From Candidatus Helarchaeota archaeon (lineage in GTDB: Archaea > Asgardarchaeota > Lokiarchaeia > Helarchaeales > RDOG01): a stretch of 64,000 nucleotides of DNA. Location: positions 599,536-663,535 of the forward strand of contig JAHPZH010000001.1 of the NCBI GenBank assembly GCA_019058315.1. The letters are read 5' to 3'. Below the pieces are notes generated by a model. It saw only the letters and a list, made by a program, of their open reading frames with translations, was not told where the DNA came from and ran no database searches. How positions within the stretch are numbered: position 1 is the stretch's first letter; each line of letters opens with the position of its first letter. A program made the position numbers and the translations under genes. Of this stretch, positions 1 through 64,000 are shown piece by piece.

Positions 1-534
1 TAATAATGATTTTAAAAGCCGTTCAAGGATATTAGAATAATCTTGTTCATCAAGGTCCAACTGTGTTTTATATCGTTCTATTTTTTCTTGAGTTACGAGC
101 ATTATAGATAATACTCGGTTCATAGCTTGTGTGACATTCAATACAGAATCATTCCAAAGCTTTTCTATACGGAATATATTATGAATAAAATCTTCTTGGG
201 CTGAAAGAGAAAACATTCGTATTGATTCCTTTATTTCTTCAGTACTTCCTGCTTCATCAACGGTCTTCTTCAATGAATGATGTAAATTATTAATTCCACT
301 CAAAGCTTGCTTACGAAGTACGAACCATGTCTTCATATCCTTTATCCCACGTTCTACTATCGCAATATCCTCTGAGATTTTTTTTATAACTTCTTCGACT
401 TGTTCTAAAAGTTCATCCTTAATTAGAACAGATGGCGATCTGACCCTAACACCCGAAAAATCCTTCTCTATTAGGCTGACGAGCTCAAGAACTTTCGATA
501 GTGCATTCAGTAAATTTGATATGCTCGGTTCCAT
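1..534 (-). CDS. Hypothetical helical protein, truncated at window edge
   Basis: Hand translation from ATG at 534 (MEPSISNLLNALSK...) stays open to base 1. Not in the ORF track because it has no stop. Confidence 0.65.
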   Translation of the reverse strand, partial: MEPSISNLLNALSKVLELVSLIEKDFSGVRVRSPSVLIKDELLEQVEEVIKKISEDIAIVERGIKDMKTWFVLRKQALSGINNLHHSLKKTVDEAGSTEEIKESIRMFSLSAQEDFIHNIFRIEKLWNDSVLNVTQAMNRVLSIMLVTQEKIERYKTQLDLDEQDYSNILERLLKSLL

Positions 535-663
535 TTCAGTTCTTCCTTGATTATTTATTTTTTTATGATAAATTTGCAATGTTTAAAAATAAAGGTTTTT
601 AGATTTTTAAATACAATGTAATTTTAATTAAATAGTTTCAATTTATAACCTTAATTAATTTAA

Positions 664-1338
664 CTAATGAGTAATTTTAGAGCAAACAGCATTTTGTCCA
701 TTTAGAATTTGATAAATTCTAACGGGAAAATTCCCATTTATTAAATAGACTGTTATTTTGTATTTATTTATAAAATTATATAGTGCTTTATCAACACAAC
801 TCTCATCGTATTTTTTAAGATCCGATGATTTAATTAATTTGATTAATTTTGCATCCGGATTTTTTTTAGGATCCGCAGTAAAAAGACCGTCTACATCCTT
901 AACTAGAATAACTGTATCAATTTTGAGTTTATTTGCGAAGTAAACGGCTATTGAGTCACTTGTAACATCCCATGAATGAGGTAATTCATCTAATTCTAGT
1001 AAAAATTTTGAAGGAAGTAGAATCGGAATTTTTGATTGGCTTAATATTTTTTGAATATTTTCTAAGTTATAAGTTAAAATTCCATCTTCAATAAATTCTG
1101 CCATTAGAATTCCAACTATATCTTCAGCCATTATTGCCATTTTATGAGCTGTTGAATCTGAATATTTATAAAGTGACTGAAAATTTCGAACTTGGTCTGC
1201 AAATGCCCCACCACCTGGTAGAATTATTATTGAGTGTTCATTTGTAATGTTTTTGAATGTTATAAGTAATTTCTTCAAAGTAACCGGATTTTTTAATAGA
1301 CTTCCTCCAATTTTAATGAGCACTTTCAGTTTTATCAC
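664..1338 (-). CDS. mfnE: Amino-acid-kinase family protein, likely MfnE (aminomethylfuranyl-methyl phosphate kinase)
   Basis: KIGGSL, PGGGAFAD, HSWDVTSDSIA and KDVDG motifs; operonic with mfnF/mfnD-like genes. Confidence 0.75.
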   Translation of the reverse strand: MIKLKVLIKIGGSLLKNPVTLKKLLITFKNITNEHSIIILPGGGAFADQVRNFQSLYKYSDSTAHKMAIMAEDIVGILMAEFIEDGILTYNLENIQKILSQSKIPILLPSKFLLELDELPHSWDVTSDSIAVYFANKLKIDTVILVKDVDGLFTADPKKNPDAKLIKLIKSSDLKKYDESCVDKALYNFINKYKITVYLINGNFPVRIYQILNGQNAVCSKITH

Positions 1339-2402
1339 TTTTGATTGTTCTTAAAAGTATCATAAAGCATCTTTGCTATTGAGATGGATGGAGCGACTAA
1401 TGCTCCTTTACCACCAATAAGAGAATCAAAATCAATAACATTTTTATATCCTAATTCTTCAGCAGCTTTCCTCGCTAAAAAATCTTTCCCAAGACCAGTA
1501 ACAACAATAGGAAAATCCAGATCTTGTATAGCTTCATTATTATTCGTAACTTGTAACAATCCCTCTTTAATCTGTTCTAATTGTTTTCCGTAAATCTCTT
1601 TTGCGATATTTTGAATCTCTTCTTTTGAAAACATTTCAATATCAGCACAAACAATTCGTGCTAATCTTGCATAGGAGTTTTCTGAATCATTGTCTCTACC
1701 ATCTGCTGTATCGCAATTATATTCATTTCTTGTAATATTTCCTAAAATTAAATGAACATCTGCAGCAAGTGCAAATTTTTCAAAAGAGATTCTGCAAGGT
1801 TTACTTTTAATCTCGACTGTTCTAACAATTGATGGTATTGTTGCTCGTAATGAACCCGTATATACTAATTCACCAGCGATTAATCTGTCAAGATCAGTCT
1901 TACTTTCTGTAGCAATTTGTCCCTCAATAATTGGTATAATATCAGTTGTTGTACTACCAATATCTATCAATATACAATTGGAAACGTATTGACCTACTAA
2001 ATAACAAGTTGCAACCCAATTTGAAGCCGCAACAGATAAAGGTGCATTAATAGCTTGAGATATCGAAATAAAATTTCCATCAACAGTTAATACATGGCAT
2101 TTTTTTTCTGAAAATACTTTTTTAAATGAATTTAGGATATGGTTAACACCTTCACGCTTAGTATAAAAAGCATCTGATAACTCAGCAGTCATTGTTATTG
2201 CTATTAAATCAGGCTTGGCTAAAACCATAGTAGAATAAATACTTGATAATATTTCTGGTAATTTTTGACGCTCTTTTAACCACATAGGATAAAATTTTGA
2301 TTGAACTTTAAAACTTTCTATTTTTTCATTTTCTATCTCAACTAATGCTGCTTTAATATTTACTCCGCCAACATCCCAGCCAATAATTTTCAAATTATTC
2401 AC
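1335..2402 (-). CDS. mfnF: Hydantoinase-A-like methanofuran biosynthesis protein MfnF
   Basis: GWDVGGVNIKAA, TMTAELSDAF, AASNW, DIGSTTTDIIPI, TADGR motifs. Confidence 0.85.
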   Translation of the reverse strand: MNNLKIIGWDVGGVNIKAALVEIENEKIESFKVQSKFYPMWLKERQKLPEILSSIYSTMVLAKPDLIAITMTAELSDAFYTKREGVNHILNSFKKVFSEKKCHVLTVDGNFISISQAINAPLSVAASNWVATCYLVGQYVSNCILIDIGSTTTDIIPIIEGQIATESKTDLDRLIAGELVYTGSLRATIPSIVRTVEIKSKPCRISFEKFALAADVHLILGNITRNEYNCDTADGRDNDSENSYARLARIVCADIEMFSKEEIQNIAKEIYGKQLEQIKEGLLQVTNNNEAIQDLDFPIVVTGLGKDFLARKAAEELGYKNVIDFDSLIGGKGALVAPSISIAKMLYDTFKNNQK

Positions 2403-3619
2403 TCACCAAAAAATAATTTATTTCTTATATTTTCAAATTGCTTTTTTGAATCTTTTAAGGTTTCTTGATGAGAACAAATAAAAGCTGAAGTTTTTTCATT
2501 CTCTCTTCCTCTAACCACAAATGGTGGAGCAACTATACCCTCTTTAAAATACTTTTCTTTAAAATCGTCTAATGATAAATTAGGAATAATTAGATCTATT
2601 TTAGAAAAATGAGAATAGCCAAGGAACTCAAATTTTGATAGCCGTTCCTCCTTAAAAATAAATAAATCTATTATCGCATTTGTTATATTTTGATTAGAAA
2701 CTGATTTTATACCCACATAAGATGTTGTTAATCGTGGGTTAATTTCCATAAAATATGCTTTTTCAGGAGTTAGGACAAAATCTATACCGATATATCCTTT
2801 TAGACCTTTTATCTTCTTTATTATTTCTTTAGATTGAGTAACAACTTCTTTTTTTAAAGGATGATTAAATGGCGTATAGCCACCTAGATAGGTTGAACTT
2901 TGAAGATCAATATTTTGGTAATTTAAAGTTAAAGGAATTATCTGATTTTCACCAATTAAAAGACTTATACTTGCATCAACTCCTTCAATAAACTCCTGAA
3001 TTATGAATTTATTTGCTGCTGACTCTTTTCTAATCTTTTCCAAAGCTTGGGGAACCTGAACTTCGCGTTGAATTACGGAAATTCCAGCACAAGCTACCCC
3101 ATCTAATGGTTTCATTACAAAGGGTAATCCTATTTCTTTTGATGCTTGAAAAACATCTTCTGAGGGTAAATCAATTGACATTAATTCTGTTTTTGGAATT
3201 TCTGCTATATTTTCTATCCTCTTAATCGTTTGATATTTATCAGTTGTTATTTTTATTGAGGATGCTGATGGTCCTAATAATAGAATCTTTTTATGTTCGA
3301 CAATTTTTGCTAGATTATATAAGATATTATCAGTCTCAGGAGCAATTAAAAAAACTGCATCAATGGAATTAGATAAGATTTTATTAAATTTGACATTAAA
3401 ATTATCTTTGTGCGAAATTTCAATAATAATGTCTGCATTAATGGGGGGATTATATGTTTTTATTCGATAATCGAGAGTTGAGATTATTTTATGCTCAGTT
3501 TTATTAAAATCTGCTAAAATGGAACTGAGCATAGCATACCCCTCACTAAGTATTGAATTAGATACAGGTTGTGTGGCACTGCCACCTCCTGAAAAAAATT
3601 CAAAAACAAAAATACGCAT
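2399..3619 (-). CDS. mfnD: ATP-grasp ligase, likely tyramine-L-glutamate ligase MfnD
   Basis: FEFFSGGG N-terminus, EGYAML, IAPE, KPLDG, EINPRLTTSYVG; gene context. Confidence 0.8.
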   Translation of the reverse strand: MRIFVFEFFSGGGSATQPVSNSILSEGYAMLSSILADFNKTEHKIISTLDYRIKTYNPPINADIIIEISHKDNFNVKFNKILSNSIDAVFLIAPETDNILYNLAKIVEHKKILLLGPSASSIKITTDKYQTIKRIENIAEIPKTELMSIDLPSEDVFQASKEIGLPFVMKPLDGVACAGISVIQREVQVPQALEKIRKESAANKFIIQEFIEGVDASISLLIGENQIIPLTLNYQNIDLQSSTYLGGYTPFNHPLKKEVVTQSKEIIKKIKGLKGYIGIDFVLTPEKAYFMEINPRLTTSYVGIKSVSNQNITNAIIDLFIFKEERLSKFEFLGYSHFSKIDLIIPNLSLDDFKEKYFKEGIVAPPFVVRGRENEKTSAFICSHQETLKDSKKQFENIRNKLFFGE

Positions 3620-3699
3620 AGATAGTTTTATTTTGTCTTATATTTTAAAGTATTTTTAAAAAATATAGTGATTAGTTATCTATATAAAAGAAAGTTGGT

Positions 3700-3765
3700 G
3701 AACTTTGCCTCCACTTGATGGAGGGAGTAGGATTTTTTTCAAAATCTACAGCGGAGGCAAAGTTC
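3700..3765. repeat. GC-rich intergenic stem-loop
   Basis: GAACTTTGCCTCCAC ... GCGGAGGCAAAGTTC inverted repeat with inner GTAGGATTTT/AAAATCTAC, just 3' of the 704-aa gene. Confidence 0.6.
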
Positions 3766-3790
3766 TCGAAAAAATTAAGAAATTGGAGTT

Positions 3791-5905
3791 CTAGAACTCA
3801 AATAATTTATGAAATATATTTCCAGAGTTATTAAATTGTGAAATATTTCCCGAAAAAGACTTAAGATGGTGCTCGTATTGGTTTTCAAATTCGTGTACAA
3901 AATTATTAAGGTTCTGAACCAAGTAGTCATTTGTTTTTCCATTTAATAGAATAATAGCTTGAATATATTCTCCACTACCAATTTCAATATTGAAATTTTT
4001 ATACTTCAAACCTGTAACGGGTGTCTCCTTCTTCGAGATTTCAGATCCAAAGCTTTGTATTGCTGTTATAAAACCACTCACTAAATCTGCATTTAATTCT
4101 ACCGGTCCAAGTTGTTCTTGGTAAATTGCTAGACCATTATTCTGATGTATAACAATTACATAATTAAGAATCGAAAGTCCATAAATTTTTTCTATTAATT
4201 CCAGATTTTTATCGATATTTTCTTGTCCAATTTCAAAATCTTCTATATACTTTTCAAAATCTTCATGGTCCTCTTTGTATAATTTAATATCATAATTTAC
4301 TAAATCACGAAGTTGCTTTAACCAATCTATTAAATCAGATTCTAATTCAATTGCAGTATCTATATCAATACAACTTTCTTCCTCAAACATTCCATTTAGT
4401 TTTATACTCCATTTATTCATACTATCTAAAACTTTAAAATCGGGGTAATATTTTTTTAAACCATTTTTAATCTTCGCTATGGAAGTTGATATTTTTTTTA
4501 TTTTTTCACCATTACAACATGTATTGAAGCATTCTTTTAATTCATTATTATAATTAAAAACATCTATTATTTTCCTAGCAACGTCCTCAGATTTTTCCAA
4601 TGCTTTTAAAGATTGTTCAAGTGAAATTATAATTAAATTTCGAATATAGGCTAACAAACCTGTAGTTTGGGTTAGATCATTTGCCCAAACTTCGATCATT
4701 ATATTTGGTTGATCCATACTAAGTTTTACAACGATTTCTTGTCCTGTTACTTTTACCTTACCCGAATAAAGAGTTGAAAGTTCTTGTTTATTTTCATTTA
4801 CTTTTGATAAATCTAATGCCTTAATTTGACTGAGAGCTATATTAAATGCTTGATTCTGAGAAATATCTCCGTAATCAATTTTAGTTGTGGATTTTTTCAA
4901 AGTTTTAATCCATTTATTAATTTCATATTCAGACATTGTTTGTGGAATTACTAATGGACATTTGATTGCTATCTCTTTTGGGGGGATTGTTATAGTATGG
5001 GCATTACCATAGGCATCTTGATATGAGACTGCACCAAAAATTGTTGATTTTCCACATGTATTTGGAATTAAAGTAAAATCCACGCCTCTAGAATTATTAG
5101 GGGGCAAAATTGGAACTCTCTGTATTGAATCTTCCCAAAAAAATTGATCTGATGGGGTTAATGTAACTGAAATATTACTTATACTCATATTTGAGGTGTT
5201 ATTTAGGGCAACTTTAAACCTAATATTTCCTCCAACGTAATCAAATTCACGTTTAATGGATAAAGTGTCAACAGTTTCATCGGCTTTTGGTATATAAAAT
5301 ACTACGTCATTTTCCACAATAGATTCAATTATATTGTATTTCAATAGTTTTTTTATGTGAGGTTGGATTTGACCATGCTGTAAATCTAAGTTTTTCTCGA
5401 TATCAACGAGCCGAACCTTTTTATAGATATTAATCTGGTGGAGAATTAGTTTTGTTCTCTCATTTCTTAAAACAAGTATTGTTTCATCTTGATTCTCGTC
5501 AGTACCAACTAAGAAATACACTTTTTTATTCATAAATCGTTTACTTCTTAATAAACCAAAAATCTCTAAATACTTCAGGTGTCTAAAAGCCCTATACGCA
5601 CCAAGGCCGAAAATATCCCTTATTTCTCTATTATGTGTGCCTGGGTTCATTTTAATATATTCAAATATCTTCTGTCTTATCTCATTATCCAAAATTGTCT
5701 CTTTGGTTAACCTAGATCCCTCAACAATATACTTTTTTTGATAAAGCTTCTTTATAGAATTTAAAATTTCTTCTTTAGACTGTTCAAGATGAGATATGCA
5801 AGATTTATAAAGATATTTCAACTCAATAGTTCTCTTTTCTGCTCCAATTTTGTTAGCAATATCTAAAATATCTCTCTCTAATTTTCCTACTCCCTCACGT
5901 TGCAA
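3791..5905 (-). CDS. wHTH / Ig-like / C-terminal longin-like multidomain protein (paralog A)
   Basis: Tandem wHTH (NPGTHNREI), beta-sandwich (REFDYVGGNIRFKV...FTLIPNTCG), C-terminal DLVSGFITAIQSFGSEI longin-like motif. Confidence 0.7.
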   Translation of the reverse strand: MQREGVGKLERDILDIANKIGAEKRTIELKYLYKSCISHLEQSKEEILNSIKKLYQKKYIVEGSRLTKETILDNEIRQKIFEYIKMNPGTHNREIRDIFGLGAYRAFRHLKYLEIFGLLRSKRFMNKKVYFLVGTDENQDETILVLRNERTKLILHQINIYKKVRLVDIEKNLDLQHGQIQPHIKKLLKYNIIESIVENDVVFYIPKADETVDTLSIKREFDYVGGNIRFKVALNNTSNMSISNISVTLTPSDQFFWEDSIQRVPILPPNNSRGVDFTLIPNTCGKSTIFGAVSYQDAYGNAHTITIPPKEIAIKCPLVIPQTMSEYEINKWIKTLKKSTTKIDYGDISQNQAFNIALSQIKALDLSKVNENKQELSTLYSGKVKVTGQEIVVKLSMDQPNIMIEVWANDLTQTTGLLAYIRNLIIISLEQSLKALEKSEDVARKIIDVFNYNNELKECFNTCCNGEKIKKISTSIAKIKNGLKKYYPDFKVLDSMNKWSIKLNGMFEEESCIDIDTAIELESDLIDWLKQLRDLVNYDIKLYKEDHEDFEKYIEDFEIGQENIDKNLELIEKIYGLSILNYVIVIHQNNGLAIYQEQLGPVELNADLVSGFITAIQSFGSEISKKETPVTGLKYKNFNIEIGSGEYIQAIILLNGKTNDYLVQNLNNFVHEFENQYEHHLKSFSGNISQFNNSGNIFHKLFEF

Positions 5906-5999
5906 AAAAAATCCTCCATCTTATGGATTTATTTCAAATAACATTCTCCATCATATTTTTTTTAAATTAATATAATAAAAAAATAAAAGGTGGAATTTA

Positions 6000-8909
6000 T
6001 TAATCTTCTAGATCCTCGACTTCTTTCAGCCATTCTTCTATTTGTTCTTCATCTAGATTAGCAAGATCTTTTAAGAGTAACTCTTTATCTTCCTGTGATA
6101 GATTTCTTAAATTTTGAACTCTGCTATAAAGATCATCTGAAATGACTTTAAATGGTTTTTTGAGCATTTTTTCAACATCCTCAAAGGAAGTTTGTTCCGG
6201 TTTAGTTTCCTCAGATTCGGCTAAGATTGTTCTTATCTCCTTTGCTCCTAATTTAACACCTATTTTACGTTTTCCTTTCATAACCTTTTTTGATTTTACT
6301 TTTGGTGAACGTCTTTTAATAATTACTGTTGTCGCTACTAATGAACTAGCTGCGATACTACCAATTATTATTATTATTATTATGGTAATATCTTCTCCTG
6401 GGGGTATTATAATAATTGGTTTAGGATTCTTTTTCACTTTAAATTCATATACACTTGAATTATTTACTTGTCCACTTGTGTCATTGGCCCAAATTTGGTA
6501 TGAAATAGTTTTTTTGCTTGCATTCAAAGGAACAAATGTAACATAACTCCAATATCCATCTAATAAAGTTCCTGAAGTTAAGTTCATTTCAAAATATTGA
6601 AAAGATCCATATAAATCTGTATAGATTAGGACTTTAGAGATGCCTTTATCGTCCGTTACTCGTGCGGTAATATTAATGATGTCAAGTGGTCTTGGTCTTT
6701 TATTATTAATTGTAACATTTTGAATAGTAGGTAATTCATCAAAAATAACTTGATATTGATAGACACTTGAACTAGTTGAATTGCCATTAGTATCATTTGC
6801 CCAAATGGTATAATTAATTGTTGTTCCAATGGGTTGTTGAGGAATTGTATAATTCCAATAACCATTTTGAGGAGTACCAGATAGAAAATCTGTAGGATAA
6901 TCTAGGAAAATTCCTGTATAATTGGTATTTATTAATACTGTGTCAACCCCCGTTTCATCAGTGATATGCGCTGTTATAGAGACCATGTCCAAATCACTAG
7001 GAATGACTGGATCTTGTGTTACCATAATTATATTTGGCGGTTGCGTATCTGGAGTTCCGTTTCTAGGACCAAGAATACCAATAGTTGGTGGATTAACTAT
7101 CATAAGATTATGGAGATTATCAACAAAACCTTGTTTTTCAGTAACATTAGTAGTTCCGGCATCTAAAAAGAACTGCCATGCTCCAAAGCTGTTAATTACT
7201 TCCCATGGATATGGAAAGGTAGGATTTCTTCCAATAGTTACAAATACATTTGCAGGGTTAGGCCAACCACATTCTCGTATTAAAATATCATCTAAGTAAG
7301 GATCCTGAGTTGTTTCCCATATAGTTATTAAGATATTAGGATCACCAGTGTCTTCTTGAAACATTTTACCTGCATCAACTGCGTTTGGATGACTTTGCCA
7401 ACTAGCACCGGTATAATCAAAAGCTTCATATTGCCAGCTGCTAGATTGATGGTAGTAAACGCCATTAAAATCAATTGTGGCCTCATCGGCTTCAGCACCC
7501 CATACAAACCAGCCCGTAACACCTGAGCCAGGGTAATTATGATACTTATAGATATATGAATTTGCATAATACTTATATACTGACCATCTAGAAGAACTAT
7601 CAACATGCCAAGATTCAACAAAAATTGGACCATCAGAAATAATTGGTTTATTTGTTATCCAACCACCAGCACCTGTATCATATGTACTGGTCTCATGATA
7701 GTCAGACCTTCCTGATAAATGCTCATTCCCATTTTTATCGAACTGCCTAAGTATATCATAATTTACACCATTATCAGTATGCATCAAGACTGAAGCCCCA
7801 TCGGTGAAATTCACTGTATAACCCGTCCTCGAGATGTCGGTATATGCTGCTGGAGCTGTTGGAGTAGAGTTATAATATATACGATAACTTTTTGTTTCAG
7901 AGCCCGTTAGATTATCTATAAATGCGATATCTGCGGATGAAACATATAATATTCTATCTTCTTGATATCCAACATCCCATGAATTGTCGATTGCAGCTAC
8001 ATAGAAAGCTTTGTTTGCTTGTGGACCCGCACTTTCAATATGAAACCGATAAACCGTGGTTTGTACATTACGAAAACCAGTATTTTCGGTGATAATAGAC
8101 CAATTTAAATTAGTATCATCCCAAAAATAAGCCGAATATTGATCTATGGAACAATCAAAATTGATTTTAAAAGTATACCATTTATTTGCTTCATATGGTA
8201 TCCCAGAATCACTATAACCTGAACTATGACCATAATAAAAGGTACCTGAACTATTGAAAGCAACTGATACAGCATATCCATTAGCACCAGTAACTGAAAT
8301 ACCATTATATGTATCTGGACTAGTTGTCATTGTTGTTATATAATATGTTCCATTGACTTGGTTTGAAAAATCATGTTGTATATAACACCAATTTGTTGAA
8401 CTGTTATCATACAATTCAACTACCTTTTTATGACCACCAAAACGAGGTAGAACCCTAACACTAGTATCTGAAAGTTCTTGTACAGTCCATCCACTTGGAT
8501 TTCCCCAATCTGTTGAAGAAGAAAAAGTTTCCCAAGCGTAAGGCTCTAAATTATAAATTTGTGAAATTAATTCGTCTCCAACACCATATGGTGCCTTATA
8601 TACTCGTAAAGAGTCTTTAAAACAGTACTTACTTTGTTCAGTAAAATTTATGGGGTCTATTATGACATCTGTTTGATTTGAGCCAGTATTTTCTGTGATA
8701 TCGAATTGTTTGAAATGTTCAAAGTCTTCAGAACCAGCTATTTCTATATCTAGATCTAGAGATGCATTAGGAACTTGGATAAATGTAAAATTAGCTGAAC
8801 CCGAATTAAGCAAAGAAACTCCAAGATATATTGAACTAAGTAATATTAGACTTGTAAGAGCTAAGAGTAATCCTTTTTTATTTATTCTATTTTTATTTTT
8901 TAATCCCAT
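6000..8909 (-). CDS. Membrane-anchored surface protein (paralog A)
   Basis: N-terminal hydrophobic signal, beta-rich N/T/S/Y/W ectodomain with WANDT Ig-like repeats, Ile-rich TM, basic plus helical cytoplasmic tail. Confidence 0.75.
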   Translation of the reverse strand: MGLKNKNRINKKGLLLALTSLILLSSIYLGVSLLNSGSANFTFIQVPNASLDLDIEIAGSEDFEHFKQFDITENTGSNQTDVIIDPINFTEQSKYCFKDSLRVYKAPYGVGDELISQIYNLEPYAWETFSSSTDWGNPSGWTVQELSDTSVRVLPRFGGHKKVVELYDNSSTNWCYIQHDFSNQVNGTYYITTMTTSPDTYNGISVTGANGYAVSVAFNSSGTFYYGHSSGYSDSGIPYEANKWYTFKINFDCSIDQYSAYFWDDTNLNWSIITENTGFRNVQTTVYRFHIESAGPQANKAFYVAAIDNSWDVGYQEDRILYVSSADIAFIDNLTGSETKSYRIYYNSTPTAPAAYTDISRTGYTVNFTDGASVLMHTDNGVNYDILRQFDKNGNEHLSGRSDYHETSTYDTGAGGWITNKPIISDGPIFVESWHVDSSSRWSVYKYYANSYIYKYHNYPGSGVTGWFVWGAEADEATIDFNGVYYHQSSSWQYEAFDYTGASWQSHPNAVDAGKMFQEDTGDPNILITIWETTQDPYLDDILIRECGWPNPANVFVTIGRNPTFPYPWEVINSFGAWQFFLDAGTTNVTEKQGFVDNLHNLMIVNPPTIGILGPRNGTPDTQPPNIIMVTQDPVIPSDLDMVSITAHITDETGVDTVLINTNYTGIFLDYPTDFLSGTPQNGYWNYTIPQQPIGTTINYTIWANDTNGNSTSSSVYQYQVIFDELPTIQNVTINNKRPRPLDIINITARVTDDKGISKVLIYTDLYGSFQYFEMNLTSGTLLDGYWSYVTFVPLNASKKTISYQIWANDTSGQVNNSSVYEFKVKKNPKPIIIIPPGEDITIIIIIIIGSIAASSLVATTVIIKRRSPKVKSKKVMKGKRKIGVKLGAKEIRTILAESEETKPEQTSFEDVEKMLKKPFKVISDDLYSRVQNLRNLSQEDKELLLKDLANLDEEQIEEWLKEVEDLED

Positions 8910-9114
8910 TATATCTCACCTTTTACTTCAAAGTAGATATTTATTTTCATGGATTAAGAATAAAATCGATTAATTGAAATTTAAATAACTAGGGACCAGT
9001 TCTATGCTCAGTCCAATATTATGCTACTTTGAGTTTTCAAAAATTTAATATTTTAATATAAACCAAAGAAAAAATTACACGAAATAGAGAAATAAGTTTA
9101 TTGATTTCTATATT

Positions 9115-11226
9115 TCAATTTAGGTTAAAAATTCTATGAAAAATATTTTTAGTGCTTTCAAATATCGAAATATTCCCTAAAAAGGATTTTAATTCTTTTT
9201 CATAGTGTCTTTCGAATTCATTAACAAAATTAACTAGAGATTTATTTAACTCATTGGTTGATTTACCATTTAATAAAATAACTGCTCTTGTATATGTTCC
9301 AGTAACTATCTCAATATTATAGTTTTCATATTTTAAACCTTTTACTAAAGTTTCCTTCCTTGAGACTTCAGTTCCAAAACTTTGTATTGCTGTTATAAAG
9401 CCACTTATTAAATCAGCATCCAATTTTACCGATCCAAGTTGTTGTTGATAAAGTGCCAATCCATTTTCCTTATGGGTTACGATGAGAAAATTAAGGATTG
9501 AATGTTCATATTTTTTTCTAATTAATTCTAAATTTTTATTAAAATTTTGTATTCCAATTTCAAAATTTTCTGGTATTTCATCATGGTCATAAGTATCCTT
9601 ATATAATTTTATATCATGGGAGACTAGTTCTTGGCTTTGTTTTAACCAATCAATCATTTCATATTCTAATTCAAGTGCAAGGTCATTATCAATACAATTT
9701 TCTTCTTCATACATTCCTTGAAATTTTAAAATCCATCCATTTATTGAATCCAAAACTTTAAAATCGGGATAAAGAGGTCCTAAATTATTTTTAATTTTTG
9801 TTAAATAACTAATTATTTTTCTAATTTCATCTCCATTACAACAAACATCAAAACAATTCTTTAATTCATGGTTCAAATTGAAAATTTGGTTTATCTTTCT
9901 CATCAATTCTTCAGATTTTTCCAAGGTTTTCTGAGATTGTCCTAAAGAAATTGCAATAAGATTTCTAATATATGCTAATAAACCAGTTGTTTGAGTAAAA
10001 TCTTCAGCCCAAACATCAATGATAATATGAGGTTTATCTATTCTAAGTTTCACGACAATTTGTTTGCCAGTAACTTTAACTTTTCCCGTATATAGGGCAT
10101 ATTCCTTAGAATTATCTTTGATTCTAGATAAATCTAATGCTCCTACATGACTTAAGGCAATATTATACGCTTGAATATCAGAGATATTTCCGTAATCTAT
10201 TTTGGTGGTAGATTTCTTTAAATTTTTAATCCACTGATTAATTTCAAATTGGGACATAGTTTGGGGAATTACTAATGGACATTTAATTGGAATCTCCTTA
10301 GCAGCTATTGTTGTGTTATGTATATTTCCAAAAGCATCTTGATAAGATACAATTCCAAAAACGGTCGATTTACCGCAAGTATTCGGGATTAAAGTAAAAT
10401 CTACACCTATTGAATTATGAGGCCGTAAAACAGAGACTCTTTTTACTGTCTCTTCCCAAAAAAATTGTTCTGAGGGAGTTAATGTCACCGAAATATTACT
10501 AATACTCATATTACTATTGTTTTGTATCGCAACTTTAAACCTAATATTACCTCCGAAATAATCAAATTCACGTTTGACTGTTATTTTATCAACTAATTCT
10601 GAGATTTTAGGAATATAATATACTATATTATTCTCTATTACAGAGTTAATTAACTTATATTCTTCCAGTTTTTTTACATGCGGTTGGATCTGTCCATGAC
10701 TTAAATTTAAAGATTTTCCTAGATCAGATAGTCTAGCTTTTTCCATTGTATTAATCTGATCTAAAATTTGCTTAGTACGTTCGTTTCTTAGGATTAATAT
10801 TTTATCATCTTGATTTTCGTCTGTTCCAACCAAAAAATAAGTGACTTTATTCATAAATCTCTTGCTTCTTAGAAACCCAAATACTTCTAAATAACCGAGA
10901 TTTCTAAGTGTATCATAAGTGCCAAGATTAAATACTCTTTGTATCTCTCTAATATGTGCTCCAGGATTTTGTTCAATATAATCATATATCAACTTTCTTT
11001 TCTTACTATCCAACAAATTTATTTTTGTAAGTTCATATCCTTCAATTAAATACTTTTCTCGAAATAATTTGTGGATTGATTTAACTATATCTTTTTCAGG
11101 ATAATTAAGTTTAGAAATAGCAGCTTTATAAAGCGGTTCTAATTCGATAGGTCTTTTCATTCCCCCAATCTCAACAGCAATTTCTAGGATCTTTCTTTCT
11201 ATGCTGTTTAATTCTTCTTGACCCAA
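9115..11226 (-). CDS. wHTH / Ig-like / C-terminal longin-like multidomain protein (paralog B)
   Basis: Collinear with and highly similar to 3791-5905. Confidence 0.7.
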   Translation of the reverse strand: MGQEELNSIERKILEIAVEIGGMKRPIELEPLYKAAISKLNYPEKDIVKSIHKLFREKYLIEGYELTKINLLDSKKRKLIYDYIEQNPGAHIREIQRVFNLGTYDTLRNLGYLEVFGFLRSKRFMNKVTYFLVGTDENQDDKILILRNERTKQILDQINTMEKARLSDLGKSLNLSHGQIQPHVKKLEEYKLINSVIENNIVYYIPKISELVDKITVKREFDYFGGNIRFKVAIQNNSNMSISNISVTLTPSEQFFWEETVKRVSVLRPHNSIGVDFTLIPNTCGKSTVFGIVSYQDAFGNIHNTTIAAKEIPIKCPLVIPQTMSQFEINQWIKNLKKSTTKIDYGNISDIQAYNIALSHVGALDLSRIKDNSKEYALYTGKVKVTGKQIVVKLRIDKPHIIIDVWAEDFTQTTGLLAYIRNLIAISLGQSQKTLEKSEELMRKINQIFNLNHELKNCFDVCCNGDEIRKIISYLTKIKNNLGPLYPDFKVLDSINGWILKFQGMYEEENCIDNDLALELEYEMIDWLKQSQELVSHDIKLYKDTYDHDEIPENFEIGIQNFNKNLELIRKKYEHSILNFLIVTHKENGLALYQQQLGSVKLDADLISGFITAIQSFGTEVSRKETLVKGLKYENYNIEIVTGTYTRAVILLNGKSTNELNKSLVNFVNEFERHYEKELKSFLGNISIFESTKNIFHRIFNLN

Positions 11227-11347
11227 AATTAATATCCCTCATTAAAAATTCTGAATTATCACCACTATATTTTCTAACCTCTCTGTATATAAAAATTGGA
11301 TTATTATTTCATTATAAAAAATTTTAAAATCAATTTTTGGTTTAAGC

Positions 11348-11418
11348 GGGGATGCATAACCGAAAAATGGGGGATGCAGGGAGGTTTTCTCAAAAACAGT
11401 TTTCCGGTCCTGCATCCC
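11348..11418. repeat. GC-rich intergenic stem-loop with a duplicated arm
   Basis: GGGATGCA occurs near 11348 and at 11371; CCTGCATCCC at 11409-11418 can pair with either copy. Confidence 0.5.
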
Positions 11419-11486
11419 TTTCGCCACCATCAAAAATTATAATTTGTTTTAATAATATAAAAAAATTTAATAAAAAAATAAAAAAT

Positions 11487-14126
11487 TTAGGTTTTATAGT
11501 CTTCAATCTTTCTTAGCCATTCTTCCATATGTTCTTCATCTAAAGTAGCGAGATCTTTTAATAAAACCTCTTTTTCTTGTTCAGTTAGATGTTTTAGATT
11601 TTCTACTCTTAATAAAATATCCTTTGGGATAATTTTAAATGGTTTTGTTATAATTTTCTTAAGATCCTCAAAGGTTTCAGGTTCGAATTGCATTGATTCT
11701 CTAGTTGCAGCTGATTCTTCGGATTCTTTTAAAATAGCTCTGATTTCTTTTGCACCTAATTTGACATCTTTCTTTGCTTTTCCTTTTATGGCTTTTGCTT
11801 TTGTGATCTTTTTTGGTTCAAGTTTTAAAGCTCTTCTTCTTTGAAGAAATATAATTGTGCCAACAATAGAAGACGCTGCGACACTTCCGATGATAATAAT
11901 GATTATGATTCTAATATCTTCGCCTGGCGGGATTATGATGATTGGTTTTGGATTCTTTTTTACCTTAAATTGATAAAATGCTGAAGTATTTATTTGTCCG
12001 CTAGTATCATTGACCCAAATTGAGTAATTAATAGTTTTTTTACTGGCAGTCAAAGGAATTGTTGTATTATAGCTCCAATATCCATCCCATGTGCTTCCTG
12101 AAGTAAAATTCATTTCTAAATATTGAAATGTACCAAAAAGATTCGTATATAGAAAGACGTGAGAAACTTGTACGTTGTCTGTCACATGGACGGTAATATT
12201 TAGGGGATCAAGAGGTCGATATTTTTTCTGATTAAGAATAATTTCCAAAATATTAGGTGCTTCAGTATCTAAAGCCCCGTCCCTAGGTCCTAAGGCACTA
12301 ATTGTAGGTGGATTTTCAATAAGGATATCATATATATTATCAACGAAATCTTGTTTATCATTGATATTGGTTGAACCTATATCCATATAAAAATGCCAAA
12401 AATCGAAACTATGTGTAATTCCTGTCATTAGAGGGCTGGGACAGATTCCCATAGTAATTTGAAGAGCTGGATATCCAGCAAATGGAGGAAACCTGCATTC
12501 TCTAATCCGTAAACTATTTAACCAAATATCGGGAGCAATATCCCATAATGTTATTAAAATATTAGAATCACCAGTGTTTTCTGTAAACATCTTGCCTTGG
12601 TCTAATGTATAATAAGTCTCATGCCAACTTGCACCAGAATCATCAAAATCTTCTTGTGCCCAACTCCCCCCTTGATGAAAATATGATGCATTAAAGTCGA
12701 TATCTTGTCCTCCAGTAAGTGGATCAGAATATATTCCCGAAAAAGTATTTCCTCCTACTCCTGGATAGTGTTGATATTTATAGATAAATGAATTAGAATA
12801 GAATCTATAATAACACCAATCATTTTCATCATCACTTTGCCATGCCTCAATAAAAATAGGTCCATCACTGATTATTGGAGCGGACTCTGTTGCTCCAGTG
12901 ACGTTATTACCAGAAGAAGTCATAGCATATTGAGTTTGACCGGACAGATGTTCATTCCCATCCTTATCAAACTGTCTAAGAACATCCATATTAGTAGGAT
13001 ACATAATTGCAGAAGCCCCATCCGTGAAATTGACAGTGTAACCAGTCCTTGCTATATTTGTATAACTCGTCGATACTGTTGGAGTGCTGTTATAATATAC
13101 ACGATATTGTTTTGTCTCCGAGGCGGTTAAATTATCTATAAAAGCTACATTTACAGAAGAAATGTATAATATTCTATCTTCTGAATAAGCTGTTGCCCAA
13201 CTTGTATCTACTGCAGCAACATAAGAAGTACCTTTTGTTGCACCCGTGGCTCCAGCAATATATAGCGTATCAATATCTGCAGCTGGATTGTTCATATTAG
13301 CATCAATAAAAAGGCTTGACCAAGTATTAGCACTTTCATTCCAAAAATATCCTGAAAACTTATTTTCAGTGCAATTAAATGACATTTTGAATGTATACCA
13401 TTTATTTATTGAATATGGAATACCTGTATCTTGCAGCGAACCATTATGATAGCCAAAATTACCATCAGTTCTAAATAGAATTGAGCCTCTTGGATCAACT
13501 CCCCTTGACATGCTGAAACCTCCCCCATTGGTTTCATTAACTAACATAACAACATAAATCGTACCACTAGTCTGAGCCGTAAATGTATATCCAATGTTAT
13601 TACTTTGAACTGTATCATTATCATTGATTTCAACAACCTTTTCATACCCTTTAAATCGCGGAAGAACCCAGATATTTGTACCTACTGGTTCCCAAAGCAC
13701 CCAATTTGTTGTAGGATTTCCAAAATCAGGATCATTTTCAAAATTTTCCCAAGCTTGTAACTTTAAATTATAAACTTGGGAAATAATCTCGTCACTAGGT
13801 CCGTAAGGTGATTTATATAACCTTATTGAATCTTTAAAACAGTAATTATTTTCCTCATTGAAAATTACAGGATCTATTATTACATTCATTTGATTTGAAC
13901 CGGTGTTCTCTGTAACGGTAAATTGTTTAAAGTTTTCAAAACTTTTAGCAGATATTATGATATCTTCTACTTGGGAAGTTGCATTAAGAATTAGTGTGTT
14001 AGGAAATATATTCGATGAATTATTAGATATTGAACTTCCGATTCCAAGTATGCCTAAGAACATTAAACTTGTGAAAAACAGTAAGAAAATCCTTCTCTTG
14101 AAGTTACTTTTAGTTTTAAACCCCAT
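11487..14126 (-). CDS. Membrane-anchored surface protein (paralog B)
   Basis: Collinear with 6000-8909, shares FKVKKNPKPIIIIPPGEDI before the TM, one Ig-like repeat shorter. Confidence 0.75.
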   Translation of the reverse strand: MGFKTKSNFKRRIFLLFFTSLMFLGILGIGSSISNNSSNIFPNTLILNATSQVEDIIISAKSFENFKQFTVTENTGSNQMNVIIDPVIFNEENNYCFKDSIRLYKSPYGPSDEIISQVYNLKLQAWENFENDPDFGNPTTNWVLWEPVGTNIWVLPRFKGYEKVVEINDNDTVQSNNIGYTFTAQTSGTIYVVMLVNETNGGGFSMSRGVDPRGSILFRTDGNFGYHNGSLQDTGIPYSINKWYTFKMSFNCTENKFSGYFWNESANTWSSLFIDANMNNPAADIDTLYIAGATGATKGTSYVAAVDTSWATAYSEDRILYISSVNVAFIDNLTASETKQYRVYYNSTPTVSTSYTNIARTGYTVNFTDGASAIMYPTNMDVLRQFDKDGNEHLSGQTQYAMTSSGNNVTGATESAPIISDGPIFIEAWQSDDENDWCYYRFYSNSFIYKYQHYPGVGGNTFSGIYSDPLTGGQDIDFNASYFHQGGSWAQEDFDDSGASWHETYYTLDQGKMFTENTGDSNILITLWDIAPDIWLNSLRIRECRFPPFAGYPALQITMGICPSPLMTGITHSFDFWHFYMDIGSTNINDKQDFVDNIYDILIENPPTISALGPRDGALDTEAPNILEIILNQKKYRPLDPLNITVHVTDNVQVSHVFLYTNLFGTFQYLEMNFTSGSTWDGYWSYNTTIPLTASKKTINYSIWVNDTSGQINTSAFYQFKVKKNPKPIIIIPPGEDIRIIIIIIIGSVAASSIVGTIIFLQRRRALKLEPKKITKAKAIKGKAKKDVKLGAKEIRAILKESEESAATRESMQFEPETFEDLKKIITKPFKIIPKDILLRVENLKHLTEQEKEVLLKDLATLDEEHMEEWLRKIEDYKT

Positions 14127-14481
14127 GGTTCATTTTCACCTTTTTTTGTTTAAATCAGGTTAATATTATTAAAAAAAAATTGAATTTAAATCGAAATGGA
14201 ACAGTTTTATGCGATGATGAGTTTGCACTGAAATTGTGCTCTTAGGGTGAATTCATATTTTGGTGGAAAATTTTAAAAAAGGGTTATTAATGTGGGAATA
14301 AACAAATAAAAAATTTACTAAAATTTATTCATTTTTAAATTCATATATAATTTTGAAATTTATAATAAATTAATTCTGTATTTTGGGATAATTAAAGAAC
14401 GTACATTGAAAAAGAAGTTACCTTATTGAAACAAATAAGTTTAATATATCAGTATAAAAATTAACCAAATTGTGCTAAAAG

Positions 14482-14507
14482 TGGACTAGATGCCTTTTTA
14501 AATTAAA
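14482..14507 (+). promoter_or_regulatory. Promoter/operator motif TGGACTAGA-N4-TTTTTAAATTAAA, copy 1
   Basis: Same motif and spacing recurs at 15250-15275; TATA-like element upstream of the gene. Confidence 0.55.
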
Positions 14508-14539
14508 TAAAGGAATTTCAATTCATAAGCTCGGTAGGG

Positions 14540-15247
14540 ATTAACATCGATAAAATTAAACTTACAGCTTTAGAAAATTCAATTCTAAAACTGGCAAAGA
14601 AAATTGTTAGGAGGGGGCCCTTAAACATTCAAGAGCTATATTCATTAGCAATCAAAGAACTAAATTATTCTAAAATTGAGATTAGTAAGGGAATTTATCA
14701 ACTTACATTAAAAAAAGTCTTGGTTAAAGGGACTAAAATTACACAAGATTCCGTCCTTGAGAACTATGTTCGAAATAGAATTTTTAAATACATTTTAAAA
14801 AATCCAGGTACTCATTTGAGAGAGATTAGAGATAGATTGAGTTTGTTGCCTTTGCAGGCAGATTGGCATCTAAACATGCTAGAAAAATTTGGGTATATTA
14901 GAAAGAATAGAATTAAAAATAAAGTAGTGTATTTTGAGTCAAAAATTAATCCTGATCTTTATGATTCAATCTTTATTTTAAGAAATCTAGATAATTTGAA
15001 TATTATAAAAAAAATTTTAGCAGAACCAGATATTCCTTTAAACACTTTAGTGGGAAAAGTCCGATTAAGACCACGAAAAGTTAAAAATATCATTTTTAAT
15101 CTATTGGAAACAGATTTAATAAAGGAAATAATAGAAGATGGACAGGTAAAATATCGAGCAAATATAGAAAATATTAGTTCAGTAACAAAAATCTTTGAAG
15201 AATTAAGAATAAAAAATAATCAGAGGGGATCAAATTCAACCGTCTAA
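14540..15247 (+). CDS. Stand-alone tandem wHTH regulator, homologous to the N-terminus of the 704/703-aa proteins
   Basis: NPGTHLREI wHTH. Frame is open upstream of the TTG at 14720 (LENSILKLAKKIV...IQELY...EISKGIYQL) and matches the paralog N-termini. Start probably non-canonical (ATT at 14540). Confidence 0.7.
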   Translation: MNIDKIKLTALENSILKLAKKIVRRGPLNIQELYSLAIKELNYSKIEISKGIYQLTLKKVLVKGTKITQDSVLENYVRNRIFKYILKNPGTHLREIRDRLSLLPLQADWHLNMLEKFGYIRKNRIKNKVVYFESKINPDLYDSIFILRNLDNLNIIKKILAEPDIPLNTLVGKVRLRPRKVKNIIFNLLETDLIKEIIEDGQVKYRANIENISSVTKIFEELRIKNNQRGSNSTV

Positions 15248-15249
15248 AA

Positions 15250-15275
15250 TGGACTAGACCCATTTTTAAATTAAA
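15250..15275 (+). promoter_or_regulatory. Promoter/operator motif TGGACTAGA-N4-TTTTTAAATTAAA, copy 2
   Basis: Repeat of 14482-14507, upstream of the 2597-aa gene. Confidence 0.55.
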
Positions 15276-15329
15276 ATTTGAAAATGATGAATTTAGATTG
15301 CCTAAAAAAACAAAAATATGTGATAAGAT

Positions 15330-18300
15330 ATGAAAAAAGATAAATTCGTAAACTTAATTTTGGCTTATTTTCTCATAATTTTCATATTTCTCCCCGTTAT
15401 TCATTCACCTTCATCAAATTTTTTGCCGCTATGGAGTAAAATAACAATTACTAACGAAATTCCGAAACATAAGCTTGAATTAGAAACTTCTGCTTTGGGC
15501 TGGCCCATGACTGAGGTGGTTTCCACGGAGAGTACGGGTAATTCTTATCATCCCTCGATCGCGGTGGACGGTACCGGGAACGTACATGTGGCGTGGGAAG
15601 ATTGGACGGACTATGGAGGTTCGGGAACGGATAATGATATATTCTATAAGTGCTGGAACGCAACCACTGGAACATGGAAGACTATAGAGGTGGTTTCCAC
15701 GGAGAGCATGGGGGATTCTTACTCTCCAACAATCGCTGCAGACGGTTTTGGGAACGTGCACGTGGCGTGGTATGATTTGTCGGATTACGGGGGCTCGGGG
15801 ACTGATTGGGATATATTCTATAAGCGCTGGAACGCCACCACAGGAACATGGTCAGGATTTATTAATACAACTGATGTAATCTCCACGGAGAGCACAGATC
15901 TTTCCCGTAAACCCTCACTGGCGGTAGACAGTTCTGGGAACGTGCACGTGGCGTGGGAAGATTGTACGGACTATGGGGGTTCGGGGACGGATAATGATAT
16001 ATTCTATAAGTGTTGGAACACCTCCACGAGTTCTTGGACTACGACCGTGCTAATCTCCACGGAGAGTACGGGTAATTCTTATAATCCCTCGATCGCAGTG
16101 GACGGTTCCGAGAACGTGCACGTGGCGTGGTACGATTTGACGGATTACGGAGGCTCGGGGACTGATAAGGATATATTCTATAAACGCTGGAACGCCACAG
16201 GAATATGGTCAGGATTTATTAATACAACTGATATAGTCTCTACGGAGAGCTCGAATGATTCTTGGCTTCTAGCAATCGCGGTGGACGGTTCCGGGAATGT
16301 ATACGTGGCGTGGTGTGATTTGACGGACTATGGGGGCTCGGGAACGGATCCTGATATATTCTATAAGTGTTGGAACACTACCACAGGAATATGGAACACG
16401 ACAGAGGTGGTTTCCACGGAGAGCACGGGTATTTCTTTTCATCCAACAATAGCAGTGGACGGTTCTGGGAACGTGCACGTTGCGTGGATGGATTATACGG
16501 ACTATGAGGGTGCAGGAACGGACCGGGATATATTCTATAAGCGCAGGAACGCCATCACAGGAATATGGTCAGGATATGTTAATGCGAGTGATGTAGTCTC
16601 CACAGAGAGTACGGGACAATTTTATAATTCCAGTCCAACAATAGCGGTTGATACTACTGGAAACGTGCATGTGGCATGGGATGATTCGACTAATTATGGA
16701 GGTTCGGGGACCGATCATGATATATTTTATAAACACCAAATAAATATTGCAAATAATTATTCGGATGATTTTAATTCCGGGACCTTAGATCCGAAATGGA
16801 TATGGCACGATGGGGGTGAAGGGGAGAGTTGGAACTTAACCGTTAATCCCGGAAATTTACGGATAATCTCGACGAGTAAGATTAATGCATGGTGGGGTAA
16901 TAATGGAGACAATATTATTTATATGCCATACATATATCAAAATTTTTCTAATATTCAATATTTTGAAATTATAACTAAGGTTAATCCTCCAGACGGAAAT
17001 GGAAAAGGGAATGGAATAGTTCTTTATGAGGATGATAATAATTATATTGTTTTAAATAACTATCGAGATAGTGTGGGAAATATTCTCTATGCACAGTATA
17101 GAAGTGTGGGAGATCCACTAACTAATATAGGTGTAATCAGAACTACCGTCAATTATTTTAAATTAATGCGAATAGGAAATTTAATTTCATATCAATATTC
17201 AAATGATGGAAGTTCTTGGAATATATTAGCAAATTATACTCATAACTACAATTTTATTCGGATGGGTATTTTTTGTTCAAGTGTAGGAGGAGGTATATTT
17301 AATTCAGATTTTGACTTTTTCAATTTCACAGAGTTAGCACCTTCTATGCCGCCACCAGATCCAAATACAAAAACCCCTCTTTGGAAATATGATACTGGTA
17401 GTTCTATTTATTCTGTTGCAATTACACCTAATGGTCAATATATTGCGGTAGGGACTGGAAACAGTTTACATTTTTGGGATATAAACTCTTCCACTCCTCT
17501 TTGGAGTTATTATGTTGGAGATGTTGTTCAAGCAGTGGATATGTCAGAAGATGGAAATTATATAGTTGCTGGAACTGGAGTTTTGGACCAGCCAGGTAAT
17601 GTTGTATTATGGCAACGTAGTAGTTCAACTCCAATATGGAATTATACAGGTTCTGGTAATTTTGGTTCTATTGCTATATCTGCTGATGGCAATTATATTG
17701 TTGCTGGAGACAGACTTTCAAATAACTTGCATTTATGGCATAGAGATAATTCTACACCTTTGTGGTCTTTCAATCCTGGTTCAGGTAATTGGGAATCGGT
17801 TGCAATTTCATCAGATGGATATTACATTGTCGCTAGTGATGGTTTCTATCATGATTATGTTTATTATTTTGATAGGACAAGTTCTACTCCTATGTGGAAC
17901 TATCAATGTGGTTCGGATGTTTGGTCAGTAGACATTTCAAAAGATGGGCAATATTACGCTGCAGGAAGCAAAGATCATAAAATATATTTCTGGCAAAATA
18001 ATAGTGATACACCAGTTTGGGATTATTCTACTAGTGGAGAAGTGTTTTCGGTTTCAATTTCAAACGACGGATCTCATATTGCAGCTGGAAGTGTCGATAA
18101 TAACCTATATTATTTTAAAACTGATAATTCTACTCCTCAATGGTCCTATACAACTGGTGATGATATCTGTTCAGAAAGAACTGTTTCCATCTCTGGAGAT
18201 GGAGAATATATTGCAGCAGGAACTAAGGATTCTAAAATTTATTTCTTCTATAGAAATGATTCTACACCCATATGGAATTTTACTACAATTACTGGATCTA

Positions 18301-21300
18301 TTGGAGCCATTGATTTATCGGATACAGGACAATATTTGGTAGCAGGCGGGCAAGATCATTATGTCTATGTATTTTCACAAGATAATGAAATGCCCCCAAC
18401 TTCAAATCATCCATTAGATATAATTACTACTGTAAGCGGAACAGAAACGATTAATTGGACACTTTACGATGATTCTGGACCAGGTCAATACCGAATTTGG
18501 GTTAATGATACTAATAATAACTATTATATATGGATTGATTGGACACCGTGGATTAATAATACTAATTTAATCGTTCCAATAAATAGAAGTACTGTCGGAG
18601 TGTTCAATTATACTATAGAATATAATAATAGCAATGGAACATTTGGAATTCCTGATATAGTTATAGTAAAAATAGAAATCTCGGTATTTAACTGGACTAT
18701 GACTGAAGTTATCTCTACGGAGAGTACGGAAGATTCTTCCCAGCCAGCAATTGCAGTTGATAATCTTGGAAATGTTCACGTGGTATGGAATGATTGGACT
18801 GACTATGGAGGTTCAGACATGGATTGTGATGTATTTTACAAGCGTTGGAATGCTATTACGAGCAACTGGACTTTGACGGAGGTAGTTTCCACTGAAAGTA
18901 CGCTTGATGTTTGGAATTTATCCATCGTGGCTGATAGTTCTGGGAATTTACACGTGGTTTGGAGCGATTGGACAGATTATGGAGGTTCAGGAACAGACAA
19001 TGATATATTTTACAAGTTCTGGAATGCTACTTCGGGAACTTGGAGCGGATATATTAATGCTACCGATGTGGTCTCTACAGAGAGCACAGGAAGCTCTAGG
19101 GATCCGGCAATCGCAGTGGATGGTTCCGGGAATGTGCACGTGGTATGGACTGAATGGTCTAATGGAGATATATTCTACAAATTCTGGAACTCTACCTCGA
19201 AAACTTGGAACGGGAATATTAATGCTACCGATGTGGTCTCCACGGAGGGCACAGGTCAATCTTGGTATCCATCTATCGATGTGGATGGATCCGGAAATGT
19301 GCACGTGGTGTGGGAGGATTCGTCGGATTACGGTGATTCGGGAACAGATGATGATATATTTTATAAATTCTGGAATGTTACCTCAAGAATTTGGAGTGGA
19401 AATATTAACACAACTGACATAGTTTCAACGGAAAGCACGGGGGGCTCTTGGTATCCATCGATCGCTGTGGATAGTTCTGGGAATGTACATGTGGTATGGA
19501 GCGATTGGACGGATTATGGAGGTGCGGGATTGAAAAATGATATTTTTTACAAATTCTGGAACGTAACCTCGGGAACTTGGGGTGGTAATTTTAATGCAAC
19601 CGATGTTGTCTCCACTGAAAGTACGGAAAGTTCTTACAGTCCATCGATATTTGTTGATAGTTTCAATAACTTACACGTGGTATGGGAGGATCATACGGAT
19701 TATGGGATGTCAGGAACAGATAATGACATATTTTACAAGTTGAGGAACGCTCCCTCGGGAATCTGGAGCGGAACTGTTAATATTACTGATATAATATCGA
19801 CAGAGAGCACGGGATCTTCTTGGAACCCATCGATAGTTGTTGACGGCTCTGGGAACATACATGTTACTTGGGATGATATGACCAATTATAATGGTTCAGG
19901 AATAGATCGTGATATATTTTATAAGAAAAAAACAATTACGGAATTACCATCTCCTCCTACTTCAAATCATCCAGCAGATATTATTACTCCATTAAGTGGA
20001 ACAGATACCATTAACTGGACACTATACGATGATTTTGGACCAGGTCAATACCGAGTTTGGGTTAATGATACAAACAATAATTACTATATATGGGTAGATT
20101 GGACAATATGGACTAATAATACTAATTTGGCCATTCCAATTAATAGAACTGCTATCGGAGTGTTCAATTATACTATAGAATATAATAACAGCATAGGATT
20201 ATTTGGGATTCCAGATACAGTTCTTGTATTTATTAATCTCCCTGCTCAGAGTAATTCTATTATTTATGGTCTAAATTCGTCTATAGGGTATAATTATCAT
20301 GCAATTCGTATAGATTTGGGTGATATAATAGTTGAAAATACTTTAAATCTTACTCCAGGTAAATTAAATGGGACTCCAGTGATTAATTCTACTATACTTG
20401 AAAACTCAAATGTTATATACGAATCATTTCTGGACAATATTAATCTGTTCGGGAATGCAAAGCTTACTATGAGAAATATATTTGAAACAGGATTAAATAT
20501 TTATTTATTCAATAACTCTGAATTGATCCTAGAGAATTGTACCCTTAATTCAATCACGGCTTGCGACACCTCAAAAGTTTGGATTAAGAATACAACTATA
20601 AACTATATATATGATTATATTAATTGGAGTTTTCCGATTATTTTTGATCCCAGCCCCGACTCAAGTACAATATATGTATTACAAAAATCAACTATAAGCC
20701 AAGTTCACTTATCTGGTGGATCAAATTTTGTAGTTGAAAATAGCACGATTGATTGGATGACAATGCAATCTTTAGCGAACATAATATCAGGAATTTCAAG
20801 AATTTCTTTGCAAGCAACGATTACTAATTCAACGTTAAATTATCTTAGGCTTTATAGGGATTCAAAAGCTACGGTATTTAGCTCACAACTTATTACAGCA
20901 TATGTGTATGATATAGCAAAATTGAGTTTAGTTGCGTCCACAATTACGAATTTATATTATGGCATAATTTGCAATTCAGGATTCACAAGTATTGTTGATG
21001 GTGTTCCAAGTGGAGGTTATATAAATAATACTCAACTAATCGGAACTTCACCATCTGGTTCGTTTGAGCTTATAAGTGTTGCAGTAACCGGTTCTGCATC
21101 TGCCTATATAGAGGGATGGCTAACAACTACTTCATTTGATCTATATTTATATGATTCTTCCTTAGCTCAGTTAAATTACACTTTTGATGCGAATTTAATA
21201 TGTTCTTATAATAATTCTCAATTAGACATTGAAAATTCGATTATAACAACTATAATGGCGTATTTGAATTCTTCAGTAACAATCCAAAAAAATTGTTCGA

Positions 21301-23123
21301 TTGGTTATATGACTATTTGGGGGACAGGGGCTATCTCAATAGATAATAGCACAATTAATGACATATATACAGCTCAATCTTTAACTTCCTCACCAGTTGG
21401 CAATATTTTAATTACGAACTCAACTATCTCATGGGCATCTATTTCTGGGGAATTTATAGCGACCTTTATAAATTGTATAATTAATTCTTTGGTAGAAGGC
21501 ATTGTTGTTTATGATGGTACTGTTATAATAGATTCAACTGGGATAAGTGGGTCAGGAAGTTATACAAATTATACTCAAATCATTTCAAGTACAGTTTTTT
21601 CAAGGTCTTTAATGTTGATCGAAGTAAATAATACTGCTAATGTAATTATTAATGAAGGTTGGTATGGTAATATATATTTAATGCATGATGCAAGTGCCAC
21701 TCTAACTAATGCAAACATAGCAGGAATAGCTTTGTTCAATAATTCCAATGCTTTCATCCATAATTCTACTATAAACGGAACTTTGTTTGGGTTAATGAGT
21801 CTTGGGAGTTCTTATTTTTCAATTGATCAAAATTCCACTTTAAGTATGATGTTTTGTACGGCATCAAGTAATGGGACAATGACTAACTCTACGGTTCTTT
21901 CAAGATTAATCTTAGCCAATTCCGCAACATTGACCATTCTAAAATCTACAATCTTGGGAGTCGCTAAAATTATGGGGTCAAATTCAATTGATTATTCTCT
22001 TAAAATGTATAATTCATCAATTGATGTACTTGAGGGAATTATCTGGGATTATTTATTATTTTATGTAACTATTAAACCTTCAATAATATTAAATAGTCCA
22101 CAAAATCAAACTGTAATAAAAAAACCAGCATATATTGATCTTAAGATTTCAGATGATGATCTAGACCCCTCGACTGTGGAATGGATAGCAAACGTAACAC
22201 AACTTACTTGGACGAATTCTTTTATTGGGTCTTATGATATTGATCTATCTAGTTTTGCCAGTGACCAGACGGTGCAATTCTGGGTTAGAGCGAATGATAC
22301 TTTAGATAATCAGAATCTAATAACTTTTATTTTGACTTTTGATGATATTCCTCCAACTAAACCATCGAATCTAACAGCAATTATTCAAAAAGGCAATATT
22401 ACTATCTCTTGGAATTCATCTTCAGATTTTAATGCTATTTATTATCATATTTGGAGACATAGTAAAAGAGTTAGTAAATATTTAGGAAATACTACATCCA
22501 ATTTTTATATAGATCTCGAGAGTTTAAAACCAGGAAAATATACTTACGAGATAATTCCATTTGATGAAGCAAATAATACAGGAGAATCTATAAACATTAC
22601 TGTAAAAATACGAGGAAGAGATATATATTATCCATTTTTAGAACCCCCTAAAGATAATATAACCTTTATTATTTTCGTGATTATAGGATCTATAGCTGTA
22701 ACCACAAGCGTAGCAATTGTATATAGGAAATACAAAGGTTCAGAAAAAAAGCCTAAAAAAATAGGTAAGGAGACAGGACCAAAACGGAAAAAAAGAAAGA
22801 AATGGAAAGGTAAAATGGCTTTCAAAGTGGATTATATTGGAATCAGTGATCTTTCTGTAGAACTAAAGCTTAGAAATCTCACTAAATCCCCAATTCCTCT
22901 AGATTCCATTGAAGATGAAAATATTAGGGAATTTTATAGTCAAGAATTCAACATTTTATCTGTAGATGAAATAAATAGAATTTTAAAAATGCAAATTCCA
23001 GATATTTCTGATAAAATAGAAATATTGGATGAATTAGCTCGTTTATCTCCAGAAGAACGAAAAGATTTGATTGAATCTCTTGAAAAACTTAATCGATCAA
23101 GACTTAATAGTGAATTTCAATAA
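15330..23123 (+). CDS. Giant surface protein: two 7-repeat beta-propellers, ConA-like domain, WD40-like propeller, beta-helix, FN3-like domain, TM, cytoplasmic tail
   Basis: 7+7 repeats of VSTEST..S..P.IAVD..GNVHVxW.D..DYGGSGTD.DIFYK; W.Y...V.SVAIS.DG.YIAAGS repeats; NSTI repeats; signal peptide and C-terminal TM. Confidence 0.8.
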   Translation: MKKDKFVNLILAYFLIIFIFLPVIHSPSSNFLPLWSKITITNEIPKHKLELETSALGWPMTEVVSTESTGNSYHPSIAVDGTGNVHVAWEDWTDYGGSGTDNDIFYKCWNATTGTWKTIEVVSTESMGDSYSPTIAADGFGNVHVAWYDLSDYGGSGTDWDIFYKRWNATTGTWSGFINTTDVISTESTDLSRKPSLAVDSSGNVHVAWEDCTDYGGSGTDNDIFYKCWNTSTSSWTTTVLISTESTGNSYNPSIAVDGSENVHVAWYDLTDYGGSGTDKDIFYKRWNATGIWSGFINTTDIVSTESSNDSWLLAIAVDGSGNVYVAWCDLTDYGGSGTDPDIFYKCWNTTTGIWNTTEVVSTESTGISFHPTIAVDGSGNVHVAWMDYTDYEGAGTDRDIFYKRRNAITGIWSGYVNASDVVSTESTGQFYNSSPTIAVDTTGNVHVAWDDSTNYGGSGTDHDIFYKHQINIANNYSDDFNSGTLDPKWIWHDGGEGESWNLTVNPGNLRIISTSKINAWWGNNGDNIIYMPYIYQNFSNIQYFEIITKVNPPDGNGKGNGIVLYEDDNNYIVLNNYRDSVGNILYAQYRSVGDPLTNIGVIRTTVNYFKLMRIGNLISYQYSNDGSSWNILANYTHNYNFIRMGIFCSSVGGGIFNSDFDFFNFTELAPSMPPPDPNTKTPLWKYDTGSSIYSVAITPNGQYIAVGTGNSLHFWDINSSTPLWSYYVGDVVQAVDMSEDGNYIVAGTGVLDQPGNVVLWQRSSSTPIWNYTGSGNFGSIAISADGNYIVAGDRLSNNLHLWHRDNSTPLWSFNPGSGNWESVAISSDGYYIVASDGFYHDYVYYFDRTSSTPMWNYQCGSDVWSVDISKDGQYYAAGSKDHKIYFWQNNSDTPVWDYSTSGEVFSVSISNDGSHIAAGSVDNNLYYFKTDNSTPQWSYTTGDDICSERTVSISGDGEYIAAGTKDSKIYFFYRNDSTPIWNFTTITGSIGAIDLSDTGQYLVAGGQDHYVYVFSQDNEMPPTSNHPLDIITTVSGTETINWTLYDDSGPGQYRIWVNDTNNNYYIWIDWTPWINNTNLIVPINRSTVGVFNYTIEYNNSNGTFGIPDIVIVKIEISVFNWTMTEVISTESTEDSSQPAIAVDNLGNVHVVWNDWTDYGGSDMDCDVFYKRWNAITSNWTLTEVVSTESTLDVWNLSIVADSSGNLHVVWSDWTDYGGSGTDNDIFYKFWNATSGTWSGYINATDVVSTESTGSSRDPAIAVDGSGNVHVVWTEWSNGDIFYKFWNSTSKTWNGNINATDVVSTEGTGQSWYPSIDVDGSGNVHVVWEDSSDYGDSGTDDDIFYKFWNVTSRIWSGNINTTDIVSTESTGGSWYPSIAVDSSGNVHVVWSDWTDYGGAGLKNDIFYKFWNVTSGTWGGNFNATDVVSTESTESSYSPSIFVDSFNNLHVVWEDHTDYGMSGTDNDIFYKLRNAPSGIWSGTVNITDIISTESTGSSWNPSIVVDGSGNIHVTWDDMTNYNGSGIDRDIFYKKKTITELPSPPTSNHPADIITPLSGTDTINWTLYDDFGPGQYRVWVNDTNNNYYIWVDWTIWTNNTNLAIPINRTAIGVFNYTIEYNNSIGLFGIPDTVLVFINLPAQSNSIIYGLNSSIGYNYHAIRIDLGDIIVENTLNLTPGKLNGTPVINSTILENSNVIYESFLDNINLFGNAKLTMRNIFETGLNIYLFNNSELILENCTLNSITACDTSKVWIKNTTINYIYDYINWSFPIIFDPSPDSSTIYVLQKSTISQVHLSGGSNFVVENSTIDWMTMQSLANIISGISRISLQATITNSTLNYLRLYRDSKATVFSSQLITAYVYDIAKLSLVASTITNLYYGIICNSGFTSIVDGVPSGGYINNTQLIGTSPSGSFELISVAVTGSASAYIEGWLTTTSFDLYLYDSSLAQLNYTFDANLICSYNNSQLDIENSIITTIMAYLNSSVTIQKNCSIGYMTIWGTGAISIDNSTINDIYTAQSLTSSPVGNILITNSTISWASISGEFIATFINCIINSLVEGIVVYDGTVIIDSTGISGSGSYTNYTQIISSTVFSRSLMLIEVNNTANVIINEGWYGNIYLMHDASATLTNANIAGIALFNNSNAFIHNSTINGTLFGLMSLGSSYFSIDQNSTLSMMFCTASSNGTMTNSTVLSRLILANSATLTILKSTILGVAKIMGSNSIDYSLKMYNSSIDVLEGIIWDYLLFYVTIKPSIILNSPQNQTVIKKPAYIDLKISDDDLDPSTVEWIANVTQLTWTNSFIGSYDIDLSSFASDQTVQFWVRANDTLDNQNLITFILTFDDIPPTKPSNLTAIIQKGNITISWNSSSDFNAIYYHIWRHSKRVSKYLGNTTSNFYIDLESLKPGKYTYEIIPFDEANNTGESINITVKIRGRDIYYPFLEPPKDNITFIIFVIIGSIAVTTSVAIVYRKYKGSEKKPKKIGKETGPKRKKRKKWKGKMAFKVDYIGISDLSVELKLRNLTKSPIPLDSIEDENIREFYSQEFNILSVDEINRILKMQIPDISDKIEILDELARLSPEERKDLIESLEKLNRSRLNSEFQ

Positions 23124-23130
23124 TTAAGAA

Positions 23131-23189
23131 TGGTGGATAGGGGAGGATTCGAACCTCCAACCGCTCGGTTAACAGCCGAGTCCTATACC
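23131..23189 (-). pseudogene. 3' fragment of tRNA-Asn (att-like direct repeat)
   Basis: 59 bp with 2 mismatches to 27969-28027; lacks the 5' acceptor strand. Confidence 0.9.
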
Positions 23190-23209
23190 CAAAAGGATTT
23201 GTTGTTTAA

Positions 23210-26200
23210 ATGATTAGATGGAAATTCCAAAGGAGAAAAAACTCTATGAATAGAAATAAACTCTCATATTTTGGTAAAATTCAATTTTTTATAATTTTAA
23301 TATTTATTCTTTCTATGTTTTCATCCATATCTTATCTTTGGTCGCCTTGGAGCTATAAAATGAACCCAAGATCTCATATTGGTGATCAGGTGTTATTTAA
23401 ATCCGATTATTATGGCTATGGTAACGAAATAATAATGATTGAGGATCCTGATGCAGACGTTACTCCTGGTCCTTTTAATGATATAATCATAGTTTTTATA
23501 AATAGCAGTTCCGATCCAGCTGGATTATTCGTAACTGGCGATGAATTCGATCCTGGAGTATTTGTTGTCACGATTGGATTCACTGATGGTCCTACCGTTG
23601 GAACATTTCTCCATGTTGAAGATGGTGATTTAATTATGGTCATATATAAAGGAGAGGTGTATGCATCTGATATTTGGCATAAAACATACACAGCTATAAT
23701 CCCAAAACCCCCAATGGAAGATGAATATCATGGTTTATCTTCTTATCATGTATTAAAAATTCTGGATCCAGACATGGACATTACAAACATTACAGAAACT
23801 TTTATCCCTGATAATTTAACCGCTAAAATTGATAGCACAAGCGATCCAATTGGAATTACAGCAACATTCATTGAACTTTTCCCAACTGATGGGGAATTTT
23901 ACTTTGTATTTTCATTCACTAATGGATCTACTTATGATGATTATCTCCACGTAGAAGATGGAGATACGATTAGTTTAACATATTACGATGAACATAATTA
24001 TCAAGGAGATAGTGTTTATCTCGAAGCAAATGCCACTTGGCACAAAACTTATACCGGAACAATTAATGTAAGTGTAACTGGGTCTGTATCTGCGGGTTTA
24101 GATGCTGTTGCTGAAGTAACAATTAATGATAAAGATTTAGATATAAATCCTCTAGTTCTTGATAATTATTCTTTGCCATTTAGTCCCCTCGAGGTCCATA
24201 CTCAAGGAAATAGTTCCAATCTAATTAAAATCCCTCTAAATGAAACTGGACCATCAACTGGGATATTCAAAGGAGTTTTTAATTTAACATTAGGTCCGAC
24301 AAATCAAGATATTCCTTCCCTTCACGTATATGATGGTGCAATTATAATATATACGTATTATGATGCACGAGATATGTATGGTGATTCGGTAAATTTATCT
24401 AAACAAGAACAATTCTTTTTACATCAAAATGGTGTTTTCATAATCGATGATCTTGAATATTTTGGAGATCCAGTTACTGTAAATGTAACAATTAAAGATA
24501 AAGATTTAAACCAACTTCCGACTGTTCAAGAAACTGCAACAATTAATGCATCAAGTAGTCCTTCGGATCTAATTAGTATTACTATCTACGAAAATGGTAC
24601 AAATAGTGATAAATTCATAGGTCAATTTGACATAGGCTCCCTTGTTACATCCGATCCTGATGACTATTTACATGCAAATACAGGAGAAAATATAACAATT
24701 ATATATTTTGATGAAAAAGATATAAATGGTACATCCCAAACGAGAATTGTTAACATAACTTGGTATGAATTTCCAGAGCCCCCATCAATAAAAGTGGTAG
24801 GACTAGTAAATAATTCCATAATCTGGTCTGGGACTCTACTTAATTTCAATGTCTCTGATAATTGGTTAATAGATTCTATTTGGTATAGAGTTAATTTTGG
24901 TCCTAATATTACAATTGATACTTCTATTGGTGTTCATAATTTTTCATTCGTAATAAATGCTACAATAGAAGATCCCTACTGGATTTATGGTTTAAATTAT
25001 ATTGACATTTTTGCTAATGACTCTTTAGGTTTCGAAACTATGAGTAGATTTATACTTACTCTTGATGACACTCTTATTAGAATTAGACCACTTAATCAAA
25101 CAAATATTGTGCCAGATGCAGACGGTAATATCCTTATTGAATGGAACTCTTCGCCAGCTTGGAATCCTATTAGCTTTGATATTTACCGCAGTACCACCCT
25201 TGGATTTACCCCCAATGCAACAAACCAAATAGCACAGGGAATAAGTGATATATACTATTTAGATAATGGAACTGTTGATGGTCTTCATTATTATACAATT
25301 ATCGGTTTTAATGGGACTAATAACTCAACTTATTGGGAATATAGTTCGATATTGATTATCGATATAACTCCACCTAGTTGGGTTTTACCTCCAACTTTTA
25401 CCAGTACTCCAGTTGGTACAGAAAACGCTCGACTTGCCTGGACTAACTCGTTTGACTCTTATGATATAGCTGGATTTTCAATCTATCGAGCTAATGTTGA
25501 TAATTTTACCCAAAGTGTGCGGATTGCCAACCTGACCGAATTAACTTATCTGGACACTAGTTTAAATGCGACAATTTATTATTATTGGATAACAGCATAT
25601 GATGAGAAAGGACAAGAAAGCGGACCATCATTTTCTAGAAGTGTTATCCTACCTGGATTTGACGACGGGGATATCAGTTGTAATAAAGGAGAATACTTTG
25701 GTGATGGGGTCATCGTCTATGTGAATATTACTGATTTGGATTTAAATCAAAACGATTTAACCATTCAGAACGTCACAGTAACTGCAAATACCTCAACATA
25801 TTCAATTAATTTTACCTGTCTAGAATTAGGTCCTAATAGTGATACTTTTGTAGGTAATTTTTCGTTAGTAACTACTGGTACTAATGATTCAACAGATGAG
25901 TTGAACATTACACCTGGAAGTACTATCACAATTTTTTATTTAGATGAAAAGAATAGCGCTGGGTATCCAATATATAGATCTGTTACGATATTTTGGATCG
26001 ACGATCCCCAACCCCCAATTATAGAATTGGACGCCCCTGCAAATAGTTCTATTGTTTGGAGTTGGGATACACTTTATTTCACTGTAAGAGATAATGTACG
26101 GGTAGATTCTGTTTGGTATAGAGTTAATGATGGTATTAATGTAACAGTTGCTACTGATATACAATTCGATGAATATTCATTTGGAATCCTTGTTAATTTA

Positions 26201-27937
26201 TCAGCTCCCGATTGGATTTATGGTTTTAATTATATTGATATTTTTGCTAATGACACTATGGGTATGGAAAATACTAGTAGATTTTCATTTATTATTGATG
26301 ATACCCTTATTAGAATTAGACCGCTTAATTTAACAAATATTGAGCCAGATGCAGACGGTAATATCCTCATTGAATGGAACTCTTCGCCAGCTTGGAATCC
26401 TATTAGCTTTGATATTTACCGCAGTACAATCCCTGGATTCATTCCCAATGCAACAAACCGAATAGCACAAGCGATACCTTGGTCAACTAATTATTATATA
26501 GATAATGGAACTGACGATGGTCTTCACTATTATACAATTATTGGATTTAATGGGACTCATAATTCAACTTGCTGGGAATATGGTTCAATATTAGTTAACG
26601 ATATTACTCCACCGATTCCACCCCAAGATATTAATGCTACTCCAGTTGGTACAAGTGGTGTTCGTCTCATCTGGACTGCCCCGCCAGCCTATTATGATGT
26701 GGTTGGATATTCAATCTACCGAGCTACTATAGATGATTTTGCCCAAAGTGTGTGGATTGCCAACGTGACCGAATTGACACATTTAGACACAGGTTTAAGT
26801 AGTGGACTTTATTTTTATTGGATAACAGCATATGACGAGAAAGGACAAGAAAGCGGACCATCATCACCGGAATTTGTTATATTACCTGGACCAGAAGATG
26901 GTCATATTGAAACTGATAGAGCAGGGTACTTTGGGGAAAATGTTACCGTTTATGTAACCATTACAGATCTAGACTTAAACCAAGATGATTTATCAGTTCA
27001 GGATGTTACTATAAACGTTTCAACTGGTTTTGAATTAATTTATGTAAATCTTTTTGAGTCCGGTTGTAATAATAATACTTTTTTTGGGAATTTTACCTTA
27101 GTTACTTACATTACAAACGATACTCTTGATTACATAAATGTTACTGACGGAGCTATTATTACCATTTCATATCTTGATGAAACGAACAGCCTTGATATTC
27201 CTGAATTATTTCATATTAATATTACTTGGAACTTGATCTCCCAAGCCCCAATAATAAATCTGATAAGCCCGGAGAATGAAACCACAGTTCAAAAACCTAA
27301 CTTAATTGATTTGAATATTTATGATCCAAACTTGGATCTTTCCACTGTGGAATGGAGGGCAAACACAACACAGCTTACTTGGACAAATTCGTTTATTGGG
27401 TCCTATGATATTGATCTATCGAGTTTTGCTAGTGACCAAACTGTGCAATTTTGGGTTAGAGCGAATGATACTGCAGATAATCAGAATTTAATAACTTTTG
27501 TTTTAACTTTTGATGATATTCCTCCAACCAAACCATCGAATATGACAGCAGTAATTCAAAAAGGTAATATTACAATCTCATGGAATACATCTTCAGATGT
27601 TCATATAGTTTATTATCATATTTGGCGACATAGTAAAAAAGAAAGTAAATATTTAGGAAATATCACATCCACTTTTTATACAGATCTCGAGAGTTTAAAA
27701 CCGGGAAAATATACTTATGAAATAATTCCATTTGATGAAGCAAATAATACAGGAGAATCTATAACCATTACTGTAAAAATCAGAGGAAAAGAAACTTATT
27801 ATCCATTCTTGGAACCACTTGATAATCAAGTGACTATTATAATAATAGCAATTTTAGGATCGATAGCTATGGTGATAGGTATTGCTGTATTATTAATGAG
27901 AAAAAAATTTATTTCAGCAAAAAACCATAGTAAATAA
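23210..27937 (+). CDS. Large membrane-anchored surface protein with Ig-like/FN3 repeats
   Basis: Repeated I.D.DLN domains, internal duplication (DGNILIEWNSSPAWNPISFDIYRST twice), FN3 motif YYYWITAYD, C-terminal TM. Confidence 0.8.
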   Translation: MIRWKFQRRKNSMNRNKLSYFGKIQFFIILIFILSMFSSISYLWSPWSYKMNPRSHIGDQVLFKSDYYGYGNEIIMIEDPDADVTPGPFNDIIIVFINSSSDPAGLFVTGDEFDPGVFVVTIGFTDGPTVGTFLHVEDGDLIMVIYKGEVYASDIWHKTYTAIIPKPPMEDEYHGLSSYHVLKILDPDMDITNITETFIPDNLTAKIDSTSDPIGITATFIELFPTDGEFYFVFSFTNGSTYDDYLHVEDGDTISLTYYDEHNYQGDSVYLEANATWHKTYTGTINVSVTGSVSAGLDAVAEVTINDKDLDINPLVLDNYSLPFSPLEVHTQGNSSNLIKIPLNETGPSTGIFKGVFNLTLGPTNQDIPSLHVYDGAIIIYTYYDARDMYGDSVNLSKQEQFFLHQNGVFIIDDLEYFGDPVTVNVTIKDKDLNQLPTVQETATINASSSPSDLISITIYENGTNSDKFIGQFDIGSLVTSDPDDYLHANTGENITIIYFDEKDINGTSQTRIVNITWYEFPEPPSIKVVGLVNNSIIWSGTLLNFNVSDNWLIDSIWYRVNFGPNITIDTSIGVHNFSFVINATIEDPYWIYGLNYIDIFANDSLGFETMSRFILTLDDTLIRIRPLNQTNIVPDADGNILIEWNSSPAWNPISFDIYRSTTLGFTPNATNQIAQGISDIYYLDNGTVDGLHYYTIIGFNGTNNSTYWEYSSILIIDITPPSWVLPPTFTSTPVGTENARLAWTNSFDSYDIAGFSIYRANVDNFTQSVRIANLTELTYLDTSLNATIYYYWITAYDEKGQESGPSFSRSVILPGFDDGDISCNKGEYFGDGVIVYVNITDLDLNQNDLTIQNVTVTANTSTYSINFTCLELGPNSDTFVGNFSLVTTGTNDSTDELNITPGSTITIFYLDEKNSAGYPIYRSVTIFWIDDPQPPIIELDAPANSSIVWSWDTLYFTVRDNVRVDSVWYRVNDGINVTVATDIQFDEYSFGILVNLSAPDWIYGFNYIDIFANDTMGMENTSRFSFIIDDTLIRIRPLNLTNIEPDADGNILIEWNSSPAWNPISFDIYRSTIPGFIPNATNRIAQAIPWSTNYYIDNGTDDGLHYYTIIGFNGTHNSTCWEYGSILVNDITPPIPPQDINATPVGTSGVRLIWTAPPAYYDVVGYSIYRATIDDFAQSVWIANVTELTHLDTGLSSGLYFYWITAYDEKGQESGPSSPEFVILPGPEDGHIETDRAGYFGENVTVYVTITDLDLNQDDLSVQDVTINVSTGFELIYVNLFESGCNNNTFFGNFTLVTYITNDTLDYINVTDGAIITISYLDETNSLDIPELFHINITWNLISQAPIINLISPENETTVQKPNLIDLNIYDPNLDLSTVEWRANTTQLTWTNSFIGSYDIDLSSFASDQTVQFWVRANDTADNQNLITFVLTFDDIPPTKPSNMTAVIQKGNITISWNTSSDVHIVYYHIWRHSKKESKYLGNITSTFYTDLESLKPGKYTYEIIPFDEANNTGESITITVKIRGKETYYPFLEPLDNQVTIIIIAILGSIAMVIGIAVLLMRKKFISAKNHSK

Positions 27938-27968
27938 GTAAAGCTAATAAAATAACAATAATTTAAAA

Positions 27969-28045
27969 TGGCGGATAGGGGAGGATTCGAACCTCCAACC
28001 GCTCGGTTAACAGCCGAGTGCTATACCTGATTAAGCCACCTACCC
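27969..28045 (-). tRNA. tRNA-Asn(GTT), CCA encoded
   Basis: Cloverleaf; CTCGG-CT-GTT-AA-CCGAG; G73. Confidence 0.95.
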
Positions 28046-28052
28046 ATTTTAA

Positions 28053-28127
28053 TGGGATGGAGATCGGGAATTGAACCCGAGTCTATTGAGCCACAATCAA
28101 TTATTCTACCATTAAACTATCTCCACC
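28053..28127 (-). tRNA. tRNA-His(GTG), G-1 and CCA encoded
   Basis: ATTGA-TT-GTG-GC-TCAAT; G-1:C73. Confidence 0.95.
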
Positions 28128-28133
28128 AAAATT

Positions 28134-28243
28134 TGGTGCGGATGGGGAGATTTGAACTCCCGTTTTTAGATTTCAGCAGTTTTTGGCGTTCTAGTCCAAA
28201 TAATTTGGAAGTCTAAATGTCTAAACCTCTAACGTACATCCGC
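28134..28243 (-). tRNA. tRNA-Gly(TCC) with intron carrying an alternative GCC anticodon
   Basis: TTAGA-CT-TCC-A, 34-nt intron (28172-28205), A-TCTAA; GCC cassette at 28185-28187. Confidence 0.9.
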
Positions 28244-28250
28244 AAAAAAA

Positions 28251-28613
28251 TTAGAGAATTAAGGCAGGCACTGTAATAAATTGCACTGGATTTCTCTTGT
28301 TATACTTTCTATGACATTCCCAACACCATGTAATATTGTTTGTTAATGTTTCAACTTTATAAGCTGAACCGTTACACTTTCCAATAATATGGTGTCGTGT
28401 CAAGTAATTGTTTGGGTCTAGTTTATTTTGTTTTACACCGCATTTCTGACAGGTAAATTTATCTCTATTGTAGATAAATAACCGGAGCTTTAGTTGAAAT
28501 CGCCCGCAGTGTGGACATTGAATGTAACCGATAACTTCTTTATTGAATTGTTTGCATTGTTTGTATTCTTTTTTCAGACCTTTTATTGTTTTTTTACAAT
28601 AAATACACTTAAA
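28251..28613 (-). pseudogene. HNH endonuclease frame with N-terminal Zn-ribbon; start codon missing
   Basis: 120 open codons: FKCIYCK...CPHCG...RDKFTCQKCG...LTRHHII...NNITWCWECHRKYN. GAGGTGA SD upstream, but an in-frame TGA precedes the frame. Confidence 0.8.
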
Positions 28614-28641
28614 TCACACATCACCTCTTTTTGTTTGTTGA

Positions 28642-28713
28642 TCCGACTGTGCGGATTTGAACCACAATATCACAGATCTACAGTCTGCTGCCGTACCAGT
28701 TGGCTACAGTCGG
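28642..28713 (-). tRNA. tRNA-Tyr(GTA)
   Basis: C1-G72, A73, short variable loop (archaeal type); GCAGA-CT-GTA-GA-TCTGT. Confidence 0.95.
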
Positions 28714-28793
28714 TATTTTAATAAAGATGGGTAGGGTCTAATTCAAAAAAAATAAAAGGGATTGATGGTAAGTCTAATTATATTAAGATATTT

Positions 28794-28910
28794 TTAATCA
28801 ACTTCCTTAGACATCGGACTTAATACAACCTCTACGACTTTTTCAACAACTTTCATTTCTTCTGCTTCTTTTTCCGTCAAATATGCATAATAACCCATAT
28901 ATTGTTGCAA
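28794..28910 (-). CDS. Putative 38-aa microprotein
   Basis: GGAGGTGA SD, then TTG: MQQYMGYYAYLTEKEAEEMKVVEKVVEVVLSPMSKEVD*. Confidence 0.45.
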   Translation of the reverse strand: MQQYMGYYAYLTEKEAEEMKVVEKVVEVVLSPMSKEVD

Positions 28911-28970
28911 AATTCTTCACCTCCAATTTTTTTTTAAGATAATTTCTAGCTTCAATTGGGTTTTGTAAAG

Positions 28971-29041
28971 TTGCACAGACAGGAATCGAACCTGCTTGCA
29001 ACTCGTTGTAAGCGAGTCAACGATCCAACCGTCCCTGTGCA
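28971..29041 (-). tRNA. Atypical tRNA-Val(TAC)-like gene
   Basis: 7-bp acceptor TGCACAG/CTGTGCA, canonical T arm, loop CT-TAC-AA; but G8, a 5-nt D loop and a 6-bp anticodon stem. Confidence 0.65.
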
Positions 29042-29046
29042 AATGA

Positions 29047-29121
29047 TGGAATCGGTGGGATTTGAACCCACATAAACTTGATCTTCAGTCAAGCGGACTC
29101 GCCGGATTATCCTACGATTCC
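29047..29121 (-). tRNA. tRNA-Phe(GAA)
   Basis: CTTGA-CT-GAA-GA-TCAAG. Confidence 0.95.
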
Positions 29122-29123
29122 AA

Positions 29124-29209
29124 TGGTGGGGTTACTAGGATTTGAACCTAGATCACCAGATTTCTCCACATTTGGAGTCTGGAAGTCTCCCGGATTAACG
29201 TATAACCCC
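29124..29209 (-). tRNA. tRNA-Trp(CCA) with 10-nt intron at 37/38
   Basis: CCAGA-CT-CCA-A-[ATGTGGAGAA]-A-TCTGG; CTCC/GGAG helix. Confidence 0.92.
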
Positions 29210-29211
29210 AT

Positions 29212-29327
29212 TGGTACTCCCGCTCGGGTTCGAACCGAGGTCAATGGGTTTCTCCCATATTCAGATTATGTTTGATCTGAATCAGACCAAAGCCCATCAT
29301 GCTTGGCCAAAGCTACACCACGGGAGT
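29212..29327 (-). tRNA. tRNA-Gln(TTG) with intron carrying an alternative CTG anticodon
   Basis: A1-U72; 37-nt intron 29250-29286; T-CTG-A cassette at 29261-29265. Confidence 0.92.
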
Positions 29328-29331
29328 ATTA

Positions 29332-29482
29332 TGGCGGTAGGGGAGAGATTTGAACTCTCGCTCCCCGTGGGGAAGTAGATTTCTGGTAAAGTGAAATCTC
29401 AACTCGAGGGTAGGCTACTAAGCCGTTCCATTCTCACTGCTTCAATAGCAGTCTACCGTCGTAACCACTTGACTACCCTACC
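29332..29482 (-). tRNA. tRNA-Ser(GCT) with intron carrying CGA, GGA and TGA anticodons
   Basis: Long variable arm, G73; 65-nt intron 29381-29445. Confidence 0.92.
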
Positions 29483-29490
29483 GCTGATTG

Positions 29491-29607
29491 TGGCGGACTT
29501 GGGGAGATTTGAACTCCCAATCTACGGGTTTCTCCACGATTAAGTTCGGGTTACCCCAAAGCTTGAGATAAAAGCCCGTTGCCGTAACCTGGTTTGGCCA
29601 CAAGTCC
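29491..29607 (-). tRNA. tRNA-Lys(TTT) with intron carrying an alternative CTT anticodon
   Basis: 39-nt intron 29530-29568; CTT at 29542-29544 preceded by CCCG-AA. Confidence 0.92.
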
Positions 29608-29611
29608 GCTT

Positions 29612-29824
29612 TGGCGGGATTGCGGGGAATTGAACCCCGACCTTATGATTTCTGTACTACGGTCGCTTTCCTCCTTTTTCAAAGTCTTATTCTAAACCCT
29701 GCCATGGATAAGTCAACTGAACCCCTATTAAGGAAATTTAATCATTTTTGAGGTGAAATTAATAATTATCAAAAAGGGGCCGTAGTTAGACAGTCATAAA
29801 TCATAGCCATTAGACCACAATCCC
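29612..29824 (-). tRNA. tRNA-Asp(GTC) with 138-nt intron
   Basis: Strict BHB (CTGT/ACAG helix, ACTACGG/CCGTAGT outer stem); intron 29650-29787; G73, CCA. Confidence 0.88.
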
Positions 29825-29882
29825 ATTATTCCTCTTCGACTTCAGCCCTAATCTTAAATTAAAAAATGGGGATAATTTGTTA

Positions 29883-29929
29883 GGGGGCAATAATTAGACA
29901 GTCATTAATAACTATTGAACCACAATCCC
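29883..29929 (-). pseudogene. Degenerate copy of the tRNA-Asp 5' half plus intron start
   Basis: GGGATTGTGGTTCAATAGTTATTAATGACTGTCTAATTATTGCCCCC versus GGGATTGTGGTCTAATGGCTATGATTTATGACTGTCTAACTACGGCCCC. Confidence 0.75.
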
Positions 29930-29963
29930 CGTAAGATGTTGTTGGCTGAGTATACAACTATCT

Positions 29964-30028
29964 GGCTTCAGTACGAGAGGAACAATTTCACATTGTTTGT
30001 TTCTGACAAGAGGAACTTCATCATAGCC
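29964..30028 (-). ncRNA. Box C/D guide sRNA complementary to the 23S sarcin-ricin loop
   Basis: GGCT-ATGATGA-AGTTCCTCTTGT-CAGA-...ATGTGA...-GTTCCTCTCGTA-CTGA-AGCC: terminal stem, perfect C and D boxes, both guides antisense to (U)ACGAGAGGAAC. Confidence 0.85.
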
Positions 30029-30158
30029 TTGGGAATTATAGTTTGGATAACGACTTATATCCAAGCCCCTGCTATTTCGTTCTCTCATTTTCATTACCAA
30101 TTGCTACACCTCTTACTTTAATTGATTGTATACAATAGATTGTTTTCATCTGATAAAC

Positions 30159-30195
30159 TAATGATAGTGGCAGTAGGATTTGAACCTACAATCTT
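30159..30195 (-). pseudogene. 3' fragment of initiator tRNA-Met (direct repeat)
   Basis: 37 bp with 1 mismatch to 31002-31038. Confidence 0.9.
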
Positions 30196-30214
30196 ACAGG
30201 CTATTTGCAAAGAA

Positions 30215-30874
30215 TTAGATATTCTCTATTATGTATTTGGTCATTCCTTTTAAGATATATAACTCCTTTGTACTATCAATTCTCAATTTGCATACCCCAT
30301 TATAACTTCTACCGATTCCTCTAGAGCCATGCTTTTTTATGTAAGGTTTTGTAAACTGATTCTTTGGAATATTAAGTATTATTGACCAATAAGAAATCAT
30401 TTTTTCAATTTCATGATAAGAATGTAGATGAAGATGAATCTTAATAGAATTTTTATCGATTTTAAGAACATCTAAAAGAAATCTAAGAAAAATTTCAATT
30501 AATTTTGGGTCGGAATTACTAAATTCTATTCTATGATCACTAGATGTAGTCCCTTCGCTCTGATATAATGTTGTTCCTATTATCATTAGGTCTGACCAAT
30601 TTTCTTTTGCAATTTTCTGCCCTTCCTTATAATATAGTTTTCTTCGTTGTTTTGCTAGTTCCTTCATTTTGTGATGCCCTTTTTCTAGAATAGATTGAGA
30701 TTTCTTCTTCAGTCTATCTTTTTGTTCATTTGTTAAAATTATATCTCTTGTCCAGTTCGCAACTGTTCCCTTCGGTATTCCCATTTGTGAAGATATTTCT
30801 CCAAAAGAATACCCCTTTTTACGCAACCTCCTAGCTTTTCTCTTAATTTTTTCTTTATAACTTCTATACTTCAA
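30215..30874 (-). CDS. HTH plus LAGLIDADG-like (homing-endonuclease-fold) protein
   Basis: N-terminal HTH (LRKKGYSFGEISSQMGIPKGTVANW); GTTLYQSEG followed by IEFSNSDPKLIEIFLRFL. Confidence 0.7.
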   Translation of the reverse strand: MKYRSYKEKIKRKARRLRKKGYSFGEISSQMGIPKGTVANWTRDIILTNEQKDRLKKKSQSILEKGHHKMKELAKQRRKLYYKEGQKIAKENWSDLMIIGTTLYQSEGTTSSDHRIEFSNSDPKLIEIFLRFLLDVLKIDKNSIKIHLHLHSYHEIEKMISYWSIILNIPKNQFTKPYIKKHGSRGIGRSYNGVCKLRIDSTKELYILKGMTKYIIENI

Positions 30875-31007
30875 TGAACATCACTCTTATATCTCCATAG
30901 CCCAATAATGGCAGTTCAATTGTTTTGTTTCATATTCATATATAAACTCAACAAATTCTCCTGACTATCAAGTGAAATTTTCGTAGAGACGGGAAATTCA
31001 ATAATGA

Positions 31008-31101
31008 TAGTGGCAGTAGGATTCGAACCTACAATCTTTGGGTATCTCAATAGATTATTATTTATGAGCCCAACGAGATCTCCTGATTACTCCATGCCAC
31101 T
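31008..31101 (-). tRNA. Initiator tRNA-Met(CAT) with 19-nt intron
   Basis: A1-U72, three G-C pairs closing the anticodon stem; intron 31044-31062 with CTCA/TGAG helix. Confidence 0.92.
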
Positions 31102-31102
31102 A

Positions 31103-31241
31103 TGGTAGAGAGGAGGGGGATCGAACCCCTGCTCTTCAGTTGTCTAAAATTGTTTTGTTACAAAGACAACCATATAAGATTCGTCTTTGTATGACATTAC
31201 ATCATATCAGACTGACGCCTGAACCACTCGGCTACCTCTCT
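31103..31241 (-). tRNA. tRNA-Ile(GAT) with 63-nt intron
   Basis: TCAGT-CT-GAT-A, intron 31142-31204, A-ACTGA. Confidence 0.9.
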
Positions 31242-31243
31242 AT

Positions 31244-31351
31244 TGGTGCTGACCGGGGGAATCGAACCCCCGTCAACGGATGTCTTCATGTAAATTCGAG
31301 ATTGCGTTTCAATCGAAAGTCCGCTATACTTGTCCGCTATACTAGGCCAGC
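31244..31351 (-). tRNA. tRNA-Glu(TTC) with intron carrying an alternative CTC anticodon
   Basis: 32-nt intron 31282-31313; T-CTC-G at 31297-31301. Confidence 0.92.
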
Positions 31352-31355
31352 ACGG

Positions 31356-31492
31356 TGGAGGGCTAGGAGGGATTTGAACCCTCAACATCTCACTATCTCT
31401 GGCTAACTTACGCTACAGATACATTCCGCATAAGGAAGAGCATGTCTTCTGCATACTAGGCGAGCGCTCTAGACCATTGGAGCTACTAACCC
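31356..31492 (-). tRNA. tRNA-Thr: AGT in place, TGT after removing a 33/34 intron
   Basis: U73, CCA; BHB TCGC/GCGG-AA|TGT-A defines introns 31424-31457 and 31395-31419. Confidence 0.8.
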
Positions 31493-31578
31493 TATTTTTC
31501 CAATGCAAATGGTTCTTAAACCATACTATTTTTTAAAACTTCTTTTCATCAACTCCGTTTTTTTTATTTTAAATATGT

Positions 31579-31656
31579 TGGTGGACTCGCCGAGCTTCGA
31601 TCTCGGAGCCTCCTACTTGCAAAACAGGCGTTCTACCATTTTCGAACTACGAGTCC
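31579..31656 (-). tRNA. tRNA-Ala(TGC), atypical (A3-U70, A54)
   Basis: CCTGT-TT-TGC-AA-GTAGG; acceptor GGACTCG/CGAGTCC; T loop ATCGAAG. Confidence 0.85.
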
Positions 31657-31665
31657 ATTTTTCTA

Positions 31666-31738
31666 TGGGCAAGAGAGGATTCGAACCTCTGTGGGTTGGT
31701 CTGCATCCAACTGCATGACCTAATTCTGCCACTTACCC
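31666..31738 (-). tRNA. Atypical second tRNA-Cys(GCA)
   Basis: GTTGG-AT-GCA-GA-CCAAC; A32, A73, no encoded CCA. Confidence 0.7.
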
Positions 31739-31762
31739 ACTATTAAACAAATGTAATTTTGA

Positions 31763-31839
31763 TGGAGGATAAGACAGGATTTGAACCTGTGTGAAATTGG
31801 GTTGCAGCCAATCGCCTACGCCAACTCAGCCACTTATCC
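31763..31839 (-). tRNA. tRNA-Cys(GCA)
   Basis: ATTGG-CT-GCA-AC-CCAAT; U73, CCA. Confidence 0.95.
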
Positions 31840-31843
31840 TTAA

Positions 31844-32020
31844 TGGTGCAGGAGGAGGGATTTGAACCCTCGGTCTCAAGATTTCTTCTAGTATTAGGAT
31901 TCTGTTCGGATTCCGTTATTCGAATACTGTACTATTCGCATTCTGTTATTAGAATTCCAGATCGATGAGGATAACCTCAAAAAATTGTCTTGTAGTTTAT
32001 CCATACTAGCGTACTCCTGC
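31844..32020 (-). tRNA. tRNA-Arg with five tandem anticodon cassettes (TCT, GCG, TCG, CCG, CCT)
   Basis: A20 in D loop; stem CAAGA/TCTTG; on the + strand the insert reads Arg codons AGG 31896, CGG 31907, CGA 31921, CGC 31937 and AGA 31951, each in a tt-NNN-at context. Confidence 0.88.
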
Positions 32021-32021
32021 A

Positions 32022-32100
32022 TGGTGGGATCGGCAAGATTTGAACTTGCGATTGCTTGATCCCAAATCAAGAGTCCTAAACCATACTAGACCACGATCCC
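32022..32100 (-). tRNA. tRNA-Pro(TGG)
   Basis: CTTGA-TT-TGG-GA-TCAAG; CCA. Confidence 0.95.
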
Positions 32101-32110
32101 CAGTATAAAG

Positions 32111-32248
32111 TGGAAGGAAGGGGTTTCGAACCCCTGAACTCCTACGAGATTAGATTTCTCACAGACCTTGAGTGTCGTTCTTAGTATCGTTCTTGACCGA
32201 TAATAAATATCTTAAGTCTAACGCCTTTGACCACTTGGCTATCCTTCC
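32111..32248 (-). tRNA. tRNA-Leu(TAA) with 55-nt intron containing CAA/TAA repeats
   Basis: Long variable arm, A73; intron 32156-32210. Confidence 0.9.
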
Positions 32249-32505
32249 AATATATAGTGTAAAATTGGAAATATTGATAGAATTTAATAGAAATCTAGTT
32301 AGTATAAGAAGAAGTAGAAATTTTTTCGGATGTATTTTTTAATGTTCACCAAGAATGTCACTGAAACAACGATTCAATAATCCAATGAATTAATAGGTAA
32401 ACCGTTCGGCATAACCACTACCACGGTTGAGCCTCCATGTAGACGACTGTTGTTTCATCTTTTTTAACACATCCTTATAAAGTAATAAAAAAAAATCAAA
32501 CATAG

Positions 32506-32513
32506 TATTTAAA
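32506..32513 (-). promoter_or_regulatory. Candidate TATA box for the tRNA array
   Basis: TTTAAATA upstream of the first array gene; weak evidence in AT-rich DNA. Confidence 0.3.
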
Positions 32514-32688
32514 CTTATGGAAAATTACTGTAATGAATAAAAAAAATGAAAAATATTATCCCAATTCATTATAAATTAGTGAAATTACATTTAGGGTCAA
32601 ATTCTAATTATGATTTGTACAAGTTATTATTTAATTAAATTAAACTATTTAAATAAAAATTTCAGAATTTAATTAAGGAAGGTAAAAA

Positions 32689-33759
32689 TTGGATTTTTTA
32701 TTATTAATTTTAATATTAATTCAAATTATAATTCTGGGAATTTTGACTATATTTTTAACAAGATTATATATAATAACGAGATACTTGCCAATTATTTCCT
32801 TGATACTTTTTTCTGGTTTATTTTTAATAAATTATACATTTTTTATTCCAATTTCATGGCTTAATGAGTTCGAATTTGAAATGGCAAAATTTATTCTGGA
32901 TTTAACTTCATATTTAACATTCATTTCATTTCCATTTTTAATTTTATTTGTTGAAGGGATAAAAGGACGTCCATTTTCTCCAATATTTATTTCATACTTA
33001 TCATTAAATGCATTTACTATAGGCTATGCAACAGGATCCCGCTGGTATTACATATATCAAGGTTCTTGGATCCAGCTATACACTTTTGATCTCGATCTTC
33101 TGTCAACTATACTTTTGTCTTATTTGTTTCTAATCGTATTTTTAAGATTATTTCAATTTATATTGGATAAAAGTAGTGGTAGACCAAAAAAAATGGCAAT
33201 TATCGTAATTTTTGGACTTTTATTCGCGATAATAGGTGGTTCTTTCTCTTTATCTTCTAATATTATGTATTTTTCATTGGTAAATGTATTAATCGGAACA
33301 TCAATTACCTCCTTTGCATATTTAAAAGAACCCAATAGTTTCTTTTTATCGAATACTAATATAAAAGCTATTATGCTAATCAATAATAAAACAAAAGTAA
33401 CATATCTTACTATGAGTTTAAGTGAAGATGATAAACTAGTTATAGCAGCATCAGGAATAGGGGGTATTATGAGCTTTCTTCAAGAAATATTAGATGTAAA
33501 AAATCCTCCACTTGATCTTATCCATAAAGACTCGGGGTTCTTATTAGAGCATAATTATGAAAATGAAGTATCAGCCATTCTAATTCTTGATAAAATTGAT
33601 TATTTACTTCGATCTCCTCTCAAACATGCACTCTCATTATTTATTAAAAAGTATAAAATGGAATTAGATGGATGGAATGGACATTTAGAACCCTTTAAAA
33701 ACTTTAAAGAAGATCTCCAAAAAATTTTCAAATTTGCTTTACCCGTTTCAAAAGAATAG
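32689..33759 (+). CDS. Polytopic membrane protein with C-terminal longin-like domain
   Basis: About 7 hydrophobic segments, then SGIGGIMSFLQEI...F.KKY..ELDGWNG.L.PF..F. Confidence 0.6.
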   Translation: MDFLLLILILIQIIILGILTIFLTRLYIITRYLPIISLILFSGLFLINYTFFIPISWLNEFEFEMAKFILDLTSYLTFISFPFLILFVEGIKGRPFSPIFISYLSLNAFTIGYATGSRWYYIYQGSWIQLYTFDLDLLSTILLSYLFLIVFLRLFQFILDKSSGRPKKMAIIVIFGLLFAIIGGSFSLSSNIMYFSLVNVLIGTSITSFAYLKEPNSFFLSNTNIKAIMLINNKTKVTYLTMSLSEDDKLVIAASGIGGIMSFLQEILDVKNPPLDLIHKDSGFLLEHNYENEVSAILILDKIDYLLRSPLKHALSLFIKKYKMELDGWNGHLEPFKNFKEDLQKIFKFALPVSKE

Positions 33760-33856
33760 AAATTTATTATATTCTTATCAAAGCAAAAATAATAGATGGG
33801 TATTTTATATAAAACAATTTATTAATTATTTAATAAAATAGCGTGGAGAAAAATTA

Positions 33857-34408
33857 ATGAAATTAGTTATAGCAATAACAGGCGCTTCTGGGATGATATA
33901 TGCCAGAAATTTACTCCATTATTGTAAGGATAAATTTGAAGTTCATTTAATCATTTCAAAGCCTGCCGAAATCATATTAGAACAAGAATTAAAAATTAAA
34001 AAAGAATATTTTCGAGATTATGCTAAGAAAATTTATTCTCCTGATGATATAAAAGCACCGTTAGCCAGTAGTTCATTCAAAGCAAATGCCTATATCGTTG
34101 TTCCATGTTCAAATAAAACTCTTGCATGTATTGCTAACGGAATTTCTCTAAATCTTATTACGCGGACCTGTGAGGTGGCATTAAAAGAAGATAGGAAACT
34201 CATAATTGTCAATAGAGAAACCCCTTTAAGTTTGATTGCTTTAGAAAATATGGTAAAGTTAAAGAGAGCAGGAGCTATAATTCTTCCTGCTATGCCAGGA
34301 TTTTATCATTCTCCAAAAAACTTAGATGATATAGCTAATTTTATTGTTGGCAGAATATTAGATCAATTAGATTTAAGTCATAATTTCGTTAAATATGAGC
34401 CCATATAG
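33857..34408 (+). CDS. ubiX: Flavin prenyltransferase
   Basis: ITGASG, PCS.KTL, RETPL, PAMPGFYH. Confidence 0.95.
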   Translation: MKLVIAITGASGMIYARNLLHYCKDKFEVHLIISKPAEIILEQELKIKKEYFRDYAKKIYSPDDIKAPLASSSFKANAYIVVPCSNKTLACIANGISLNLITRTCEVALKEDRKLIIVNRETPLSLIALENMVKLKRAGAIILPAMPGFYHSPKNLDDIANFIVGRILDQLDLSHNFVKYEPI

Positions 34409-35198
34409 TTGGTGTAAGCGTTTGAAAGAATTAATTTTAATAAAAATAGGAGGGGCTTTAATTACAGATAAAAACCAAGAAACTCCTACTGCCAACTTGA
34501 CTAATCTCCGTAGGATCGTGGAGGAAATTAAGGAGGGGTTCGATCCAAATGTTAATAATTTAGTTCTAATTCATGGAGCAGGGTCATATGGTCACCCCAT
34601 AGTGAAATCCACTGGAATAGATAAAGGAATAAAGAATGATAAGCAAGTTTTAGCATTTGCTAAAACACAAAAGCTCCAAAATGAATTAAACGCAATCGTT
34701 TGTGAAGAATTAGAATCTATAGGCTTACCCGCTATACCATTTCAACCCTCCGCTTCAGCTGTTATGAAAAGCGGAAAATTAATTTCTCTAAACGTCAGTT
34801 TAATAAAAAATTTACTAAATCTCTCATTAATCCCAGTTTTATATGGTGTTCCCGCATATGATGTGGTTCAAGGTTGTTCTATTTTATCGGGAGACCAAAT
34901 AATTACATATTTAGCAAAAAATCTTGAACCAAAGAGAATTATTCTTGCCACAAATGTTCCTGGTGTATTAAATAAAAAAAATGAGGTTATTAAGCGAATT
35001 GATAAAAGTAATTTTGAAACCATAAGACCTCTTTTAGAAAATGTAACAATACCTGATGTAACTAGAGGGATGTTAGGTAAAGTCGAAGAACTTTTACAAA
35101 TTAAAAATATTGCCTCGGAAATTATCGGGGGAGAACCTGGAACTATAAAAAAAGCTTTAAAGGGTGAGAAGGGATTAGGAACTATAATAATTGGATGA
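34395..35198 (+). CDS. ipk: Isopentenyl phosphate kinase
   Basis: KIGGALITDK, HGAGSYGH, ILSGD, DVTRGM.GK. Confidence 0.88.
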   Translation: MSPYSWCKRLKELILIKIGGALITDKNQETPTANLTNLRRIVEEIKEGFDPNVNNLVLIHGAGSYGHPIVKSTGIDKGIKNDKQVLAFAKTQKLQNELNAIVCEELESIGLPAIPFQPSASAVMKSGKLISLNVSLIKNLLNLSLIPVLYGVPAYDVVQGCSILSGDQIITYLAKNLEPKRIILATNVPGVLNKKNEVIKRIDKSNFETIRPLLENVTIPDVTRGMLGKVEELLQIKNIASEIIGGEPGTIKKALKGEKGLGTIIIG

Positions 35199-35210
35199 GG
35201 AAGTGTTTTT

Positions 35211-36101
35211 TTGCCAAGTAAAGAACTTGAAAAAATTATCAATATGATTAAGTCCCGTGAGCTCGCAGAAGATCGCACAATGGAAGAAATGAGAGCGGAT
35301 TCGGAAGAATGGGCACAACAATTCCCAGTTGCTTCTAATACTGATTGTAAACCAATAAAAGTGGGAAATATTGATGCTGAATGGGTAATAAATTCTAATG
35401 CGAAGGATGATAGGGTGGTGTTATTCCTTCATGGAGGTGGGTATTTATTAGGTTCTATAAATACTCATAGGGCTTTAGCTTCGGACATCTCTAAATCCTC
35501 CGAAGCACAAGTATTACTTATAGCATATAGACTGGCCCCTGAACATCCCTATCCCGCGGCAGTTGAAGATTCTAAAGCTGCATATCGTTGGTTACTAAAA
35601 AAAGGATATGAACCATCTCAAATTGTAGTCGCTGGAGATTCTGCTGGAGGTGGTTTAGCAGTTGCGATTTGTGTTGCATTGAGGGATGAAGGAGTTAAGC
35701 TCCCGGCTGCTATAGTGAGTCTTTCACCATGGATCGATATGGAGGCAATAGGAGAATCTATGACAACTAATGCTGAAATTGATCCGAATGTTCAACGTGA
35801 CCCTCTTATTGAAATGGCAAAAGTATATCTTGGTGGTGCAGATCTTCGAACTCCGTTAGCAAATCCTTTATATGCAGACCTTAAAGGTTTACCACCAATT
35901 CTAATACAGGTAGGAAAACGAGAAACCCTACTTGATGATTCAACTCGTCTTGCTGAAGTAGCAAAAAAAGCAGGTGTAGAAGTAATTTTAGAGCCTTGGG
36001 AAGATATGATACATGTATGGCATAGATATGCTTATATATTACCAGAGGGAAGAGAAGCTATCAAGCGGGTTGGGGACTTCATTCGCCTACATACTGGTTA
36101 A
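35211..36101 (+). CDS. Alpha/beta hydrolase, HSL-family esterase
   Basis: HGGG, YRLAPEHPYPA, GDSAGG, D/H triad residues. Confidence 0.92.
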   Translation: MPSKELEKIINMIKSRELAEDRTMEEMRADSEEWAQQFPVASNTDCKPIKVGNIDAEWVINSNAKDDRVVLFLHGGGYLLGSINTHRALASDISKSSEAQVLLIAYRLAPEHPYPAAVEDSKAAYRWLLKKGYEPSQIVVAGDSAGGGLAVAICVALRDEGVKLPAAIVSLSPWIDMEAIGESMTTNAEIDPNVQRDPLIEMAKVYLGGADLRTPLANPLYADLKGLPPILIQVGKRETLLDDSTRLAEVAKKAGVEVILEPWEDMIHVWHRYAYILPEGREAIKRVGDFIRLHTG

Positions 36102-36162
36102 GTATTTTAATACTTTAGATTATTATTAAAGCAGTTGAAAGATTAATTGAATTTTAGCTAAG

Positions 36163-37434
36163 GTGAAATATTTGAATTTTAGGGAATACCTTAAAACCAT
36201 AAAATTTCGTGAAATCAAGAAGGATATTAATCCCAAATTTGAAATGGCCGCTATCCTCAAAGAATTAGATGGAATACCAGTATATTTTACCAAATTAAAT
36301 GTTGTTGGAAACATTTTTTCAAATTTAGAGCTATTATCTCAGAGTATTGGATTAAAAAAATTTGATGATTGGATCCCAAAACTCATTGAAGCTCAAGCTA
36401 AACCGGGGAAAATAATTGAAAAGGGAACACCTAAAGATATGCATCCCATTGAAATTACTGATCTTCCAGTTTTAACACATTATGAAAATGATGCAGGGGC
36501 GTATATTACCAGTGGTGCAGTGATTGCCCAAAGAGGAGAAAGAAGGAATGCATCTGTCCATAGAATATTAATCATCGATGAAAATACATTGGTTATGAGG
36601 ATTGTAAGACGCCATTTATATGATATATTTGTGGATGCTAAAGAACATGGTGAAAATTTACCTCTTTCTATATGTTTAGGTATTCCTCCTGCTGCACAAA
36701 TTGCCGCTGCAACTTCAATTCCTCCAGATCAATATGAAATGGAATTTGCTGCTGCATTAAATAATGGTAAACTTGAAGTTTTTCAAGGACTCCCAGAAAG
36801 CGAAATAATAATTCGTGGTGAACTTTTACATGATGAAGAAATAGATGAAGGACCTTTTTATGATATTGCTAGTAAATACGACATTGTTAGAAAACAACCA
36901 ACTTTTAAAATAGATTCCATTTTGGCTAAAAAAGATTTTATATATCACGCTTTGCTTCCAGCTTGTAATGATCATCTTTTCCTTATGGGGCTTCCCAGAG
37001 TTCCTTTTATTTATGAAGAAACAAGAAATTCAGGTGTTGATGTTAAAAATGTATATTTGAGCCCTGGAGGCTCTGGATGGCTAAAAGCAATTGTTGCTAT
37101 TAATAAAAAGTCCGAAAATGATGTAAAAAAAGCCGCAGATGCGGTATTAAGAGCTCATAAAAGTGTCAAATATATAATTATTACAGATGATGATATTGAT
37201 ATCACTGATAACCTTCAAGTAGAGAGAGCCGTCACCTTAAATAGCCTTTTTACAAAAAATAATCCATTAATATTAGAAAATGTTTATGGTTCTTCCTTAG
37301 ATCCTCGAGCGAAGGATGACATTGGCTCAAAAATGATCCTCGATGCTACTAAACCTCTCCAAAAAAGAGAATTAAGCTTTGAAAAAGGTGGGATTCCGAT
37401 ATCCCAAAAACGTTTAAAGGAGTTATTAGACTGA
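36163..37434 (+). CDS. UbiD-family decarboxylase, likely anhydromevalonate phosphate decarboxylase
   Basis: DAGAYITSG, NASVHR, EGPF.D, GSSLDP; context with ubiX, ipk and aconitase X. Confidence 0.85.
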   Translation: MKYLNFREYLKTIKFREIKKDINPKFEMAAILKELDGIPVYFTKLNVVGNIFSNLELLSQSIGLKKFDDWIPKLIEAQAKPGKIIEKGTPKDMHPIEITDLPVLTHYENDAGAYITSGAVIAQRGERRNASVHRILIIDENTLVMRIVRRHLYDIFVDAKEHGENLPLSICLGIPPAAQIAAATSIPPDQYEMEFAAALNNGKLEVFQGLPESEIIIRGELLHDEEIDEGPFYDIASKYDIVRKQPTFKIDSILAKKDFIYHALLPACNDHLFLMGLPRVPFIYEETRNSGVDVKNVYLSPGGSGWLKAIVAINKKSENDVKKAADAVLRAHKSVKYIIITDDDIDITDNLQVERAVTLNSLFTKNNPLILENVYGSSLDPRAKDDIGSKMILDATKPLQKRELSFEKGGIPISQKRLKELLD

Positions 37435-37436
37435 GT

Positions 37437-38879
37437 TTGAAAATTTATACAAAACAATCAATCTCCTTACTTGACGGAATAGACCGCAAAACTGGAATTA
37501 TTACCCAGAAGGGTCATGAATTAGAGGGTAAATGTATTGCTAATTCTGTGTTAAGGTTTCCAAAAAGTACCGGATCTACAGTTGGAGTTAGCACATTATT
37601 AGAATTAAAAGAGAATTCTGTTGCTCCAAAAAAAATAATCTTAGGTAAACCAGATTCAAATGTTATTGCAGGTTGTATTTTAGCTGAAATACCAATTGAG
37701 GTTGAAGGAATTAAAATAAAAAAATTAACTGAAAGAGAATTGGGTAAAATACAGCATTTACCAAAATATTTGCAAGATATTTTAATAAAAGAAGCAGAAA
37801 TTTCTGGGGCTGAAGGATTTATTCAAATAGATAGTGTTCAAATAGCTGGAGTATCATATAAAACTGTTGGAGAAGGTGGTCTAAAAGCTATAAAATACTT
37901 GACTGATAAAGGTGACAAAGTTAAAGTTCCTACTACTTTAAATCCTTCCGGAATGGATTTAGAAGAGTGGAAAGAACAAGGAATTTCAGCTAATTTTGCA
38001 GAAAAACAGCTTGAAATAATTAATGCATTTAAAAAAATTGGAGCAATTCCAACTGCATCCTGTATACCTTATAGTTTAGGAAATTTTGCTCCATCTGGTA
38101 GACATATTGCATTTGGTGAAAGTTCCGCAGTAAATTATGCAAATTCAGTTCTAGGATGCAAAACAAACCGTGAGAATTCGGTTAAGACTATTATTTCTGC
38201 ACTTTCAGGGTATACTTTGAATAATGGTATGCATTTATCTGAGAATAGAAAACCAGATTGTGAAATTCATGTCAAATGTGAGTTAAATAGTTTTTCTGAT
38301 TATGGTGCTTTGGGTTATTATGCAGGGGAAAATTCAGAAATACCATATTTTACCGGGATTTCTCCTAATTTATGGGAATTAAAAGCTATATCAGCAGCCA
38401 GTGCTGCAGTAGGTTCAGTATCCCTGTTTTTTGTAGAAGGAATGATCTCTACGGATGAAAATAATATTAAAAAGAAAATTAATTTTGGAAAGAAGGATTT
38501 AAATTCGATTTATAAAAAATTAAATACAACAGATAAAACTCCTGATTTAATTACCGTAGGTTGTCCACATTACGATATGTTTGAAATTAATATGGTTGCA
38601 CGTTTATTAGAAGATCGAAGATTAAGAATTCCTTTTTGGATTATGACTGCGAATTTGTTTAAAGAACAAGCAAGACAACTTGGTTTTAAGAAAATAATTG
38701 AGAAAGCAGGTGCAAAATTATACTCTGATACATGTATGGTTGTTGCACCAATAGAAGATCTTGGTTTTAAAATAACTGCAACAAACTCCGCAAAAGCCGC
38801 AAAATATTTACCTTCTTTTTGTAAGCAAGAGGTAATTTTTAAACCTTTAGAAATATTAATTGAGCTTGCTTGTTCATAA
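37437..38879 (+). CDS. Aconitase X (fused small and large subunit), likely phosphomevalonate dehydratase
   Basis: N-terminal swivel domain (GSTVG); catalytic motifs GVSYK, TTLNP, ESSA, GCPH, DTCMVV, TNSAKAA. Confidence 0.88.
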   Translation: MKIYTKQSISLLDGIDRKTGIITQKGHELEGKCIANSVLRFPKSTGSTVGVSTLLELKENSVAPKKIILGKPDSNVIAGCILAEIPIEVEGIKIKKLTERELGKIQHLPKYLQDILIKEAEISGAEGFIQIDSVQIAGVSYKTVGEGGLKAIKYLTDKGDKVKVPTTLNPSGMDLEEWKEQGISANFAEKQLEIINAFKKIGAIPTASCIPYSLGNFAPSGRHIAFGESSAVNYANSVLGCKTNRENSVKTIISALSGYTLNNGMHLSENRKPDCEIHVKCELNSFSDYGALGYYAGENSEIPYFTGISPNLWELKAISAASAAVGSVSLFFVEGMISTDENNIKKKINFGKKDLNSIYKKLNTTDKTPDLITVGCPHYDMFEINMVARLLEDRRLRIPFWIMTANLFKEQARQLGFKKIIEKAGAKLYSDTCMVVAPIEDLGFKITATNSAKAAKYLPSFCKQEVIFKPLEILIELACS

Positions 38880-38888
38880 AAATTTAAC

Positions 38889-39359
38889 TTAATCAACATC
38901 AACTGGTATCTTACACTTATTACATCTTTTAGCTCCACGAAATAACTTATTACCGCATTCTGGGCAAATATATCTTTTTTCTTCTTCTTCAACCCATTTT
39001 TCAGTTCCAAGCTCTCGCCATTGTGGGATAGCACGCTGAATAACTTTTTTTCCTACTGGAATTGGGAAATTATTTATCATTTTACAAGGCCAATCATCGC
39101 ATTGATGGCAACCTTCAATCCCTTTTTTTATTGTACAATCTTTAATTGGGCAGGTTTTACAAACGCTAAAAACAACCCCATCCGAAAAACAACCTGTACA
39201 TTGGATCTCATCTGGACTTGATGTAAAGGGATAAACCTTTACTAATAATTTTTTAAATTTTGGATTATTATCTCTATGTGCAATATAAATGGCACAAACT
39301 CCGCAATATAAACCACATGGAGCTAATAATTCTTTTTTTACTTCTGTCATTTTTATCAT
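38889..39359 (-). CDS. Cys-rich DUF3795-like protein
   Basis: APCGLYCGVC, CTGC, CPIKDC, GCHQC..WPC, C-terminal Zn ribbon. Confidence 0.8.
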   Translation of the reverse strand: MIKMTEVKKELLAPCGLYCGVCAIYIAHRDNNPKFKKLLVKVYPFTSSPDEIQCTGCFSDGVVFSVCKTCPIKDCTIKKGIEGCHQCDDWPCKMINNFPIPVGKKVIQRAIPQWRELGTEKWVEEEEKRYICPECGNKLFRGAKRCNKCKIPVDVD

Positions 39360-39447
39360 TTTACCTTTTTAAATTAATTATTTGAATTTTTTTTAGAAAT
39401 TTATTAATTCAAAAAAATATATATAATACTGCAAATAGAATAAAGGA

Positions 39448-40323
39448 GTGCTTCTTTTGAGATTAGGTGCCCATATGCCAATTGGTGGTGGAATCTATAA
39501 AAGTATTGAAAGAGGAGAAGGAATAGGTTGTGAATCTATTCAGATCTTTACGAAATCAAACAGGCAATGGACTGCAAAACCACTCAAAAAAGAGGACATT
39601 GAAAAATTCATAGAAACGAAGAAGAAATATGAATCAAAAATTTTTCCAATCTTTGCTCACACTAGTTATCTAATTAATCTTGCCTCCCCTGAAAAGGAAA
39701 CTTATGATAAATCCTTTAATGCAATGCTTATTGAATTAGAGAGAGCAGAAGCGTTAGAATTATCTTATTTAGTGTATCATCCAGGTTCACATCTTGATAA
39801 AAAAAATCCTAAGACTGGTTCAGAAAAAGGCATTAAACGAATTGCGAAAGCCATCAATGAATTACATGAGAAGACAGAAGGGTATAAAGTAATGATTTGC
39901 CTTGAAACAATGGCTGGTCAAGGTACAAATATTGGTAGGAAATTTGAGGATTTAGCTCAAATAATTAAATTAATTACCGACGATTCTCGAATAGGTGTCT
40001 GTTATGATACCTGTCATTCATTCGCCGCTGGGTATGATATTCGAACTGAAAAAGCTTATAATAAAACATTTGAAGAATTTGAAAGCGTTATAGGTTTTGA
40101 TAGGCTTATAGTCTTTCATATAAATGATTCTGTGGGTGAATTAAATCGTCGTAAAGATCGACATGAACATATAGGTAAAGGTAAAATAGGAAAAGCAGGT
40201 TTTAAACTCCTTCTTAATGATTCAAGGTTCAAAGATCTTGGTGGCACATTAGAAACACCAAAGGGAAAAGAATTAGCTGAAGATGTTGAGAATTTAAAAG
40301 TTTTAAGAAGTCTCTATGATTAA
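39448..40323 (+). CDS. nfo: Endonuclease IV
   Basis: GAH, HTSYLINL, HPGS, ETMAGQG, DTCH, HIND, DRHEHIG, LETP. Confidence 0.95.
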   Translation: MLLLRLGAHMPIGGGIYKSIERGEGIGCESIQIFTKSNRQWTAKPLKKEDIEKFIETKKKYESKIFPIFAHTSYLINLASPEKETYDKSFNAMLIELERAEALELSYLVYHPGSHLDKKNPKTGSEKGIKRIAKAINELHEKTEGYKVMICLETMAGQGTNIGRKFEDLAQIIKLITDDSRIGVCYDTCHSFAAGYDIRTEKAYNKTFEEFESVIGFDRLIVFHINDSVGELNRRKDRHEHIGKGKIGKAGFKLLLNDSRFKDLGGTLETPKGKELAEDVENLKVLRSLYD

Positions 40324-40332
40324 GATCTAAAT

Positions 40333-41562
40333 TTAATTTGTGTATTGCTTAATTTTTTTAGTTATTTCATCAATTTCTCTTTCAAAGTTTTCAAAATCAG
40401 CTAATTTTAACCCGGGCATTTTCATTTGTGTTCTTAAGTATTCTATTTCTTTAATAAAACCATCTATTATTCTTTTTTTACAGAAAGCAACAACTGCTTG
40501 TGTCCCCCTTGAATATGCATCTTTGTCCTCCTGATATGAAAAATGATAAGATGATATGTTAAAAATTTTTAAATTAATTAGATTCTCTAAACCTTCAAGC
40601 TTTTTAATATTCTTATTATTAAAGACTCTTAATTCTTGTAATTGAGAAAGCTTTCCTAATCCTTCTAATTTAATAAGTTTATTATTATCCAGAGATAATT
40701 TCTCTAGTTGGGAAAGCTCATCTAATCCTTCAATTTTTGAGATCTTATTATTATTTAAATTTATATCTAATAACTGGGCAAGTTTATCTAGATTTTCTAA
40801 ATTACTTATCTTATTTGAAGAGAGATTTAATTCTTTTAACTGTGTTAATTTCTCTAATCCTTCAATTTTAATAATTTTATTCGCAGAAAGGTTTAAAGTC
40901 TGCAATTGGGAAAGTTTACCTAATCTTTCAATCTTTACGAGTTTATTTTTTCTAATATTTAGCTCTTCTATTTGTATAAGGTCATCTAATTCTTGTATCT
41001 GTGTAATTTGGTTATAATCAATGCTAAGCTTTTTCAATTGAGAGAGATTCTTTAATCCCTCTATTTTAATAATTTTATTTCTTCCAAGATCTAATTCTTG
41101 CAATTGAGGAAGGTTTTCAAGTCCCTCTATCTTTTTTATTTGATTAGTACTAAGATCTAGTATTTTTAATTGTTTTAGATTCTCTAATCCTTCTATTTTC
41201 GAAATTTTATTATTTTTAAGGATCAATTCTTGTAATTGAGAAAGATTTTCTAACCCTTCTAGCTTTTTTATATAATTATTTTTCAGTTCTATTCTTTTTA
41301 AATTGGTTAAATCTTCTAAATTTTCCATATTATCCAAATAATCATTTGTGGCTCTTAATTCTTGTAAATTTTTAAGATTTACAATTAATTTAGGAAGACC
41401 TTTGCCGCTAACGTTTATTCTAGTAAAAGTCGGAAATTTTAGGCTCGTAACATGCCCCTTTTTATCAATTTTATAACTTCTGGTTTTTACATATTTGTTT
41501 TTCTCAAATTCGGAAATTGTTTTTTTTTCTCCTGAATCCTTGATTTTATCGATTTTTTTCAT
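40333..41562 (-). CDS. SDS22-like leucine-rich repeat protein
   Basis: 22-aa repeats L.L..N.I.KIEGLE.L.QL. Confidence 0.9.
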   Translation of the reverse strand: MKKIDKIKDSGEKKTISEFEKNKYVKTRSYKIDKKGHVTSLKFPTFTRINVSGKGLPKLIVNLKNLQELRATNDYLDNMENLEDLTNLKRIELKNNYIKKLEGLENLSQLQELILKNNKISKIEGLENLKQLKILDLSTNQIKKIEGLENLPQLQELDLGRNKIIKIEGLKNLSQLKKLSIDYNQITQIQELDDLIQIEELNIRKNKLVKIERLGKLSQLQTLNLSANKIIKIEGLEKLTQLKELNLSSNKISNLENLDKLAQLLDINLNNNKISKIEGLDELSQLEKLSLDNNKLIKLEGLGKLSQLQELRVFNNKNIKKLEGLENLINLKIFNISSYHFSYQEDKDAYSRGTQAVVAFCKKRIIDGFIKEIEYLRTQMKMPGLKLADFENFEREIDEITKKIKQYTN

Positions 41563-43106
41563 TTAAATTCCTTAATTTCACTATATATTTTATCAATTTC
41601 TCTTTTCATATATTCATAATCTAATTTTTTCAATCCATTCAAATTAAGTCGTGCTTTTAACTCCTTTAATTTCTCGGTAAGCTCATTTAGTTTTCTTTTT
41701 CTACAATATTCAACAAAAGCCGCAGCTATTTTAAATGTATTATGTATTTTATTAATTTTTTTATTTACTTCTTGATCCTCAGGCGATAATGAATCTGAAG
41801 GAAACCATATATTATTTAATTTAGATAAGTGTTCTAAACCCTCGATCTTTTTAATCGGATTACTTCCAAGTTGAAATTCTACTAATTCAGATAGAGTATC
41901 TAACCCCTCAATTTTTGTGATTTGATTCTTATGAAGCTTTAAATATTTTAATTGAGTAAGGTTTTCTAATCCTTCAATTTTTTTGATCTGATTATGAGCA
42001 AGCTCTAAATTTTTTAATTGCGCTAAATTTTCTAAGCCTTCGATTTTTTGTATCTGATTTCCATGTATATTATCACCAAAATATAATTCTTTTAATTTCT
42101 TAAGGTTATTTAATCCTTCTATTTTTGTAATTTTGTTAGCTTGAAGAGACAATTCTTCTAATTGAGTAAGATTCTCTAAACCTTCCAATTTTTTTATTGA
42201 ATTAAATTCAAGTTTTAAATATTTTAGATTCAATAAATTTTCTAGTCCCTCAATTTTGGTTAATTTATTATGCCAAAGAAATAATTCTTCTAAAAGTGAG
42301 AGGTTTTCTAATCCTTCAATCTTTTTAATATTAGTATATCTGACATCTAAACGTTTTAATTGGCTGAGATTTTCCAAACCCTCTAACTTGTTTATCGGAT
42401 TTTTTCCAATGAATAAATATTCTAATTGTGTTAGGTTTTCCAATCCTTGGATTCTTGAAATTTTATTTTCACCCAACCATAACCTTTTTAATTTTGTGAG
42501 GTTCTCCAAACCTTCTAACTTTGAAAATTTATTCCCTCTAATCCCCAAACCTTCCAAATTTAATAGGTTATTCAACCCTTCAATTTTTTTGATCTGACAA
42601 TCATCAAGATGTAAATTTGTTAATTGGGAAAGGCTATCTAACCCCTCTATTTTCTCAATCTTATTCTCGGAAAGAGATAACGATTGTAATTGAGTTAACT
42701 TATCTAAACCTTCAATCTTTGTAATTTCATTATAATATAAGCTTAAATTCTTTAATTGAGTGAGTTTATCTAATCCTTCAATTTTCTTTATACTCAAATA
42801 GTCTAACTGCAATTCCTCTAATTTTGTTAACCTTTCCAACCCTTGTATTTTTTCAAGATGCCCTACACTTTCAAGCTCACCCTCCCAAAAATCATAAGTA
42901 TCTCCACGAAGGGTTAATCTTTGTAAATTTGAAAAATTTCCGATGATATCCAAACAAATTTTTCCTATTGGGCCTTCTTTCACTTCAATTACAATAACAT
43001 TTCCATTATCGACTTGAAAATTATAGGTTTCTAATTTCATTTCCTTGAGTAATTTTTTCATATCTTCTCTTTCGGTCAAATCCTGAATCTTTTCCAACTT
43101 ATCCAT
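41559..43106 (-). CDS. SDS22-like leucine-rich repeat protein
   Basis: About 17 22-aa LRRs; C-terminal cap shared with the neighbour. Confidence 0.9.
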   Translation of the reverse strand: MDKLEKIQDLTEREDMKKLLKEMKLETYNFQVDNGNVIVIEVKEGPIGKICLDIIGNFSNLQRLTLRGDTYDFWEGELESVGHLEKIQGLERLTKLEELQLDYLSIKKIEGLDKLTQLKNLSLYYNEITKIEGLDKLTQLQSLSLSENKIEKIEGLDSLSQLTNLHLDDCQIKKIEGLNNLLNLEGLGIRGNKFSKLEGLENLTKLKRLWLGENKISRIQGLENLTQLEYLFIGKNPINKLEGLENLSQLKRLDVRYTNIKKIEGLENLSLLEELFLWHNKLTKIEGLENLLNLKYLKLEFNSIKKLEGLENLTQLEELSLQANKITKIEGLNNLKKLKELYFGDNIHGNQIQKIEGLENLAQLKNLELAHNQIKKIEGLENLTQLKYLKLHKNQITKIEGLDTLSELVEFQLGSNPIKKIEGLEHLSKLNNIWFPSDSLSPEDQEVNKKINKIHNTFKIAAAFVEYCRKRKLNELTEKLKELKARLNLNGLKKLDYEYMKREIDKIYSEIKEFK

Positions 43107-43284
43107 TAAATCCGCTCAAATATTACATTTTTCTCTTTTAAATCCCTGATTCTTTTTGCTTTTTTCATTTGAATCATCAAAGTAATGTGTAAAATTCTTT
43201 TTATGTTTTTAATAATTTAATAATTTGAGTAATATAAAATATTAACAAACTTTCCATAAATCTTTCTTAAATAGAGGAAATCGC

Positions 43285-44085
43285 TTGTTAAAAATTGTAT
43301 TTACAACCGATTTGCATGGTAGAAAGTATAAATATAAAAAATTTTTTAACTTAGATGCAAATATTTACATTATTGGAGGAGATTTGCTCTCTATTGGAGG
43401 AAGTTTTACTCAAATTTATCAAAATCAAAAAAAATTTACAGAAGAAGTTATATATAAACTATTAAAAGAAAAAGAAGGATCTTGTGAAATTCTAATAATG
43501 TCTGGTAATAATGACTTACCATTTTTTGAAAATTACATAGAAAAATGGGAAAATGAGGGATTATGTAAACAATTACATGGCAGAAAGTATAATTATGATG
43601 GAATTGAAATAATAGGATTTAAATATGTTCCCCCTACACCCTTTATATTTAAGAACTATGAAAGAGGGGATGAAAGAGATATAGGCCACCAAATCTTAAA
43701 ACCCGTATTATTTGACAGAAATGGGAAATACACAATAATAAATTTTGAAGATTATTTAAAATCAAATAAAACTATTTCTGAATTATTGGAAGAGTTGCCA
43801 AAACCAGCAGACTTTTCTAAAACAATATATATAATGCACACTCCACCATTTAATTGTGATTTGGACAGAGTTCATGATGGAAGGATTGTAGGATCTATTG
43901 ATATTAGGAAATTCATTGAAAAAAATCAACCAAAATTAGTATTATGTGGGCATATTCACGAAAGTAGGGCCCAAACGCGTATTGGAAGTACAATATGTAT
44001 CAATGATGGGCAGATCGGTAACAAACTTCATTATGTAAGTTTTGAAATAAACCGAGGACAAGTAAAAAATATAATTTTGAAATGA
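43285..44085 (+). CDS. Icc-like metallophosphoesterase
   Basis: DLHG, GGD, GNND, HTPP, GHIHE. Confidence 0.88.
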   Translation: MLKIVFTTDLHGRKYKYKKFFNLDANIYIIGGDLLSIGGSFTQIYQNQKKFTEEVIYKLLKEKEGSCEILIMSGNNDLPFFENYIEKWENEGLCKQLHGRKYNYDGIEIIGFKYVPPTPFIFKNYERGDERDIGHQILKPVLFDRNGKYTIINFEDYLKSNKTISELLEELPKPADFSKTIYIMHTPPFNCDLDRVHDGRIVGSIDIRKFIEKNQPKLVLCGHIHESRAQTRIGSTICINDGQIGNKLHYVSFEINRGQVKNIILK

Positions 44086-44148
44086 ATTACATAATATAAT
44101 TAAAATCTATATCAATTAAAAAAGAAAAAAAGGTATGAGAAATTAAGA

Positions 44149-45915
44149 TTACTGCTTTTTCATCTCCCGATCTCGTAATGCACGACGCATTACCTTGCCC
44201 ACAGCCGTCTTAGGTATAGATGAGATAAACTCCACCTCTCTGGGGTACTTATAACCAGCTATATTTTCTTTAGCCCATTCAATTATTTCTTCTGTTGTTG
44301 TGTCTTTAAAATCTTGTTTCAATTTGATAAATGCCTTGATTTTTTCTCCAGTTAATTTATCTGGAATGCCAATTACTCCGACTTCTAAAACTGCTGGATG
44401 CTCATAAAGACTAGCTTCGACTTCTGCTGGTAAAATTCTATATCCTTTATATTTGATCATTTCTTTTGAACGCCCAGAAATGTAAAAATACCCATTTTCA
44501 TCCATCCGACTAATATCACCAGTCCTAAGCCAAATTTTTCCTTTTTCATCTTTAATCAAAACTCGTGCGGTAGCTTCTGGATTCTTCCAGTATCCTTTCA
44601 TTACTTGTGGTCCTCTAATTAAAAGCTCGCCATCTTGTCCTGGTTCCAATTCTTCTAATGTATCTAGGTCTACAATTTTAACATCGGTATCGATAATTGG
44701 TAAGCCTATAGAGGCAGGAATCCATTTTGCCCAGCTTTGAGGTTGCATGTGGGTACCAGGACTACATTCAGTTAATCCAAAGACTTGACGAACTTGAACT
44801 CCAGCTACTTCTTCCCACTCTTTTGCAACAGCTGGAGCTACTGCTGCACCACCTGCTGCTACTCTATCTAATGAAGTTAAATCTCGTTTTTTAAAGTCAG
44901 GATGGTTTGCAATCATAATATACATAGTAGGTACGCCAGAAAAAGCCTCAACTTTGTACATTTCAATTGATTCTAAAATGGATGCAATATTTAAAGAATC
45001 ATAAACAATTAATTGTGTTGCAGCGGCTGAATAGCCGAGGATTGAGATCATACCAAATGTGTGACATAAGGGAAGAACCATTATAAAAGATATTTTTCCA
45101 TAATTTTTATCGAGATATTCCTCTTTAAATTCATCCATAAAATTCCCCAATTGACTAAGATTAGCAAGAATGTTAAAATGAGTCAAGATGACTCCCTTCG
45201 GAAGTCCCGTTGTCCCTCCTGTATATAATAAACAAAATAGATCTTCTTTTATATTAATTGGAATTTTTTCTTCTAAAGGTTGATATTTTTCGAGTAACTC
45301 ATGAAAATTTAATATTTCTACACCAGGAATTTCTCTTGTTTTTCCTTCATCTTCTATATCTTCTTTTATGAGAATAATTTTTTCAAGATCAAATTCTTTA
45401 CTTGAACGCTTAAATAGTGCAAAATTCTTTTCATGGACTACTGCAATTTTAACATCGCCACAATCTCTTAAAATGTGGGATACTTCGAGCTTTTTTAGTA
45501 AAGGATTTATTGGAACCAAAACTGCGCCTAATTTTGCGCATGCCCACATAGCAATAACAAATTCTGGGCAATTTTTTGAATTTAATGCGACTGGAATACC
45601 CTTTTTAACACCAAGATCTCTTAAGGCATTTGCCATCTTCTTTGAATAGTATAGAATTTCTCGATAGGTATATTTCTGCTCTTTTGGTTTAAAATTTATC
45701 GCAACATTGTTTGGAAAATTCATCGCCACTAGCTTTAATACACAAAATACACCATTATATTTTTCTATAGCATCATAATTCAAGGTTTTTGGCATCCATT
45801 CAGGATAATTTTTATACCAAAGTCGATCGGGTCTTACCCATGGGCTTGGGACATCAAATTTACCGGTTCCTTCACCTGGATCAACTGGACATTCTTCATC
45901 AAATTCAAATTTCAA
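44149..45915 (-). CDS. Long-chain acyl-CoA synthetase
   Basis: YTGGTTGLPKG, FGLTE, GPQVMKGYW, RTGD, PKTAVGK. Confidence 0.9.
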   Translation of the reverse strand: MKFEFDEECPVDPGEGTGKFDVPSPWVRPDRLWYKNYPEWMPKTLNYDAIEKYNGVFCVLKLVAMNFPNNVAINFKPKEQKYTYREILYYSKKMANALRDLGVKKGIPVALNSKNCPEFVIAMWACAKLGAVLVPINPLLKKLEVSHILRDCGDVKIAVVHEKNFALFKRSSKEFDLEKIILIKEDIEDEGKTREIPGVEILNFHELLEKYQPLEEKIPINIKEDLFCLLYTGGTTGLPKGVILTHFNILANLSQLGNFMDEFKEEYLDKNYGKISFIMVLPLCHTFGMISILGYSAAATQLIVYDSLNIASILESIEMYKVEAFSGVPTMYIMIANHPDFKKRDLTSLDRVAAGGAAVAPAVAKEWEEVAGVQVRQVFGLTECSPGTHMQPQSWAKWIPASIGLPIIDTDVKIVDLDTLEELEPGQDGELLIRGPQVMKGYWKNPEATARVLIKDEKGKIWLRTGDISRMDENGYFYISGRSKEMIKYKGYRILPAEVEASLYEHPAVLEVGVIGIPDKLTGEKIKAFIKLKQDFKDTTTEEIIEWAKENIAGYKYPREVEFISSIPKTAVGKVMRRALRDREMKKQ

Positions 45916-46035
45916 TTTTTGTTTCTCCTTTTAAAGTAACAAATAATTAAAATAATTATTATATCCTCATTTCTTATGAATACTTTATATAATTATCTAA
46001 AATTTAATGCGATCTAAATAAATAAATGACTTAAA

Positions 46036-47184
46036 ATGACAAAATACAGACTAGTTGCTTTATCTGATTTACATCTAGGTCATGAATCATGCCTTTTAAG
46101 AAATGAAGGATCTATAGAAGGTTTAAATGAAGCAATTATTGCTATGCAAACTAAAGATATTAATGGGCCTGAAATACAAGAAATTGAAACTTTAGTCTTA
46201 ATAGGTGATATAATCGATGCCGCATTATGTAGAGCTAATGATATGTATGAAGCTGCAGGATCTTTTTTCAGAGAATTAACAAATAGAATAAAGATAGGAA
46301 AAATTGTAATAATTCCAGGAAACCATGATAGAATTTTATTAAAAGATGCCACTGATACACTTCAGAATTCGGGAACACTAACTCAATATTTTGATGGCGT
46401 ATTTCCTGTCGAGGGTCTCGATATTGATTTGGAACCTGAATTATTTAATATTTCGATAAATTACTACCAAAATTTATCACTACTTCAGCTTTATGGCTTA
46501 AAAAATTATCAAAATCAACTCAATGTTGGAAAAAAAACCAAAATTTATTTTGCTAACCCTATTTTTTATGAAAAAATTGGAAATAAATCGTTTATATTTA
46601 ATCATGGACTCCATATGTATATGGATTATTTTCAATTAATTTCAAAAGCACAAACTCTCAAAGAGATTGAAAATAATTCTATAAACATTGTTACAACTAT
46701 TTGGAATAACAGAGGAGATCACGATCTTACAATACAAAAGAGTTTTTGGACAGGAGTCCAATTTTTCCATTCACAATTACTAAAATTTAGAAATATAACA
46801 GATTTTTGGTATAAGCCATGGACATTATTAAAAAAAGAAAAATCACGATGGAATAGAAAATTTAATCCCTTTAGAAATTTAATTGATAATCCAAAAATTG
46901 AATTTTTTCGAAAATTATGGTCAATATTCAAAAAAATCCCTGATAAAAATATTTCAAAAAATAATATGGTATTTGTCTATGGTCATTTACATACTTCTGA
47001 ATTCAAAGAATTTTATGTAGACAATACAATTGGGAATGTGGTTAGCTTTAATACAGGAGCATGGAATACTTGGCATAAAAAACTTAGACCCGATTCATGT
47101 ATCCTCACTATTGATAATAAGGAATCTAAACTCTGGAGATATCAATACCCCAAAGATCTAGTAAAAAGTTTAGCTCCATTTTAA
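46036..47184 (+). CDS. Metallophosphoesterase
   Basis: SDLHLG, GDIID, GNHD, HG, GHLH, NTGAW. Confidence 0.82.
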   Translation: MTKYRLVALSDLHLGHESCLLRNEGSIEGLNEAIIAMQTKDINGPEIQEIETLVLIGDIIDAALCRANDMYEAAGSFFRELTNRIKIGKIVIIPGNHDRILLKDATDTLQNSGTLTQYFDGVFPVEGLDIDLEPELFNISINYYQNLSLLQLYGLKNYQNQLNVGKKTKIYFANPIFYEKIGNKSFIFNHGLHMYMDYFQLISKAQTLKEIENNSINIVTTIWNNRGDHDLTIQKSFWTGVQFFHSQLLKFRNITDFWYKPWTLLKKEKSRWNRKFNPFRNLIDNPKIEFFRKLWSIFKKIPDKNISKNNMVFVYGHLHTSEFKEFYVDNTIGNVVSFNTGAWNTWHKKLRPDSCILTIDNKESKLWRYQYPKDLVKSLAPF

Positions 47185-47397
47185 AGTCATTTTAATTAAG
47201 GAAAAATTCTAAAAAGTAAATTGTTAATAAAATTTTTTCAGCTAAAGTTTGCAACTTTGCTATTTTTTATCCGCAAAATATAGTTTTATATAATGCGAAA
47301 TTCATAATATAAATTGGATTTTTCTTGAATATCACATTTTTTACAATTAAACTTGAGAATTCTTAATGGTTCAAATTTCATTATTTACTGATTTTGG

Positions 47398-48369
47398 TTG
47401 AGAATTATGATAGAAAAACTAGATCGAGACGGATTTGTACTAGATTTTCAAAAAATTAATGCTCAACCAATTGAATTTTATGATGATACTATTGGTGAAT
47501 TAGTTTCACAAGACATATATCAAGTAGCACGTAAAGATGACCAATATAAAATAAATATAATTAAAAAATCAAGAAATAAAGGTAATGAAATATTTAGACT
47601 GACTGTAAACCAAAAGGAGTTAGATGAAATCCTATGGGGTTTACCTAAAGAACTATTTTATGGTTTAAGTGAAACAAGAGATGAATTCAAAAAAGAAATG
47701 GAATCTTGGAATTCTGAAAATTTAGGCTCTAAATTCTTTATTACAGATAATGATGCTTTACCACTATATAGTAGAGGTGTTCTAGTTCAACACGATGAAA
47801 TAATAAATTCATATGTAGTAGGAAAATTATTACCTATTTATGAAGAATTCGGGGAAGAATTTGTAGGAGAAAAGCCATTTACAATATTATTTGCGAGACC
47901 TGAATCATTTGCTTATATTTTTGATAATGAAATTAATATATCAGTCTCTTTTACTGAAATAAACTCAATTTTGCATTTAAATAAACTATACTTGGCTGCA
48001 GCCAAAGTATTTTATGGTAAAAAAAGCCATGAATTTCGATTAAATTATGCAATTTCTGATTTTATTAAAGCAAGCTTTGATTTAAATATTTCAAACTTAT
48101 CATGTGTCATATTTAACCAAGATCTAGAGCTTGAATTTTCAAATATGGATGATTTTGAAATTGATTGCCTGGAGAAATTAATAAAATCATTTCCAAGGAT
48201 AAAAGATGAGTTAAAAATTGAAATTCAAGATTCAATTATAGGTGGGAATAATAATTCTTATGGAATGGGTATTACTAATAAAGGTATAATTGTTATTAAA
48301 AATGAACTCCAAAGTTTCTCAATTATTAAGCAAAAATTTATAGAAAATGCACTCCCAATTAGACCATAG
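47398..48369 (+). CDS. Hypothetical protein
   Basis: 323-aa ORF with no recognised motif. Confidence 0.6.
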   Translation: MRIMIEKLDRDGFVLDFQKINAQPIEFYDDTIGELVSQDIYQVARKDDQYKINIIKKSRNKGNEIFRLTVNQKELDEILWGLPKELFYGLSETRDEFKKEMESWNSENLGSKFFITDNDALPLYSRGVLVQHDEIINSYVVGKLLPIYEEFGEEFVGEKPFTILFARPESFAYIFDNEINISVSFTEINSILHLNKLYLAAAKVFYGKKSHEFRLNYAISDFIKASFDLNISNLSCVIFNQDLELEFSNMDDFEIDCLEKLIKSFPRIKDELKIEIQDSIIGGNNNSYGMGITNKGIIVIKNELQSFSIIKQKFIENALPIRP

Positions 48370-48463
48370 AATCATATTATAAGATACCCAAGCTGATTTG
48401 TTTTTTAAGTAGCTAAAAAATATTTACGAATATTTTTGTATTTTATCAACTTAACTGATAATA

Positions 48464-49717
48464 ATGCAAATAATTCATTGTCCATATGGTTATTTTCCTT
48501 CCATTTCAGGAGCTGAGCTTTATATACAAAGAATTTCAGAAATTTTGTTAAAGAGAAAACATAAAATTAAGGTTTTTTGTTCTAATGCAATTGATTTTCA
48601 AGCCTTTAGATCGCCTAAAGGAAAAATAATATCAGAACTAGAGAGAAAAGTTAATAATGTCGAAATAAAAAGGTTTAAAATCGAATATTCTAAATTTATT
48701 AACTTCATTAAATTAATTCTAAATACTTCTCTAAAAGAAATATTAAATAAAATAAGTTTTTTGAAATTTAACCTAATAGATCTGCTTAAATTTGTAAAAA
48801 ACGGTCCCTCTATTCCCGATTTTTTCAGATCACTATTAAAACAAGATGCAGATATTTTCCATACAACTGCTATTCCTTATTTAAATATAATATTAACATT
48901 AATTGCTGGCAAATTAAAAAAAATACCAATTATTTGCACTCCTTTCTATCATTTTGAAAATGAAAGATATCAAGATCCTTCTTTTTCTCGTATTTTAGGT
49001 GAATTTAACAAAATTTTAGTCTGCTCAAAGGCCGAAAAAAACTATTTAATTGAAAATGGAATAAAACCAGAAAAAATTAAACAAATACATATGGCGGTTG
49101 ACTTGCATAAATATGAAAAAGCAAAAAAAAATTGGTTTTTTGATAAATACCCTATACAAGGACCAAAGATTTTATTTTGTGGTTATAAGAATATTGAGAA
49201 AGGAGCAATTAGCATTTTAGATTGTATTAAATATGTAGTATCTGAAGTACCAGACACTAAATTCATTTTTATTGGACCTAGCACTAAGGTATTTAATATA
49301 AAAAAAAGAAAATTAGGTGATTTAAGAGAAAATATCGTTAATATTGGAGTTCTGCCTTACGATGCAACCCTCAAACGTGGAGCATTTGCTGCGTGTGATA
49401 TGTATCTTATGCCTTCTAGAAGTGAAGCATTTGGTATAGCTTACTTAGAGGCGTGGGCTTGTAAAAAACCAGTTATAGGTGCAGATATAAGGGCATCAAT
49501 AATTGAAGATGGTCAAGATGGTTTTGTAGTTCCATTTAATTCATCTCCTAAATTATTAGCTGAAAGAATTATCAAGTTAATAAAAGATGAAAAACTAAGA
49601 ACTGAATTAGGTTTGAACGGTTATAATAAAATTAAAAAGAATAATTGGACTTGGGAGCATTTGGCAATAAAAATTGAAAATATATATAAAGAGGTGATAA
49701 ATTCTAGTGAAAACTAA
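48464..49717 (+). CDS. GT4-family glycosyltransferase
   Basis: SGAE, KG, PSRSEAFGIAYLEAWA..KPVI. Confidence 0.9.
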   Translation: MQIIHCPYGYFPSISGAELYIQRISEILLKRKHKIKVFCSNAIDFQAFRSPKGKIISELERKVNNVEIKRFKIEYSKFINFIKLILNTSLKEILNKISFLKFNLIDLLKFVKNGPSIPDFFRSLLKQDADIFHTTAIPYLNIILTLIAGKLKKIPIICTPFYHFENERYQDPSFSRILGEFNKILVCSKAEKNYLIENGIKPEKIKQIHMAVDLHKYEKAKKNWFFDKYPIQGPKILFCGYKNIEKGAISILDCIKYVVSEVPDTKFIFIGPSTKVFNIKKRKLGDLRENIVNIGVLPYDATLKRGAFAACDMYLMPSRSEAFGIAYLEAWACKKPVIGADIRASIIEDGQDGFVVPFNSSPKLLAERIIKLIKDEKLRTELGLNGYNKIKKNNWTWEHLAIKIENIYKEVINSSEN

Positions 49718-50930
49718 AATTTCAGGGAATCCTATCGCTACAATTAGACAAAATGAGGCATATATTGATGGATTTTCTACAAAAAAAATGATAAAAGAAT
49801 TTGGTACTCCATTATTTGTATATTCAGAAAATAAGATTCGTTCTAATTGTTCAAATTTCTTACAAATACTCAAAAAATTTTTCCCAAAACTATTAGTTTT
49901 ATATTCTTTCAAGGCAAATTATCTCCCTCAAATTTGCGAAATAATAAAATCTGAAAAAATAGGTGCGGAAACTGTCACCTCTTTTGAATTAGAATTAGCG
50001 ATTCAGCTTAAATTTGATCCAAAAAAAATTCATTTAGGTGGTGTATATCTACCTGAAGATACATTAAAACTGGCATTACAAAATAGGATAGGATTAATAT
50101 CTGTCTGCTCATTAACACAACTTAATACCTTAATTAAATTAGCAAAAGATATCGATAATACTCAAAATATTGGAATTAGAATCGTTTCACCTAAATTTGA
50201 TCGTAGAATAGGTATAGTTTCAAGTAAAGATAATTTTATGAAAATTAATGATACTTTATCAAAATCTCCCAATCTTAAATTAACAACTCTTCATTCACAC
50301 TATGGTACACAAATGATGAAACCCTCAATTTTCAAAGATAATGCTAGATATGCTCTAAATACTGTATCCTTAATGGAGGAAGCTGGGTTAAGCATAAGGC
50401 AACTCAATCTCGGAGGGGGTTTTCCAGAAGCTACAATTATGAATAATAATAATCTTGAAAAAATCGGAAAGGATATTTCTGAATTGATAAAGGTATGTGG
50501 TTACCCTCATCTAGAGATTATCTTCGAACCTGGTCGTTATATTATCGGAGATGCTGGAATATTATTAACCAGTGTAATTGACGTAAATTTTGAAAATCAA
50601 CGATGGATATACGTAGATGCAGGAACAAATATCTGTCCAATTTGGGCAAATAATAATCTCAGATTTTTTTGTGCAAATAAGATCAATTCACCTCATAATA
50701 TTCCTGTTAATATAGCAGGACCTCTTCCTACGTACATGGATGTTCTTGCAAAGAAAGCTCCATTCATAAAAAATATTGAAATTAATGATACACTCATGAT
50801 TTTAAACACTGGGGCATATAACCTATCTTGGGGTACTCTCTTCCCATTTCCACAACCTCCATGTATTCTAATTAAAAATAATCAACTGGTTGAAATAAGA
50901 TCTCGAAAAAATCCATCCTTCATACTTTAG
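49707..50930 (+). CDS. Fold-III PLP decarboxylase, diaminopimelate decarboxylase-like
   Basis: YSFKAN, HYGTQ, NLGGG, EPGR, GAY; the usual GPxCE motif reads GPLPTYMD. Confidence 0.75.
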   Translation: MKTKISGNPIATIRQNEAYIDGFSTKKMIKEFGTPLFVYSENKIRSNCSNFLQILKKFFPKLLVLYSFKANYLPQICEIIKSEKIGAETVTSFELELAIQLKFDPKKIHLGGVYLPEDTLKLALQNRIGLISVCSLTQLNTLIKLAKDIDNTQNIGIRIVSPKFDRRIGIVSSKDNFMKINDTLSKSPNLKLTTLHSHYGTQMMKPSIFKDNARYALNTVSLMEEAGLSIRQLNLGGGFPEATIMNNNNLEKIGKDISELIKVCGYPHLEIIFEPGRYIIGDAGILLTSVIDVNFENQRWIYVDAGTNICPIWANNNLRFFCANKINSPHNIPVNIAGPLPTYMDVLAKKAPFIKNIEINDTLMILNTGAYNLSWGTLFPFPQPPCILIKNNQLVEIRSRKNPSFIL

Positions 50931-51026
50931 ATTCAAAAATAAAATAAGATTATTAAGATGAAATAAATATAAAATCATTAATTGTAATGTTTTGTTTTAT
51001 TTAGATATTATAACGCGGTTGATGAT

Positions 51027-51452
51027 ATGAGTGAAGAACGTTTCAAAAAATTTATTGGTTATAAATTGAAAGATGGAAAATGGACATTACCTTCAGAAAG
51101 AATGAAGCAATACCAAACAGCTGTAGGGGATACACGCCCTGAATATATGTCAAAAAATCCTATTTCCAGTCCCGCTTTTACTTGTGTCCTTGTTCTTGAA
51201 GCTAGAAAACAACATGTAAAAGACGTCCCCGGATTGAATATTGATTATACTAAAGTTCTTCATGCTACACAAGCTTATGAATTCTTTAAGCCATTGAAAG
51301 CTGGTGCAGAAATAGTAACCAAGAATTATATTTCTGATATATACATCAAACGTGAAAAACTTTGGATCGAAACTACCATAGATTGTTATGATGGCGATGA
51401 TTTATGTGTCAAAGTAATAAATAAAATAGTCGTGCGTAAGGGTGGCTTTTAA
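51027..51452 (+). CDS. MaoC-like hotdog-fold dehydratase subunit
   Basis: AVGD..P.Y, VLHATQ.YEFFKPL.AG. Confidence 0.75.
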   Translation: MSEERFKKFIGYKLKDGKWTLPSERMKQYQTAVGDTRPEYMSKNPISSPAFTCVLVLEARKQHVKDVPGLNIDYTKVLHATQAYEFFKPLKAGAEIVTKNYISDIYIKREKLWIETTIDCYDGDDLCVKVINKIVVRKGGF

Positions 51453-51477
51453 AAGTAAAAAATAAAGTAAAAAATAA

Positions 51478-52890
51478 TTATGCCACTAATTGTAAAACTC
51501 GATCATATGCCTCTAACGCTTGATCTATAATTTCATTTGTATGAGCCATTGTTGTATAACCTCTACTGCCAGCAAGTGTAAAAACACCCTCTGTTAGTAG
51601 GGCAGCTTGAAATTCGTCCATTACTTTTTTACGAACATTGATTTGGTTAAAGATATCAGGATCTGAAAGTTTTAAAGCTAAAGGAGCACCTGTTTCTATA
51701 TGAAGCACTGATTTAAAATTAAATGCAACAAAGGGCAAATTATATTTTTCAAAAAGTTCTTCCAATCCTTTAGTAAGCCTGTCGCCTGCCGCAGCTGCTT
51801 TTTCTATGGCATTAGTTTCTGCGATTGCTTTAATTGTATGATAACATGCTGCACAAGTTATTGGGTTTGCAGTTACTGTACCACCAGTATATGTCCTTTT
51901 TTTACCTTTTTCTACACCCTCAATTCCTGCAGCGAAATGGATCATAACATCTTCTCTACCACCAACTCCTCCACACATTGGGAATCCATGCGTTATAATT
52001 TTTCCAAAAGCCGTTAGGTCTGGTTTTACATTATAATATTCCTGAGCTCCGCCCATTGCCATTCTGAACCCCGATACTACCTCATCAAAGATTAATAATG
52101 CTCCATTTTCATCACAAACTTCTCGTAAAATTTGATTCCATCCCGGCTTTATCGGATGAGTTCCAGATTCTCCACCAAGGGGTTCTACAATAATAGCAGC
52201 AACATCATTTTCATATTTTTTGAAAACTCGCCGAAGCTTTTTTTCATTATTAGGTGGTATTGAAAGAGTGTGTTTAAGTACTGAACTTGGGATGCCATGT
52301 GATTCAATTGCTTTGATTCCTGGGATATGCATGTCATATACCAATTGATCTCCCCAACCGTGATAAGACCCTCCAATTTTAATTATCTTATTTTTCCCGG
52401 TAAATACTCTTGCAACTCGAAGTGCTGCCATATTTGATTCGGTTCCAGAAGCAAAGAACCTAAATAACTCAACAGATGGAACATATTTCTTAATTTGTTC
52501 AATCGCTTTTATTTCGTATTCTGAAGTAACGCCGTGTGCAGCTTGGTTATTTTGCACGACTTCTGCCACAGCATCACGAATGGGAGCATAATTATGCCCT
52601 AAAATTATTGGACCGCCACAACTTAAAAAATCTATATATTGGTTGCCATCTACATCCCACATATAGGGACCTAATGCCTTATCTATTACTACGGGATATG
52701 GATGTTTAATGCTTAAATTATGTTCTAAACCGCCAGGAATTAAAGTCTTTGCTTTTACAAATAATTCCTTAGATCGAGGAGTTAAATCTTCAAATGCTCC
52801 AATTACTTTCTTCATTTTTTCAGGTGCAATTCTAAGAACGGGCTGCGTAACAAGCTCTCTTAATCTTCTAACAATCTCTTCATATTCCAT
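51478..52890 (-). CDS. Class III aminotransferase (GSA-aminomutase-like)
   Basis: DVDGN.YID, SGTE, YHG, FDEV.SGFR, FGK, GGT. Confidence 0.85.
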   Translation of the reverse strand: MEYEEIVRRLRELVTQPVLRIAPEKMKKVIGAFEDLTPRSKELFVKAKTLIPGGLEHNLSIKHPYPVVIDKALGPYMWDVDGNQYIDFLSCGGPIILGHNYAPIRDAVAEVVQNNQAAHGVTSEYEIKAIEQIKKYVPSVELFRFFASGTESNMAALRVARVFTGKNKIIKIGGSYHGWGDQLVYDMHIPGIKAIESHGIPSSVLKHTLSIPPNNEKKLRRVFKKYENDVAAIIVEPLGGESGTHPIKPGWNQILREVCDENGALLIFDEVVSGFRMAMGGAQEYYNVKPDLTAFGKIITHGFPMCGGVGGREDVMIHFAAGIEGVEKGKKRTYTGGTVTANPITCAACYHTIKAIAETNAIEKAAAAGDRLTKGLEELFEKYNLPFVAFNFKSVLHIETGAPLALKLSDPDIFNQINVRKKVMDEFQAALLTEGVFTLAGSRGYTTMAHTNEIIDQALEAYDRVLQLVA

Positions 52891-53087
52891 TTTTTAACAT
52901 CATCCAATAATAAAAATAATTCTCAATGATTATAACAATTAATATTTGGTTAAAAACTATATTATCATTTTTTTTATGAAATTTTAGATATCAAAAAAAA
53001 TCTAATAAATTCAGAATCCGTAAATAGAATTATGCTGATTTTGGATTTGATATAATTAAAAAAAAAGGATTTTTAGAAATAATAACT

Positions 53088-54404
53088 TTATATTGCAGTT
53101 TTTTTGGCACCCCAAAGACCCATTGCAACGCCCAATTCTCTATGATCTTTTGCATATTTTGCTAAAGGTATATTTTCCATGGTAGCATCTATTGCTTGGC
53201 GAAATGCCATCGCACCTGATCGAGGACCATCTGGATGTGCGTGGATTCCTCCGCCAGAACCAATAACAATATCATTACCTAAAGTCTTCATACATTTATC
53301 AACCATCCCTGCAGTAATTCCTCCTGAAGGCATCGGAAACATTGGCTTAATGTTTGCCATAGGAAACCGACAGTTTCGGGCAACTCTTGTGAATTTTTCA
53401 GATATTACAGAGGCTTTACCATAAGGGGCAGGATGTACAACTATATCTGCACCGCACAACCGTGCAAATTTAGCTAATATTAAATGTGAACTTACTCCAT
53501 GCCAAGGACTCATATACATAGCTCCCGCATAATCCATATGTGCTAGAATCGGAACTTTCACACTTGGATCGCTAGAGAGTTTCCTTAAAACAGGTAATCC
53601 CATAACTAGGTAATTAACCATCAATGCATTAGCTCCTAATTCTTGAGCTTTATCCGCATTTTCGAAGAAGTTTTCTAAATTATCTGTTATGTTTACTGTA
53701 AATAGAGTATCTTCTCCTGATTCTTCCTTGGCTTTGTCCACCTCTTCCATATAGGCAGGTACTCTTTGTTCAAGTGTATTAAAATTTTGATTTGCAAGCA
53801 ACTCATCATCTTTGATTACGTCACAACCTCCCACAGCAGCATCAAAAAATAATTCTCTAAATGAATCATTCCAAGTATAGACACAGGGTTTTATCATGTT
53901 ATTTAGCAAGGGGCGTTTAGGAATATTCAATCGTTTTCTAACACCTTCAATACCAAATTTCGGACCTTTGAAATCCTTCAGATAAGATTTCGGGAACCTA
54001 AGATCTACCATTTTCAAATCTCCACCCATACTTATATTACCAAAGGTGGCAGTTAACATCATAGCTATTTGATTCGCCATATTTATTACTGGAAATGCTA
54101 TTGAAATTGCATACGTACGTTTTGGTTCTTCTTTTTTACCAGGTCGTTCAAATTCATAATCCGGTAGTTGAGTAGCCCAAAGTACTCGCGCAACATGTTT
54201 TTTTCTAACTTCTGGTGTTTCTGCTGGGACAGGAGTCCATGTACCAGTACTCTGTTCAATTGCTAATGCAGGACCTATAAGATCCACATTGATATTTGCA
54301 TCCACCATTCCTATATATGTCCCAATTATATAATCTTCAAAATCAATACCATCTGGAAGTGCCCAAGGCTCAGCCATAAGATCTGGTGGTTCATATTCAC
54401 TCAT
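53088..54404 (-). CDS. RuBisCO-like protein (form IV)
   Basis: EQSTGTW, GPKFGI.G.R, IKP, KDDE, SGG, GGGI.AHP.G; HM in place of the HR of bona fide RuBisCO. Confidence 0.88.
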   Translation of the reverse strand: MSEYEPPDLMAEPWALPDGIDFEDYIIGTYIGMVDANINVDLIGPALAIEQSTGTWTPVPAETPEVRKKHVARVLWATQLPDYEFERPGKKEEPKRTYAISIAFPVINMANQIAMMLTATFGNISMGGDLKMVDLRFPKSYLKDFKGPKFGIEGVRKRLNIPKRPLLNNMIKPCVYTWNDSFRELFFDAAVGGCDVIKDDELLANQNFNTLEQRVPAYMEEVDKAKEESGEDTLFTVNITDNLENFFENADKAQELGANALMVNYLVMGLPVLRKLSSDPSVKVPILAHMDYAGAMYMSPWHGVSSHLILAKFARLCGADIVVHPAPYGKASVISEKFTRVARNCRFPMANIKPMFPMPSGGITAGMVDKCMKTLGNDIVIGSGGGIHAHPDGPRSGAMAFRQAIDATMENIPLAKYAKDHRELGVAMGLWGAKKTAI

Positions 54405-54732
54405 TTCATTTCAAAACTCCTAAATTAATTTATATTATTTATTTAATAATTAGATTAAAATTATTTAACAATTTTTAATTTAAAAAAAATTTCAATTTGA
54501 AATGCATTTTTAAATTAAAATTTTATCTTAATTACTTTATTTAATATGACTAAAAGGGAAATAATACTAAATTAGATAAGAATTTAAAATCTTAATAAAT
54601 TTTGAATAGAAATATTAAATTTAATAACAAAAGGATTGCAAAACAAATATAAATAAAAAAAAATGAAGGTTCCTCATTAAATTTTAAATATGTCAAAAAA
54701 GTGATATTATTGTACTATATTAGGGATGATTC

Positions 54733-55584
54733 ATGAATTCAGATTCTGAGGAAAAACGAGACCGGATTGGCTGGTTTCAACTCCAACTTCTTTTACAGTT
54801 AGCTTTTAGACCTAAATATGGATATGAGATAATTAATGAAATGAAGATTAATGATATTAAGATTTCAACGGGTCAAGTATACCCAGCCTTAAAAAAATTA
54901 GAAAATAGTGAATATCTGAAAAGTTTTTCAAAAAAAGGAAAGGCTGCAAGGCGAAAATACTACGAAATAACTAAGAAAGGGTTAGAAGCAGTTCGAAATA
55001 CAATTAAACCCATGATATTTAACTTACTCCCAGCTGTTTACACACTACTTGCTGATATTAAAAAAAATATTTTCGATATTGCTGAACTTAAAGAAGGCGA
55101 TAAAGTATTAATATTTTCCGACCCAATTAAACAACCACTTCTCGATTTGGCTCGAATCGTAGGCTATGACGGTGAAGTATATATAACAGTAAATACCCCC
55201 GCAAGTTTTCAAACCGTAAATGATTTCGCTTTATTTTATAATCTTGAAAAAGTCATTAAACCTGTAATTTTAAATGATAAATTTAAGATTCAATTAGGAA
55301 GTAACATTGTAGATCATGGAGTTTTTATGCTTTTTCAACGTCAACAAAGGCAAGCAGCCCAAGAAATTCTGAATGAAATAAAAAGATGTACTAAAAAAAA
55401 TTCAGCGGTTTATATTTTATCAACTGAACCTGGTCTTTTTAGTGAAACTTTTTTGAACTTCTTTGATTTCAGTTATGGTTATGAACAAGAAGAAATTATG
55501 GATTTCTGTAAAGTTGCTGGGCTTAAAATTGAAAGCGTAGATGATATTCAAAGAATTTTTATCATAAAATGTAGAAAAGAGTAA
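54733..55584 (+). CDS. PadR-family regulator fused to a degenerate methyltransferase-like domain
   Basis: YGYEI, GQVYPALKKLE, RKYYEIT.KG; LKEGDKVL...LARIVG..GEVY. Confidence 0.8.
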   Translation: MNSDSEEKRDRIGWFQLQLLLQLAFRPKYGYEIINEMKINDIKISTGQVYPALKKLENSEYLKSFSKKGKAARRKYYEITKKGLEAVRNTIKPMIFNLLPAVYTLLADIKKNIFDIAELKEGDKVLIFSDPIKQPLLDLARIVGYDGEVYITVNTPASFQTVNDFALFYNLEKVIKPVILNDKFKIQLGSNIVDHGVFMLFQRQQRQAAQEILNEIKRCTKKNSAVYILSTEPGLFSETFLNFFDFSYGYEQEEIMDFCKVAGLKIESVDDIQRIFIIKCRKE

Positions 55585-55784
55585 AAAAATATTTTAGGCT
55601 ATTGATCAGATTTTTTTTTTTTACCACTTTTATATTTAAATTAACGAAAGTTGGGAATTTATATAGATCAATGTGGTTTTGAAAGTAGTTAAAAGACCAT
55701 TCGAGCTATATAAGCAAAAATTCTTCCTTGATGAAATTCTTAAATAATGTTTAAAGAATTTGTTAAATGATCTTATATAAATAG

Positions 55785-56039
55785 GTGAGAATAATTTCAA
55801 TTGAAATAAAAATACAAATAATAATACTTGGGATTTTTTTGCTCGTTGGTGGGATTCTTATAGCTATCGGATTAATCTATCTTATACCACTTATACCAGA
55901 ATTTTCATTTAGCAAATTATTGTCAAGTTCAAAATATCTATTTTCAATACTCTTTTCTAGCATCTTACTAGCAATTGGAGTTGCTTTTGTTATAATCTGC
56001 ATCCATGTTACAAATATAATTAGGAAACATCGAAAATAA
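55785..56039 (+). CDS. Small two-TM membrane protein
   Basis: Two hydrophobic segments and a basic C-terminus. Confidence 0.5.
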   Translation: MRIISIEIKIQIIILGIFLLVGGILIAIGLIYLIPLIPEFSFSKLLSSSKYLFSILFSSILLAIGVAFVIICIHVTNIIRKHRK

Positions 56040-56116
56040 GATATGCTTTTTATTCAATTTTAATGCTAGAAAAACTATACTATGCCTTTTTTCCATCTGT
56101 TTGATTTTTAATTTGC

Positions 56117-57067
56117 CTAAGTTATATCTCTAATTCCATCACTTGTTATTTCAAATACTATTTCACCCTCTGGTAAATAAGGTGAATCAATTAGACGTGC
56201 ACTTCTTTCATTTCTCCTTATTCGTCTCAAATAAATACGAGTTTGAGCTGCATGAGCTAAAATATTACCTCCTGTAGGCTGCGAAGCATCGCCATATGAG
56301 ATTGAAGGATCTGCTTGAATTTGATTTGTGATAAAAACTGCTAAATCATAAGTACTTGCCAAATTCTGGAGAAGATGAAGATATTTATTTAATTTTCCTT
56401 GACGTTTTATTAAAGATTCTGGTCCTAAATATTCAGCACGAAAATGACCGATAACAGAATCAACTATAATTAAACGTGCATTCATTTTTTTTAAAATTTT
56501 AGGTATCTGTTTCGTTATAAAAATTTGATGCTCTGAATTATATGCTCTTGCTACTAATATGTTTTTTAATATTTCCATTGGATGGAGAGAAAGTGCAGAA
56601 GCCATTTCTACAATACGTTCTGGACGAAAAGATCCCTCACAATCAATAAATATCGCACCTGCATCAAGTCCTCCCTCATCCTCAGGGCGTTGTACATTAA
56701 CAGCTAATTGAAAAGCTAATTGAGTTTTTCCAGAACGAAATGCACCATATACTTCAGTGATTGATTGCGATTCTATGCCTCCCCCTAATAAACTGTCTAA
56801 GTTATATGAACCAGTAGTTATTCTACTAATTTTAGTTCGTTTATCATAAATAGAATCCGCTGCTTCAAATGGAGATCCCAATTTTTTTCTCGCTTTTTTT
56901 ATAATTTCTTGTAAAGTAGTTAAACCAATAGCAGATTCATCAGCAATCTGCTCTGGATTAGAAAATGCAAGGCTCTTTACATCAACATATCCAAGTTCTA
57001 TTAACTTTTTTGCAATATTTTTAGGAATACCCGGCAATCCTTTGATCTTAACATCATTTTCTTCCAA
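56117..57067 (-). CDS. radA: RadA/Rad51-family recombinase (RadA or paralog)
   Basis: N-terminal HhH, LLGGGIE, GAFRSGKTQ, FRPERI, RAYNSEHQ, FRAEY.G, TNQ, GGNILAH. Confidence 0.8.
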   Translation of the reverse strand: MEENDVKIKGLPGIPKNIAKKLIELGYVDVKSLAFSNPEQIADESAIGLTTLQEIIKKARKKLGSPFEAADSIYDKRTKISRITTGSYNLDSLLGGGIESQSITEVYGAFRSGKTQLAFQLAVNVQRPEDEGGLDAGAIFIDCEGSFRPERIVEMASALSLHPMEILKNILVARAYNSEHQIFITKQIPKILKKMNARLIIVDSVIGHFRAEYLGPESLIKRQGKLNKYLHLLQNLASTYDLAVFITNQIQADPSISYGDASQPTGGNILAHAAQTRIYLRRIRRNERSARLIDSPYLPEGEIVFEITSDGIRDIT

Positions 57068-57248
57068 TTTCGAATCTTCTTCCCTTACTTTTATTCTATT
57101 AATTGTATGATACCACCTAATATTTCTACTTTCTTGTATAATTTTTATTTTATCAATTTTTAGTCCTTAATAAAATTAATAAATTAATAAAAGATTTAAA
57201 TCCCATAAATTAAATTTAGTTTTCAAAACGTTATTTAGGCGAAATTTT

Positions 57249-57983
57249 TTGAGAATAATACCTGTTATTGACATTCTAAAGGGAGATGTAGTTCATGGAA
57301 AAATGGGAGAGAGGAATAAATATGTTCCAATCAAAAGTGTAATTTGTAAAGACTCTGATCCCCTGAATGTAGCGAAATCTTTTAAATCAAAATTTAATTT
57401 TAAGGATCTATATATTGCTGACTTGGATTCTATAATGAGGGAGAAAATGGAATTTGATTACATTAATAATATTGCTAAATCCACAGGTATGCGAATTATA
57501 ATGGACGCAGGCATTACAACCGTAGATGGATCTGATATCTTATTTCAAAATGGAGTTAGCATCGTTATTATAGCGACCGAAACTCTAAAAAGTTTTCACC
57601 AACTGGCAGAAATAGTCAATGAGTTTGGACCCGAAAAAATTATCACAAGTATTGACCTTTATGAAGGAAAATTAATGGCAAAGAGTGCTGGAATTAATAA
57701 ATTATCTCCAATAGATGTCGCTACTAAAATTGAAGAATTAGGAATAATTGAAACAATAGTCTTGGAGCTTACAAGAGTCGGATCTAACCAAGGTGTCACA
57801 TTAGAATATATAAAACAAATTCAAGAGAAGACAGATTTAAAAATAATAACAGGTGGTGGAGTAAGAATAATTGAGGATTTATATAATTTAAAAAAACTTG
57901 AGCTTTCTGGGTTATTAATCGCCACAGCCTTTCATAATGGTTCAATTAGACCTGAAGACATAAAAGAATTCTATTCATATTGA
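57249..57983 (+). CDS. HisA/HisF-related TIM-barrel protein of C1-cofactor pathways
   Basis: IPVIDI.KG.VVHG..GER, YIADLDSI, RVGS..G, GGGVR. Confidence 0.8.
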   Translation: MRIIPVIDILKGDVVHGKMGERNKYVPIKSVICKDSDPLNVAKSFKSKFNFKDLYIADLDSIMREKMEFDYINNIAKSTGMRIIMDAGITTVDGSDILFQNGVSIVIIATETLKSFHQLAEIVNEFGPEKIITSIDLYEGKLMAKSAGINKLSPIDVATKIEELGIIETIVLELTRVGSNQGVTLEYIKQIQEKTDLKIITGGGVRIIEDLYNLKKLELSGLLIATAFHNGSIRPEDIKEFYSY

Positions 57984-58074
57984 TATTTTCTAGGGAAAAA
58001 TGAAAATAATTAAAAACCCTGAGTTTAATTTCGATTAGTGCATATTTATTATATTCCTAAAGTAAATTTTAATA

Positions 58075-58887
58075 TTATATATTAAAAACTGATTTAGGAA
58101 TTACTTCTAAATTCCATTTTGTAATGAATTTATCTCTTTTATGTTTAATCTTAGAGTCATGGATAATGGAAACTGGAATAAGTAAGCACATCATTATGAA
58201 CGGTTGCATTATTAAGCTAAAAGTACCTTGCCATGGAATATTATAAATAATTGTTTTATAAATTTCGATGCCAAGTCCGATTGGGGTGGTAAAACCTATA
58301 AATCCCGCCCAAGCTGAATTATAGTAATGTCCAACCCCTTCAATAGTTGGAGGATATCTTTTATTTCTATATTTCTTTTTCCTAATACCTATAATGCCCG
58401 TGTCTTGTAGAATCCAACTTCCACTTACTACAACACATGAAACTGGTAAGAAAAGCAAATTTAATGATATACTTGGTAATACATTCTGAAAATAGCTCAA
58501 ATGTGTTTCTGTAGGTGTAATAAAGGCTTGAAACATAATTAATAGCGAATAACAGAACAAAGCTGGGATTGCAAGTCTATATAAATAATCGAAATTTGAA
58601 AATTCAGTTCCTGGTTCAATATTTTTATAATCATACTTATTTAATTTAATAATTTTATGTAATGGGAAATAAATAGACGTCATAAAATCTCCGAATAAAA
58701 AATAAACTCCAATTAGATATAAAGGTTGAAATGTTGCAAGTAACAAAAAATCTATTGGTGCAGTACTCGGAATAAATAAAGCTAAATCTTCATTAGGATA
58801 TAGAATAAACATCATAATTTGACCAAATAAGATCATGGAATATCCACAAAGAAATATTAAAAGAATTTTTTTCATACTATTCACCAA
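58075..58887 (-). CDS. Hypothetical membrane protein
   Basis: About 6 hydrophobic segments. Confidence 0.6.
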   Translation of the reverse strand: MVNSMKKILLIFLCGYSMILFGQIMMFILYPNEDLALFIPSTAPIDFLLLATFQPLYLIGVYFLFGDFMTSIYFPLHKIIKLNKYDYKNIEPGTEFSNFDYLYRLAIPALFCYSLLIMFQAFITPTETHLSYFQNVLPSISLNLLFLPVSCVVVSGSWILQDTGIIGIRKKKYRNKRYPPTIEGVGHYYNSAWAGFIGFTTPIGLGIEIYKTIIYNIPWQGTFSLIMQPFIMMCLLIPVSIIHDSKIKHKRDKFITKWNLEVIPKSVFNI

Positions 58888-58986
58888 AAAACTTTAATTT
58901 AATTTCCAATCAGATGACAAAAATTTATCGTTCCTTTTATAATCAATATTAGGCATAATTATCAAAGCCATATTAAATTAATAAAT

Positions 58987-59799
58987 TTAAATGTTTCCGC
59001 ACGCCTCACAGCCTGAACGTCTTTTTTGAAAAATATTCTGAATTTTAACTTCTTCTTCGAGTGAAATCCTAATTTTTGGAATAATTTTGCCATAATTAAG
59101 GATATACTTAAACCCTTGATCCACTTGTAGACTAGCGACAATATTCATTGTAGATGCTAGACTTGCCCCACAAGGTAATTTAGGTATTTCTTCTTGTTCA
59201 TTTTCAGGTTCGATATAAACCAAAGTATCAGGGCTATAATAACATTCTAAACATGGAGTTTTACCAGGAATTACTGATATAATAATACCTCTTAATGCAT
59301 TTTCACTAGTTCCACCATCAATAATTGGTTTTCCTTGTTGTACTGCATATGCATTGACCTCGATCCTTGCCTCTTCATTATCAAAACAAGTGAAAATGAT
59401 GTTACTTTGACTAATCAAATCTTCCAATTCAGGCCAAGCAATTACATTATTTTTATAAGCCTCAGTCTGAATATGAAATTTTTTATCTACATTTCTTGCG
59501 TTTCGTATCTCTTTTAACTTTTCTGCTAAAACAAAAGCCTTTGATTTATTTATGTCGTTTCTATTATAAACTAATCTATTAAAATTTTCTTCTTCCACAA
59601 CATCTTTGTCTATTATTATTATTTTTCCGATGCCAGTTCTGGCTAAAATTTGGGCTACAATTACTCCTAGCCCACCTGCACCGCATACGAGAGCAGTCTG
59701 TGATAAAAGTTTATTTATATCATATCCCATAAAAATAATTCGTGAGAACATTTTAGGTGAATTCAGGGCCAGATTCGTTCTATCTTCAATTGGGATCAT
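58987..59799 (-). CDS. ThiF/MoeB/E1-like activating enzyme
   Basis: GAGGLG, D.D.VE..NFNR, DN..AR, TPCLEC, LPCG, C-terminal CEAC. Confidence 0.9.
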   Translation of the reverse strand: MIPIEDRTNLALNSPKMFSRIIFMGYDINKLLSQTALVCGAGGLGVIVAQILARTGIGKIIIIDKDVVEEENFNRLVYNRNDINKSKAFVLAEKLKEIRNARNVDKKFHIQTEAYKNNVIAWPELEDLISQSNIIFTCFDNEEARIEVNAYAVQQGKPIIDGGTSENALRGIIISVIPGKTPCLECYYSPDTLVYIEPENEQEEIPKLPCGASLASTMNIVASLQVDQGFKYILNYGKIIPKIRISLEEEVKIQNIFQKRRSGCEACGNI

Positions 59800-59808
59800 T
59801 TTATTACC

Positions 59809-60930
59809 TCAACCATATCTCATAAATTTATCTAAAGTTGTATCCGAATCTTTTTTATTATCCTTCCCTTCTAATTTGCTCAATCTTCTCTCAATATCTT
59901 TAATAGTATTATGAATTTTTTCAAATTGTTCATCAATATTTCTTAAACTGCGAGTATGAAGAGAAATTTCTTCTAAATCTCTTCTCAAAGAATTTACACT
60001 TTTTTTTAATTGTTCAAAATTCTCGATTTTCCCCTTTTGTTTTTCGAATTCTTTCTCCTTTAATATTAGTACTTTTCCTACCATCTCTGATAATTTTATC
60101 TTTTTATCAAGCTCTTTATCTCCAGAAAATAATTCTAAAGTTGGAGAAATTTTAAAATCTTTAGTTATTTTTTCATAAAGATCTTCAATTTTTGCATTCG
60201 CAGGCAAAAAAAATCTATAAGCTATATCGAAATTTTGCCCCAATTTAATATCAATTGGAACAAATGGGATAACTTCTATTTCATCAATGTTCAATAGTAT
60301 TTCTTTATCTGGAATTTCTTGATAACCATATATAAAAATGGGTCGCGAGAGACATTTTCCAACTTCATGAGCCGCATTACTAATAAAATTAAATCTTAGA
60401 TCTTGTATTTTAGAATTTTTTGGTCCGCATAACTGGAAAGTTATTGGGATTGTGAAATGATAAATTTTTAATCTTTCTTCTCTATTGAGATTCCTGATTT
60501 CTATTTCAATTTTGTGAACTTTATCATTAACGGCATTAAATGCTACTAATTCATCTGGATTTAAAACATATATTATGAACACATTTCTATTGTGACTATC
60601 ACGAGCATATTTTGTAAATGTCTCTTTATCTGTATTGCTAAAGGTCAGCATTCTTCCTGGATGTTTATGCATATTCCCTAAAATTTCTAAGCCGATCGGT
60701 AATCCCGCTCTAAGCCTAAAATCCTTTGCAAAGTCAGTTTCTACATATGTGGGTCCTTGTTCATAATAATCAAATTCAATTAAATCATAACAATAAGCAG
60801 TTTTGCCACGAATTAACCCAACAATATAAAATCCAACTTCTGAGCTGGTTTTTTGCCCTTGTTTAATTGCGTGCTTATATAAAAAATTGGGTAGAACTAC
60901 CTTTTCAATTATTGGTCCATTTTCATCCAA
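59809..60930 (-). CDS. JAB/MPN+ isopeptidase fused to ubiquitin-like domain(s) and a coiled coil
   Basis: EVG...HKHP.....SNTD JAMM motif; beta-grasp-like segment (LPANAKIEDLYEKI...LELFSGDKEL..KIKLSE); heptad C-terminus. Confidence 0.7.
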   Translation of the reverse strand: MDENGPIIEKVVLPNFLYKHAIKQGQKTSSEVGFYIVGLIRGKTAYCYDLIEFDYYEQGPTYVETDFAKDFRLRAGLPIGLEILGNMHKHPGRMLTFSNTDKETFTKYARDSHNRNVFIIYVLNPDELVAFNAVNDKVHKIEIEIRNLNREERLKIYHFTIPITFQLCGPKNSKIQDLRFNFISNAAHEVGKCLSRPIFIYGYQEIPDKEILLNIDEIEVIPFVPIDIKLGQNFDIAYRFFLPANAKIEDLYEKITKDFKISPTLELFSGDKELDKKIKLSEMVGKVLILKEKEFEKQKGKIENFEQLKKSVNSLRRDLEEISLHTRSLRNIDEQFEKIHNTIKDIERRLSKLEGKDNKKDSDTTLDKFMRYG

Positions 60931-61059
60931 ATTAATTCCTCTCCTTAAATTGAAAGAAGGTATCGAATATAAATATAAGACTTCGTGAGAAAAATAAATT
61001 TCCTAAATTCAATTACAAATTCTGAATTTGAATAAATATTATTTAATGAGGTAATAGTA

Positions 61060-61269
61060 TTGGCAGAATCGGTTTATAAAGTTATAGAAGTAGTTGGTTC
61101 ATCGGAAAAAAGCTTTGAAGATGCTATACAAAACATAATAGATAAAGCTGCTAAGACTTTACGTGACTTAAGGATTGCAGAAGTTATACAATTTGATGTA
61201 AAAATTGAAGATAATAAAATAGTCTTATATCGAGCTCGAGTACATCTTTCATTTAAAATGGAAGAATAA
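61060..61269 (+). CDS. Dodecin
   Basis: VYKVIEVVGSS..SFEDAI...A.KTLR...YRARV.LSFK. Confidence 0.92.
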   Translation: MAESVYKVIEVVGSSEKSFEDAIQNIIDKAAKTLRDLRIAEVIQFDVKIEDNKIVLYRARVHLSFKMEE

Positions 61270-61333
61270 TAAATCTAAAAATCTATTTTAAATCACTTTT
61301 TTTTTAATTTATCTTGTAAAAATTGCTTTGTTA

Positions 61334-62569
61334 TTATTCTTCTTCTTTAATTAATAATATTAATATGAAGACAATTGCCAATAAGATTGTCTGTAATATT
61401 AATGCTGGGAAATAATCTTCACTAATTGGCAATTTCAAATCTTCTAATCCTAAAATGAATAAGATACCACCGATTTGTCCTACCATCATTAAGATTCCAT
61501 TTGAAGTGGCTTCTGGGACCGGTTTTGTGGCATCAACTGCGTATTCTAAACTGACAGGAGAGGCCGAGATCAAACCAAATCCAAAAATAAAACCTAATAA
61601 CCCCAATAGAATAGGATCTTTCGTAAAAGAAATTCCTAATAATGAAATCGTAGCAATTATAACTGAAATATTAAGTAATATTTTACGTTTTTTGTATTTA
61701 TCAGATATAATTGACATAATTAAGCTTCCTATTATGCCTCCTAATAAAATTAGAAGCCCAAATAGACCTGCAAATGCAGAATAATGACCTTTTGGAATCA
61801 CTATTCCTTCGATAAATGTTAATATTGTGTTGAAAATGCCTAATCCTATTAAAAAAGTAATTATTAATATCCAAAAATTAAAATTAGAAAATAATTTCTT
61901 TAGGCCTTCAAACATAAGAACTTTTTCAACGGTCACTTCTCTAGATGGTGGCGTAGGTGGTTTATTTTTTATAAAAATAATATAAATAATTCCTAGACTT
62001 AATGATAGAATTCCATACACATTTAACATATTTTGAAAATTAGGAAAATTATTCAATATTTCTATAAGATTGACACCTCCAACTATAAATGGAGTGATAA
62101 ATAGACCCATAGCAGTGCCTAAAAAAACTGATATTAATGCTATACCAGTTGCAGTGGTTCTTTCTGAAGGTTCAAACCAATTTGCAGATAATTTAGTTAT
62201 GCTATTTAACATAAATGGTTGTCCAATTGCGATACCTATTTGGAACAATAAAACAAGATCATAAGAACCAACTGAAAAAATACGTAAAAATCCACATACT
62301 GCAATAAACAAAGTACCGATTATCGTTCCGATTTTAAAATCATATTTATCTAATATCCAAGAAGCAATAAAAGTAACTGGAATGTAAACTACCATAAATA
62401 CTAAAGATAACAAATAAATTGATAATTCTTCAACTCCGTAGAATAATTGTGCTGCTGTGGTTACTGTTGCAAAACCTATCCATAAGATTTGAAGAACCAT
62501 ATTAACTAGCATAAATAAAATTAGTACAACCCAACGATATCCATAAATTTTTGGTTCAGTTTCAGTCAT
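61334..62569 (-). CDS. MFS transporter (FLVCR/SLC49-like)
   Basis: Y.YRWVVL, GQPF, ANWF...ER..AT, PPTPPS; about 12 TM. Confidence 0.88.
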   Translation of the reverse strand: MTETEPKIYGYRWVVLILFMLVNMVLQILWIGFATVTTAAQLFYGVEELSIYLLSLVFMVVYIPVTFIASWILDKYDFKIGTIIGTLFIAVCGFLRIFSVGSYDLVLLFQIGIAIGQPFMLNSITKLSANWFEPSERTTATGIALISVFLGTAMGLFITPFIVGGVNLIEILNNFPNFQNMLNVYGILSLSLGIIYIIFIKNKPPTPPSREVTVEKVLMFEGLKKLFSNFNFWILIITFLIGLGIFNTILTFIEGIVIPKGHYSAFAGLFGLLILLGGIIGSLIMSIISDKYKKRKILLNISVIIATISLLGISFTKDPILLGLLGFIFGFGLISASPVSLEYAVDATKPVPEATSNGILMMVGQIGGILFILGLEDLKLPISEDYFPALILQTILLAIVFILILLIKEEE

Positions 62570-62745
62570 AATAACCTCTCATTAAAGTAATTTATAAAAA
62601 TTGTTATTTACAAATTTTTTAAAGATTAGTAAAATCACTTTTCTTATTTTTCTTTAGTGTAAATTTCTTTTTAAAGATCCAGTTATCAATTCTTTTGAAA
62701 GCATAAATGTGAATAAAATATCTAATAAATTACGGAGCAAACGGA

Positions 62746-63204
62746 ATGTCATATAAATGTGAAATTAAAGAAAAGTCCACACAACCTACACTAATAATCC
62801 GGAAAAAAACATCTGTACAGAACTTATCTGAACTATTAGGAAAATCATATGGCGAAATTATTATATATATCATGGAACTAGGGGAACAACCTTCAGGACC
62901 TCCCTATGTTGCATATTATAATACGGATATGCTAAATTTAGAAATTGAAATTGGTTTTCCGGTTTCTAAAAAGTTTTCTGATAAAGGTGATATTAAATCA
63001 AGTGAGATTCCTGGAGGAAAATTCGCAAATTGTCTCTATATTGGTCCTTATAATGAAATTGCAGCAGCTTATAATGCTCTTACAGAGTGGATTGAAAATA
63101 ATGGATATGAATCAACAGGAGTTGCATATGAAATATATCTAAATGATCCAAGAGAAACCCCACCTCATGATTTAAAAACTCAAATTATGTTTCCGCTTAA
63201 ATAA
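62746..63204 (+). CDS. GyrI-like small-molecule-binding protein
   Basis: IPGGK.A...YIGPY, YEIYLNDP. Confidence 0.85.
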   Translation: MSYKCEIKEKSTQPTLIIRKKTSVQNLSELLGKSYGEIIIYIMELGEQPSGPPYVAYYNTDMLNLEIEIGFPVSKKFSDKGDIKSSEIPGGKFANCLYIGPYNEIAAAYNALTEWIENNGYESTGVAYEIYLNDPRETPPHDLKTQIMFPLK

Positions 63205-63301
63205 TTAAGATTAAAAAAAATTGGGTTTAGTACTAATATGAACTATTGTTGAATAGAATAAATAAAACTCTTTTTTATTTTTTTAATATTCAGTAAATAA
63301 A

Positions 63302-63748
63302 TTATTTTACCACTAACACTGGACATTTTGCATGGTTTACAACTTCATTACTAACGCTACCTAGGAAAAATCTCTTAAGTCCACTTAGACCTCTGCTTCC
63401 TATAACTATAAGGTCCATTTTCTCATCTTCAGCAATTTGAATGATTGTATCTGCTGGTCTTCCTTCCATTAACTTGGGTTCAATTTCTAGATCAGGTTTT
63501 TTTTCTCTTGCCTTTTCGACAGCTTCAGCTAAAAGTTTTGCAGTAGAATCCATCAATTCCTTTGAATAAGTTTCAAGAATTTCTCCAGGAACAGGTGTCC
63601 CAATCATTCCTAGGGGTGTTGTGGCGTGATGGGATACACTTAAAACGGTAACTTTTGCTCCACACTTTTCTGCTAAATCAAGTGTAAAGTCCAAAGTTTC
63701 CTGAGCGTGTTTTGAACCATCAAATGCTACCAAAATTTTTTTCATCAT
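63302..63748 (-). CDS. Universal stress protein
   Basis: KKILVAFDGS, DLIVIGSRG, LGSVS..V..HA.CPVLVVK; start moved to the ATG after the GGAGGTGA SD. Confidence 0.92.
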   Translation of the reverse strand: MMKKILVAFDGSKHAQETLDFTLDLAEKCGAKVTVLSVSHHATTPLGMIGTPVPGEILETYSKELMDSTAKLLAEAVEKAREKKPDLEIEPKLMEGRPADTIIQIAEDEKMDLIVIGSRGLSGLKRFFLGSVSNEVVNHAKCPVLVVK

Positions 63749-64000
63749 TCTTTCACCTCCATATATATAAAAAAAGAATAATTTTCTCATATAAAAATCC
63801 TTTTATTAAAATAAGATTTAAAATAGTTAATTTTCCTCAACCTATTATAAAAAAAGAGCGTTTAATTTTATTAAAAAGAGCCTTATTCATTGAAATAGAC
63901 TTCATATCTTCTCGCTAAAGTAAATAAAATAGTTATTTGAATATACTCCCTTTTTTCTTAATCTGATAACCTTAAAAATCATAATTTACTTAGGAATTTC

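Follow-up and report, generated by a model that had tools for sequence, protein, structure and literature searches.

A 4.3-kb block on the minus strand of the genome of an uncultured Asgard-type archaeon carries 21 tRNA genes for all 20 amino acids (positions 27969-32248 of the window, the whole 64,000-nucleotide stretch that was analysed). We consider it reasonably probable that the block is a supernumerary tRNA array: a compact second set that provides each amino acid with one gene, belongs to a small Asgard order and lies on a variable chromosomal island. Two further members of the order, genomes G003 and G006, carry related arrays (the genome studied here is G000). Blocks of tRNA genes have been described from bacteria and phages, and from a few other archaea; none of them is known to have this form, with extra cognate anticodons borne by the introns.

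A dense array of tRNA genes

At the gathering score, Rfam RF00005 recovered 17 tRNAs within 27969-32248, all on the minus strand, with Val as an 18th at 35 bits; the scores of these 18 genes range from 35 to 69 bits. ARAGORN run with introns called 18-19 tRNAs in the array, and searching for an acceptor stem together with a T-arm added three genes, Gln (29212-29327), Asp (29612-29824) and Arg (31844-32020). Features are listed below in 5′ to 3′ order of the minus strand, with Rfam scores in bits.

32108-32248, minus: tRNA-Leu(UAA), type II (47.9 bits; 55-nt intron; CCA not encoded)
32022-32100, minus: tRNA-Pro(UGG) (63.7 bits; intronless; CCA encoded)
31844-32020, minus: tRNA-Arg with five cassettes and without a valid default anticodon (acceptor and T-arm scan)
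31763-31839, minus: tRNA-Cys(GCA), U73 (57.3 bits; CCA encoded)
31666-31738, minus: Cys-tRNA paralog with anticodon GCA, A73, A32 and no CCA (54.2 bits)
31579-31656, minus: tRNA-Ala(UGC) (51.6 bits)
31356-31492, minus: tRNA-Thr(AGU) (43.4 bits; 59-nt intron with UGU and CGU)
31244-31351, minus: tRNA-Glu(UUC) (47.8 bits; 32-nt intron with U-CUC-G)
31103-31241, minus: tRNA-Ile(GAU) (53.5 bits; 63-nt intron)
31005-31101, minus: initiator-type tRNA-Met(CAU) (53.7 bits; A1:U72, G29-31:C39-41; 19-nt intron; TCA end)
30215-30874, minus: ORF219, N-terminal HTH and a single LAGLIDADG-type domain (HTH_23 at weak E-values)
30159-30207, minus: orphan tRNA-Met 3′ end, T-arm and acceptor strand (repeat family D3; 97% identity to 31002-31038)
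29964-30028, minus: box C/D sRNA-like gene (terminal stem GGCT/AGCC, C box ATGATGA, D′ CAGA, D CTGA)
29884-29936, minus: orphan tRNA-Asp 5′ half (repeat family D8 and sequence reading)
29612-29824, minus: tRNA-Asp(GUC) (acceptor and T-arm scan; 138-nt intron; CCA encoded)
29491-29607, minus: tRNA-Lys(UUU) (53.2 bits; 39-nt intron, CUU behind a second, strict BHB)
29332-29482, minus: tRNA-Ser(GCU), type II (45.3 bits; 65-nt intron with UGA, GGA and CGA)
29212-29327, minus: tRNA-Gln(UUG), A1:U72 (acceptor and T-arm scan; 37-nt intron with U-CUG-AA)
29124-29209, minus: tRNA-Trp(CCA) (49.4 bits; 10-nt intron; BHB central helix 4/4)
29044-29121, minus: tRNA-Phe(GAA) (65.2 bits; TCA end)
28971-29041, minus: tRNA-Val(UAC), U1:A72, no CCA (35.4 bits)
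28794-28910, minus: 38-codon ORF preceded by the ribosome-binding motif GGAGGTGA
28639-28713, minus: tRNA-Tyr(GUA), C1:G72 (56.3 bits; TCA end)
28251-28613, minus: HNH-type endonuclease gene, a 120-codon open frame (translation; Pfam HNH E 5.9e-4)
28134-28243, minus: tRNA-Gly(UCC) (47.9 bits; 34-nt intron with GCC)
28053-28126, minus: tRNA-His(GUG), encoded G-1, C73 (65.5 bits)
27969-28045, minus: tRNA-Asn(GUU), the final array gene (68.7 bits)

The array members are real tRNAs: in all 21 genes the acceptor stem pairs 7/7 and the T-stem 5/5, at a density of 4.9 genes per kb. Introns are present in 12 genes, and the 3′ ends read CCA in 15, TCA in three (Met, Phe, Tyr) and neither in three (Leu, second GCA tRNA, Val). 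An earlier description made from the letters alone (the sequence-only reading) had given exactly these counts for 21 co-oriented genes covering all 20 amino acids. It had also reported that elongator Met is missing, and the single Met gene is indeed initiator-like. Its mention of AT-rich, divergent bodies agrees with acceptor stems that hold 3-5 G:C among seven pairs, versus 4-7 (mostly 5-6) in the dispersed tRNA genes of the host.

Four members look impaired. Array Ala has A3:U70 where the Ala identity pair G3:U70, present in the host Ala genes, would be expected; its ortholog has A3:U70 in G003 too and G3:U70 in G006. The second GCA tRNA (A73) is 72% identical to the Cys gene, and its charging identity appears doubtful. 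Val scores 35 bits and has an unusual D-arm, an oddity repeated in its G003 and G006 orthologs, and Arg is without a default anticodon.

A second set beside the dispersed genes

The array is a redundant second set. The whole-genome tRNA inventory that the sequence-only reading had proposed turned up further copies outside the array: dispersed genes with GC-rich stems were found for all amino acids, with Trp and elongator Met as the only exceptions. They comprise initiator Met, Ile GAU and UAU, Arg (4), Leu (5), Gln (2), Ala (3), Val (3), Pro (3), Gly (3), Ser (4), Thr (2), Lys (2), Glu, Phe, Tyr, Asp, Asn, His, Cys (2) and Sec. As the host genome yielded no dispersed gene for Trp or elongator Met, the array could be the sole source of these types; both were likewise undetected in G001, a relative of the same family in which no array was found, which indicates a detection limit.

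The two sets share lineage features. Anticodon loops are identical where compared (Lys CTTTTAA, Asn CTGTTAA, His TTGTGGC), and the array carries the discriminator bases of the host lineage together with G-1 in His, C1:G72 in Tyr and A1:U72 in Gln and the initiator. The array Met gene resembles the host dispersed initiator at C5:113829-114010. Array His is 84% identical to the dispersed His gene, the Ala T-loop (ATCGAAG) is that of the host Ala genes and the Arg D-loop also matches host genes, which argues that the array tRNAs originated within the host lineage. They are equally close to the host's own tRNAs and to other arrays. The default array anticodons fit the genome's preferred A/U-ending codons (TTA 49%, AGA 50%, GAA 81%, AAA 81%, CAA 84%).

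Cognate anticodons in the introns

Cognate U-NNN-R triplets number 19 in the array introns, versus 5.6 ± 2.3 in shuffles (0 of 2000 reach 19) and 2-10 when amino-acid sets are rotated. Across genomes, 53 of 72 cassette columns are invariant, compared with 203 of 419 other intron columns. The cognate cassettes are under selection.

In the Arg gene, the anticodon stem CAAGA/TCTTG surrounds about 106 nt with five tandem U-NNN-AA units (UCU, GCG, UCG, CCG and CCU), which are unchanged in G003 and G006; the spacers between them carry indels. This tandem structure was found in G000, G003 and G006 only among 161 genomes of the class, pattern matches in four further genomes being judged chance. The Ile intron block TCTTATAT (UAU) does not differ among the three genomes, and CUC of Glu, CUG of Gln and GCC of Gly are kept in all of them. 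The Leu intron presents CAA and AAG in an anticodon-loop-like context, and both blocks are kept in G003 and G006. In G003, the Ser triplets GGA, CGA and UGA are retained and an 11-nt block of the Lys intron, CTT included, is unchanged.

The canonical BHB (37/38 register) has a 4/4 central helix in 8 of 11 introns; Leu shows this helix, as does Asp, a gene that ARAGORN also calls, with the wrong anticodon. For three cassettes, Lys CUU, Ser CGA and Thr UGU, a strict BHB is present that would swap the anticodon and leave a valid 7-nt loop. The alternative sites of Lys and Thr lie at 33/34: that of Lys has a 4/4 central helix, 2 outer and 9 inner bp and a predicted new loop CTCTTAA, and that of Thr would yield CTTGTAT. 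The Ser site for CGA has a 4/4 central helix with 2 outer and 8 inner bp. The G000 introns of Arg, Leu, Glu, Ile, Gln and Gly yielded no strict BHB in the right register. Because the cassettes of at least Lys, Ser and Thr lie behind strict splice motifs, some array genes probably yield more than one isoacceptor, and the array, a lineage-specific set, is possibly multiplied through alternative splicing.

We envisage that the array would be transcribed as a few polycistronic units, with precursors cut by RNase P and RNase Z, introns removed by the BHB endonuclease and ligase, and the products charged by host synthetases. It may thereby enlarge the tRNA pool, perhaps in some conditions only, resembling bacterial L-arrays, which are inducible.

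Interspersed genes, tRNA fragments and a C/D RNA

ORF219 is flanked by the tRNA-Met gene on one side and by a copy of the Met-gene 3′ end on the other. VIA-align matched it to TliVMA, I-DmoI, PI-PfuI, I-Vdi141I and I-Tsp061I (Z 7.5 to 5.1), the motif G..LY..EG is invariant in four homologs, and one homolog, from a bacterium, is encoded 26 nt away from a tRNA-Met(CAT). ORF219 is probably a homing endonuclease; the structural matches and the motif support the LAGLIDADG-like fold that the sequence-only reading had assigned. The HNH gene named there matches Pfam HNH just below the cut-off. Its frame starts directly past a TGA, with no ATG, GTG or TTG nearby, in G000 and G003 alike. In the G003 array, Tyr and Gly flank an ortholog with 48% identity, and the frame is intact in both genomes; among 400 genomes of the phylum, just 2 have the gene. 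Besides the orphan Met and Asp pieces, the 3′ 56 nt of tRNA-Asn and about 20 nt of flank recur at 23113-23189 (repeat D7, 92% over 77 nt). The selfish homing-endonuclease-type genes (HNH, HTH-LAGLIDADG) and tRNA-fragment repeats show the array to be a recombination site, which is probably why it is placed differently in each genome.

Each of the two guides of the C/D RNA is complementary to the organism's own 23S rRNA in its sarcin-ricin loop (match at C5 (-) 1297937). By the N+5 rule they would, in our own reading, point at the equivalents of A2660 and G2661. A search with the C-box-plus-guide pattern found no equivalent in 160 other genomes of the class, the array contigs of G003 and G006 also being without this RNA.

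Relatives and evolution of the array

In G001 the IPK gene is joined directly to a homolog of window positions 2399-3619; G000 therefore has about 30 kb extra, with the array inside this stretch. No tRNA cluster was detected in G001, G002 or G005, which is weak as evidence of absence because all relatives are fragmented genome bins. The G003 array, with at least 19 readable tRNA genes, lies among TrmI/TtuA/TPR genes, and that of G006 beside trpBA and an enoyl-CoA hydratase gene. The unique Arg gene, an identical Lys acceptor stem, conserved intron blocks and the order Tyr-HNH-Gly point to a shared origin of the three arrays.

Evolution of the array tRNAs outpaces that of the dispersed ones by a factor of about three to four, with between-array identities of 57-75% versus 91-100% for dispersed Lys. 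Such rapid divergence is compatible with relaxed constraint as well. Among the Pro orthologs of the three arrays (57-75% identical), 10 of 19 pairs changed on both sides with pairing kept; judging from these compensatory changes, the cloverleaf structure is under selection.

That the locus is accessory, as first suggested, is supported by the existence of other gene copies, by the abutting G001 flanks and differing G003 and G006 contexts (the locus is not vertically conserved) and by the interspersed homing-endonuclease-type genes. The accompanying suggestion of a mobile or viral origin fared less well: the tRNAs have lineage-specific features, and the ORFs scanned (1-38879) contain no match to an integrase or capsid family, as the sequence-only reading had itself remarked, nor to terminase or transposase families. 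The proposed comparison with Asgard viruses gave no IMG/VR match to the Arg-gene pattern or ORF219; HNH relatives there were weak and had no tRNAs nearby.

Alternative explanations

A widened form of an idea in the sequence-only reading sees the locus as protecting translation when toxins (anticodon nucleases, VapC-type or sarcin-type RNases) attack host tRNAs or ribosomes. Spare tRNAs for all amino acids would take the place of cleaved ones, and the C/D RNA would 2′-O-methylate the sarcin-ricin loop where ricin and sarcin act, blocking cleavage. Phage tRNAs do counter tRNA-cleaving defences (PMC10264068, PMC11555353), and the coverage of all 20 amino acids, redundancy with the host set, acceptor and other stems strongly unlike the host's, and the dual-guide C/D RNA would suit such a role. 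Yet nuclease-escaping phage tRNAs rely on loop changes (PMC10264068), whereas the array loops that were compared equal those of the host; no toxin or defence gene could be linked with the locus, the C/D RNA is confined to one of the three arrays' contigs, the methylation is a prediction and the Ala tRNA without G3:U70 is probably not chargeable. We regard this explanation as unlikely. Distinctly unlikely, in our estimate, is the remnant of an integrated virus or plasmid that entered at a tRNA gene and then lost its integrase and structural genes. The 77-nt direct repeat brackets 4.8 kb beside the array in an attL/attR-like manner, orphan gene halves and HNH and LAGLIDADG-type genes recall phage tRNA regions, the island is missing from G001, and tRNA clusters of haloarchaea show an association with plasmids (PMC6333295). 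The bracketed segment, however, contains a surface-protein gene only, housekeeping genes flank the G003 and G006 arrays, and the family searches and host-like tRNAs described above count against it.

Very unlikely, we think, is a decaying duplicate set with no present function, that is, neutral tandem-duplication leftovers of host tRNA genes drifting AT-ward. Fast evolution, identity elements lost in Ala and the second GCA tRNA, the six genes without a CCA end (three with TCA), the gene fragments and the many pseudogenes in published archaeal clusters (PMC6333295) would all fit. Against it, every stem is kept through compensatory changes, intron blocks and cassettes persist in different families of the order, two genomes keep an intact HNH frame although the sequences are only 48% identical, and a gene for each of the 20 amino acids is retained in G000, with at least 19 genes readable in G003.

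Comparison with known systems

Halobacteria and Methanobacteria have dense clusters of 12-23 tRNA genes, some degenerate and with hints of mobility, in a survey whose archaeal clusters were all from Euryarchaeota (Morgado and Vicente 2019, PMC6333295). The present array shares the dense archaeal-type genes, some degenerate members and the hints of mobility, but the plasmid genes (relaxase, TraD) and TROVE-domain gene linked to those clusters (PMC6333295) are absent here, and introns, rare there, occur in 12 of 21 genes. In bacteria, tRNA array units (Tran et al. 2016, PMC4758250) and inducible L-arrays (Santamaria-Gomez et al. 2021, PMC8421152) are known. Like these, our array has 20 or more tRNA genes with a density above 2 per kb, is supernumerary to a housekeeping set, covers nearly all amino acids, is patchy and lies outside conserved synteny. 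It differs in having archaeal-type tRNAs with BHB introns in an Asgard host, tRNAs that appear to come from the host lineage rather than a distant donor, and introns bearing extra cognate anticodons.

Large phages such as T4 and T5 have tRNA gene regions with free-standing homing endonuclease genes. The array resembles them in its dense tRNA block, its HNH and homing-endonuclease genes and tRNAs more AT-rich than those of the host; unlike those of defence-evading phage tRNAs (PMC10264068), its anticodon loops are unaltered relative to the host. It also differs in its chromosomal housekeeping context, with no viral genes nearby.

In 2009, Fujishima and colleagues reportedly described split and tri-split tRNAs in Nanoarchaeum and Caldivirga. 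There, as predicted here, one tRNA body and different anticodon pieces give several isoacceptors through BHB cleavage and ligation. In the array, a single gene holds all the pieces in cis; alternative splicing of its transcript, and not the joining of separate ones, would select among them.

A second, redundant set of tRNA genes

The genome carrying the window (G000; window at C3:599536-663535) is a 5.79-Mb bin of 12 contigs, about 30% G+C and 94% complete. The Rfam tRNA model placed 17 genes at gathering score within 27969-32248, all on the minus strand; a whole-genome Rfam search gave an extra match for the array Val gene at 35 bits, and ARAGORN, with introns allowed, reported 18–19 genes. 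Our own scan, in which an acceptor strand had to come after a T-arm and have its complement upstream, detected every one of these genes and, in addition, Gln, Asp with an intron of 138 nt, and an Arg gene of 174 nt with acceptor stem GCAGGAG/CTCCTGC. Together with Rfam alignments, the sequence confirmed exactly the counts proposed by the sequence-only reading: 21 genes for 20 amino acids, 12 of them with introns, 15 with encoded CCA, three ending in TCA and three with neither. The density is 4.9 tRNA genes per kb (21 in 4.28 kb). Elongator Met is indeed missing, as had been noticed, since the sole Met tRNA is initiator-like, with A1:U72 and an anticodon stem that has three G:C pairs at its base.

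The default anticodons fit the dominant A/U-ending codons of the genome. The array Thr tRNA (31359-31492, minus strand) has A34 (AGU), and the Leu intron contains AAG; A34 tRNAs are rare in archaea. A candidate TadA/MafB19-type deaminase (G000 C6:156704-157102, 156 aa, 69.8 bits) settles nothing on A34 editing, because the family is also present in archaea without such editing. A 38-codon ORF with a strong GGAGGTGA motif ahead of it lies between the Val and Tyr genes (28794-28910, minus strand).

Standard tools (ARAGORN, Rfam) detected only about 20 tRNA genes outside the array, and intron-tolerant scans (acceptor stem plus T-arm; acceptor stem plus CCA) detected about 45. Acceptor stems of these dispersed genes are rich in GC, and CCA is encoded by nearly all of them; many are interrupted by introns in the D-arm, variable region, T-loop or T-stem, which is why standard finders miss about half of the tRNAs of this genome. 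Dispersed genes with introns at such sites include, among others:

C1:253283-253385, tRNA gene
C6:49760-49868, tRNA gene
C6:72427-72529, tRNA gene
C10:130012-130116, tRNA gene

The dispersed set comprises initiator Met; Ile GAU and UAU; Arg UCU, UCG, CCG and CCU; Gln UUG and CUG; Leu UAA, CAA, UAG, CAG and GAG; Ala UGC, CGC and GGC, with G3:U70 in all; three genes each for Val, Pro and Gly, four for Ser, two each for Thr, Lys and Cys; and Glu, Phe, Tyr, Asp, Asn, His and Sec. The Sec-type tRNA (UCA) is at G000 C5:127141-127232. Dispersed genes were thus found for all amino acids except Trp and elongator Met, which the intron-tolerant scans did not find in G000. As these two were likewise undetected in G001, an array-less genome of the same family, we take their absence as a detection limit. 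The possibility that the array is the sole source of tRNAs is rejected, and the initial hint that it might be essential was an artefact of dispersed genes missed by standard tools. We conclude that the array is a redundant second tRNA set. The accessory status suspected from the sequence holds on two counts, redundancy with the dispersed set and absence of the array from the collinear locus of G001.

A relocating array with no viral tie found

In G001 (94% complete), the isopentenyl-phosphate-kinase gene directly adjoins the homolog of window 2399-3619, so that about 30 kb are extra in G000, and no tRNA cluster was detected in G001. Relative to the collinear locus of G001 (L033), the extra segment (3620-34394) contains several paralogous giant surface-protein genes with HVO_0163-type wHTH partners, the array, a membrane protein and UbiX. 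The segment is a variable island.

Related arrays occur in two genomes, G003 and G006, from a different family of the same order. In G003, at least 19 genes make up the array, and contigs C53 and C5 connect through a Thr gene split over their ends; the G006 arrays lie on contigs C270 and C405. The arrays of all three genomes have in common a peculiar Arg gene, Tyr-HNH-Gly as gene order, a Lys acceptor stem of identical sequence and conserved blocks within the introns. The remaining gene order is shuffled and the neighbours differ, being ordinary genes in G003 (TrmI, TtuA-like, GNAT, TPR, TrmB) and in G006 (trpB, trpA, enoyl-CoA hydratase). The Arg-cassette pattern matched 7 of 161 genomes of the class, with tandem cassettes only in G000, G003 and G006; matches in the other four were judged to be chance. 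Array markers were not found in about 393 other Asgard genomes, and in further collections a metagenome scan gave one contig, which repeats the G003 array, while a genome collection gave G003 and G006 only. The public record that contains the G003 array (DATKTP010000053.1, L025) bears the name of a bacterial bin, Candidatus Deferrimicrobium sp. By its placement, however, G003 belongs to the archaeal order of G000, and its array contig has archaeal-type, intron-bearing tRNAs; the label or binning of that record looks wrong.

A viral origin of the kind that the sequence had brought to mind found no backing. Pfam families of integrases, transposases, capsids and terminases were absent from the ORFs scanned in 1-38879, as were capsid, terminase and integrase families from the array contigs of G003 and G006. 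IMG/VR contained no match for the Arg-gene pattern and no relative of ORF219, the HTH and LAGLIDADG-type ORF of the array (30215-30874); its 10 weak relatives of the HNH gene (32–39% identity over longer matches) included none with nearby tRNAs. The distribution of the array within one order is patchy and without shared synteny, and its tRNAs resemble the host lineage. We conclude that it is accessory and relocating, and nothing in these searches ties it to a virus. A 77-nt direct repeat, 92% identical, is present at 23113-23189 and 27951-28027 and consists of a tRNA-Asn 3' end with about 20 nt of flank. The 4.8 kb between its copies hold one gene only, for a 1575-aa surface protein (fn3, Ig-like). 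By analogy, the repeats resemble attL/attR and might be the scar of an integration whose integrase was lost.

Endonuclease-like genes and tRNA fragments

ORF219 begins with an HTH, and its C-terminal domain was modelled with a pLDDT of 86. Over residues 86-219, its alignments to eight LAGLIDADG enzymes or their relatives reach Z 7.5 to 4.8, a range in which Z alone is not decisive; several homing endonucleases of the LAGLIDADG type lie at 7.5 to 5.1. Foldseek against the PDB gave nothing significant, and a sequence search of the PDB nothing useful. In four homologs of ORF219, a G..LY..EG motif is invariant (G100, L103, Y104, E107, G108), ending in a putative catalytic acidic residue as would be expected of a LAGLIDADG protein. 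ORF219 has the tRNA-Met gene on one side and, on the other, an orphaned tRNA-Met 3' end, one of two such fragments in the array:

30159-30207, minus strand, orphan tRNA-Met 3' end, after ORF219
29884-29936, minus strand, orphan tRNA-Asp 5' half, upstream of the Asp gene

These orphan halves suggest repeated recombination at tRNA sequences. A bacterial homolog of ORF219 on a metagenome contig (L085:4001-4778, 34% identity) is located 26 nt upstream of a tRNA-Met(CAT). The HTH-LAGLIDADG family seems to travel with tRNA-Met genes, and it may target them in both domains. Its association with tRNA-Met in two lineages far apart is indirect evidence that ORF219 may cut DNA at a specific site and home.

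The HNH frame (28251-28613, minus strand) scores 20.4 bits against PF01844 (cut-off 21.4, E 5.9e-4) and its G003 ortholog 19.9 bits; CxxC, HH, N and CxxCH residues are visible in its translation. The gene was found in 2 of 400 genomes of the phylum, G000 and G003, at 48% identity to each other. In both, the frame is intact over about 120 codons (L013:9580-9951 in the G003 array) and starts right after a TGA with no ATG, GTG or TTG nearby; it might be translated from an unusual start, by read-through or by way of an mRNA intron.

Selection on the array tRNAs and their origin

Dispersed Lys genes share 91–100% identity between genomes, and orthologs among the arrays only 53–76%. All array genes nevertheless keep 7/7 acceptor pairs and 5/5 T-stem pairs, and among Pro orthologs of the three arrays, 10 of 19 pairs show pairing-preserving changes on both sides. 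Paired changes and intact stems despite low identity indicate purifying selection on structure in the array tRNAs, with rapid turnover of sequence.

The discriminator bases of the array are those of host isoacceptors, and identity elements of the host lineage are retained (His G-1/C73; Tyr C1:G72; Cys and Thr U73; Gln A1:U72). Array Ala has the unusual ATCGAAG T-loop of host Ala genes, array Arg has the D-loop of host Arg, and array His is 84% identical to host His and only 53–57% to His of the other arrays. Host identity elements and the closeness of His point to an origin of the set within the lineage, and the array probably still exchanges with host genes or recruits from them.

Some members depart from this picture. 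G3:U70 is the universal tRNA-Ala identity pair; it is present in the G006 array Ala and in all host Ala genes, whereas the array tRNA-Ala(UGC) of G000 (31582-31656, minus strand) has A3:U70, as does that of G003 (L013:9387-9475). The second GCA tRNA has A73, and Val combines U1:A72 with an odd D-arm that is kept in all three arrays. These exceptions argue for relaxed selection on some members.

Hidden anticodons in the introns

After position 32, the Arg gene offers no valid anticodon; it contains instead five tandem U-NNN-AA units, UCU, GCG, UCG, CCG and CCU, the complete set of five Arg anticodons in archaeal use. These units are invariant in G003 and G006, and the spacers vary. Across the array introns we counted 19 anticodons cognate to the amino acid of their own gene in a U-NNN-purine context (cassettes), against 5.6 ± 2.3 in shuffled introns, with none of 2000 shuffles reaching 19; swapping the amino-acid sets between genes gave 2–10. 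Cassette columns were also more often invariant across genomes than other intron columns (53/72 vs 203/419). Cassette enrichment is statistically clear at the level of the array. Conserved cassettes include Lys CUU, Gln CUG, Glu CUC, Gly GCC, Ile UAU, Ser GGA/CGA/UGA and Leu CAA/AAG.

Splice motifs were assessed as bulge-helix-bulge (BHB) structures. Lys CUU, Ser CGA and Thr UGU each have a strict helix-bulge-helix-bulge-helix motif (central helix 4/4, outer 2 bp, inner 3–9 bp) whose predicted cuts would fuse the hidden cassette to C32 of the first exon in Ser, and to its C32-U33 in Lys and Thr, giving a proper 7-nt loop: CTCTTAA for Lys, CTCGAGT for Ser and CTTGTAT for Thr. By a rough estimate, far fewer than one such motif would be expected by chance. 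No strict BHB in the right register was found in G000 for the hidden cassettes of Leu, Glu, Ile, Gln or Gly. For Arg, a recurring helix (UUUG with CAGA or CGGA) puts the 3' cut of the GCG, CCG and CCU units precisely at the U33/N34 junction, but the paired 5' cut follows 'GAG' rather than position 32 or 33. Strict BHB enumeration yielded no splice path to a 7-nt loop for this gene.

We propose tentatively, with somewhat more doubt than belief, that the array decodes as a self-contained set: alternative BHB splicing would turn 21 genes into about 40 isoacceptors, nearly the full complement, and together with a sarcin-ricin-loop guide (see below) the array would form a portable translation module. 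The tRNA-splicing endonuclease would cut one transcript at alternative BHB motifs, so that the same tRNA body could bear several cognate anticodons: Arg would have five, Ser four, Leu and Thr three apiece, and Lys, Gln, Glu, Gly and Ile two apiece. To our knowledge, no anticodon-changing alternative splicing of tRNA has been described so far. Because same-amino-acid anticodons are conserved in the introns, in some cases behind strict splice motifs, a few short transcripts would allow a direct test of whether one gene supplies several isoacceptors.

A putative box C/D RNA complementary to the sarcin-ricin loop

The guide would be supplied by a small gene between the Met and Asp fragments:

29964-30028, minus strand, box C/D sRNA-like gene, 65 nt

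Its layout is ATGATGA, a 12-nt guide, CAGA, a degenerate C' box TGTGAAA, a 14-nt guide and CTGA, closed by a GGCT/AGCC terminal stem. With its boxes, guides of about 12 nt and stem, the gene has the features of a putative archaeal box C/D sRNA, the C' box being weak. Both guides can base-pair with the sarcin-ricin loop in the 23S rRNA of this genome; the complementarity reaches 14 of 14 pairs, one of them G:U. In our own reading, the predicted N+5 targets are the equivalents of A2660, the ricin-site adenine that ricin-type enzymes attack, and of G2661, the sarcin-site guanosine, on whose 2'-OH sarcin-type cleavage depends. A pattern of C box plus guide disclosed no counterpart in 160 other genomes of the class: its 27 matches were no more than the roughly 36 of a reversed control pattern, and none of 11 loci inspected was a C/D RNA with a second guide. 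Our literature search found no published link between C/D guides and the sarcin-ricin loop. If active, the guide could protect the most toxin-sensitive site of the ribosome.

Comparison with known tRNA arrays

Dense, complete tRNA arrays are known from bacteria and phages, and Asgard archaea are the closest known relatives of eukaryotes. The array described here is the first that our literature search found in an Asgard-type archaeon. Its lineage keeps two tRNA sets of very different evolutionary rate, a natural experiment on constraint in tRNA sequence. As for its function, the suggestion of a backup kit against anticodon nucleases is conjectural, and identical anticodon loops do not speak for it; the sarcin-ricin-loop guide would favour only a wider version, protection of translation.

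In archaea, such dense and complete arrays are known from two euryarchaeal classes; the archaeal survey that our literature search found lists none from Asgard archaea (PMC6333295). A tRNA array unit is defined by at least 20 tRNA genes in one region at two or more per kb (PMC4758250), and the array, with 21 genes at 4.9 per kb, falls within this definition. It differs from a viral tRNA cluster in its setting, where the ORFs scanned in 1-38879 include none of the capsid, terminase or integrase genes expected nearby. The bacterial L-array is supernumerary beside a housekeeping set, has spread horizontally between distant hosts, and is normally silent and induced by translational stress (PMC8421152); the array is likewise supernumerary, beside a near-complete dispersed set. 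In its behaviour it resembles both the bacterial supernumerary arrays (PMC4758250, PMC8421152) and the clusters of haloarchaea and Methanobrevibacter (PMC6333295).

Follow-up and report, generated by a model that had tools for sequence, protein, structure and literature searches.

Synonymous anticodons within the introns of an archaeal tRNA array, possibly chosen by alternative splicing

A tRNA array was found in which single genes carry, inside their introns, further anticodons for the same amino acid. Judging from the sequence, the best reading of this arrangement, held with slightly more confidence than doubt, is that the array pre-tRNAs are alternatively spliced; if true, this would be genuine tRNA alternative splicing, in which RNA folding would determine, and might also tune, the proportions of the isoacceptors. 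The array lay on the minus strand at 27972-32248 of the window, i.e., the whole 64,000-nt stretch that was analysed (Candidatus Helarchaeota archaeon, GCA_019058315.1 JAHPZH010000001.1:599536-663535). It comprised about 22 genes for all 20 amino acids (Rfam RF00005, ARAGORN and direct reading) in 4.3 kb, with spacers of 4-10 nt and with CCA encoded in most genes. The gene order was Leu, Pro, Arg, Cys, Cys, Ala, Thr, Glu, Ile and iMet, then an insertion with a 219-aa ORF and a duplicated iMet 3' half, a C/D sRNA and an Asp 5' fragment, and then Asp, Lys, Ser, Gln, Trp, Phe, Val, Tyr, an HNH ORF, Gly, His and Asn. An earlier sequence-only reading had counted one gene per amino acid; all 20 were indeed covered, but Cys was present twice and elongator Met was absent. 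The parts discussed below were as follows.

32111-32248, minus strand: tRNA-Leu; primary UAA at 32212-32214, cassettes CAA at 32193-32195, UAA at 32181-32183 and CAA at 32168-32170
31847-32020, minus strand: tRNA-Arg body; a leader hairpin and five 7-nt loop cassettes
31951-53, 31937-39, 31921-23, 31907-09 and 31896-98, minus strand: Arg cassettes UCU, GCG, UCG, CCG and CCU, respectively
31359-31492, minus strand: tRNA-Thr; first triplet AGU at 31455-57, cassettes UGU at 31421-23 and 31415-17 and CGU at 31410-12
31247-31351, minus strand: tRNA-Glu; UUC at 31315-17, cassette CUC at 31298-300
31106-31241, minus strand: tRNA-Ile; GAU at 31206-08, UAU at 31174-76 in a CUUAUAU loop copy
31008-31101, minus strand: initiator-type tRNA-Met (A1:U72); plain 19-nt 37/38 intron without a cassette
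30165-31007, minus strand: insertion adjoining iMet; 219-aa ORF at 30215-30874, then the duplicated tRNA-iMet 3' half at about 30165-30200
29615-29824, minus strand: tRNA-Asp (GUC); 138-nt intron, no synonymous cassette needed
29494-29607, minus strand: tRNA-Lys; UUU at 29570-72, CUU at 29542-44
29335-29482, minus strand: tRNA-Ser; GCU at 29447-49, GGA at 29427-29, CGA at 29404-06, UGA at 29399-401
29216-29327, minus strand: tRNA-Gln; UUG at 29288-90, CUG at 29262-64
29127-29209, minus strand: tRNA-Trp; 10-nt mini-intron (CTCC/GGAG)
28254-28613, minus strand: HNH homing-endonuclease-like ORF within the array, kept in other arrays
28137-28243, minus strand: tRNA-Gly; UCC at 28207-09, GCC at 28185-87

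The HNH ORF matched HNH in PHROGs (E = 4e-8) and fell slightly below the cut-off for Pfam HNH; its homologues were 69-96% identical, and the copy in the G003 array was 48% identical. The 219-aa ORF had weak PHROG matches only. Each tRNA gene lay in one piece within 105-210 nt of a single strand, with inserts of 10-138 nt, and no Rfam intron family matched at E ≤1 over 27000-33500. Group I intron-containing tRNA genes were ruled out by the insert lengths (a self-splicing group I ribozyme takes about 200 nt or more) and the lack of an Rfam intron match; split and tri-split tRNAs, whose separately encoded pieces join in trans via paired leaders, were ruled out because the pieces of every gene were contiguous.

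As had been claimed, the inserts of Gly, Gln, Ser, Lys, Glu, Thr and Arg contained extra synonymous anticodons, and so did those of Ile (UAU) and Leu. These anticodons were confined to genes whose amino acids need several anticodons; the NNY two-codon families (Asn, His, Tyr, Phe, Cys) were intron-free, and Trp and iMet had plain introns. The cassette sets were the archaeal synonymous sets (Arg 5/5 in five arrays; Ser 4/4; Lys, Glu, Gln and Ile 2/2). Canonical 37/38 motifs with 3-4 of 4 pairs in helix H and an anticodon stem of 5-7 bp were found in Leu, Glu, Ile, Lys, Ser, Gln, Trp and iMet, and strict hBHBh' motifs in Leu, Ile and iMet. Predicted introns at other positions, with 3-4 of 4 pairs in H and inner helices of 3-9 bp, were located at 32/33 (Gln, Ser, Glu, Gly), 33/34 (Lys, Thr) and 35/36 (Leu) and were kept in 3-5 arrays.

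The second BHB-like motifs proposed at 32/33 or 33/34 thus do exist. The Lys motif at 33/34 (CGGG.CT|T with CCCG.AA|CTTAA) had a fully paired H (CGGG/CCCG, 4/4) and an inner helix of 9 bp, a length found in both W (the window's array) and G003 with differing sequences. At 32/33, inner helices of 8 bp accompanied the Ser motif for CGA (H GTAG/CTAC) and the Gln motif (H ATGG/ACAT); the Glu H was GCGG/ACGC (3/4), and the Gly H was TTAG/CTAG, with a cut AA|C that would give C33 in W. The Thr motif at 33/34 was TCGC.CT|A with GCGG.AA|TGT. The Leu motif at 35/36 (GACT.TA|A with GGTC.AA|G) would yield UAG and was also present in L034, G003 and L036 with differing inner helices; those seen in Leu were GATA/TATC, GATTT/AAATC and GACGAA/TTTGTC. 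The second splice would leave a 37/38 intron of 11 nt in Lys and Gln, in line with the shorter intron foreseen by the sequence-only reading. Its statement that the terminal intron tetramer pairs with both options also held (GGAG with CTTT and with CTCT); in Arg, the tetramer GAAG pairs with C32-U33-N34-C35 in each of the five cassettes. The scheme of a first anticodon either kept or excised did not extend to Arg, which has no first anticodon, nor, apparently, to Thr, whose AGU triplet was a poor pairing partner for the terminal tetramer and probably belongs to the intron. Standard finders had been expected to report the first anticodon only; instead, ARAGORN missed Arg and Gln and called Ser 'Glu', Lys 'Ser' and Leu 'SeC'.

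This design was not random. Own-family extra anticodons in a U-NNN-R context numbered 13, against 3.99 ± 1.63 in 20000 dinucleotide shuffles, none of which reached 13; in the NNN-R context, there were 17 against 9.96 expected (P = 3e-4), and permutation of the amino-acid labels gave P = 2e-4. A search of BHB paths, with the cutting rule calibrated on the Trp gene, reached 7 extra synonymous anticodons, approximately 11-fold more than the 0.62 ± 0.76 (maximum 3) in 200 shuffles. The 4 non-synonymous anticodons reached equalled the null of 4.07 ± 2.38, so only the synonymous outcomes exceeded what shuffled introns provide. Trp and iMet inserts reached their own anticodon only and Asp had no synonymous cassette, as claimed for single-anticodon families; the relaxed rule is noisy for long inserts, and Asp yielded nine chance outcomes. 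Six 37/38 introns of host tRNA genes, used as a control, reached their own anticodon and no second one.

Five related, non-independent arrays were compared: W, L034, L036, G003 and G006, the latter four coming from two genomes of the same order, one Helarchaeota MAG and one Logan contig. For cassettes chosen by eye on W before the tests, the alternative-anticodon columns were invariant in 42 of 42 cases versus 173 of 357 (48%) other intron columns (Fisher P = 7e-13). All five Arg cassettes were present, invariant and in identical order in 5/5 arrays; the four Ser cassettes were invariant in four arrays, and the Ile CUUAUAU loop copy was invariant. L036 Leu had CAA first and UAA as a cassette, the opposite of W; therefore, the set was kept but the order was not. 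Conservation was centred on the cassettes and splice helices, and the tRNA bodies kept cloverleaf pairing and most identity elements across copies of 75-80% identity. The array-wide design inferred earlier was thus borne out in all five arrays.

The alternative BHB helices covaried with the 5' anticodon stem in Gln, Glu, Lys, Ser and Gly. By lineage, the alternative H was ATGG/CCAT, TCGG/CCGA or GCGG/CCGA in Gln, GTAG/CTAC or GCAG/CTGC in Ser, and CCAG/CTGG, GCAG/CTGC or GTAG/CTAT in Gly; the Glu pair 27:Hb4 varied among GC, AU, CG and UA. Two folds were considered: A, with the normal anticodon stem, and B, with the alternative one. In the Gln alignment, fold B was 94.8% paired with 4 pairs changed on both sides, which was matched by 2/500 shuffles (slid controls, 0.13 or less), and fold A was 100% paired, which was matched by 1/500. 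Fold B was matched by 0/500 shuffles in Glu and 14/500 in Lys. In Gln, therefore, covariation has preserved both of two mutually exclusive folds of one gene. The first anticodon (positions 34-36) did not change in Gln, Glu and Lys despite changed pairing partners, and the terminal tetramer was compatible with every cassette. When both conformations were folded, as the earlier reading had proposed, the predicted anticodon-arm energies of A and B were 0-5 kcal/mol apart, and B was the minimum-energy fold in G003 Lys, G006 Gln and G003 Gly. The non-random array-wide design, its conservation in five arrays, the covariation of two folds and their close stabilities are as predicted by a system of alternative folds and alternative splicing.

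Such a system might operate as follows. A multi-anticodon gene would carry, between positions 31 and 39, one constant 3' splice acceptor and one to five cassettes. In fold A, positions 32-35 would pair with the terminal intron tetramer, and removal of a single 37/38 intron would retain the first anticodon. In fold B, the 5' anticodon-stem strand (27-30 or 28-31) would pair with an intronic copy of the 3' strand, situated two bases ahead of the downstream cassette, and a strong inner hairpin would hide the first anticodon. The splicing endonuclease would then cut at 32/33 or 33/34 (35/36 in Leu), a ligase would connect the downstream cassette with the 5' exon, and excision of a short, canonical 37/38 intron would follow; the same terminal tetramer could serve in fold B because any N34 is tolerated. 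In Arg and Thr, the pseudo-stem may also pair with acceptor tetramers farther downstream, so that cassettes would be skipped. RNA folding would thereby decide in what proportions one gene yields its 2-5 isoacceptors, and we infer that both, or all, of the products are made in cells.

Several findings count against alternative splicing. No convincing BHB was found for Ser GGA/UGA, Leu CAA or Arg cassettes 2-5, the latter being reached only via three-step paths in G003 and unreachable in W, L034, L036 and G006, and a search for one upstream of Ile UAU failed likewise. Many alternative H helices were only 3/4 paired, with a recurrent G30.A mismatch, and odd products were predicted: Gly GCC with C33 (W, L034), a Glu CUC cassette with C37 (G003) and Gly cassettes with U37 (G006). 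The GAC first triplet of G003 Ile and the absence of G3:U70 from the UGC tRNA of the array count against it as well. These genes could instead be ordinary multi-intron tRNA genes with one product each, in which one cassette is the real anticodon; Lys, Gln and Glu would use the downstream C34 form via the well-formed upstream BHB, and the other anticodon-like stretches would be intron structure or relics of duplication. Multi-intron archaeal tRNA genes with 32/33-type introns are known (PMC4033280, PMC4090602), the upstream BHB of Lys, Gln and Ser (inner helix of 5-9 bp) is better formed than the single-intron fold, which lacks an inner helix, the Thr AGU looks intronic, and the first Ile triplet of G003 has drifted to GAC, a Val anticodon. 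However, this explanation, which appears unlikely, does not account for five Arg and four Ser cassettes, each another required anticodon, staying invariant, for the fixed first anticodons of Gln, Glu and Lys and the covariation of fold A, for a tetramer that suits every cassette, or for L036 swapping the order of CAA and UAA while retaining both.

A non-decoding role is more improbable still. Intronic mimics of anticodon loops might act as decoys for anticodon nucleases or modification enzymes, or as regulatory small RNAs, and the Ile UAU copy is displayed in the loop of an 8-bp intron hairpin that resembles an anticodon arm. Countering tRNA-targeting defences is a proposed role of phage tRNA sets, and the homing endonuclease genes in the array and the phage-like genes adjoining the L036 array would fit defence or counter-defence. 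A decoy, however, needs neither a pseudo-3'-stem covarying with the exon 5' stem exactly two bases before each cassette nor a terminal tetramer pairing with every joined cassette, and none of the genes next to the array was identified as encoding a nuclease or a defence function.

That the array is a decaying mobile-element remnant, or that the cassettes are DNA-level spares swapped by recombination or slippage at short repeated flanks with no choice at the RNA level, is very improbable: the flanks do vary between genomes (those of G003 and G006 differ; L034 is syntenic with W), contigs from other sediments carry array variants with different gene orders, ORFs and tRNA fragments are inserted, G3:U70 is missing from the Ala-like (UGC) tRNA and CCA from the second Cys gene, which has A73, but the tRNA bodies are preserved, conservation is focused on cassettes and splice helices, and four DNA runs contained no contig joint removing a single cassette (contigs drop rare variants).

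Returning to alternative splicing, a splicing endonuclease and a ligase are encoded in the genome. There are two PF01974 EndA genes, of 184 aa (C12:5422-5676) and 201 aa (C1:331438-331698), and RtcB is encoded at C5:272272-273576. The 184-aa EndA was nearest to crenarchaeal catalytic alpha subunits (3P1Z_B, E = 4e-45; 3AJV_B; 2CV8; 2ZYZ_B) and its paralogue to the M. kandleri and M. jannaschii enzymes, so a two-subunit, crenarchaeal-type EndA is predicted. Non-canonical introns are reported to be cut only by (alpha-beta)2 and epsilon2 enzymes (PMC5829648).

The idea that the genome as a whole is compressed, with the alternative isoacceptors missing elsewhere, was contradicted. The host's own tRNA genes lie away from the array, differ from it in their GC-richer bodies and number one per anticodon; among them are separate genes for Ser UGA/CGA/GGA/GCU, Ala CGC/UGC/GGC, Val CAC/GAC/UAC, Gly GCC/UCC and Pro UGG/GGG. 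Since this set exists and the six host introns hold no second anticodon, any compression is a property of the array, which therefore appears to be an accessory, probably mobile and nearly complete tRNA set of a Helarchaeota-like Asgard archaeon. The five-cassette Arg gene occurred in 3/7 genomes of the order and in 0/393 other genomes of the phylum sample. It is a serious, though slightly doubtful, possibility that a mobile element or virus of Helarchaeota-like Asgard archaea carries the array as a compressed, portable decoding kit, in which about 20 tRNA genes in one polycistronic array supply up to about 40 anticodons and bistable pre-tRNA folds steer EndA to alternative BHB sites. The full tRNA set of the host, which makes a benefit of the array doubtful, also counts against alternative splicing.

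Bacterial and large-phage tRNA arrays contain at least 20 densely packed tRNA genes with interspersed homing endonuclease genes and encoded CCA, and are accessory and patchily distributed. The present array shares the features of such a dense accessory cluster (about 22 genes in 4.3 kb, additional to the host set, patchy and variable in location). Those arrays, however, have a separate gene per anticodon and group I introns at most, whereas this one is archaeal, has BHB introns and holds several synonymous anticodons within one gene. In Thermoproteales and ARMAN, tRNA genes may have several introns, with non-canonical BHB introns among them (PMC4033280, PMC4090602, PMC3239211), and intron-rich Asgard tRNA genes have been described (bioRxiv 10.64898/2026.10.13.758758). 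Such genes have in common with the array introns at 32/33, 33/34 and 37/38, relaxed hBH/HBh' motifs and a two-subunit or otherwise broad-specificity EndA, which is a prediction for the present genome, but each is described as making one mature tRNA, whereas the array genes are predicted to make several. The literature searched on such introns reports neither further synonymous anticodons inside introns nor alternative splice choices.

Synonymous pairs from shared parts are known from Nanoarchaeum equitans, where tRNA-Glu UUC and CUC consist of one constant half and two alternative halves (Randau et al. 2005, as described in PMC4390854); there, scattered half genes are trans-spliced, whereas the array has intron-embedded cassettes in one cluster. 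In Caldivirga maquilingensis, the synonymous isoacceptors of tri-split tRNA-Gly share constant pieces (Fujishima et al. 2009, as described in PMC4390854 and PMC4033280). The likeness to the array is that only a short anticodon piece is exchanged and that BHB, splicing endonuclease and ligase do the joining. The Caldivirga pieces, however, are separate genes joined in trans, with one transcript per anticodon piece, whereas in the array the cassettes lie in cis on one transcript, the choice would be made by folding, and up to five cassettes per gene are found in a design shared by at least nine genes.

The window (G000:C3:599536-663535, from an archaeal genome of 5.8 Mb and 30% GC) carries closely packed tRNA genes that form an array at 27972-32248 (minus strand), as found by Rfam and direct reading. 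The genes follow the order Leu, Pro, Arg, Cys, Cys, Ala, Thr, Glu, Ile and iMet; next come a 219-aa ORF accompanied by a second copy of the iMet 3' half, an RNA resembling a C/D-box sRNA, and a 5' fragment of Asp; then Asp, Lys, Ser, Gln, Trp, Phe, Val, Tyr, an HNH ORF, Gly, His and Asn. Spacers are 4-10 nt long, and CCA is encoded in most genes. The sequence-only reading had counted one gene per amino acid; all 20 amino acids are represented, but there are two Cys genes and no elongator Met. Identity elements mostly match the assigned amino acids, as in His (G-1:C73), Tyr (C1:G72), iMet (A1:U72), Cys (U73) and the long arms of Ser and Leu. Standard tRNA finders miscalled or missed nearly half of the array genes; ARAGORN with introns allowed gave inconsistent calls and was not used for anticodon assignment.

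Four further arrays were found by BLAST against relatives and by a search with the HNH protein. They lie on contigs C53 and C5 of genome G003 (also present as a JGI metagenome contig), on contig C270 of G006 (same order, different family), in L034, a MAG that NCBI names Candidatus Helarchaeota and whose gene order matches the window on the UbiX/UbiD side, and on the Logan contig L036. The tRNA bodies of G003 and G006 share 75-80% identity with those of the window. In contigs of run X6, from another sediment, Phe was joined directly to Ser (window 29121/29331) and Ser to Thr (29478/31356); therefore, there are related arrays that differ in which genes they contain or in how these are ordered. 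The array also occurs in sediment samples S1-S5. Positions 30120-30983 were not covered by contigs of four other DNA runs, and nothing was concluded from this gap.

The insert that separates position 31 from position 39 contains extra anticodon-like units (cassettes). The Arg gene (31847-32020) contains five 7-nt AU-NNN-AA units (UCU, GCG, UCG, CCG and CCU), which constitute the full archaeal Arg set, and a valid loop after C32 is absent from it. The Ser set is also full (GCU with GGA, CGA and UGA). Lys combines UUU with CUU, Glu UUC with CUC, Gln UUG with CUG, Gly UCC with GCC, Ile GAU with a CUUAUAU copy, Thr two UGU units with CGU, and Leu UAA with CAA, UAA and CAA. The NNY two-codon families Asn, His, Tyr, Phe and Cys are intron-free, and the Pro, Ala and Val genes have a U34 anticodon alone and no intron. 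The single-anticodon families Trp and iMet, in which the sequence-only reading had seen no such cassette, have plain short introns.

Several deviating copies were observed. A34 triplets occur where G34 was expected, namely Thr AGU in the window (31455-31457) and in L034, and Ser ACU, Gly ACC and Pro AGG in L036 (5217-5292, 6332-6434 and 2853-2963); either these triplets are intronic or A34, possibly as inosine, is used, which would be unusual for archaea. The L036 Pro gene (2853-2963) contains two complete anticodon arms, CTTGG-CTAGGGT-TCAAG and CTTGG-CTTGGAA-CCAAG, which originated from a 12-nt direct repeat; this is the two-anticodon idea in another layout. In the G003 Ile gene (L013:10858-10993), the first anticodon is GAC (Val) on an Ile-type body, and the UAU cassette is intact. 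An additional AT-rich T-loop intron is present in Arg of L034 (3754-3963) and Leu of L036 (2660-2850) and absent from the window copies.

Motif counts in the window inserts were compared with those in dinucleotide-preserving shuffles. Own-family extra anticodons in a U-NNN-R context numbered 13, against 3.99 +/- 1.63 in shuffled inserts, and 13 was reached in 0 of 20000 shuffles. For the NNN-R context, the counts were 17 and 9.96 (P = 3e-4), and permutation of the amino-acid labels among nine inserts gave P = 2e-4.

The splicing outcomes were then enumerated by a BHB path search, in which the cut was placed between bases 2 and 3 of each 3-nt bulge; the 10-nt Trp intron served to calibrate the rule. 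BHBs were accepted with a central 4-bp helix (H) paired 4/4 and a flanking helix of at least 3 bp, or with H paired 3/4 and at least 4 bp; up to three successive excisions were allowed, and only products with a 7-nt loop carrying U33 and R37 were counted. Seven extra synonymous and four non-synonymous anticodons were reachable from the real inserts, compared with 0.62 +/- 0.76 (maximum 3) and 4.07 +/- 2.38, respectively, in 200 shuffles of the insert interiors. In the shuffled-intron comparison that the sequence-only reading had named as able to overturn it, synonymous outcomes were enriched approximately eleven-fold and non-synonymous outcomes were at the chance level. Six host tRNA introns from elsewhere in the genome, used as controls, reached their own anticodon only. 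With long inserts the rule produces noise: nine outcomes were obtained from the Asp insert of 145 nt. A strict hBHBh' rule detected just three canonical introns, and a loose rule, by which many non-synonymous anticodons were reached, was not used for inference.

The alternative fold is exemplified by Lys (29494-29607), in which the stem CGGG (28-31) pairs with an intronic CCCG located two bases before CUU. The resulting BHB has the bulges CU|U and AA|C (cuts at the bars) and an inner helix of 9 bp. Once the 28-nt intron was excised, an 11-nt intron would remain at 37/38, with its GGAG paired to CUCU; by the single-intron route, the same GGAG pairs with CUUU. Gln (29216-29327), Ser (CGA; 29335-29482), Glu and Gly share this arrangement, their cut being at 32/33; in Thr the cut is at 33/34. 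In Leu, a cut at 35/36 would turn N36 to G and yield UAG (CAG in L036), adding the CUN box.

The intronic tetramer tracks the 5' stem by lineage: ATGG/CCAT, TCGG/CCGA and GCGG/CCGA in Gln; GTAG/CTAC and GCAG/CTGC in Ser; and TTAG/CTAG, GTAG/CTAT, CCAG/CTGG and GCAG/CTGC in Gly. The Glu pair 27:Hb4 is GC, AU, CG or UA across lineages. In the alignment pair counts, the Gln alternative fold was 94.8% paired, with four pairs changed on both sides and a covariation of 0.40, which was reached in 2 of 500 shuffles (slid controls gave at most 0.13); the Gln canonical fold was 100% paired, with a covariation of 0.44 (1/500). The corresponding shuffle counts for the alternative folds of Glu and Lys were 0/500 and 14/500. 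Because MAFFT alignments misregistered the helices of the Ser arm and the Arg leader, a script-made helix table was used for these in place of tool pair counts; its rows for Glu and Gly of the window and Ser of L034 come from hand reading, since the script matched the wrong repeat copy there. Considering the covariation counts for both folds, it may be concluded that two mutually exclusive folds are both maintained. The predicted energy gap between them in the isolated arm is 0-5 kcal/mol, and for G003 Lys, G006 Gln and G003 Gly it is the alternative fold that has the lowest predicted energy.

It is for Arg that the model is least certain. In this gene, C32-U33-N34-C35 of each cassette is paired by the terminal GAAG, and each cassette is preceded by an NYRG tetramer and two bases. 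NYRG can pair with an invariant CUGG located ahead of cassette 1, and this CUGG can also pair 3/4 with CAAG (27-30); the Thr pseudo-stem has two roles likewise. The sole BHB paths to Arg cassettes 2-5 were three-step and found in G003, and the search gave no path to Ile UAU, Ser GGA, Ser UGA or Leu CAA. Many alternative H helices are only 3/4 paired, and some predicted products would have C33 or a pyrimidine at 37.

It has been reported that non-canonical introns are cut only by (alpha-beta)2 and epsilon2 EndA (PMC5829648). Two EndA-domain genes are present in the genome. The 184-aa protein (C12:5422-5676) best matches crenarchaeal catalytic alpha subunits (3P1Z_B, E = 4e-45; also 3AJV_B, 2CV8 and 2ZYZ_B), and matches for the 201-aa protein (C1:331438-331698) were the enzymes of M. 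kandleri and M. jannaschii. RtcB is also encoded (C5:272272-273576).

The five Arg cassettes occur in unchanged order in all five arrays, with spacers of differing length, and Ser GGA, CGA and UGA are retained in four. Leu of L036 starts with CAA and has UAA in a cassette, opposite to the window. In alignments of the window, G003 and G006, 42/42 alternative-anticodon columns were invariant versus 173/357 other interior columns (Fisher P = 7e-13), the five arrays being relatives and not independent samples. Conservation is concentrated in islands, each with a pseudo-stem followed by two bases and then the cassette. Matches of the Arg-cassette pattern in L024/L025 (bacterial coding region) and L028 (coding region) were discarded as chance.

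Some other array genes are also unusual. The "Ala" UGC tRNA (31582-31656) has A3:U70 instead of the G3:U70 normally needed by AlaRS; A3:U70 is found in the UGC tRNA of four arrays (including L034:4062-4135, L036:3234-3308 and L013:9387-9475), and the host Ala tRNAs have G3:U70. The G003 copy (L013:9387-9475) also contains a short intron with CU-CGC-GU. The second GCA ("Cys") gene (31666-31738) has A73 and an A32 loop and lacks an encoded CCA, unlike the first copy, with U73 and CCA; the amino-acid identity of the second is doubtful. The Asp intron is 138 nt long, and a duplicated tRNA-Asp 5' half lies upstream (29840-29940). The 219-aa ORF (30215-30874) has no Pfam family and weak PHROG matches and is followed by the duplicated iMet 3' half; the region 30165-31007 looks like an insertion adjoining iMet. 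A LAGLIDADG/endonuclease ORF lies at a different position within the L036 array. One small RNA feature was annotated:

29964-30029, minus strand: box C/D-like small RNA with terminal stem GGCT/AGCC, C box ATGATGA, D' CAGA and D box CTGA

It had no Rfam match. Both of its guides are complementary to the sarcin-ricin-loop sequence AGUACGAGAGGAAC, a motif found elsewhere in the genome only at C5:105777 (minus), in a stretch reading like 23S rRNA.

The host has its own dispersed tRNA set, with bodies of GC 0.58 (0.50 in the array) that are 62-79% identical to the array copies; many contain D-arm introns. Each anticodon has a separate host gene (Ser x4, Ala x3, Val x3, Gly x2, Pro x2). Therefore, the array is a second set, and its earlier description as genome-compressing does not fit the cell. 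Among 7 genomes of the order, the Arg gene with five cassettes was detected in 3, compared with 0 of 393 other genomes of the phylum sample. This patchy spread, the different flanking genes in G003 and G006, the HNH and LAGLIDADG-type endonuclease ORFs within arrays, and the phage-like tRNA nucleotidyltransferase and topoisomerase-like gene adjoining the L036 array point to an accessory, mobile unit. A viral origin we only infer; scans of viral contigs for the Arg cassette string gave no match. A 55-nt copy of the array tRNA-Asn 3' part, 98% identical, lies 4.8 kb past the array end (23135-23189) and brackets a 1575-aa fn3/Ig-like ORF (23210-27937) in an att-like pattern, with no integrase seen.

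The shuffle tests, the conserved cassettes and the second BHBs confirm what had been observed from the sequence. Its interpretation is partly supported, in that the cassettes are non-random and both folds covary, but not as regards genome compression. Judged from sequence, alternative BHB splicing seems, at somewhat better than even confidence, the best explanation. If the cassettes are used, the rule of one tRNA gene, one anticodon would fail, tRNAs would be among the RNAs subject to alternative splicing, and this in the archaeal group nearest to eukaryotes, decoding capacity would be undercounted by standard-finder tRNA censuses, and it would become apparent how a complete decoder can be carried by a mobile element in 4 kb. 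The array would also be a source of short, well-defined RNA switches of ~50 nt, with two conserved folds each, directly testable with recombinant EndA.

Alternative anticodons encoded in cis were not described in the literature searched, which covered a 2026 preprint on the tRNA introns of Asgard archaea. The contribution of this analysis is the array-wide pattern, the complete Arg and Ser sets, the splice-outcome shuffle test and the covariation of both folds. The array would connect the tri-split tRNAs, which are spliced in trans, with a cis form, a link relevant to the evolution of fragmented tRNA genes. Among described systems, it comes closest to tri-split tRNA-Gly in Caldivirga and split tRNA-Glu in Nanoarchaeum (PMC4390854); in both, as in the array, synonymous isoacceptors are made from shared pieces, but there the pieces are joined in trans, whereas in the array they are encoded in cis.

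Follow-up and report, generated by a model that had tools for sequence, protein, structure and literature searches.

A tRNA-Gly gene with two in-frame glycine anticodon cassettes and mutually exclusive hairpins in an Asgard archaeal tRNA array

Can a single archaeal tRNA gene hold two synonymous anticodons and deliver one or the other, depending on how its precursor is folded and cut? This question is raised by a tRNA-Gly gene in the window (the whole 64,000-nt stretch of DNA that was analysed), for which an earlier note had proposed a TCC/GCC switch that would create C33. The gene is one of about 19 tRNA genes, nine of which are interrupted, that form a co-oriented array at 27969-32248; the genome has 5.8 Mb and 30% GC, and the protein relatives of the window are annotated as Asgard archaea. 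A mobile or viral origin of the array was considered and ruled out by its flanks, which consist of chromosomal housekeeping genes and giant surface proteins.

The tRNA-Gly gene and its one-step route to UCC

The gene was matched by Rfam RF00005 with 47.9 bits (gathering cut-off 29; 28243..28137, minus strand), and ARAGORN, with introns allowed, called it tRNA-Gly(tcc) and placed a 34-nt intron behind position 37. Its acceptor stem (G1-C72, C2-G71 and G3-C70, with A73) is of the Gly type and agrees with those of the other two Gly genes in this genome. The parts that matter for the UCC product are the following:

28134..28243, minus strand: tRNA-Gly gene, with G1 at 28243, A73 at 28137 and an encoded CCA at 28136-28134
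28211..28243, minus strand: segment placed on the basis of the cmscan alignment and the sequence
28206..28210, minus strand: first cassette, U33-UCC-A37
28172..28205, minus strand: 34-nt intron of the one-step 37/38 pathway to UCC (H CUUC/GCUG, 2/4; h 5-6 bp; h' 1 bp)
28137..28171, minus strand: 3' exon, from A38 to A73, shared by the two products

Read 5' to 3', the anticodon arm consists of UUAGA, C32, U33 UCC A37, then AA UUA UUUGGA CUAG AA, then C GCC A, AAAACUGCUGAA, A38 and UCUAA. Two NCC anticodons are thus found in the gene, a UCC cassette and a GCC cassette, both in frame, and both spliced forms are 76-nt cloverleaves called tRNA-Gly by ARAGORN. Intronless tRNA-Gly(GCC) and tRNA-Gly(UCC) genes, both strong, lie at C7:140816-140984 of the same genome, in which GGA and GGG make up 57% and GGU and GGC 43% of glycine codons, so that the demand for both isoacceptors is substantial. 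A tRNA-Gly(CCC) gene was not found genome-wide; Gly(CCC) genes with ordinary 37/38 introns occur in two relatives of the same order (G004 and G006). A third, CCC cassette was looked for in the Gly intron and is absent.

With C32 and the following A, the first cassette gives the loop CUUCCAA, which is the loop of the standalone tRNA-Gly(UCC) (C7:140908-140984). The splice motif behind this product is poor. Canonical BHB classes (hBHBh', HBh' and hBH of Marck and Grosjean) have a 4/4 H, two 3-nt bulges and at least one flanking helix of at least 2 bp; the 34-nt intron falls outside them, and with an H of 2/4 it does not reach even the relaxed class, for which 3/4 is required in the published classifier. 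It is the weakest BHB in the genome. Other registers were checked by hand, and product-preserving shifts of +/-1 nt pair no better; no motif of length 34 was listed in the BHB scan of the precursor. Eight of the other genes of the genome with a 37/38 intron show an H of 4/4; it drops to 3/4 in Ser(GCU), in the Pro gene at C6 and in the Phe gene at C10, and to 2/4 in the Ser(GGA) gene at C10. A 2/4 H is also seen at 37/38 in Thr, although this gene is read as having two introns. In Asgard genomes elsewhere, Gly genes interrupted at 37/38 pair all four positions of H, as CUUC/GAAG (UCC) or CUCC/GGAG. The Gly(UCC) and Gly(CCC) genes of related Asgard genomes (L091, L066 and L068) share the 37/38 position and the logic of the anticodon-intron helix with the present gene; however, they have a 4/4 H and no hidden cassette, whereas this gene combines a 2/4 H with a hidden GCC.

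The UCC route may nevertheless be open. Two EndA paralogues, encoded at C12:5422-5676 and C1:331438-331698, were found in the genome, a pattern that is read as (alpha-beta)2 and is that of most Asgard genomes, and (alpha-beta)2 EndA tolerates relaxed motifs (PMC4033280). As canonical BHBs underlie only about 58% of annotated Asgard introns, and the enzyme appears permissive, the weak 37/38 motif is compatible with splicing to UCC. The tRNA-Ser(GGA) gene (C10:98509-98607) has a 16-nt 37/38 intron with H CUGG/AAAG, 2/4, and no alternative BHB; it must be spliced despite this H, and the UCC route of Gly is therefore feasible. On the other hand, given a BHB below the relaxed class, this route may be inefficient, and the GCC form with C33 may be the main or only product.

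The D stem of the gene (28233-28234 and 28218-28221) has a C10-A25 mismatch. A D stem that starts with C10 and has a 10:25 mismatch is shared by the Gly gene (CGUU...GACA) and the tRNA-Trp gene at 29127-29209 (CGUU...GACU). The mismatch is presumably tolerated, because it is present in the only tRNA-Trp gene that ARAGORN finds in the genome, and this bears on whether the Gly gene is a pseudogene, i.e. a redundant decaying copy with neither product functional, kept only through the co-transcribed array. We consider this very unlikely. The mismatch, the AU-rich anticodon stem, the weak canonical BHB, the C33 of the second cassette and the presence of both isoacceptors as strong intronless genes on C7 would fit such decay; against it stand the same C10 in the array's tRNA-Trp, a Leu gene with an identical anticodon stem, and the intact acceptor stem, T arm, CCA and UCC loop.

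Two features of the surroundings were also noted. A possible archaeal TATA box, TTTATTA (28274-28280, minus strand), occurs 31-37 nt upstream of the Gly G1, following a 398-nt gap from tRNA-Tyr. It might serve Gly, His and Asn as one transcription unit; the spacing within this trio is 7-10 nt. Inside the array there is an ORF of 219 aa (30215-30874, minus strand), whose distant homologues (31-35% identity) have HTH_23 or HTH_28 domains, as in transposase-type DNA-binding proteins; no tRNA array was seen on the contigs of these homologues.

An alternative BHB at 32/33 and a bistable anticodon arm

The second anticodon is reached through a different set of elements, all of them within the same anticodon arm:

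28189..28210, minus strand: 22-nt intron of the 32/33 pathway, which takes out the UCC cassette (BHB scan; conformer at -4.6 kcal/mol)
28191..28194, minus strand: CUAG, which forms the alternative BHB's central helix (as its 3' strand) by pairing with 28216-28213
28195..28209, minus strand: backward hairpin UCCAAA-UUA-UUUGGA, which is h' of the alternative BHB
28184..28188, minus strand: second cassette, C33-GCC-A37
28172..28183, minus strand: 12-nt mini-intron left in place by the first splice of the 32/33 pathway (H CCGC/GCUG, 3/4; bulges CAA and AAA)
28182..28200, minus strand: forward hairpin UUUGG(A)C ... GCCAAA, in the MFE fold of the anticodon arm

The earlier note had placed a strict BHB here, with TTAG/CTAG, an outer stem TCCAAA/TTTGGA and an intron at 28189-28210, and all of these elements are present where it put them. 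U27-G30 (28216-28213, UUAG) pairs with CUAG in a 4/4 H with one G-U; the bulges are A31 C32 U33 and AAC (28190-28188), and h' is formed by UCCAAA (28209-28204) and UUUGGA (28200-28195), 6 bp closed by a UUA loop. The 32/33 intron belongs to the canonical class HBh' and not to full hBHBh', because the exon-side helix h has only 1 bp; the 2-3 bp of the Lys, Ser and Thr counterparts count against the two-cassette reading of Gly.

Cuts were placed after the second bulge nucleotide, as in the neighbouring Met and Ile genes only such cuts leave A37. Applied to Gly, this rule takes out 28210..28189 (22 nt) and joins C32 to CGCCA. The product C-C-GCC-A that had been predicted is reached by this cut, with the addition that a second intron of 12 nt (28183..28172) must go too. 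The BHB of this mini-intron, with a 3/4 H and h of at least 5 bp stacked on the anticodon stem, is the MFE fold of the splice intermediate and belongs to the relaxed class (3/4 central pairs). With both introns removed the loop is CCGCCAA, and its C33 follows from the BHB geometry, in line with what had been claimed. A U33-GCC product by a cut at 33/34 was considered and ruled out: the H needed for it, UAGA/UAGA, pairs only 2/4. The better fit of the terminal GCTG to the GCC form was likewise borne out: GCUG (28177-28174) pairs 3/4 with CCGC and 2/4 with CUUC, as it matches G34-C35 and not U34.

The two routes compete for one stretch of RNA. UUUGG pairs either back, with the first CCAAA, or forward, with the second CCAAA, so that the two hairpins are mutually exclusive, and the forward hairpin conceals both the GCC cassette and CUAG. 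For the 53-nt arm, the following energies were obtained from folding that ignores protein binding and tRNA tertiary structure:

Alternative-BHB conformer: -4.6 kcal/mol
Canonical-BHB conformer: -0.9 kcal/mol
Non-BHB MFE fold with the forward hairpin: -7.8 kcal/mol

The greater stability of the alternative over the canonical conformer counts for a gene with two cassettes, and the backward hairpin, as we infer, is transcribed first. The MFE fold of the whole precursor was set aside as uninformative, being dominated by low-complexity pairings.

We tentatively prefer, with a probability of roughly 0.4, the reading of a bistable two-cassette gene in which both cuts are possible, the UCC product being sound and the GCC branch impaired or decaying. 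In fold A, with UUUGG paired forward to the second CCAAA, the normal anticodon stem would be present; the whole 34-nt insert would then be cut at 37/38 through the poor, relaxed BHB to give tRNA-Gly(UCC) with the loop CUUCCAA. In fold B, UUUGGA would pair back to UCCAAA and U27-G30 to CUAG in the canonical-class HBh' BHB; the splicing endonuclease would cut at 32/33 and after CUAGAA and discard the UCC cassette, and the 12-nt mini-intron, by then in a BHB of the hBH type, would be removed to give tRNA-Gly(GCC) with the loop CCGCCAA. Both cuts would be possible for an enzyme that is apparently of the permissive two-paralogue type. The decay of the GCC cassette would most simply be one U-to-C change at position 33, with the job of this branch covered by the standalone tRNA-Gly(GCC).

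Chance level and recurrence of hidden cassettes

To what extent could such an arrangement arise by chance? In shuffled introns, a canonical-class alternative BHB with a cut anywhere at 30-35 was present in approximately 70% of cases, and a strict BHB alone therefore means little. Such a BHB with h' of at least 6 bp was found in 0.1-0.4% of the shuffled introns, and one with h' of at least 4 bp and an in-frame NCC-purine in 0.03-0.04%.

The genome was then scanned for a second canonical-class BHB with a 5' cut at 30-35 that exposes a synonymous anticodon with a purine next to it, at 37. The scan covered 14 genes interrupted at 37/38; nine of them have introns of at least 30 nt, and in seven of these nine a synonymous anticodon lies behind a second BHB (approximately 0.4 expected). 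The null probabilities per gene are 0.1-12%, with a product of about 1e-10 over the seven positives:

tRNA-Gly: hidden GCC, second BHB at 32/33, h' 6
tRNA-Lys: hidden CUU, second BHB at 33/34, h' 9
tRNA-Ser: hidden CGA (U33-CGA), second BHB at 32/33, h' 8
tRNA-Thr: hidden UGU, second BHB at 33/34
tRNA-Ile: hidden UAU, second BHB at 30/31
tRNA-Leu: hidden CAA, UAG and AAG, several second BHBs
tRNA-Pro (C6): hidden AGG, second BHB at 33/34

In addition, the Glu gene has a CUC cassette behind a 3/4 helix; in the same scan no hidden cassettes were found in Trp and Met, which have a single anticodon, or in the short-intron genes. Seven cases against an expectation of about 0.4 make the two-cassette design, which corresponds to no published family, real at the sequence level, and it is, on this evidence, either used or the footprint of a recurrent duplication process. 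A coincidence in AT-rich repetitive sequence appears most improbable to us: many BHB-like matches occur in the 107-nt precursor and the canonical class is frequent by chance, but neither the rarity of h' of at least 4 bp with an in-frame Gly anticodon nor the same event in seven of nine long-intron genes fits with it.

Alternatively, the gene may be a single-intron tRNA-Gly(UCC) gene, in which a partial duplication has left behind the GCC stretch and the backward hairpin, and the cell makes no use of the alternative site. The UCC loop is perfect, down to its identity with that of the standalone gene; the 5' half of the anticodon arm, UAGAC-UUCCAAA, is identical at 9 of 12 positions with UAGAA-CGCCAAA, and because CUAG is palindromic, a duplicated stem strand would pair with its own copy automatically. 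Three TTAG copies in the 5' half give several look-alike BHBs, and canonical-class alternative BHBs have a chance level of about 70%; the C33 of the GCC cassette, otherwise unseen, together with the standalone GCC gene, also speaks for an unused site. Nevertheless, we hold this explanation to be rather unlikely. It requires a canonical BHB that is the weakest in the genome, a 6-bp h' beside a 4/4 H is rare and would be the first to form as the RNA is transcribed, and an archaeal endonuclease would presumably see the motif and not the intent of the gene. Moreover, the hidden cassettes of the six other genes keep C32-U33, which argues for use rather than relics.

Some cassettes of other genes deserve mention in their own right. 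The tRNA-Ile(GAU) gene (31106-31241, minus strand) has a C-U-UAU-A cassette behind a BHB of the hBH type (H CGUC/GACG, h 3 bp, cut at 30/31); if spliced in, it would give an AUA-reading tRNA-Ile(UAU). Cassettes with A34 occur in the first loop of Thr (C-U-AGU-A; 31359-31492, minus strand), in Leu (C-U-AAG-A; 32111-32248, minus strand) and in Pro (C-U-AGG-A; C6:125269-125374), and all three are within the eukaryotic A34-to-I34 set. A34 anticodons, including AGU, have no known use in archaea, and these cassettes may be decayed G34 cassettes. A 156-aa deaminase of the CDA fold (PF14437, 69.8 bits) is encoded at C6:156704-157102; the family also matches archaea without A34 tRNAs.

Position 33, the history of the gene and its relation to known systems

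The C33 of the GCC form sets the Gly gene apart. All nine other cassettes restore C32-U33, with U33 supplied by the Ser and Glu cassettes, which are also at 32/33, and by the Ile and Leu cassettes; Gly alone gives C32-C33. Of the two Gly products, the UCC form (CUUCCAA) has U33 and the GCC form (CCGCCAA) has C33. The earlier note had called U33 near-universal, and rightly so: it is near-invariant in elongator tRNAs (PMC5041475) and is found in every credible tRNA of this genome. The exceptions cited are the C33 of eukaryotic initiator tRNA-Met and the G33 of Candida tRNA-Ser(CAG) (PMC5041475). Like the Gly GCC form, these lack U33 and are otherwise normal tRNAs; however, they are a eukaryotic initiator and a special ambiguous decoder, whereas the Gly GCC form would be an archaeal elongator. 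A precedent for a C33 elongator tRNA-Gly in an archaeon was not found in the literature. Whether the base is C or U is immaterial to either BHB, because it sits in a bulge in the first and opposite a U in the second; therefore only tRNA function would select on it. Given that C33 is unique here and that a standalone tRNA-Gly(GCC) exists, the GCC branch would be impaired or decaying rather than designed. Of the proposed UCC/GCC switch, the in-frame anticodons, the exclusive hairpins, the fit of GCUG and the same build in at least six other genes hold up, while the unique C33 and the standalone GCC gene tell against a designed GCC branch.

A decaying branch has a difficulty of its own, as a useless C33 product should bring selection against an intact strict BHB that diverts the precursor. 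Two glycine isoacceptors could instead be made by alternative, protein-mediated splicing of the bistable precursor, with the C33 form as a working elongator, which we judge quite unlikely. Another explanation is that the gene is an obligate two-intron tRNA-Gly(GCC) gene, from which 22 nt at 32/33 and 12 nt at 37/38 are always removed, UCC is a relic, and C33 either works or becomes U. The 32/33 BHB is the sole one of canonical class, GCUG fits G34-C35 and is one change from the GCAG of other Asgard GCC genes with a 37/38 intron, and GGU and GGC take their 43% share of glycine codons. The mini-intron resembles that of a tRNA-Phe (C10; see below), with the same mismatch opposite nucleotide 33, and in Thr the first loop is AGU, not known in archaea, so that there the second-BHB route looks obligatory. 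Yet obligate removal is unlikely in our opinion: it would put to work a C33 that is exceptional in elongators and unique in this genome, and C33-to-U editing is not known. The occurrence of U-UCC-A right after C32 by chance is also below approximately 1%, as estimated from composition, and the first cassettes of the other dual genes all have valid loops. We retain, tentatively, the bistable gene with an impaired or decaying GCC branch as the preferred reading.

To test conservation and covariation, we searched for orthologues. By blastn against 60 relatives only T-arm matches were obtained; exact-pattern scans of metagenome contigs gave nothing, or bacterial tRNA-Leu look-alikes, and a scan of GTDB genome contigs gave bacteria only. 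With the Gly-type pattern, many Gly genes were found in the five nearest genomes and 161 genomes of the class, none so built. A synteny search with the neighbouring proteins as anchors recovered no orthologous array. A protein 80% identical to that of the ORF at 32689-33759 is encoded in L115 (ENA ERZ23498930, scaffold_28619), probably a same-genus relative; a flavoprotein gene follows as in the window, but a nucleotidyltransferase/HepT pair is inserted. This contig ends 289 nt upstream of the anchor gene and has no tRNA array on it, and the remaining synteny matches are distant or in unrelated contexts. The intron-bearing gene next to tRNA-His in the arrays of three relatives (G003, G006 and G001) was also considered; it is tRNA-Gln, not Gly.

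A tRNA-Phe(GAA) gene (C10:15520-15653), miscalled Ser by ARAGORN, is interrupted twice, by an intron of about 42 nt within its D arm and by a 15-nt mini-intron at 37/38. Over 68 nt, the Gly gene is 77% identical to it in the mini-intron and 3' half, and the Phe mini-intron has the same U opposite nucleotide 33; judged by sequence, the two mini-introns are homologous. Furthermore, the 12-mers UAGACUUCCAAA and UAGAACGCCAAA are identical at nine positions. Together, the GCUG fit, the likeness to tRNA-Phe and that of the 12-mers suggest that an ancestral GCC gene, already with a mini-intron, gained its upstream UCC cassette through partial duplication.

How does such a gene compare with known systems? 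Multi-intron tRNA genes of archaea (Thermoproteales and Asgard; PMC4033280; bioRxiv 10.64898/2026.10.13.758758) resemble it in their BHB introns, more than one per gene and at non-canonical positions like 32/33, and in a two-paralogue EndA. In these genes, however, all introns are removed to give one tRNA, whereas the first Gly intron contains a complete in-frame synonymous anticodon loop, so that two different mature tRNAs would be possible from one gene. Close to the Gly design come the split tRNAs, namely the tri-split and split ones of Caldivirga maquilingensis and the tRNA-Glu of Nanoarchaeum equitans (Fujishima 2009; Randau 2005; reviewed in PMC4033280), in which a body is shared by synonymous isoacceptors and the anticodon piece is swapped; the joining of these pieces at BHB motifs relies on the same endonuclease and ligase. 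These pieces are separate genes joined in trans, whereas in Gly they lie in cis, and alternative folding would decide between them; all pieces of Gly are contiguous, within 110 nt on one strand, which sets it outside the split and tri-split definition. The Caldivirga case reportedly includes tRNA-Gly isoacceptors.

Alternative splicing that changes the anticodon of a tRNA was not found described in the literature for tRNA genes, and the nearest known cases join separate gene pieces in trans (PMC4033280). If the array-wide design is used, Asgard archaea would widen their decoding set without extra genes, and the tRNA complement taken from genome annotation would be incomplete. With its splice signals intact and yet C33 in its second cassette, Gly is an informative outlier of this design, a probe both of selection on hidden cassettes and of the viability of an elongator tRNA without U33. 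Should the GCC branch be dead, the gene would illustrate how a cassette decays once its anticodon is covered by a standalone gene. If both isoacceptors are made and the C33 form works, the gene would be a cis version of the principle of a shared body with a swapped anticodon, and eukaryotes would have a close relative in which the U33 rule is naturally broken.

Follow-up and report, generated by a model that had tools for sequence, protein, structure and literature searches.

Can one contiguous tRNA gene supply two tRNAs that differ in their anticodons? To our knowledge, one gene to one anticodon is taken as the rule for tRNAs, and the sole known exceptions are trans-spliced split tRNAs that share halves. 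The positive function of tRNA introns is itself an old open question. Both matters are raised by a tRNA-Gln gene in a window of 64,000 nucleotides (the whole stretch of DNA that was analysed; G000:C3:599536-663535) from an archaeal genome of 5.8 Mb and 30% G+C, referred to here as G000, which encodes AcnX and UbiD and whose relatives are heavily intron-bearing Asgard-type lineages. An earlier note on this DNA had claimed that mutually exclusive hairpins of this gene select between the anticodons TTG and CTG.

Results

A tRNA-Gln gene with two anticodon cassettes

The gene and the parts common to both of its putative splicing routes are as follows.

29212..29327, minus strand: tRNA-Gln gene, 116 nt with the encoded CCA (read by hand, coordinates rechecked)
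29292..29327, minus strand: 5′ exon common to both routes, positions 1-32 (coordinate check)
29297-29293, minus strand: 5′ strand of the anticodon stem, ATGGG
29287..29291, minus strand: cassette 1, U33-UUG-G37, with the anticodon TTG at 29290-29288 (CTTTG invariant in three orthologues)
29261..29265, minus strand: cassette 2, U33-CUG-A37, with the anticodon CTG at 29264-29262 (TCTGAA invariant in three orthologues)
29212..29249, minus strand: 3′ exon common to both routes, comprising A38, CCCAT, the variable loop, the T arm, the acceptor strand and CCA

By hand reading, the acceptor stem is ACTCCCG/CGGGAGT, with the pair A1-U72 and with A73 beyond it; the D stem is GTGT/GCAT with a D loop of 12 nt, the anticodon stem is ATGGG/CCCAT, the variable loop has 4 nt and the T arm reads CTCGG-TTCGAAC-CCGAG. 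Positions 31 and 39 are separated by 44 nt, and the intron insert of 37 nt has an X-X′-X arrangement. In its unspliced form the gene was reported neither by ARAGORN nor by the Rfam tRNA model at 29210-29330. Spliced of a canonical 37/38 intron, it is a cloverleaf that ARAGORN calls tRNA-Gln(ttg), and both spliced forms described below are called tRNA-Gln by that program, with the anticodon ttg or ctg. At the level of the sequence, the UUG and CUG cassettes thus combine with the same two exons, and all of the pieces lie in one contiguous 116-nt gene rather than at separate loci.

The gene contains the 7-mer GCTTTGG twice (29307-29313 and 29287-29293 in plus-strand coordinates): one copy lies in the D loop, which is unusually long (AGCTTTGGCCAA), and the other makes up positions 31-37. 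The D-loop copy feeds a misfold between the D arm and the anticodon region in the unconstrained minimum-energy structure; it is absent from the orthologues and so is probably incidental.

Two hairpins share one strand

Base-by-base read-out of the insert gives two hairpins.

29272..29290, minus strand: hairpin 1, TTGGTCTG (29290-29283) / ATT / CAGATCAA (29279-29272)
29259..29282, minus strand: hairpin 2, ATTCAGAT (29282-29275) / CAAACATA / ATCTGAAT (29266-29259)

The segments of the insert run in the order TTGGTCTG, central (ATT)CAGATCAA and third ATCTGAAT. Hairpin 1 has 8 bp, including one G.U pair, and a loop of ATT; hairpin 2 has 8 Watson-Crick base pairs and a loop of 8, and cassette 2 is buried inside it. 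Because the strand 29279-29275 is common to both, the two hairpins exclude each other. This agrees with the earlier note, according to which the central TCAGAT can pair upstream, burying TTG and exposing ACAT-AA|T-CTG-A, or can pair downstream instead, burying CTG; both pairings are present on the minus strand where the note had placed them. A repeat search did not list the two pairs of 8-nt arms, and it is the base-by-base read-out that supports the pairing. Compared with its shuffled counterparts, the anticodon arm has the better fold (z = -3.0, with 1/200 shuffles as good). As in an attenuator, the central strand is complementary to both a 5′ and a 3′ partner, and this is kept in three genomes. 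The two TCTGA copies that underlie the exclusivity of the hairpins could have originated by duplication.

Each hairpin caps its own splicing motif

The introns of the two routes, and an element that may assist the second, are listed here.

29250..29286, minus strand: route A intron, 37 nt, at 37/38, with the motif BHB-A
29266..29291, minus strand: first route B intron, 26 nt, at 32/33, with the motif BHB-B
29250..29260, minus strand: second route B intron, 11 nt, a bulge-helix-loop that pairs CTCT with GGAG and has the bulges GA|A and AA|A
29254..29258, minus strand: intron copy of ATGGG; by pairing with the 3′ strand CCCAT (29248-29244) it can leave positions 27-30 free for BHB-B

The canonical archaeal motif has its splice sites in two 3-nt bulges that flank a 4-bp helix, and this helix takes in the first two anticodon bases (PMC4090602). 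Both tRNA-Gln motifs consist of a 4-bp helix between two 3-nt bulges, with the predicted cut after the second bulge base, which is the rule that the canonical motif implies. The helix of BHB-A joins CTTT (29292-29289; positions 32-35) to GGAG (29255-29252) with two G.U pairs; its bulges are GG|T and AA|A, and beyond them lie a C-G pair, a 2x2 loop and hairpin 2 as the distal helix. Removal of 29286-29250 leaves the loop C-U-UUG-G-A. The 3′ half of this motif, GGAGAA|A, is identical to that of the host tRNA-Gln(UUG) gene at C5:591377 and of the Gln genes of relatives.

Five bases upstream of BHB-A, and under the same rule, lies BHB-B. Its helix (H_B) joins ATGG (29297-29294; positions 27-30) to ACAT (29271-29268) through 3/4 pairs, the exception being a G30.A mismatch; its bulges are GC|T (G31-C32|T) and AA|T, and hairpin 1 is an 8-bp distal helix (h′) flush with bulge and helix. 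Removal of 29291-29266 together with 29260-29250 leaves the loop C-U-CUG-A-A, so that the cuts of both routes yield valid 7-nt loops with U33 and R37. The two introns that had been proposed for the CTG route proved exact, and the form spliced of them is the one that ARAGORN calls as tRNA-Gln with ctg. The 11-nt mini-intron shares its form with the 10-nt intron of the tRNA-Trp gene in the tRNA array described below and with the 13-nt intron of the relative L006. The ATGGG copy pairs with CCCAT with a probability of 44-59% in the unconstrained ensemble and is part of the conformer that presents BHB-B (conformer B).

Hairpins 1 and 2 are therefore the distal helices (h′) of two alternative BHB motifs, and act on paper as the selector helices of two competing splicing motifs. 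In G000 the G30.A mismatch of H_B adjoins the bulge and there is no outer exon-exon helix, which makes BHB-B a relaxed motif of the HBh′ form and implies that a broad-specificity enzyme would be needed. G000 encodes two paralogues of the EndA catalytic domain that score over the PF01974 cut-off (C12:5422-5676 and C1:331438-331698). Two-subunit EndA is reported to cut non-canonical introns (PMC5829648) and is common in Asgard archaea (preprint 10.64898/2026.10.13.758758).

Second routes recur across a tRNA array

The gene is a member of a large cluster.

27969..32248, minus strand: co-oriented tRNA array, at least 21 genes in 4.3 kb, six of them with a second, synonymous route

A tRNA array unit has been defined as at least 20 tRNA genes at a density of at least 2 per kb (PMC4758250), and the cluster falls within this definition. 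We scanned its introns for second routes. To count, a route had to cut after position 31-34, to form at least 3/4 of the pairs of its 4-bp helix, to have a distal helix that is flush and no shorter than 3 bp, and to produce a loop with U33 and R37 while leaving an intron that still pairs with the shared 3′ helix. These thresholds were set when the Gln, Glu and Lys cases were already known; the scoring of Ser, Thr, Arg and the controls came later. From the 12 array genes that bear introns the scanner returned six second routes, all six of them synonymous: Gln UUG>CUG, Glu UUC>CUC, Lys UUU>CUU, Ser GCU>CGA, Thr>UGU and Arg>UCU. The array Trp, Met, Ile and Asp genes gave none at the helix threshold of 3 bp, and lowering it to 2 bp gave five non-synonymous routes in the 145-nt Asp intron, which show the background of the scanner. 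Neither the Arg nor the Thr gene has a valid first loop (ATT and AGT), so introns at 32/33 or 33/34 must be used in the array.

The same scanner found no second route in seven host 37/38 introns, and in eleven Gln introns of relatives it found four chance routes, none of them to Gln. Among 20,000 shuffled Gln introns, 32-37% gave any second route of the minimal kind and 0.4-2.7% a synonymous one; a synonymous route with a flush helix of at least 8 bp appeared in 5e-5 of mononucleotide and 1.5e-4 of dinucleotide shuffles. The per-gene rate of any synonymous route was 0.001-0.06 for dinucleotide and 0.0003-0.03 for mononucleotide shuffles.

The scanner leaves aside further cassettes in the Arg, Leu and Ser genes and the Gly gene. 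The tRNA-Arg gene (31844-32020, minus strand; L162:2720-2885 and L164:2507-2669 in the related arrays described below) has one body, an invalid first loop C-A-ATT and an insert of five tandem AAT/TAT-NNN-AA units that carry TCT, GCG, TCG, CCG and CCT. The same set occurs in the same order in the genomes G003 and G006, and the scanner finds a route only to the first unit (TCT). The intron of the tRNA-Leu(TAA) gene (32108-32248, minus strand; L163:91-241; L165, minus strand, 1488-1622) contains the repeated units TCAAG, CTAAG and CTCAAG, which are CAA and TAA cassettes, with no complete second route under the scanner rules. In the array tRNA-Glu gene of G003 (L162:3240-3349), a perfect CCAG/CTGG helix is followed by AG|T-CTC; the next base is C, a non-purine, so the scanner left this route uncounted, and on this comparison of sequences conservation may be weaker for the second route of Glu than for that of Gln. 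The array also contains two tRNA-Cys(GCA) genes (31663-31738 and 31763-31839, minus strand), of which the downstream one lacks CCA and ends in ..CCCATAG, as well as an ORF of 219 aa (30215-30874, minus strand) with weak N-terminal helix-turn-helix matches (Terminase_5/HTH_23, E about 1e-3; phrog_2308, 5e-5).

Orthologues keep both motifs

BLAST with the tRNA-Gln gene alone returned no orthologue in 60 relatives, and BLAST with 700 nt of the array returned no homologue at E 1e-8 or lower in 400 genomes of the phylum. Clusters of RF00005 matches, by contrast with these searches, led to homologous arrays in G003 and G006, two genomes that belong to the same order but to another family; these arrays share the multi-cassette Arg and Lys genes and include a Gln orthologue. 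In both Gln genes the two hairpins, the two BHB motifs, the two cassettes and the 11-nt leftover intron are kept. Pattern scans of genome contigs gave no match. A metagenome scan with the pattern AATCTGR returned ordinary tRNA-Gln genes and chance matches, the pattern also fitting the T loop TTCGAATCTGG, and a design-specific pattern gave 28 chance matches in viral contigs, none in a tRNA. Two single candidates were set aside: an exact T-arm and acceptor match in a viral contig, which is a bacterial-type tRNA, and a match in G201, which is not a tRNA.

We aligned the three Gln orthologues (G000, G003 and G006), which are related to each other. Their gene bodies have diverged, with compensatory changes in 5/7 acceptor pairs and 4/5 T-stem pairs, and in the introns CTTTG, TCTG, TCAGAT and TCTGAA are invariant and the leftover intron is 11 nt in 3/3. 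The route-B structure is paired in 98% of alignment cells. Within H_B, G000 has A-U as pair 27 where G006 has U-A, and U-A as pair 28 where both G003 and G006 have C-G; in G006 this helix is perfect, with 4/4 pairs. Hairpin 1 is paired in 100% of cells, and three changes in it affect one side only, making or removing a G.U pair. The route-A structure has 96% of its cells paired, the CTTT/GGAG helix of BHB-A is 100% paired in the three orthologues, and as its outer pair hairpin 2 has A-U in G000 where it has U-A in G006. Given this pairing, the compensatory changes and the invariant cassettes, both folds and both cassettes look selected at the sequence level. This conservation supports the dual-route reading, and three related sequences, being few, are no proof of it.

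Predicted balance of the two folds

Of the two-state selection of the anticodon that the earlier note had put forward, the structural part is supported; that both tRNAs mature, with the fold choosing between them, is a prediction. For this gene hairpin 2 takes up about 98-99% of the equilibrium ensemble predicted by ViennaRNA. The equilibrium share of hairpin 1 in G000 was 0.2-2% across foldings, and about 0.2% with the cloverleaf enforced. When only the acceptor, D and T arms were enforced, the gap between the hairpins narrowed with temperature (5.0, 2.55 and 0.2 kcal/mol at 20, 37 and 60 C). Explicit conformers that present BHB-A (conformer A) or BHB-B had energies of -30.9 and -29.8 kcal/mol, a difference of 1.1, and findpath placed a barrier of 10-11.5 kcal/mol between them. 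In most of the nascent lengths tested, from 56 to 86 nt, hairpin 1 was the minimum-energy fold. For the isolated arm, the predicted share of hairpin 1 was 0.5% in G000, 9% in G003 and 30% in G006, and in G006 the minimum-energy fold of the arm is conformer B; the RNAalifold consensus is conformer A.

The nascent preference for hairpin 1, the small gap between conformers, the barrier and the shares in G003 and G006 make it plausible in these folding models that the outcome is split kinetically, UUG being the major product and CUG the minor one. Long open frames use CAA at 84% and CAG at 16%, which such an output of major UUG and minor CUG would fit.

Host tRNA genes and the surroundings of the array

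Host tRNAs carry D-loop and T-loop introns. The host tRNA-Gln(UUG) gene (C5:591377-591500) has a 37/38 intron and a T-loop intron, and the host tRNA-Gln(CUG) gene (C11 near 158400-158585, minus strand) has D-loop and T-loop introns; with host genes for both anticodons, there is no evident need for the array to make a CUG product. A host tRNA-Glu(UUC) gene (C5:198977-199113) has a D-loop intron and a 37/38 intron. The Gln(UUG) gene was missed by ARAGORN, the Rfam tRNA model and an acceptor/T-arm scan, and the Glu(UUC) gene was missed by ARAGORN and the Rfam model and listed by the acceptor/T-arm scan; the tRNA inventory that standard tools give for this genome is therefore incomplete.

U33 is near-universal in tRNAs. 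The host tRNA-Gln(CUG) has C33, in the loop C-C-CTG-R-A, and C33 (loops C-C-CTG-R-A and C-C-TTG-A-A) occurs in both Gln isoacceptors in many genomes of the class (the loci L014, L017, L024, L027 and L037 among others). Several of these C33 Gln genes are intronless, so that C33 is no artefact of splicing.

The array is flanked by genes for beta-propeller and fn3 giant proteins and by mevalonate-pathway genes; neither an integrase nor a capsid gene, nor any other clear mark of a mobile element, showed in the flanks. With such flanks, and only the weak helix-turn-helix protein inside, a mobile or viral origin of the array is not supported.

Discussion

A predicted route to two tRNAs from one gene

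The reading that we favour, with moderate confidence on the strength of the sequence, is that this is a dual-anticodon tRNA-Gln gene whose alternative splicing gives tRNAs with UUG and CUG. The precursor would adopt two exclusive conformers, each presenting one BHB to the splicing endonuclease EndA. In conformer A the anticodon stem would be kept, positions 32-35 would pair with GGAG and hairpin 2 would cap the motif; EndA would remove 37 nt (29286-29250), and ligation at the junction G37|A38 (..CTTTGG|ACCCAT..) would give tRNA-Gln(UUG). In conformer B the intron ACAU would pair with positions 27-30, replacing the 3′ strand of the stem, which could be held by the intron copy of AUGGG, and hairpin 1 would cap the motif. 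EndA would then remove 26 nt (29291-29266), joining C32 to U-CUG-A at the step-1 junction C32|U33, ..ATGGGC|TCTGAATATGGG.. (..GGGC|TCTGAA..), after which the 11-nt mini-intron (29260-29250) would be removed at the shared 3′ site to give tRNA-Gln(CUG), with the final junction A37|A38, ..GGGCTCTGA|ACCCAT.. (..CTCTGA|ACCCAT..). This second step has a constitutive counterpart in the array tRNA-Trp gene, whose 10-nt intron has the same bulge-helix-loop form. The split between products would be set by folding, with hairpin 1 forming first on the nascent RNA, hairpin 2 being the stabler end state and a barrier of ~10 kcal/mol separating the two. From the two motifs we infer that EndA would cut both in vivo and that both products would accumulate.

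Alternative explanations

Were this an ordinary single-intron gene, only the 37/38 BHB would be cut and only tRNA-Gln(UUG) would mature, and hairpin 1 with ACAT would be a non-productive fold: a folding intermediate, a device for timing or quality control, or what is left of an internal duplication. Our initial reading, in which ATGG/ACAT was judged weak, likewise took hairpin 1 for an incidental minor fold, and was revised on the array-wide test and the orthologues. The canonical form of BHB-A, whose 3′ half GGAGAA|A recurs in host and relatives' Gln introns, the dominance of hairpin 2 in the predicted equilibrium and the existing supply of UUG and CUG from host genes are all as a single intron would have them. 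It leaves unexplained, however, the exact spacing of BHB-B and the covariation of H_B with positions 27-28, and it is hard to square with an invariant U-CUG-A-A and a constant 11-nt leftover intron in three diverged arrays, or with a synonymous anticodon behind a like motif in five other array genes and not in host introns. We consider this explanation unlikely.

Competing motifs would also be unnecessary if the gene were a constitutive two-intron gene that uses route B only, with introns at 32/33 and 37/38, and makes tRNA-Gln(CUG) alone; the apparent UUG loop would then be the 5′ arm of the helix of the first intron. The array Arg and Thr genes, whose invalid first loops call for a 32/33 or 33/34 intron, set a precedent, and within the Gln gene itself BHB-B has the flush 8-bp distal helix, that of BHB-A being interrupted by the 2x2 loop, and GGAG pairs better with CUCU than with CUUU. 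Yet in all three orthologues the first loop is a perfect C-U-UUG-R, its helix to GGAG having 4/4 pairs, and the compensatory outer pair of hairpin 2 would not be needed by route B alone; hairpin 2 is moreover the predicted ground state in G000 and G003. In G006, too, hairpin 1 has changed on its 3′ arm only, to G.U pairs, and the TTG on the other arm is untouched. The CUG-only explanation thus strikes us as improbable.

A silent or decaying array, whose motifs are without present function, is in keeping with the host having tRNA genes of its own and with the lack of a close homologue by BLAST in 400 genomes of the phylum, but its cloverleaves and encoded CCA are intact, its cassettes are invariant, and the many compensatory stem differences among the three orthologues indicate purifying selection on structure; we rate such a pseudo-array as quite improbable. 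That the second motif is a chance resemblance is highly improbable, for although minimal second routes are common in shuffled Gln introns (32-37%) and relatives show four, a synonymous route with an 8-bp flush helix arises in at most 1.5e-4 of shuffles, three genomes have the second route and five other array genes offer a parallel to it. Even taken jointly, a silent array or chance is an improbable account of the locus.

Relation to known systems

Pieces are shared among synonymous isoacceptors by the tRNA-Glu of Nanoarchaeum equitans, which has one 3′ half and two 5′ halves, and by the tri-split tRNAs of Caldivirga maquilingensis (PMC4033280). The dual-anticodon reading of the Gln gene resembles these split and tri-split tRNAs in having one body for two synonymous anticodons and BHB-type motifs that are cut by EndA before ligation. 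Split and tri-split tRNAs are made from separate genes joined in trans, where the choice lies in which transcripts anneal, whereas the Gln gene is a contiguous 116 nt in which the predicted choice is made by exclusive folds, as alternative splicing in cis.

Multi-intron genes of the Thermoproteales, with non-canonical BHB, hBH or HBh′ introns (PMC4090602), and Asgard tRNA genes that are heavily interrupted (10.64898/2026.10.13.758758) likewise combine a non-canonical 32/33 intron with a 37/38 intron, and further points of likeness are the relaxed motif and the two EndA paralogues in the genome. In known multi-intron genes, however, every intron is removed and there is one product; in the Gln gene the competing motifs overlap, with another anticodon of the same amino acid lying between them. 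The Asgard intron census (10.64898/2026.10.13.758758) makes no mention of arrays or cassettes and uses the word 'alternative' only of trees. The Gln genes of the host at C5 and of L002, L004 and L006 differ from the array gene in that their 37/38 introns are of 13-29 nt, with one distal helix and no synonymous second route.

Bacterial L-arrays are reported to be used under translational stress (PMC8421152), and tRNA clusters are reported from archaea (PMC6333295). Like known arrays, the present one is dense and co-oriented and forms a nearly one-per-amino-acid second tRNA set beside the housekeeping set. The titles and abstracts retrieved on these arrays make no reference to multi-anticodon genes; here most genes have introns and six have alternative anticodon cassettes. 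Attenuators and riboswitch platforms share with the Gln intron the X-X′-X arrangement, with a 5′ hairpin that is first to form and a stabler 3′ hairpin, but the output here would be the choice of a tRNA splice site rather than transcription termination or translation initiation. Full-text literature searches turned up no account of a tRNA alternatively spliced in cis, nor of multi-anticodon genes.

Implications

Array genes were missed by standard tRNA finders, so inventories of Asgard tRNAs undercount both genes and anticodons. If the dual-anticodon reading is true, this would be the first alternative splicing of a tRNA, from a cis gene cut in two ways; it would give tRNA introns a positive function, the storage of a second anticodon, and would add a new layer for tuning the tRNA pool to codon use. 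More tentatively, and with doubts of our own, we suggest that the array as a whole might be a compact translation kit, in which isoacceptors are held as anticodon cassettes and an RNA switch sets their ratio after transcription; for Gln this switch would be the choice of hairpin 1 or hairpin 2, which might be tunable by transcription speed or temperature. Such a kit, if real, would mean regulated alternative splicing of tRNAs in the archaeal lineage closest to eukaryotes.
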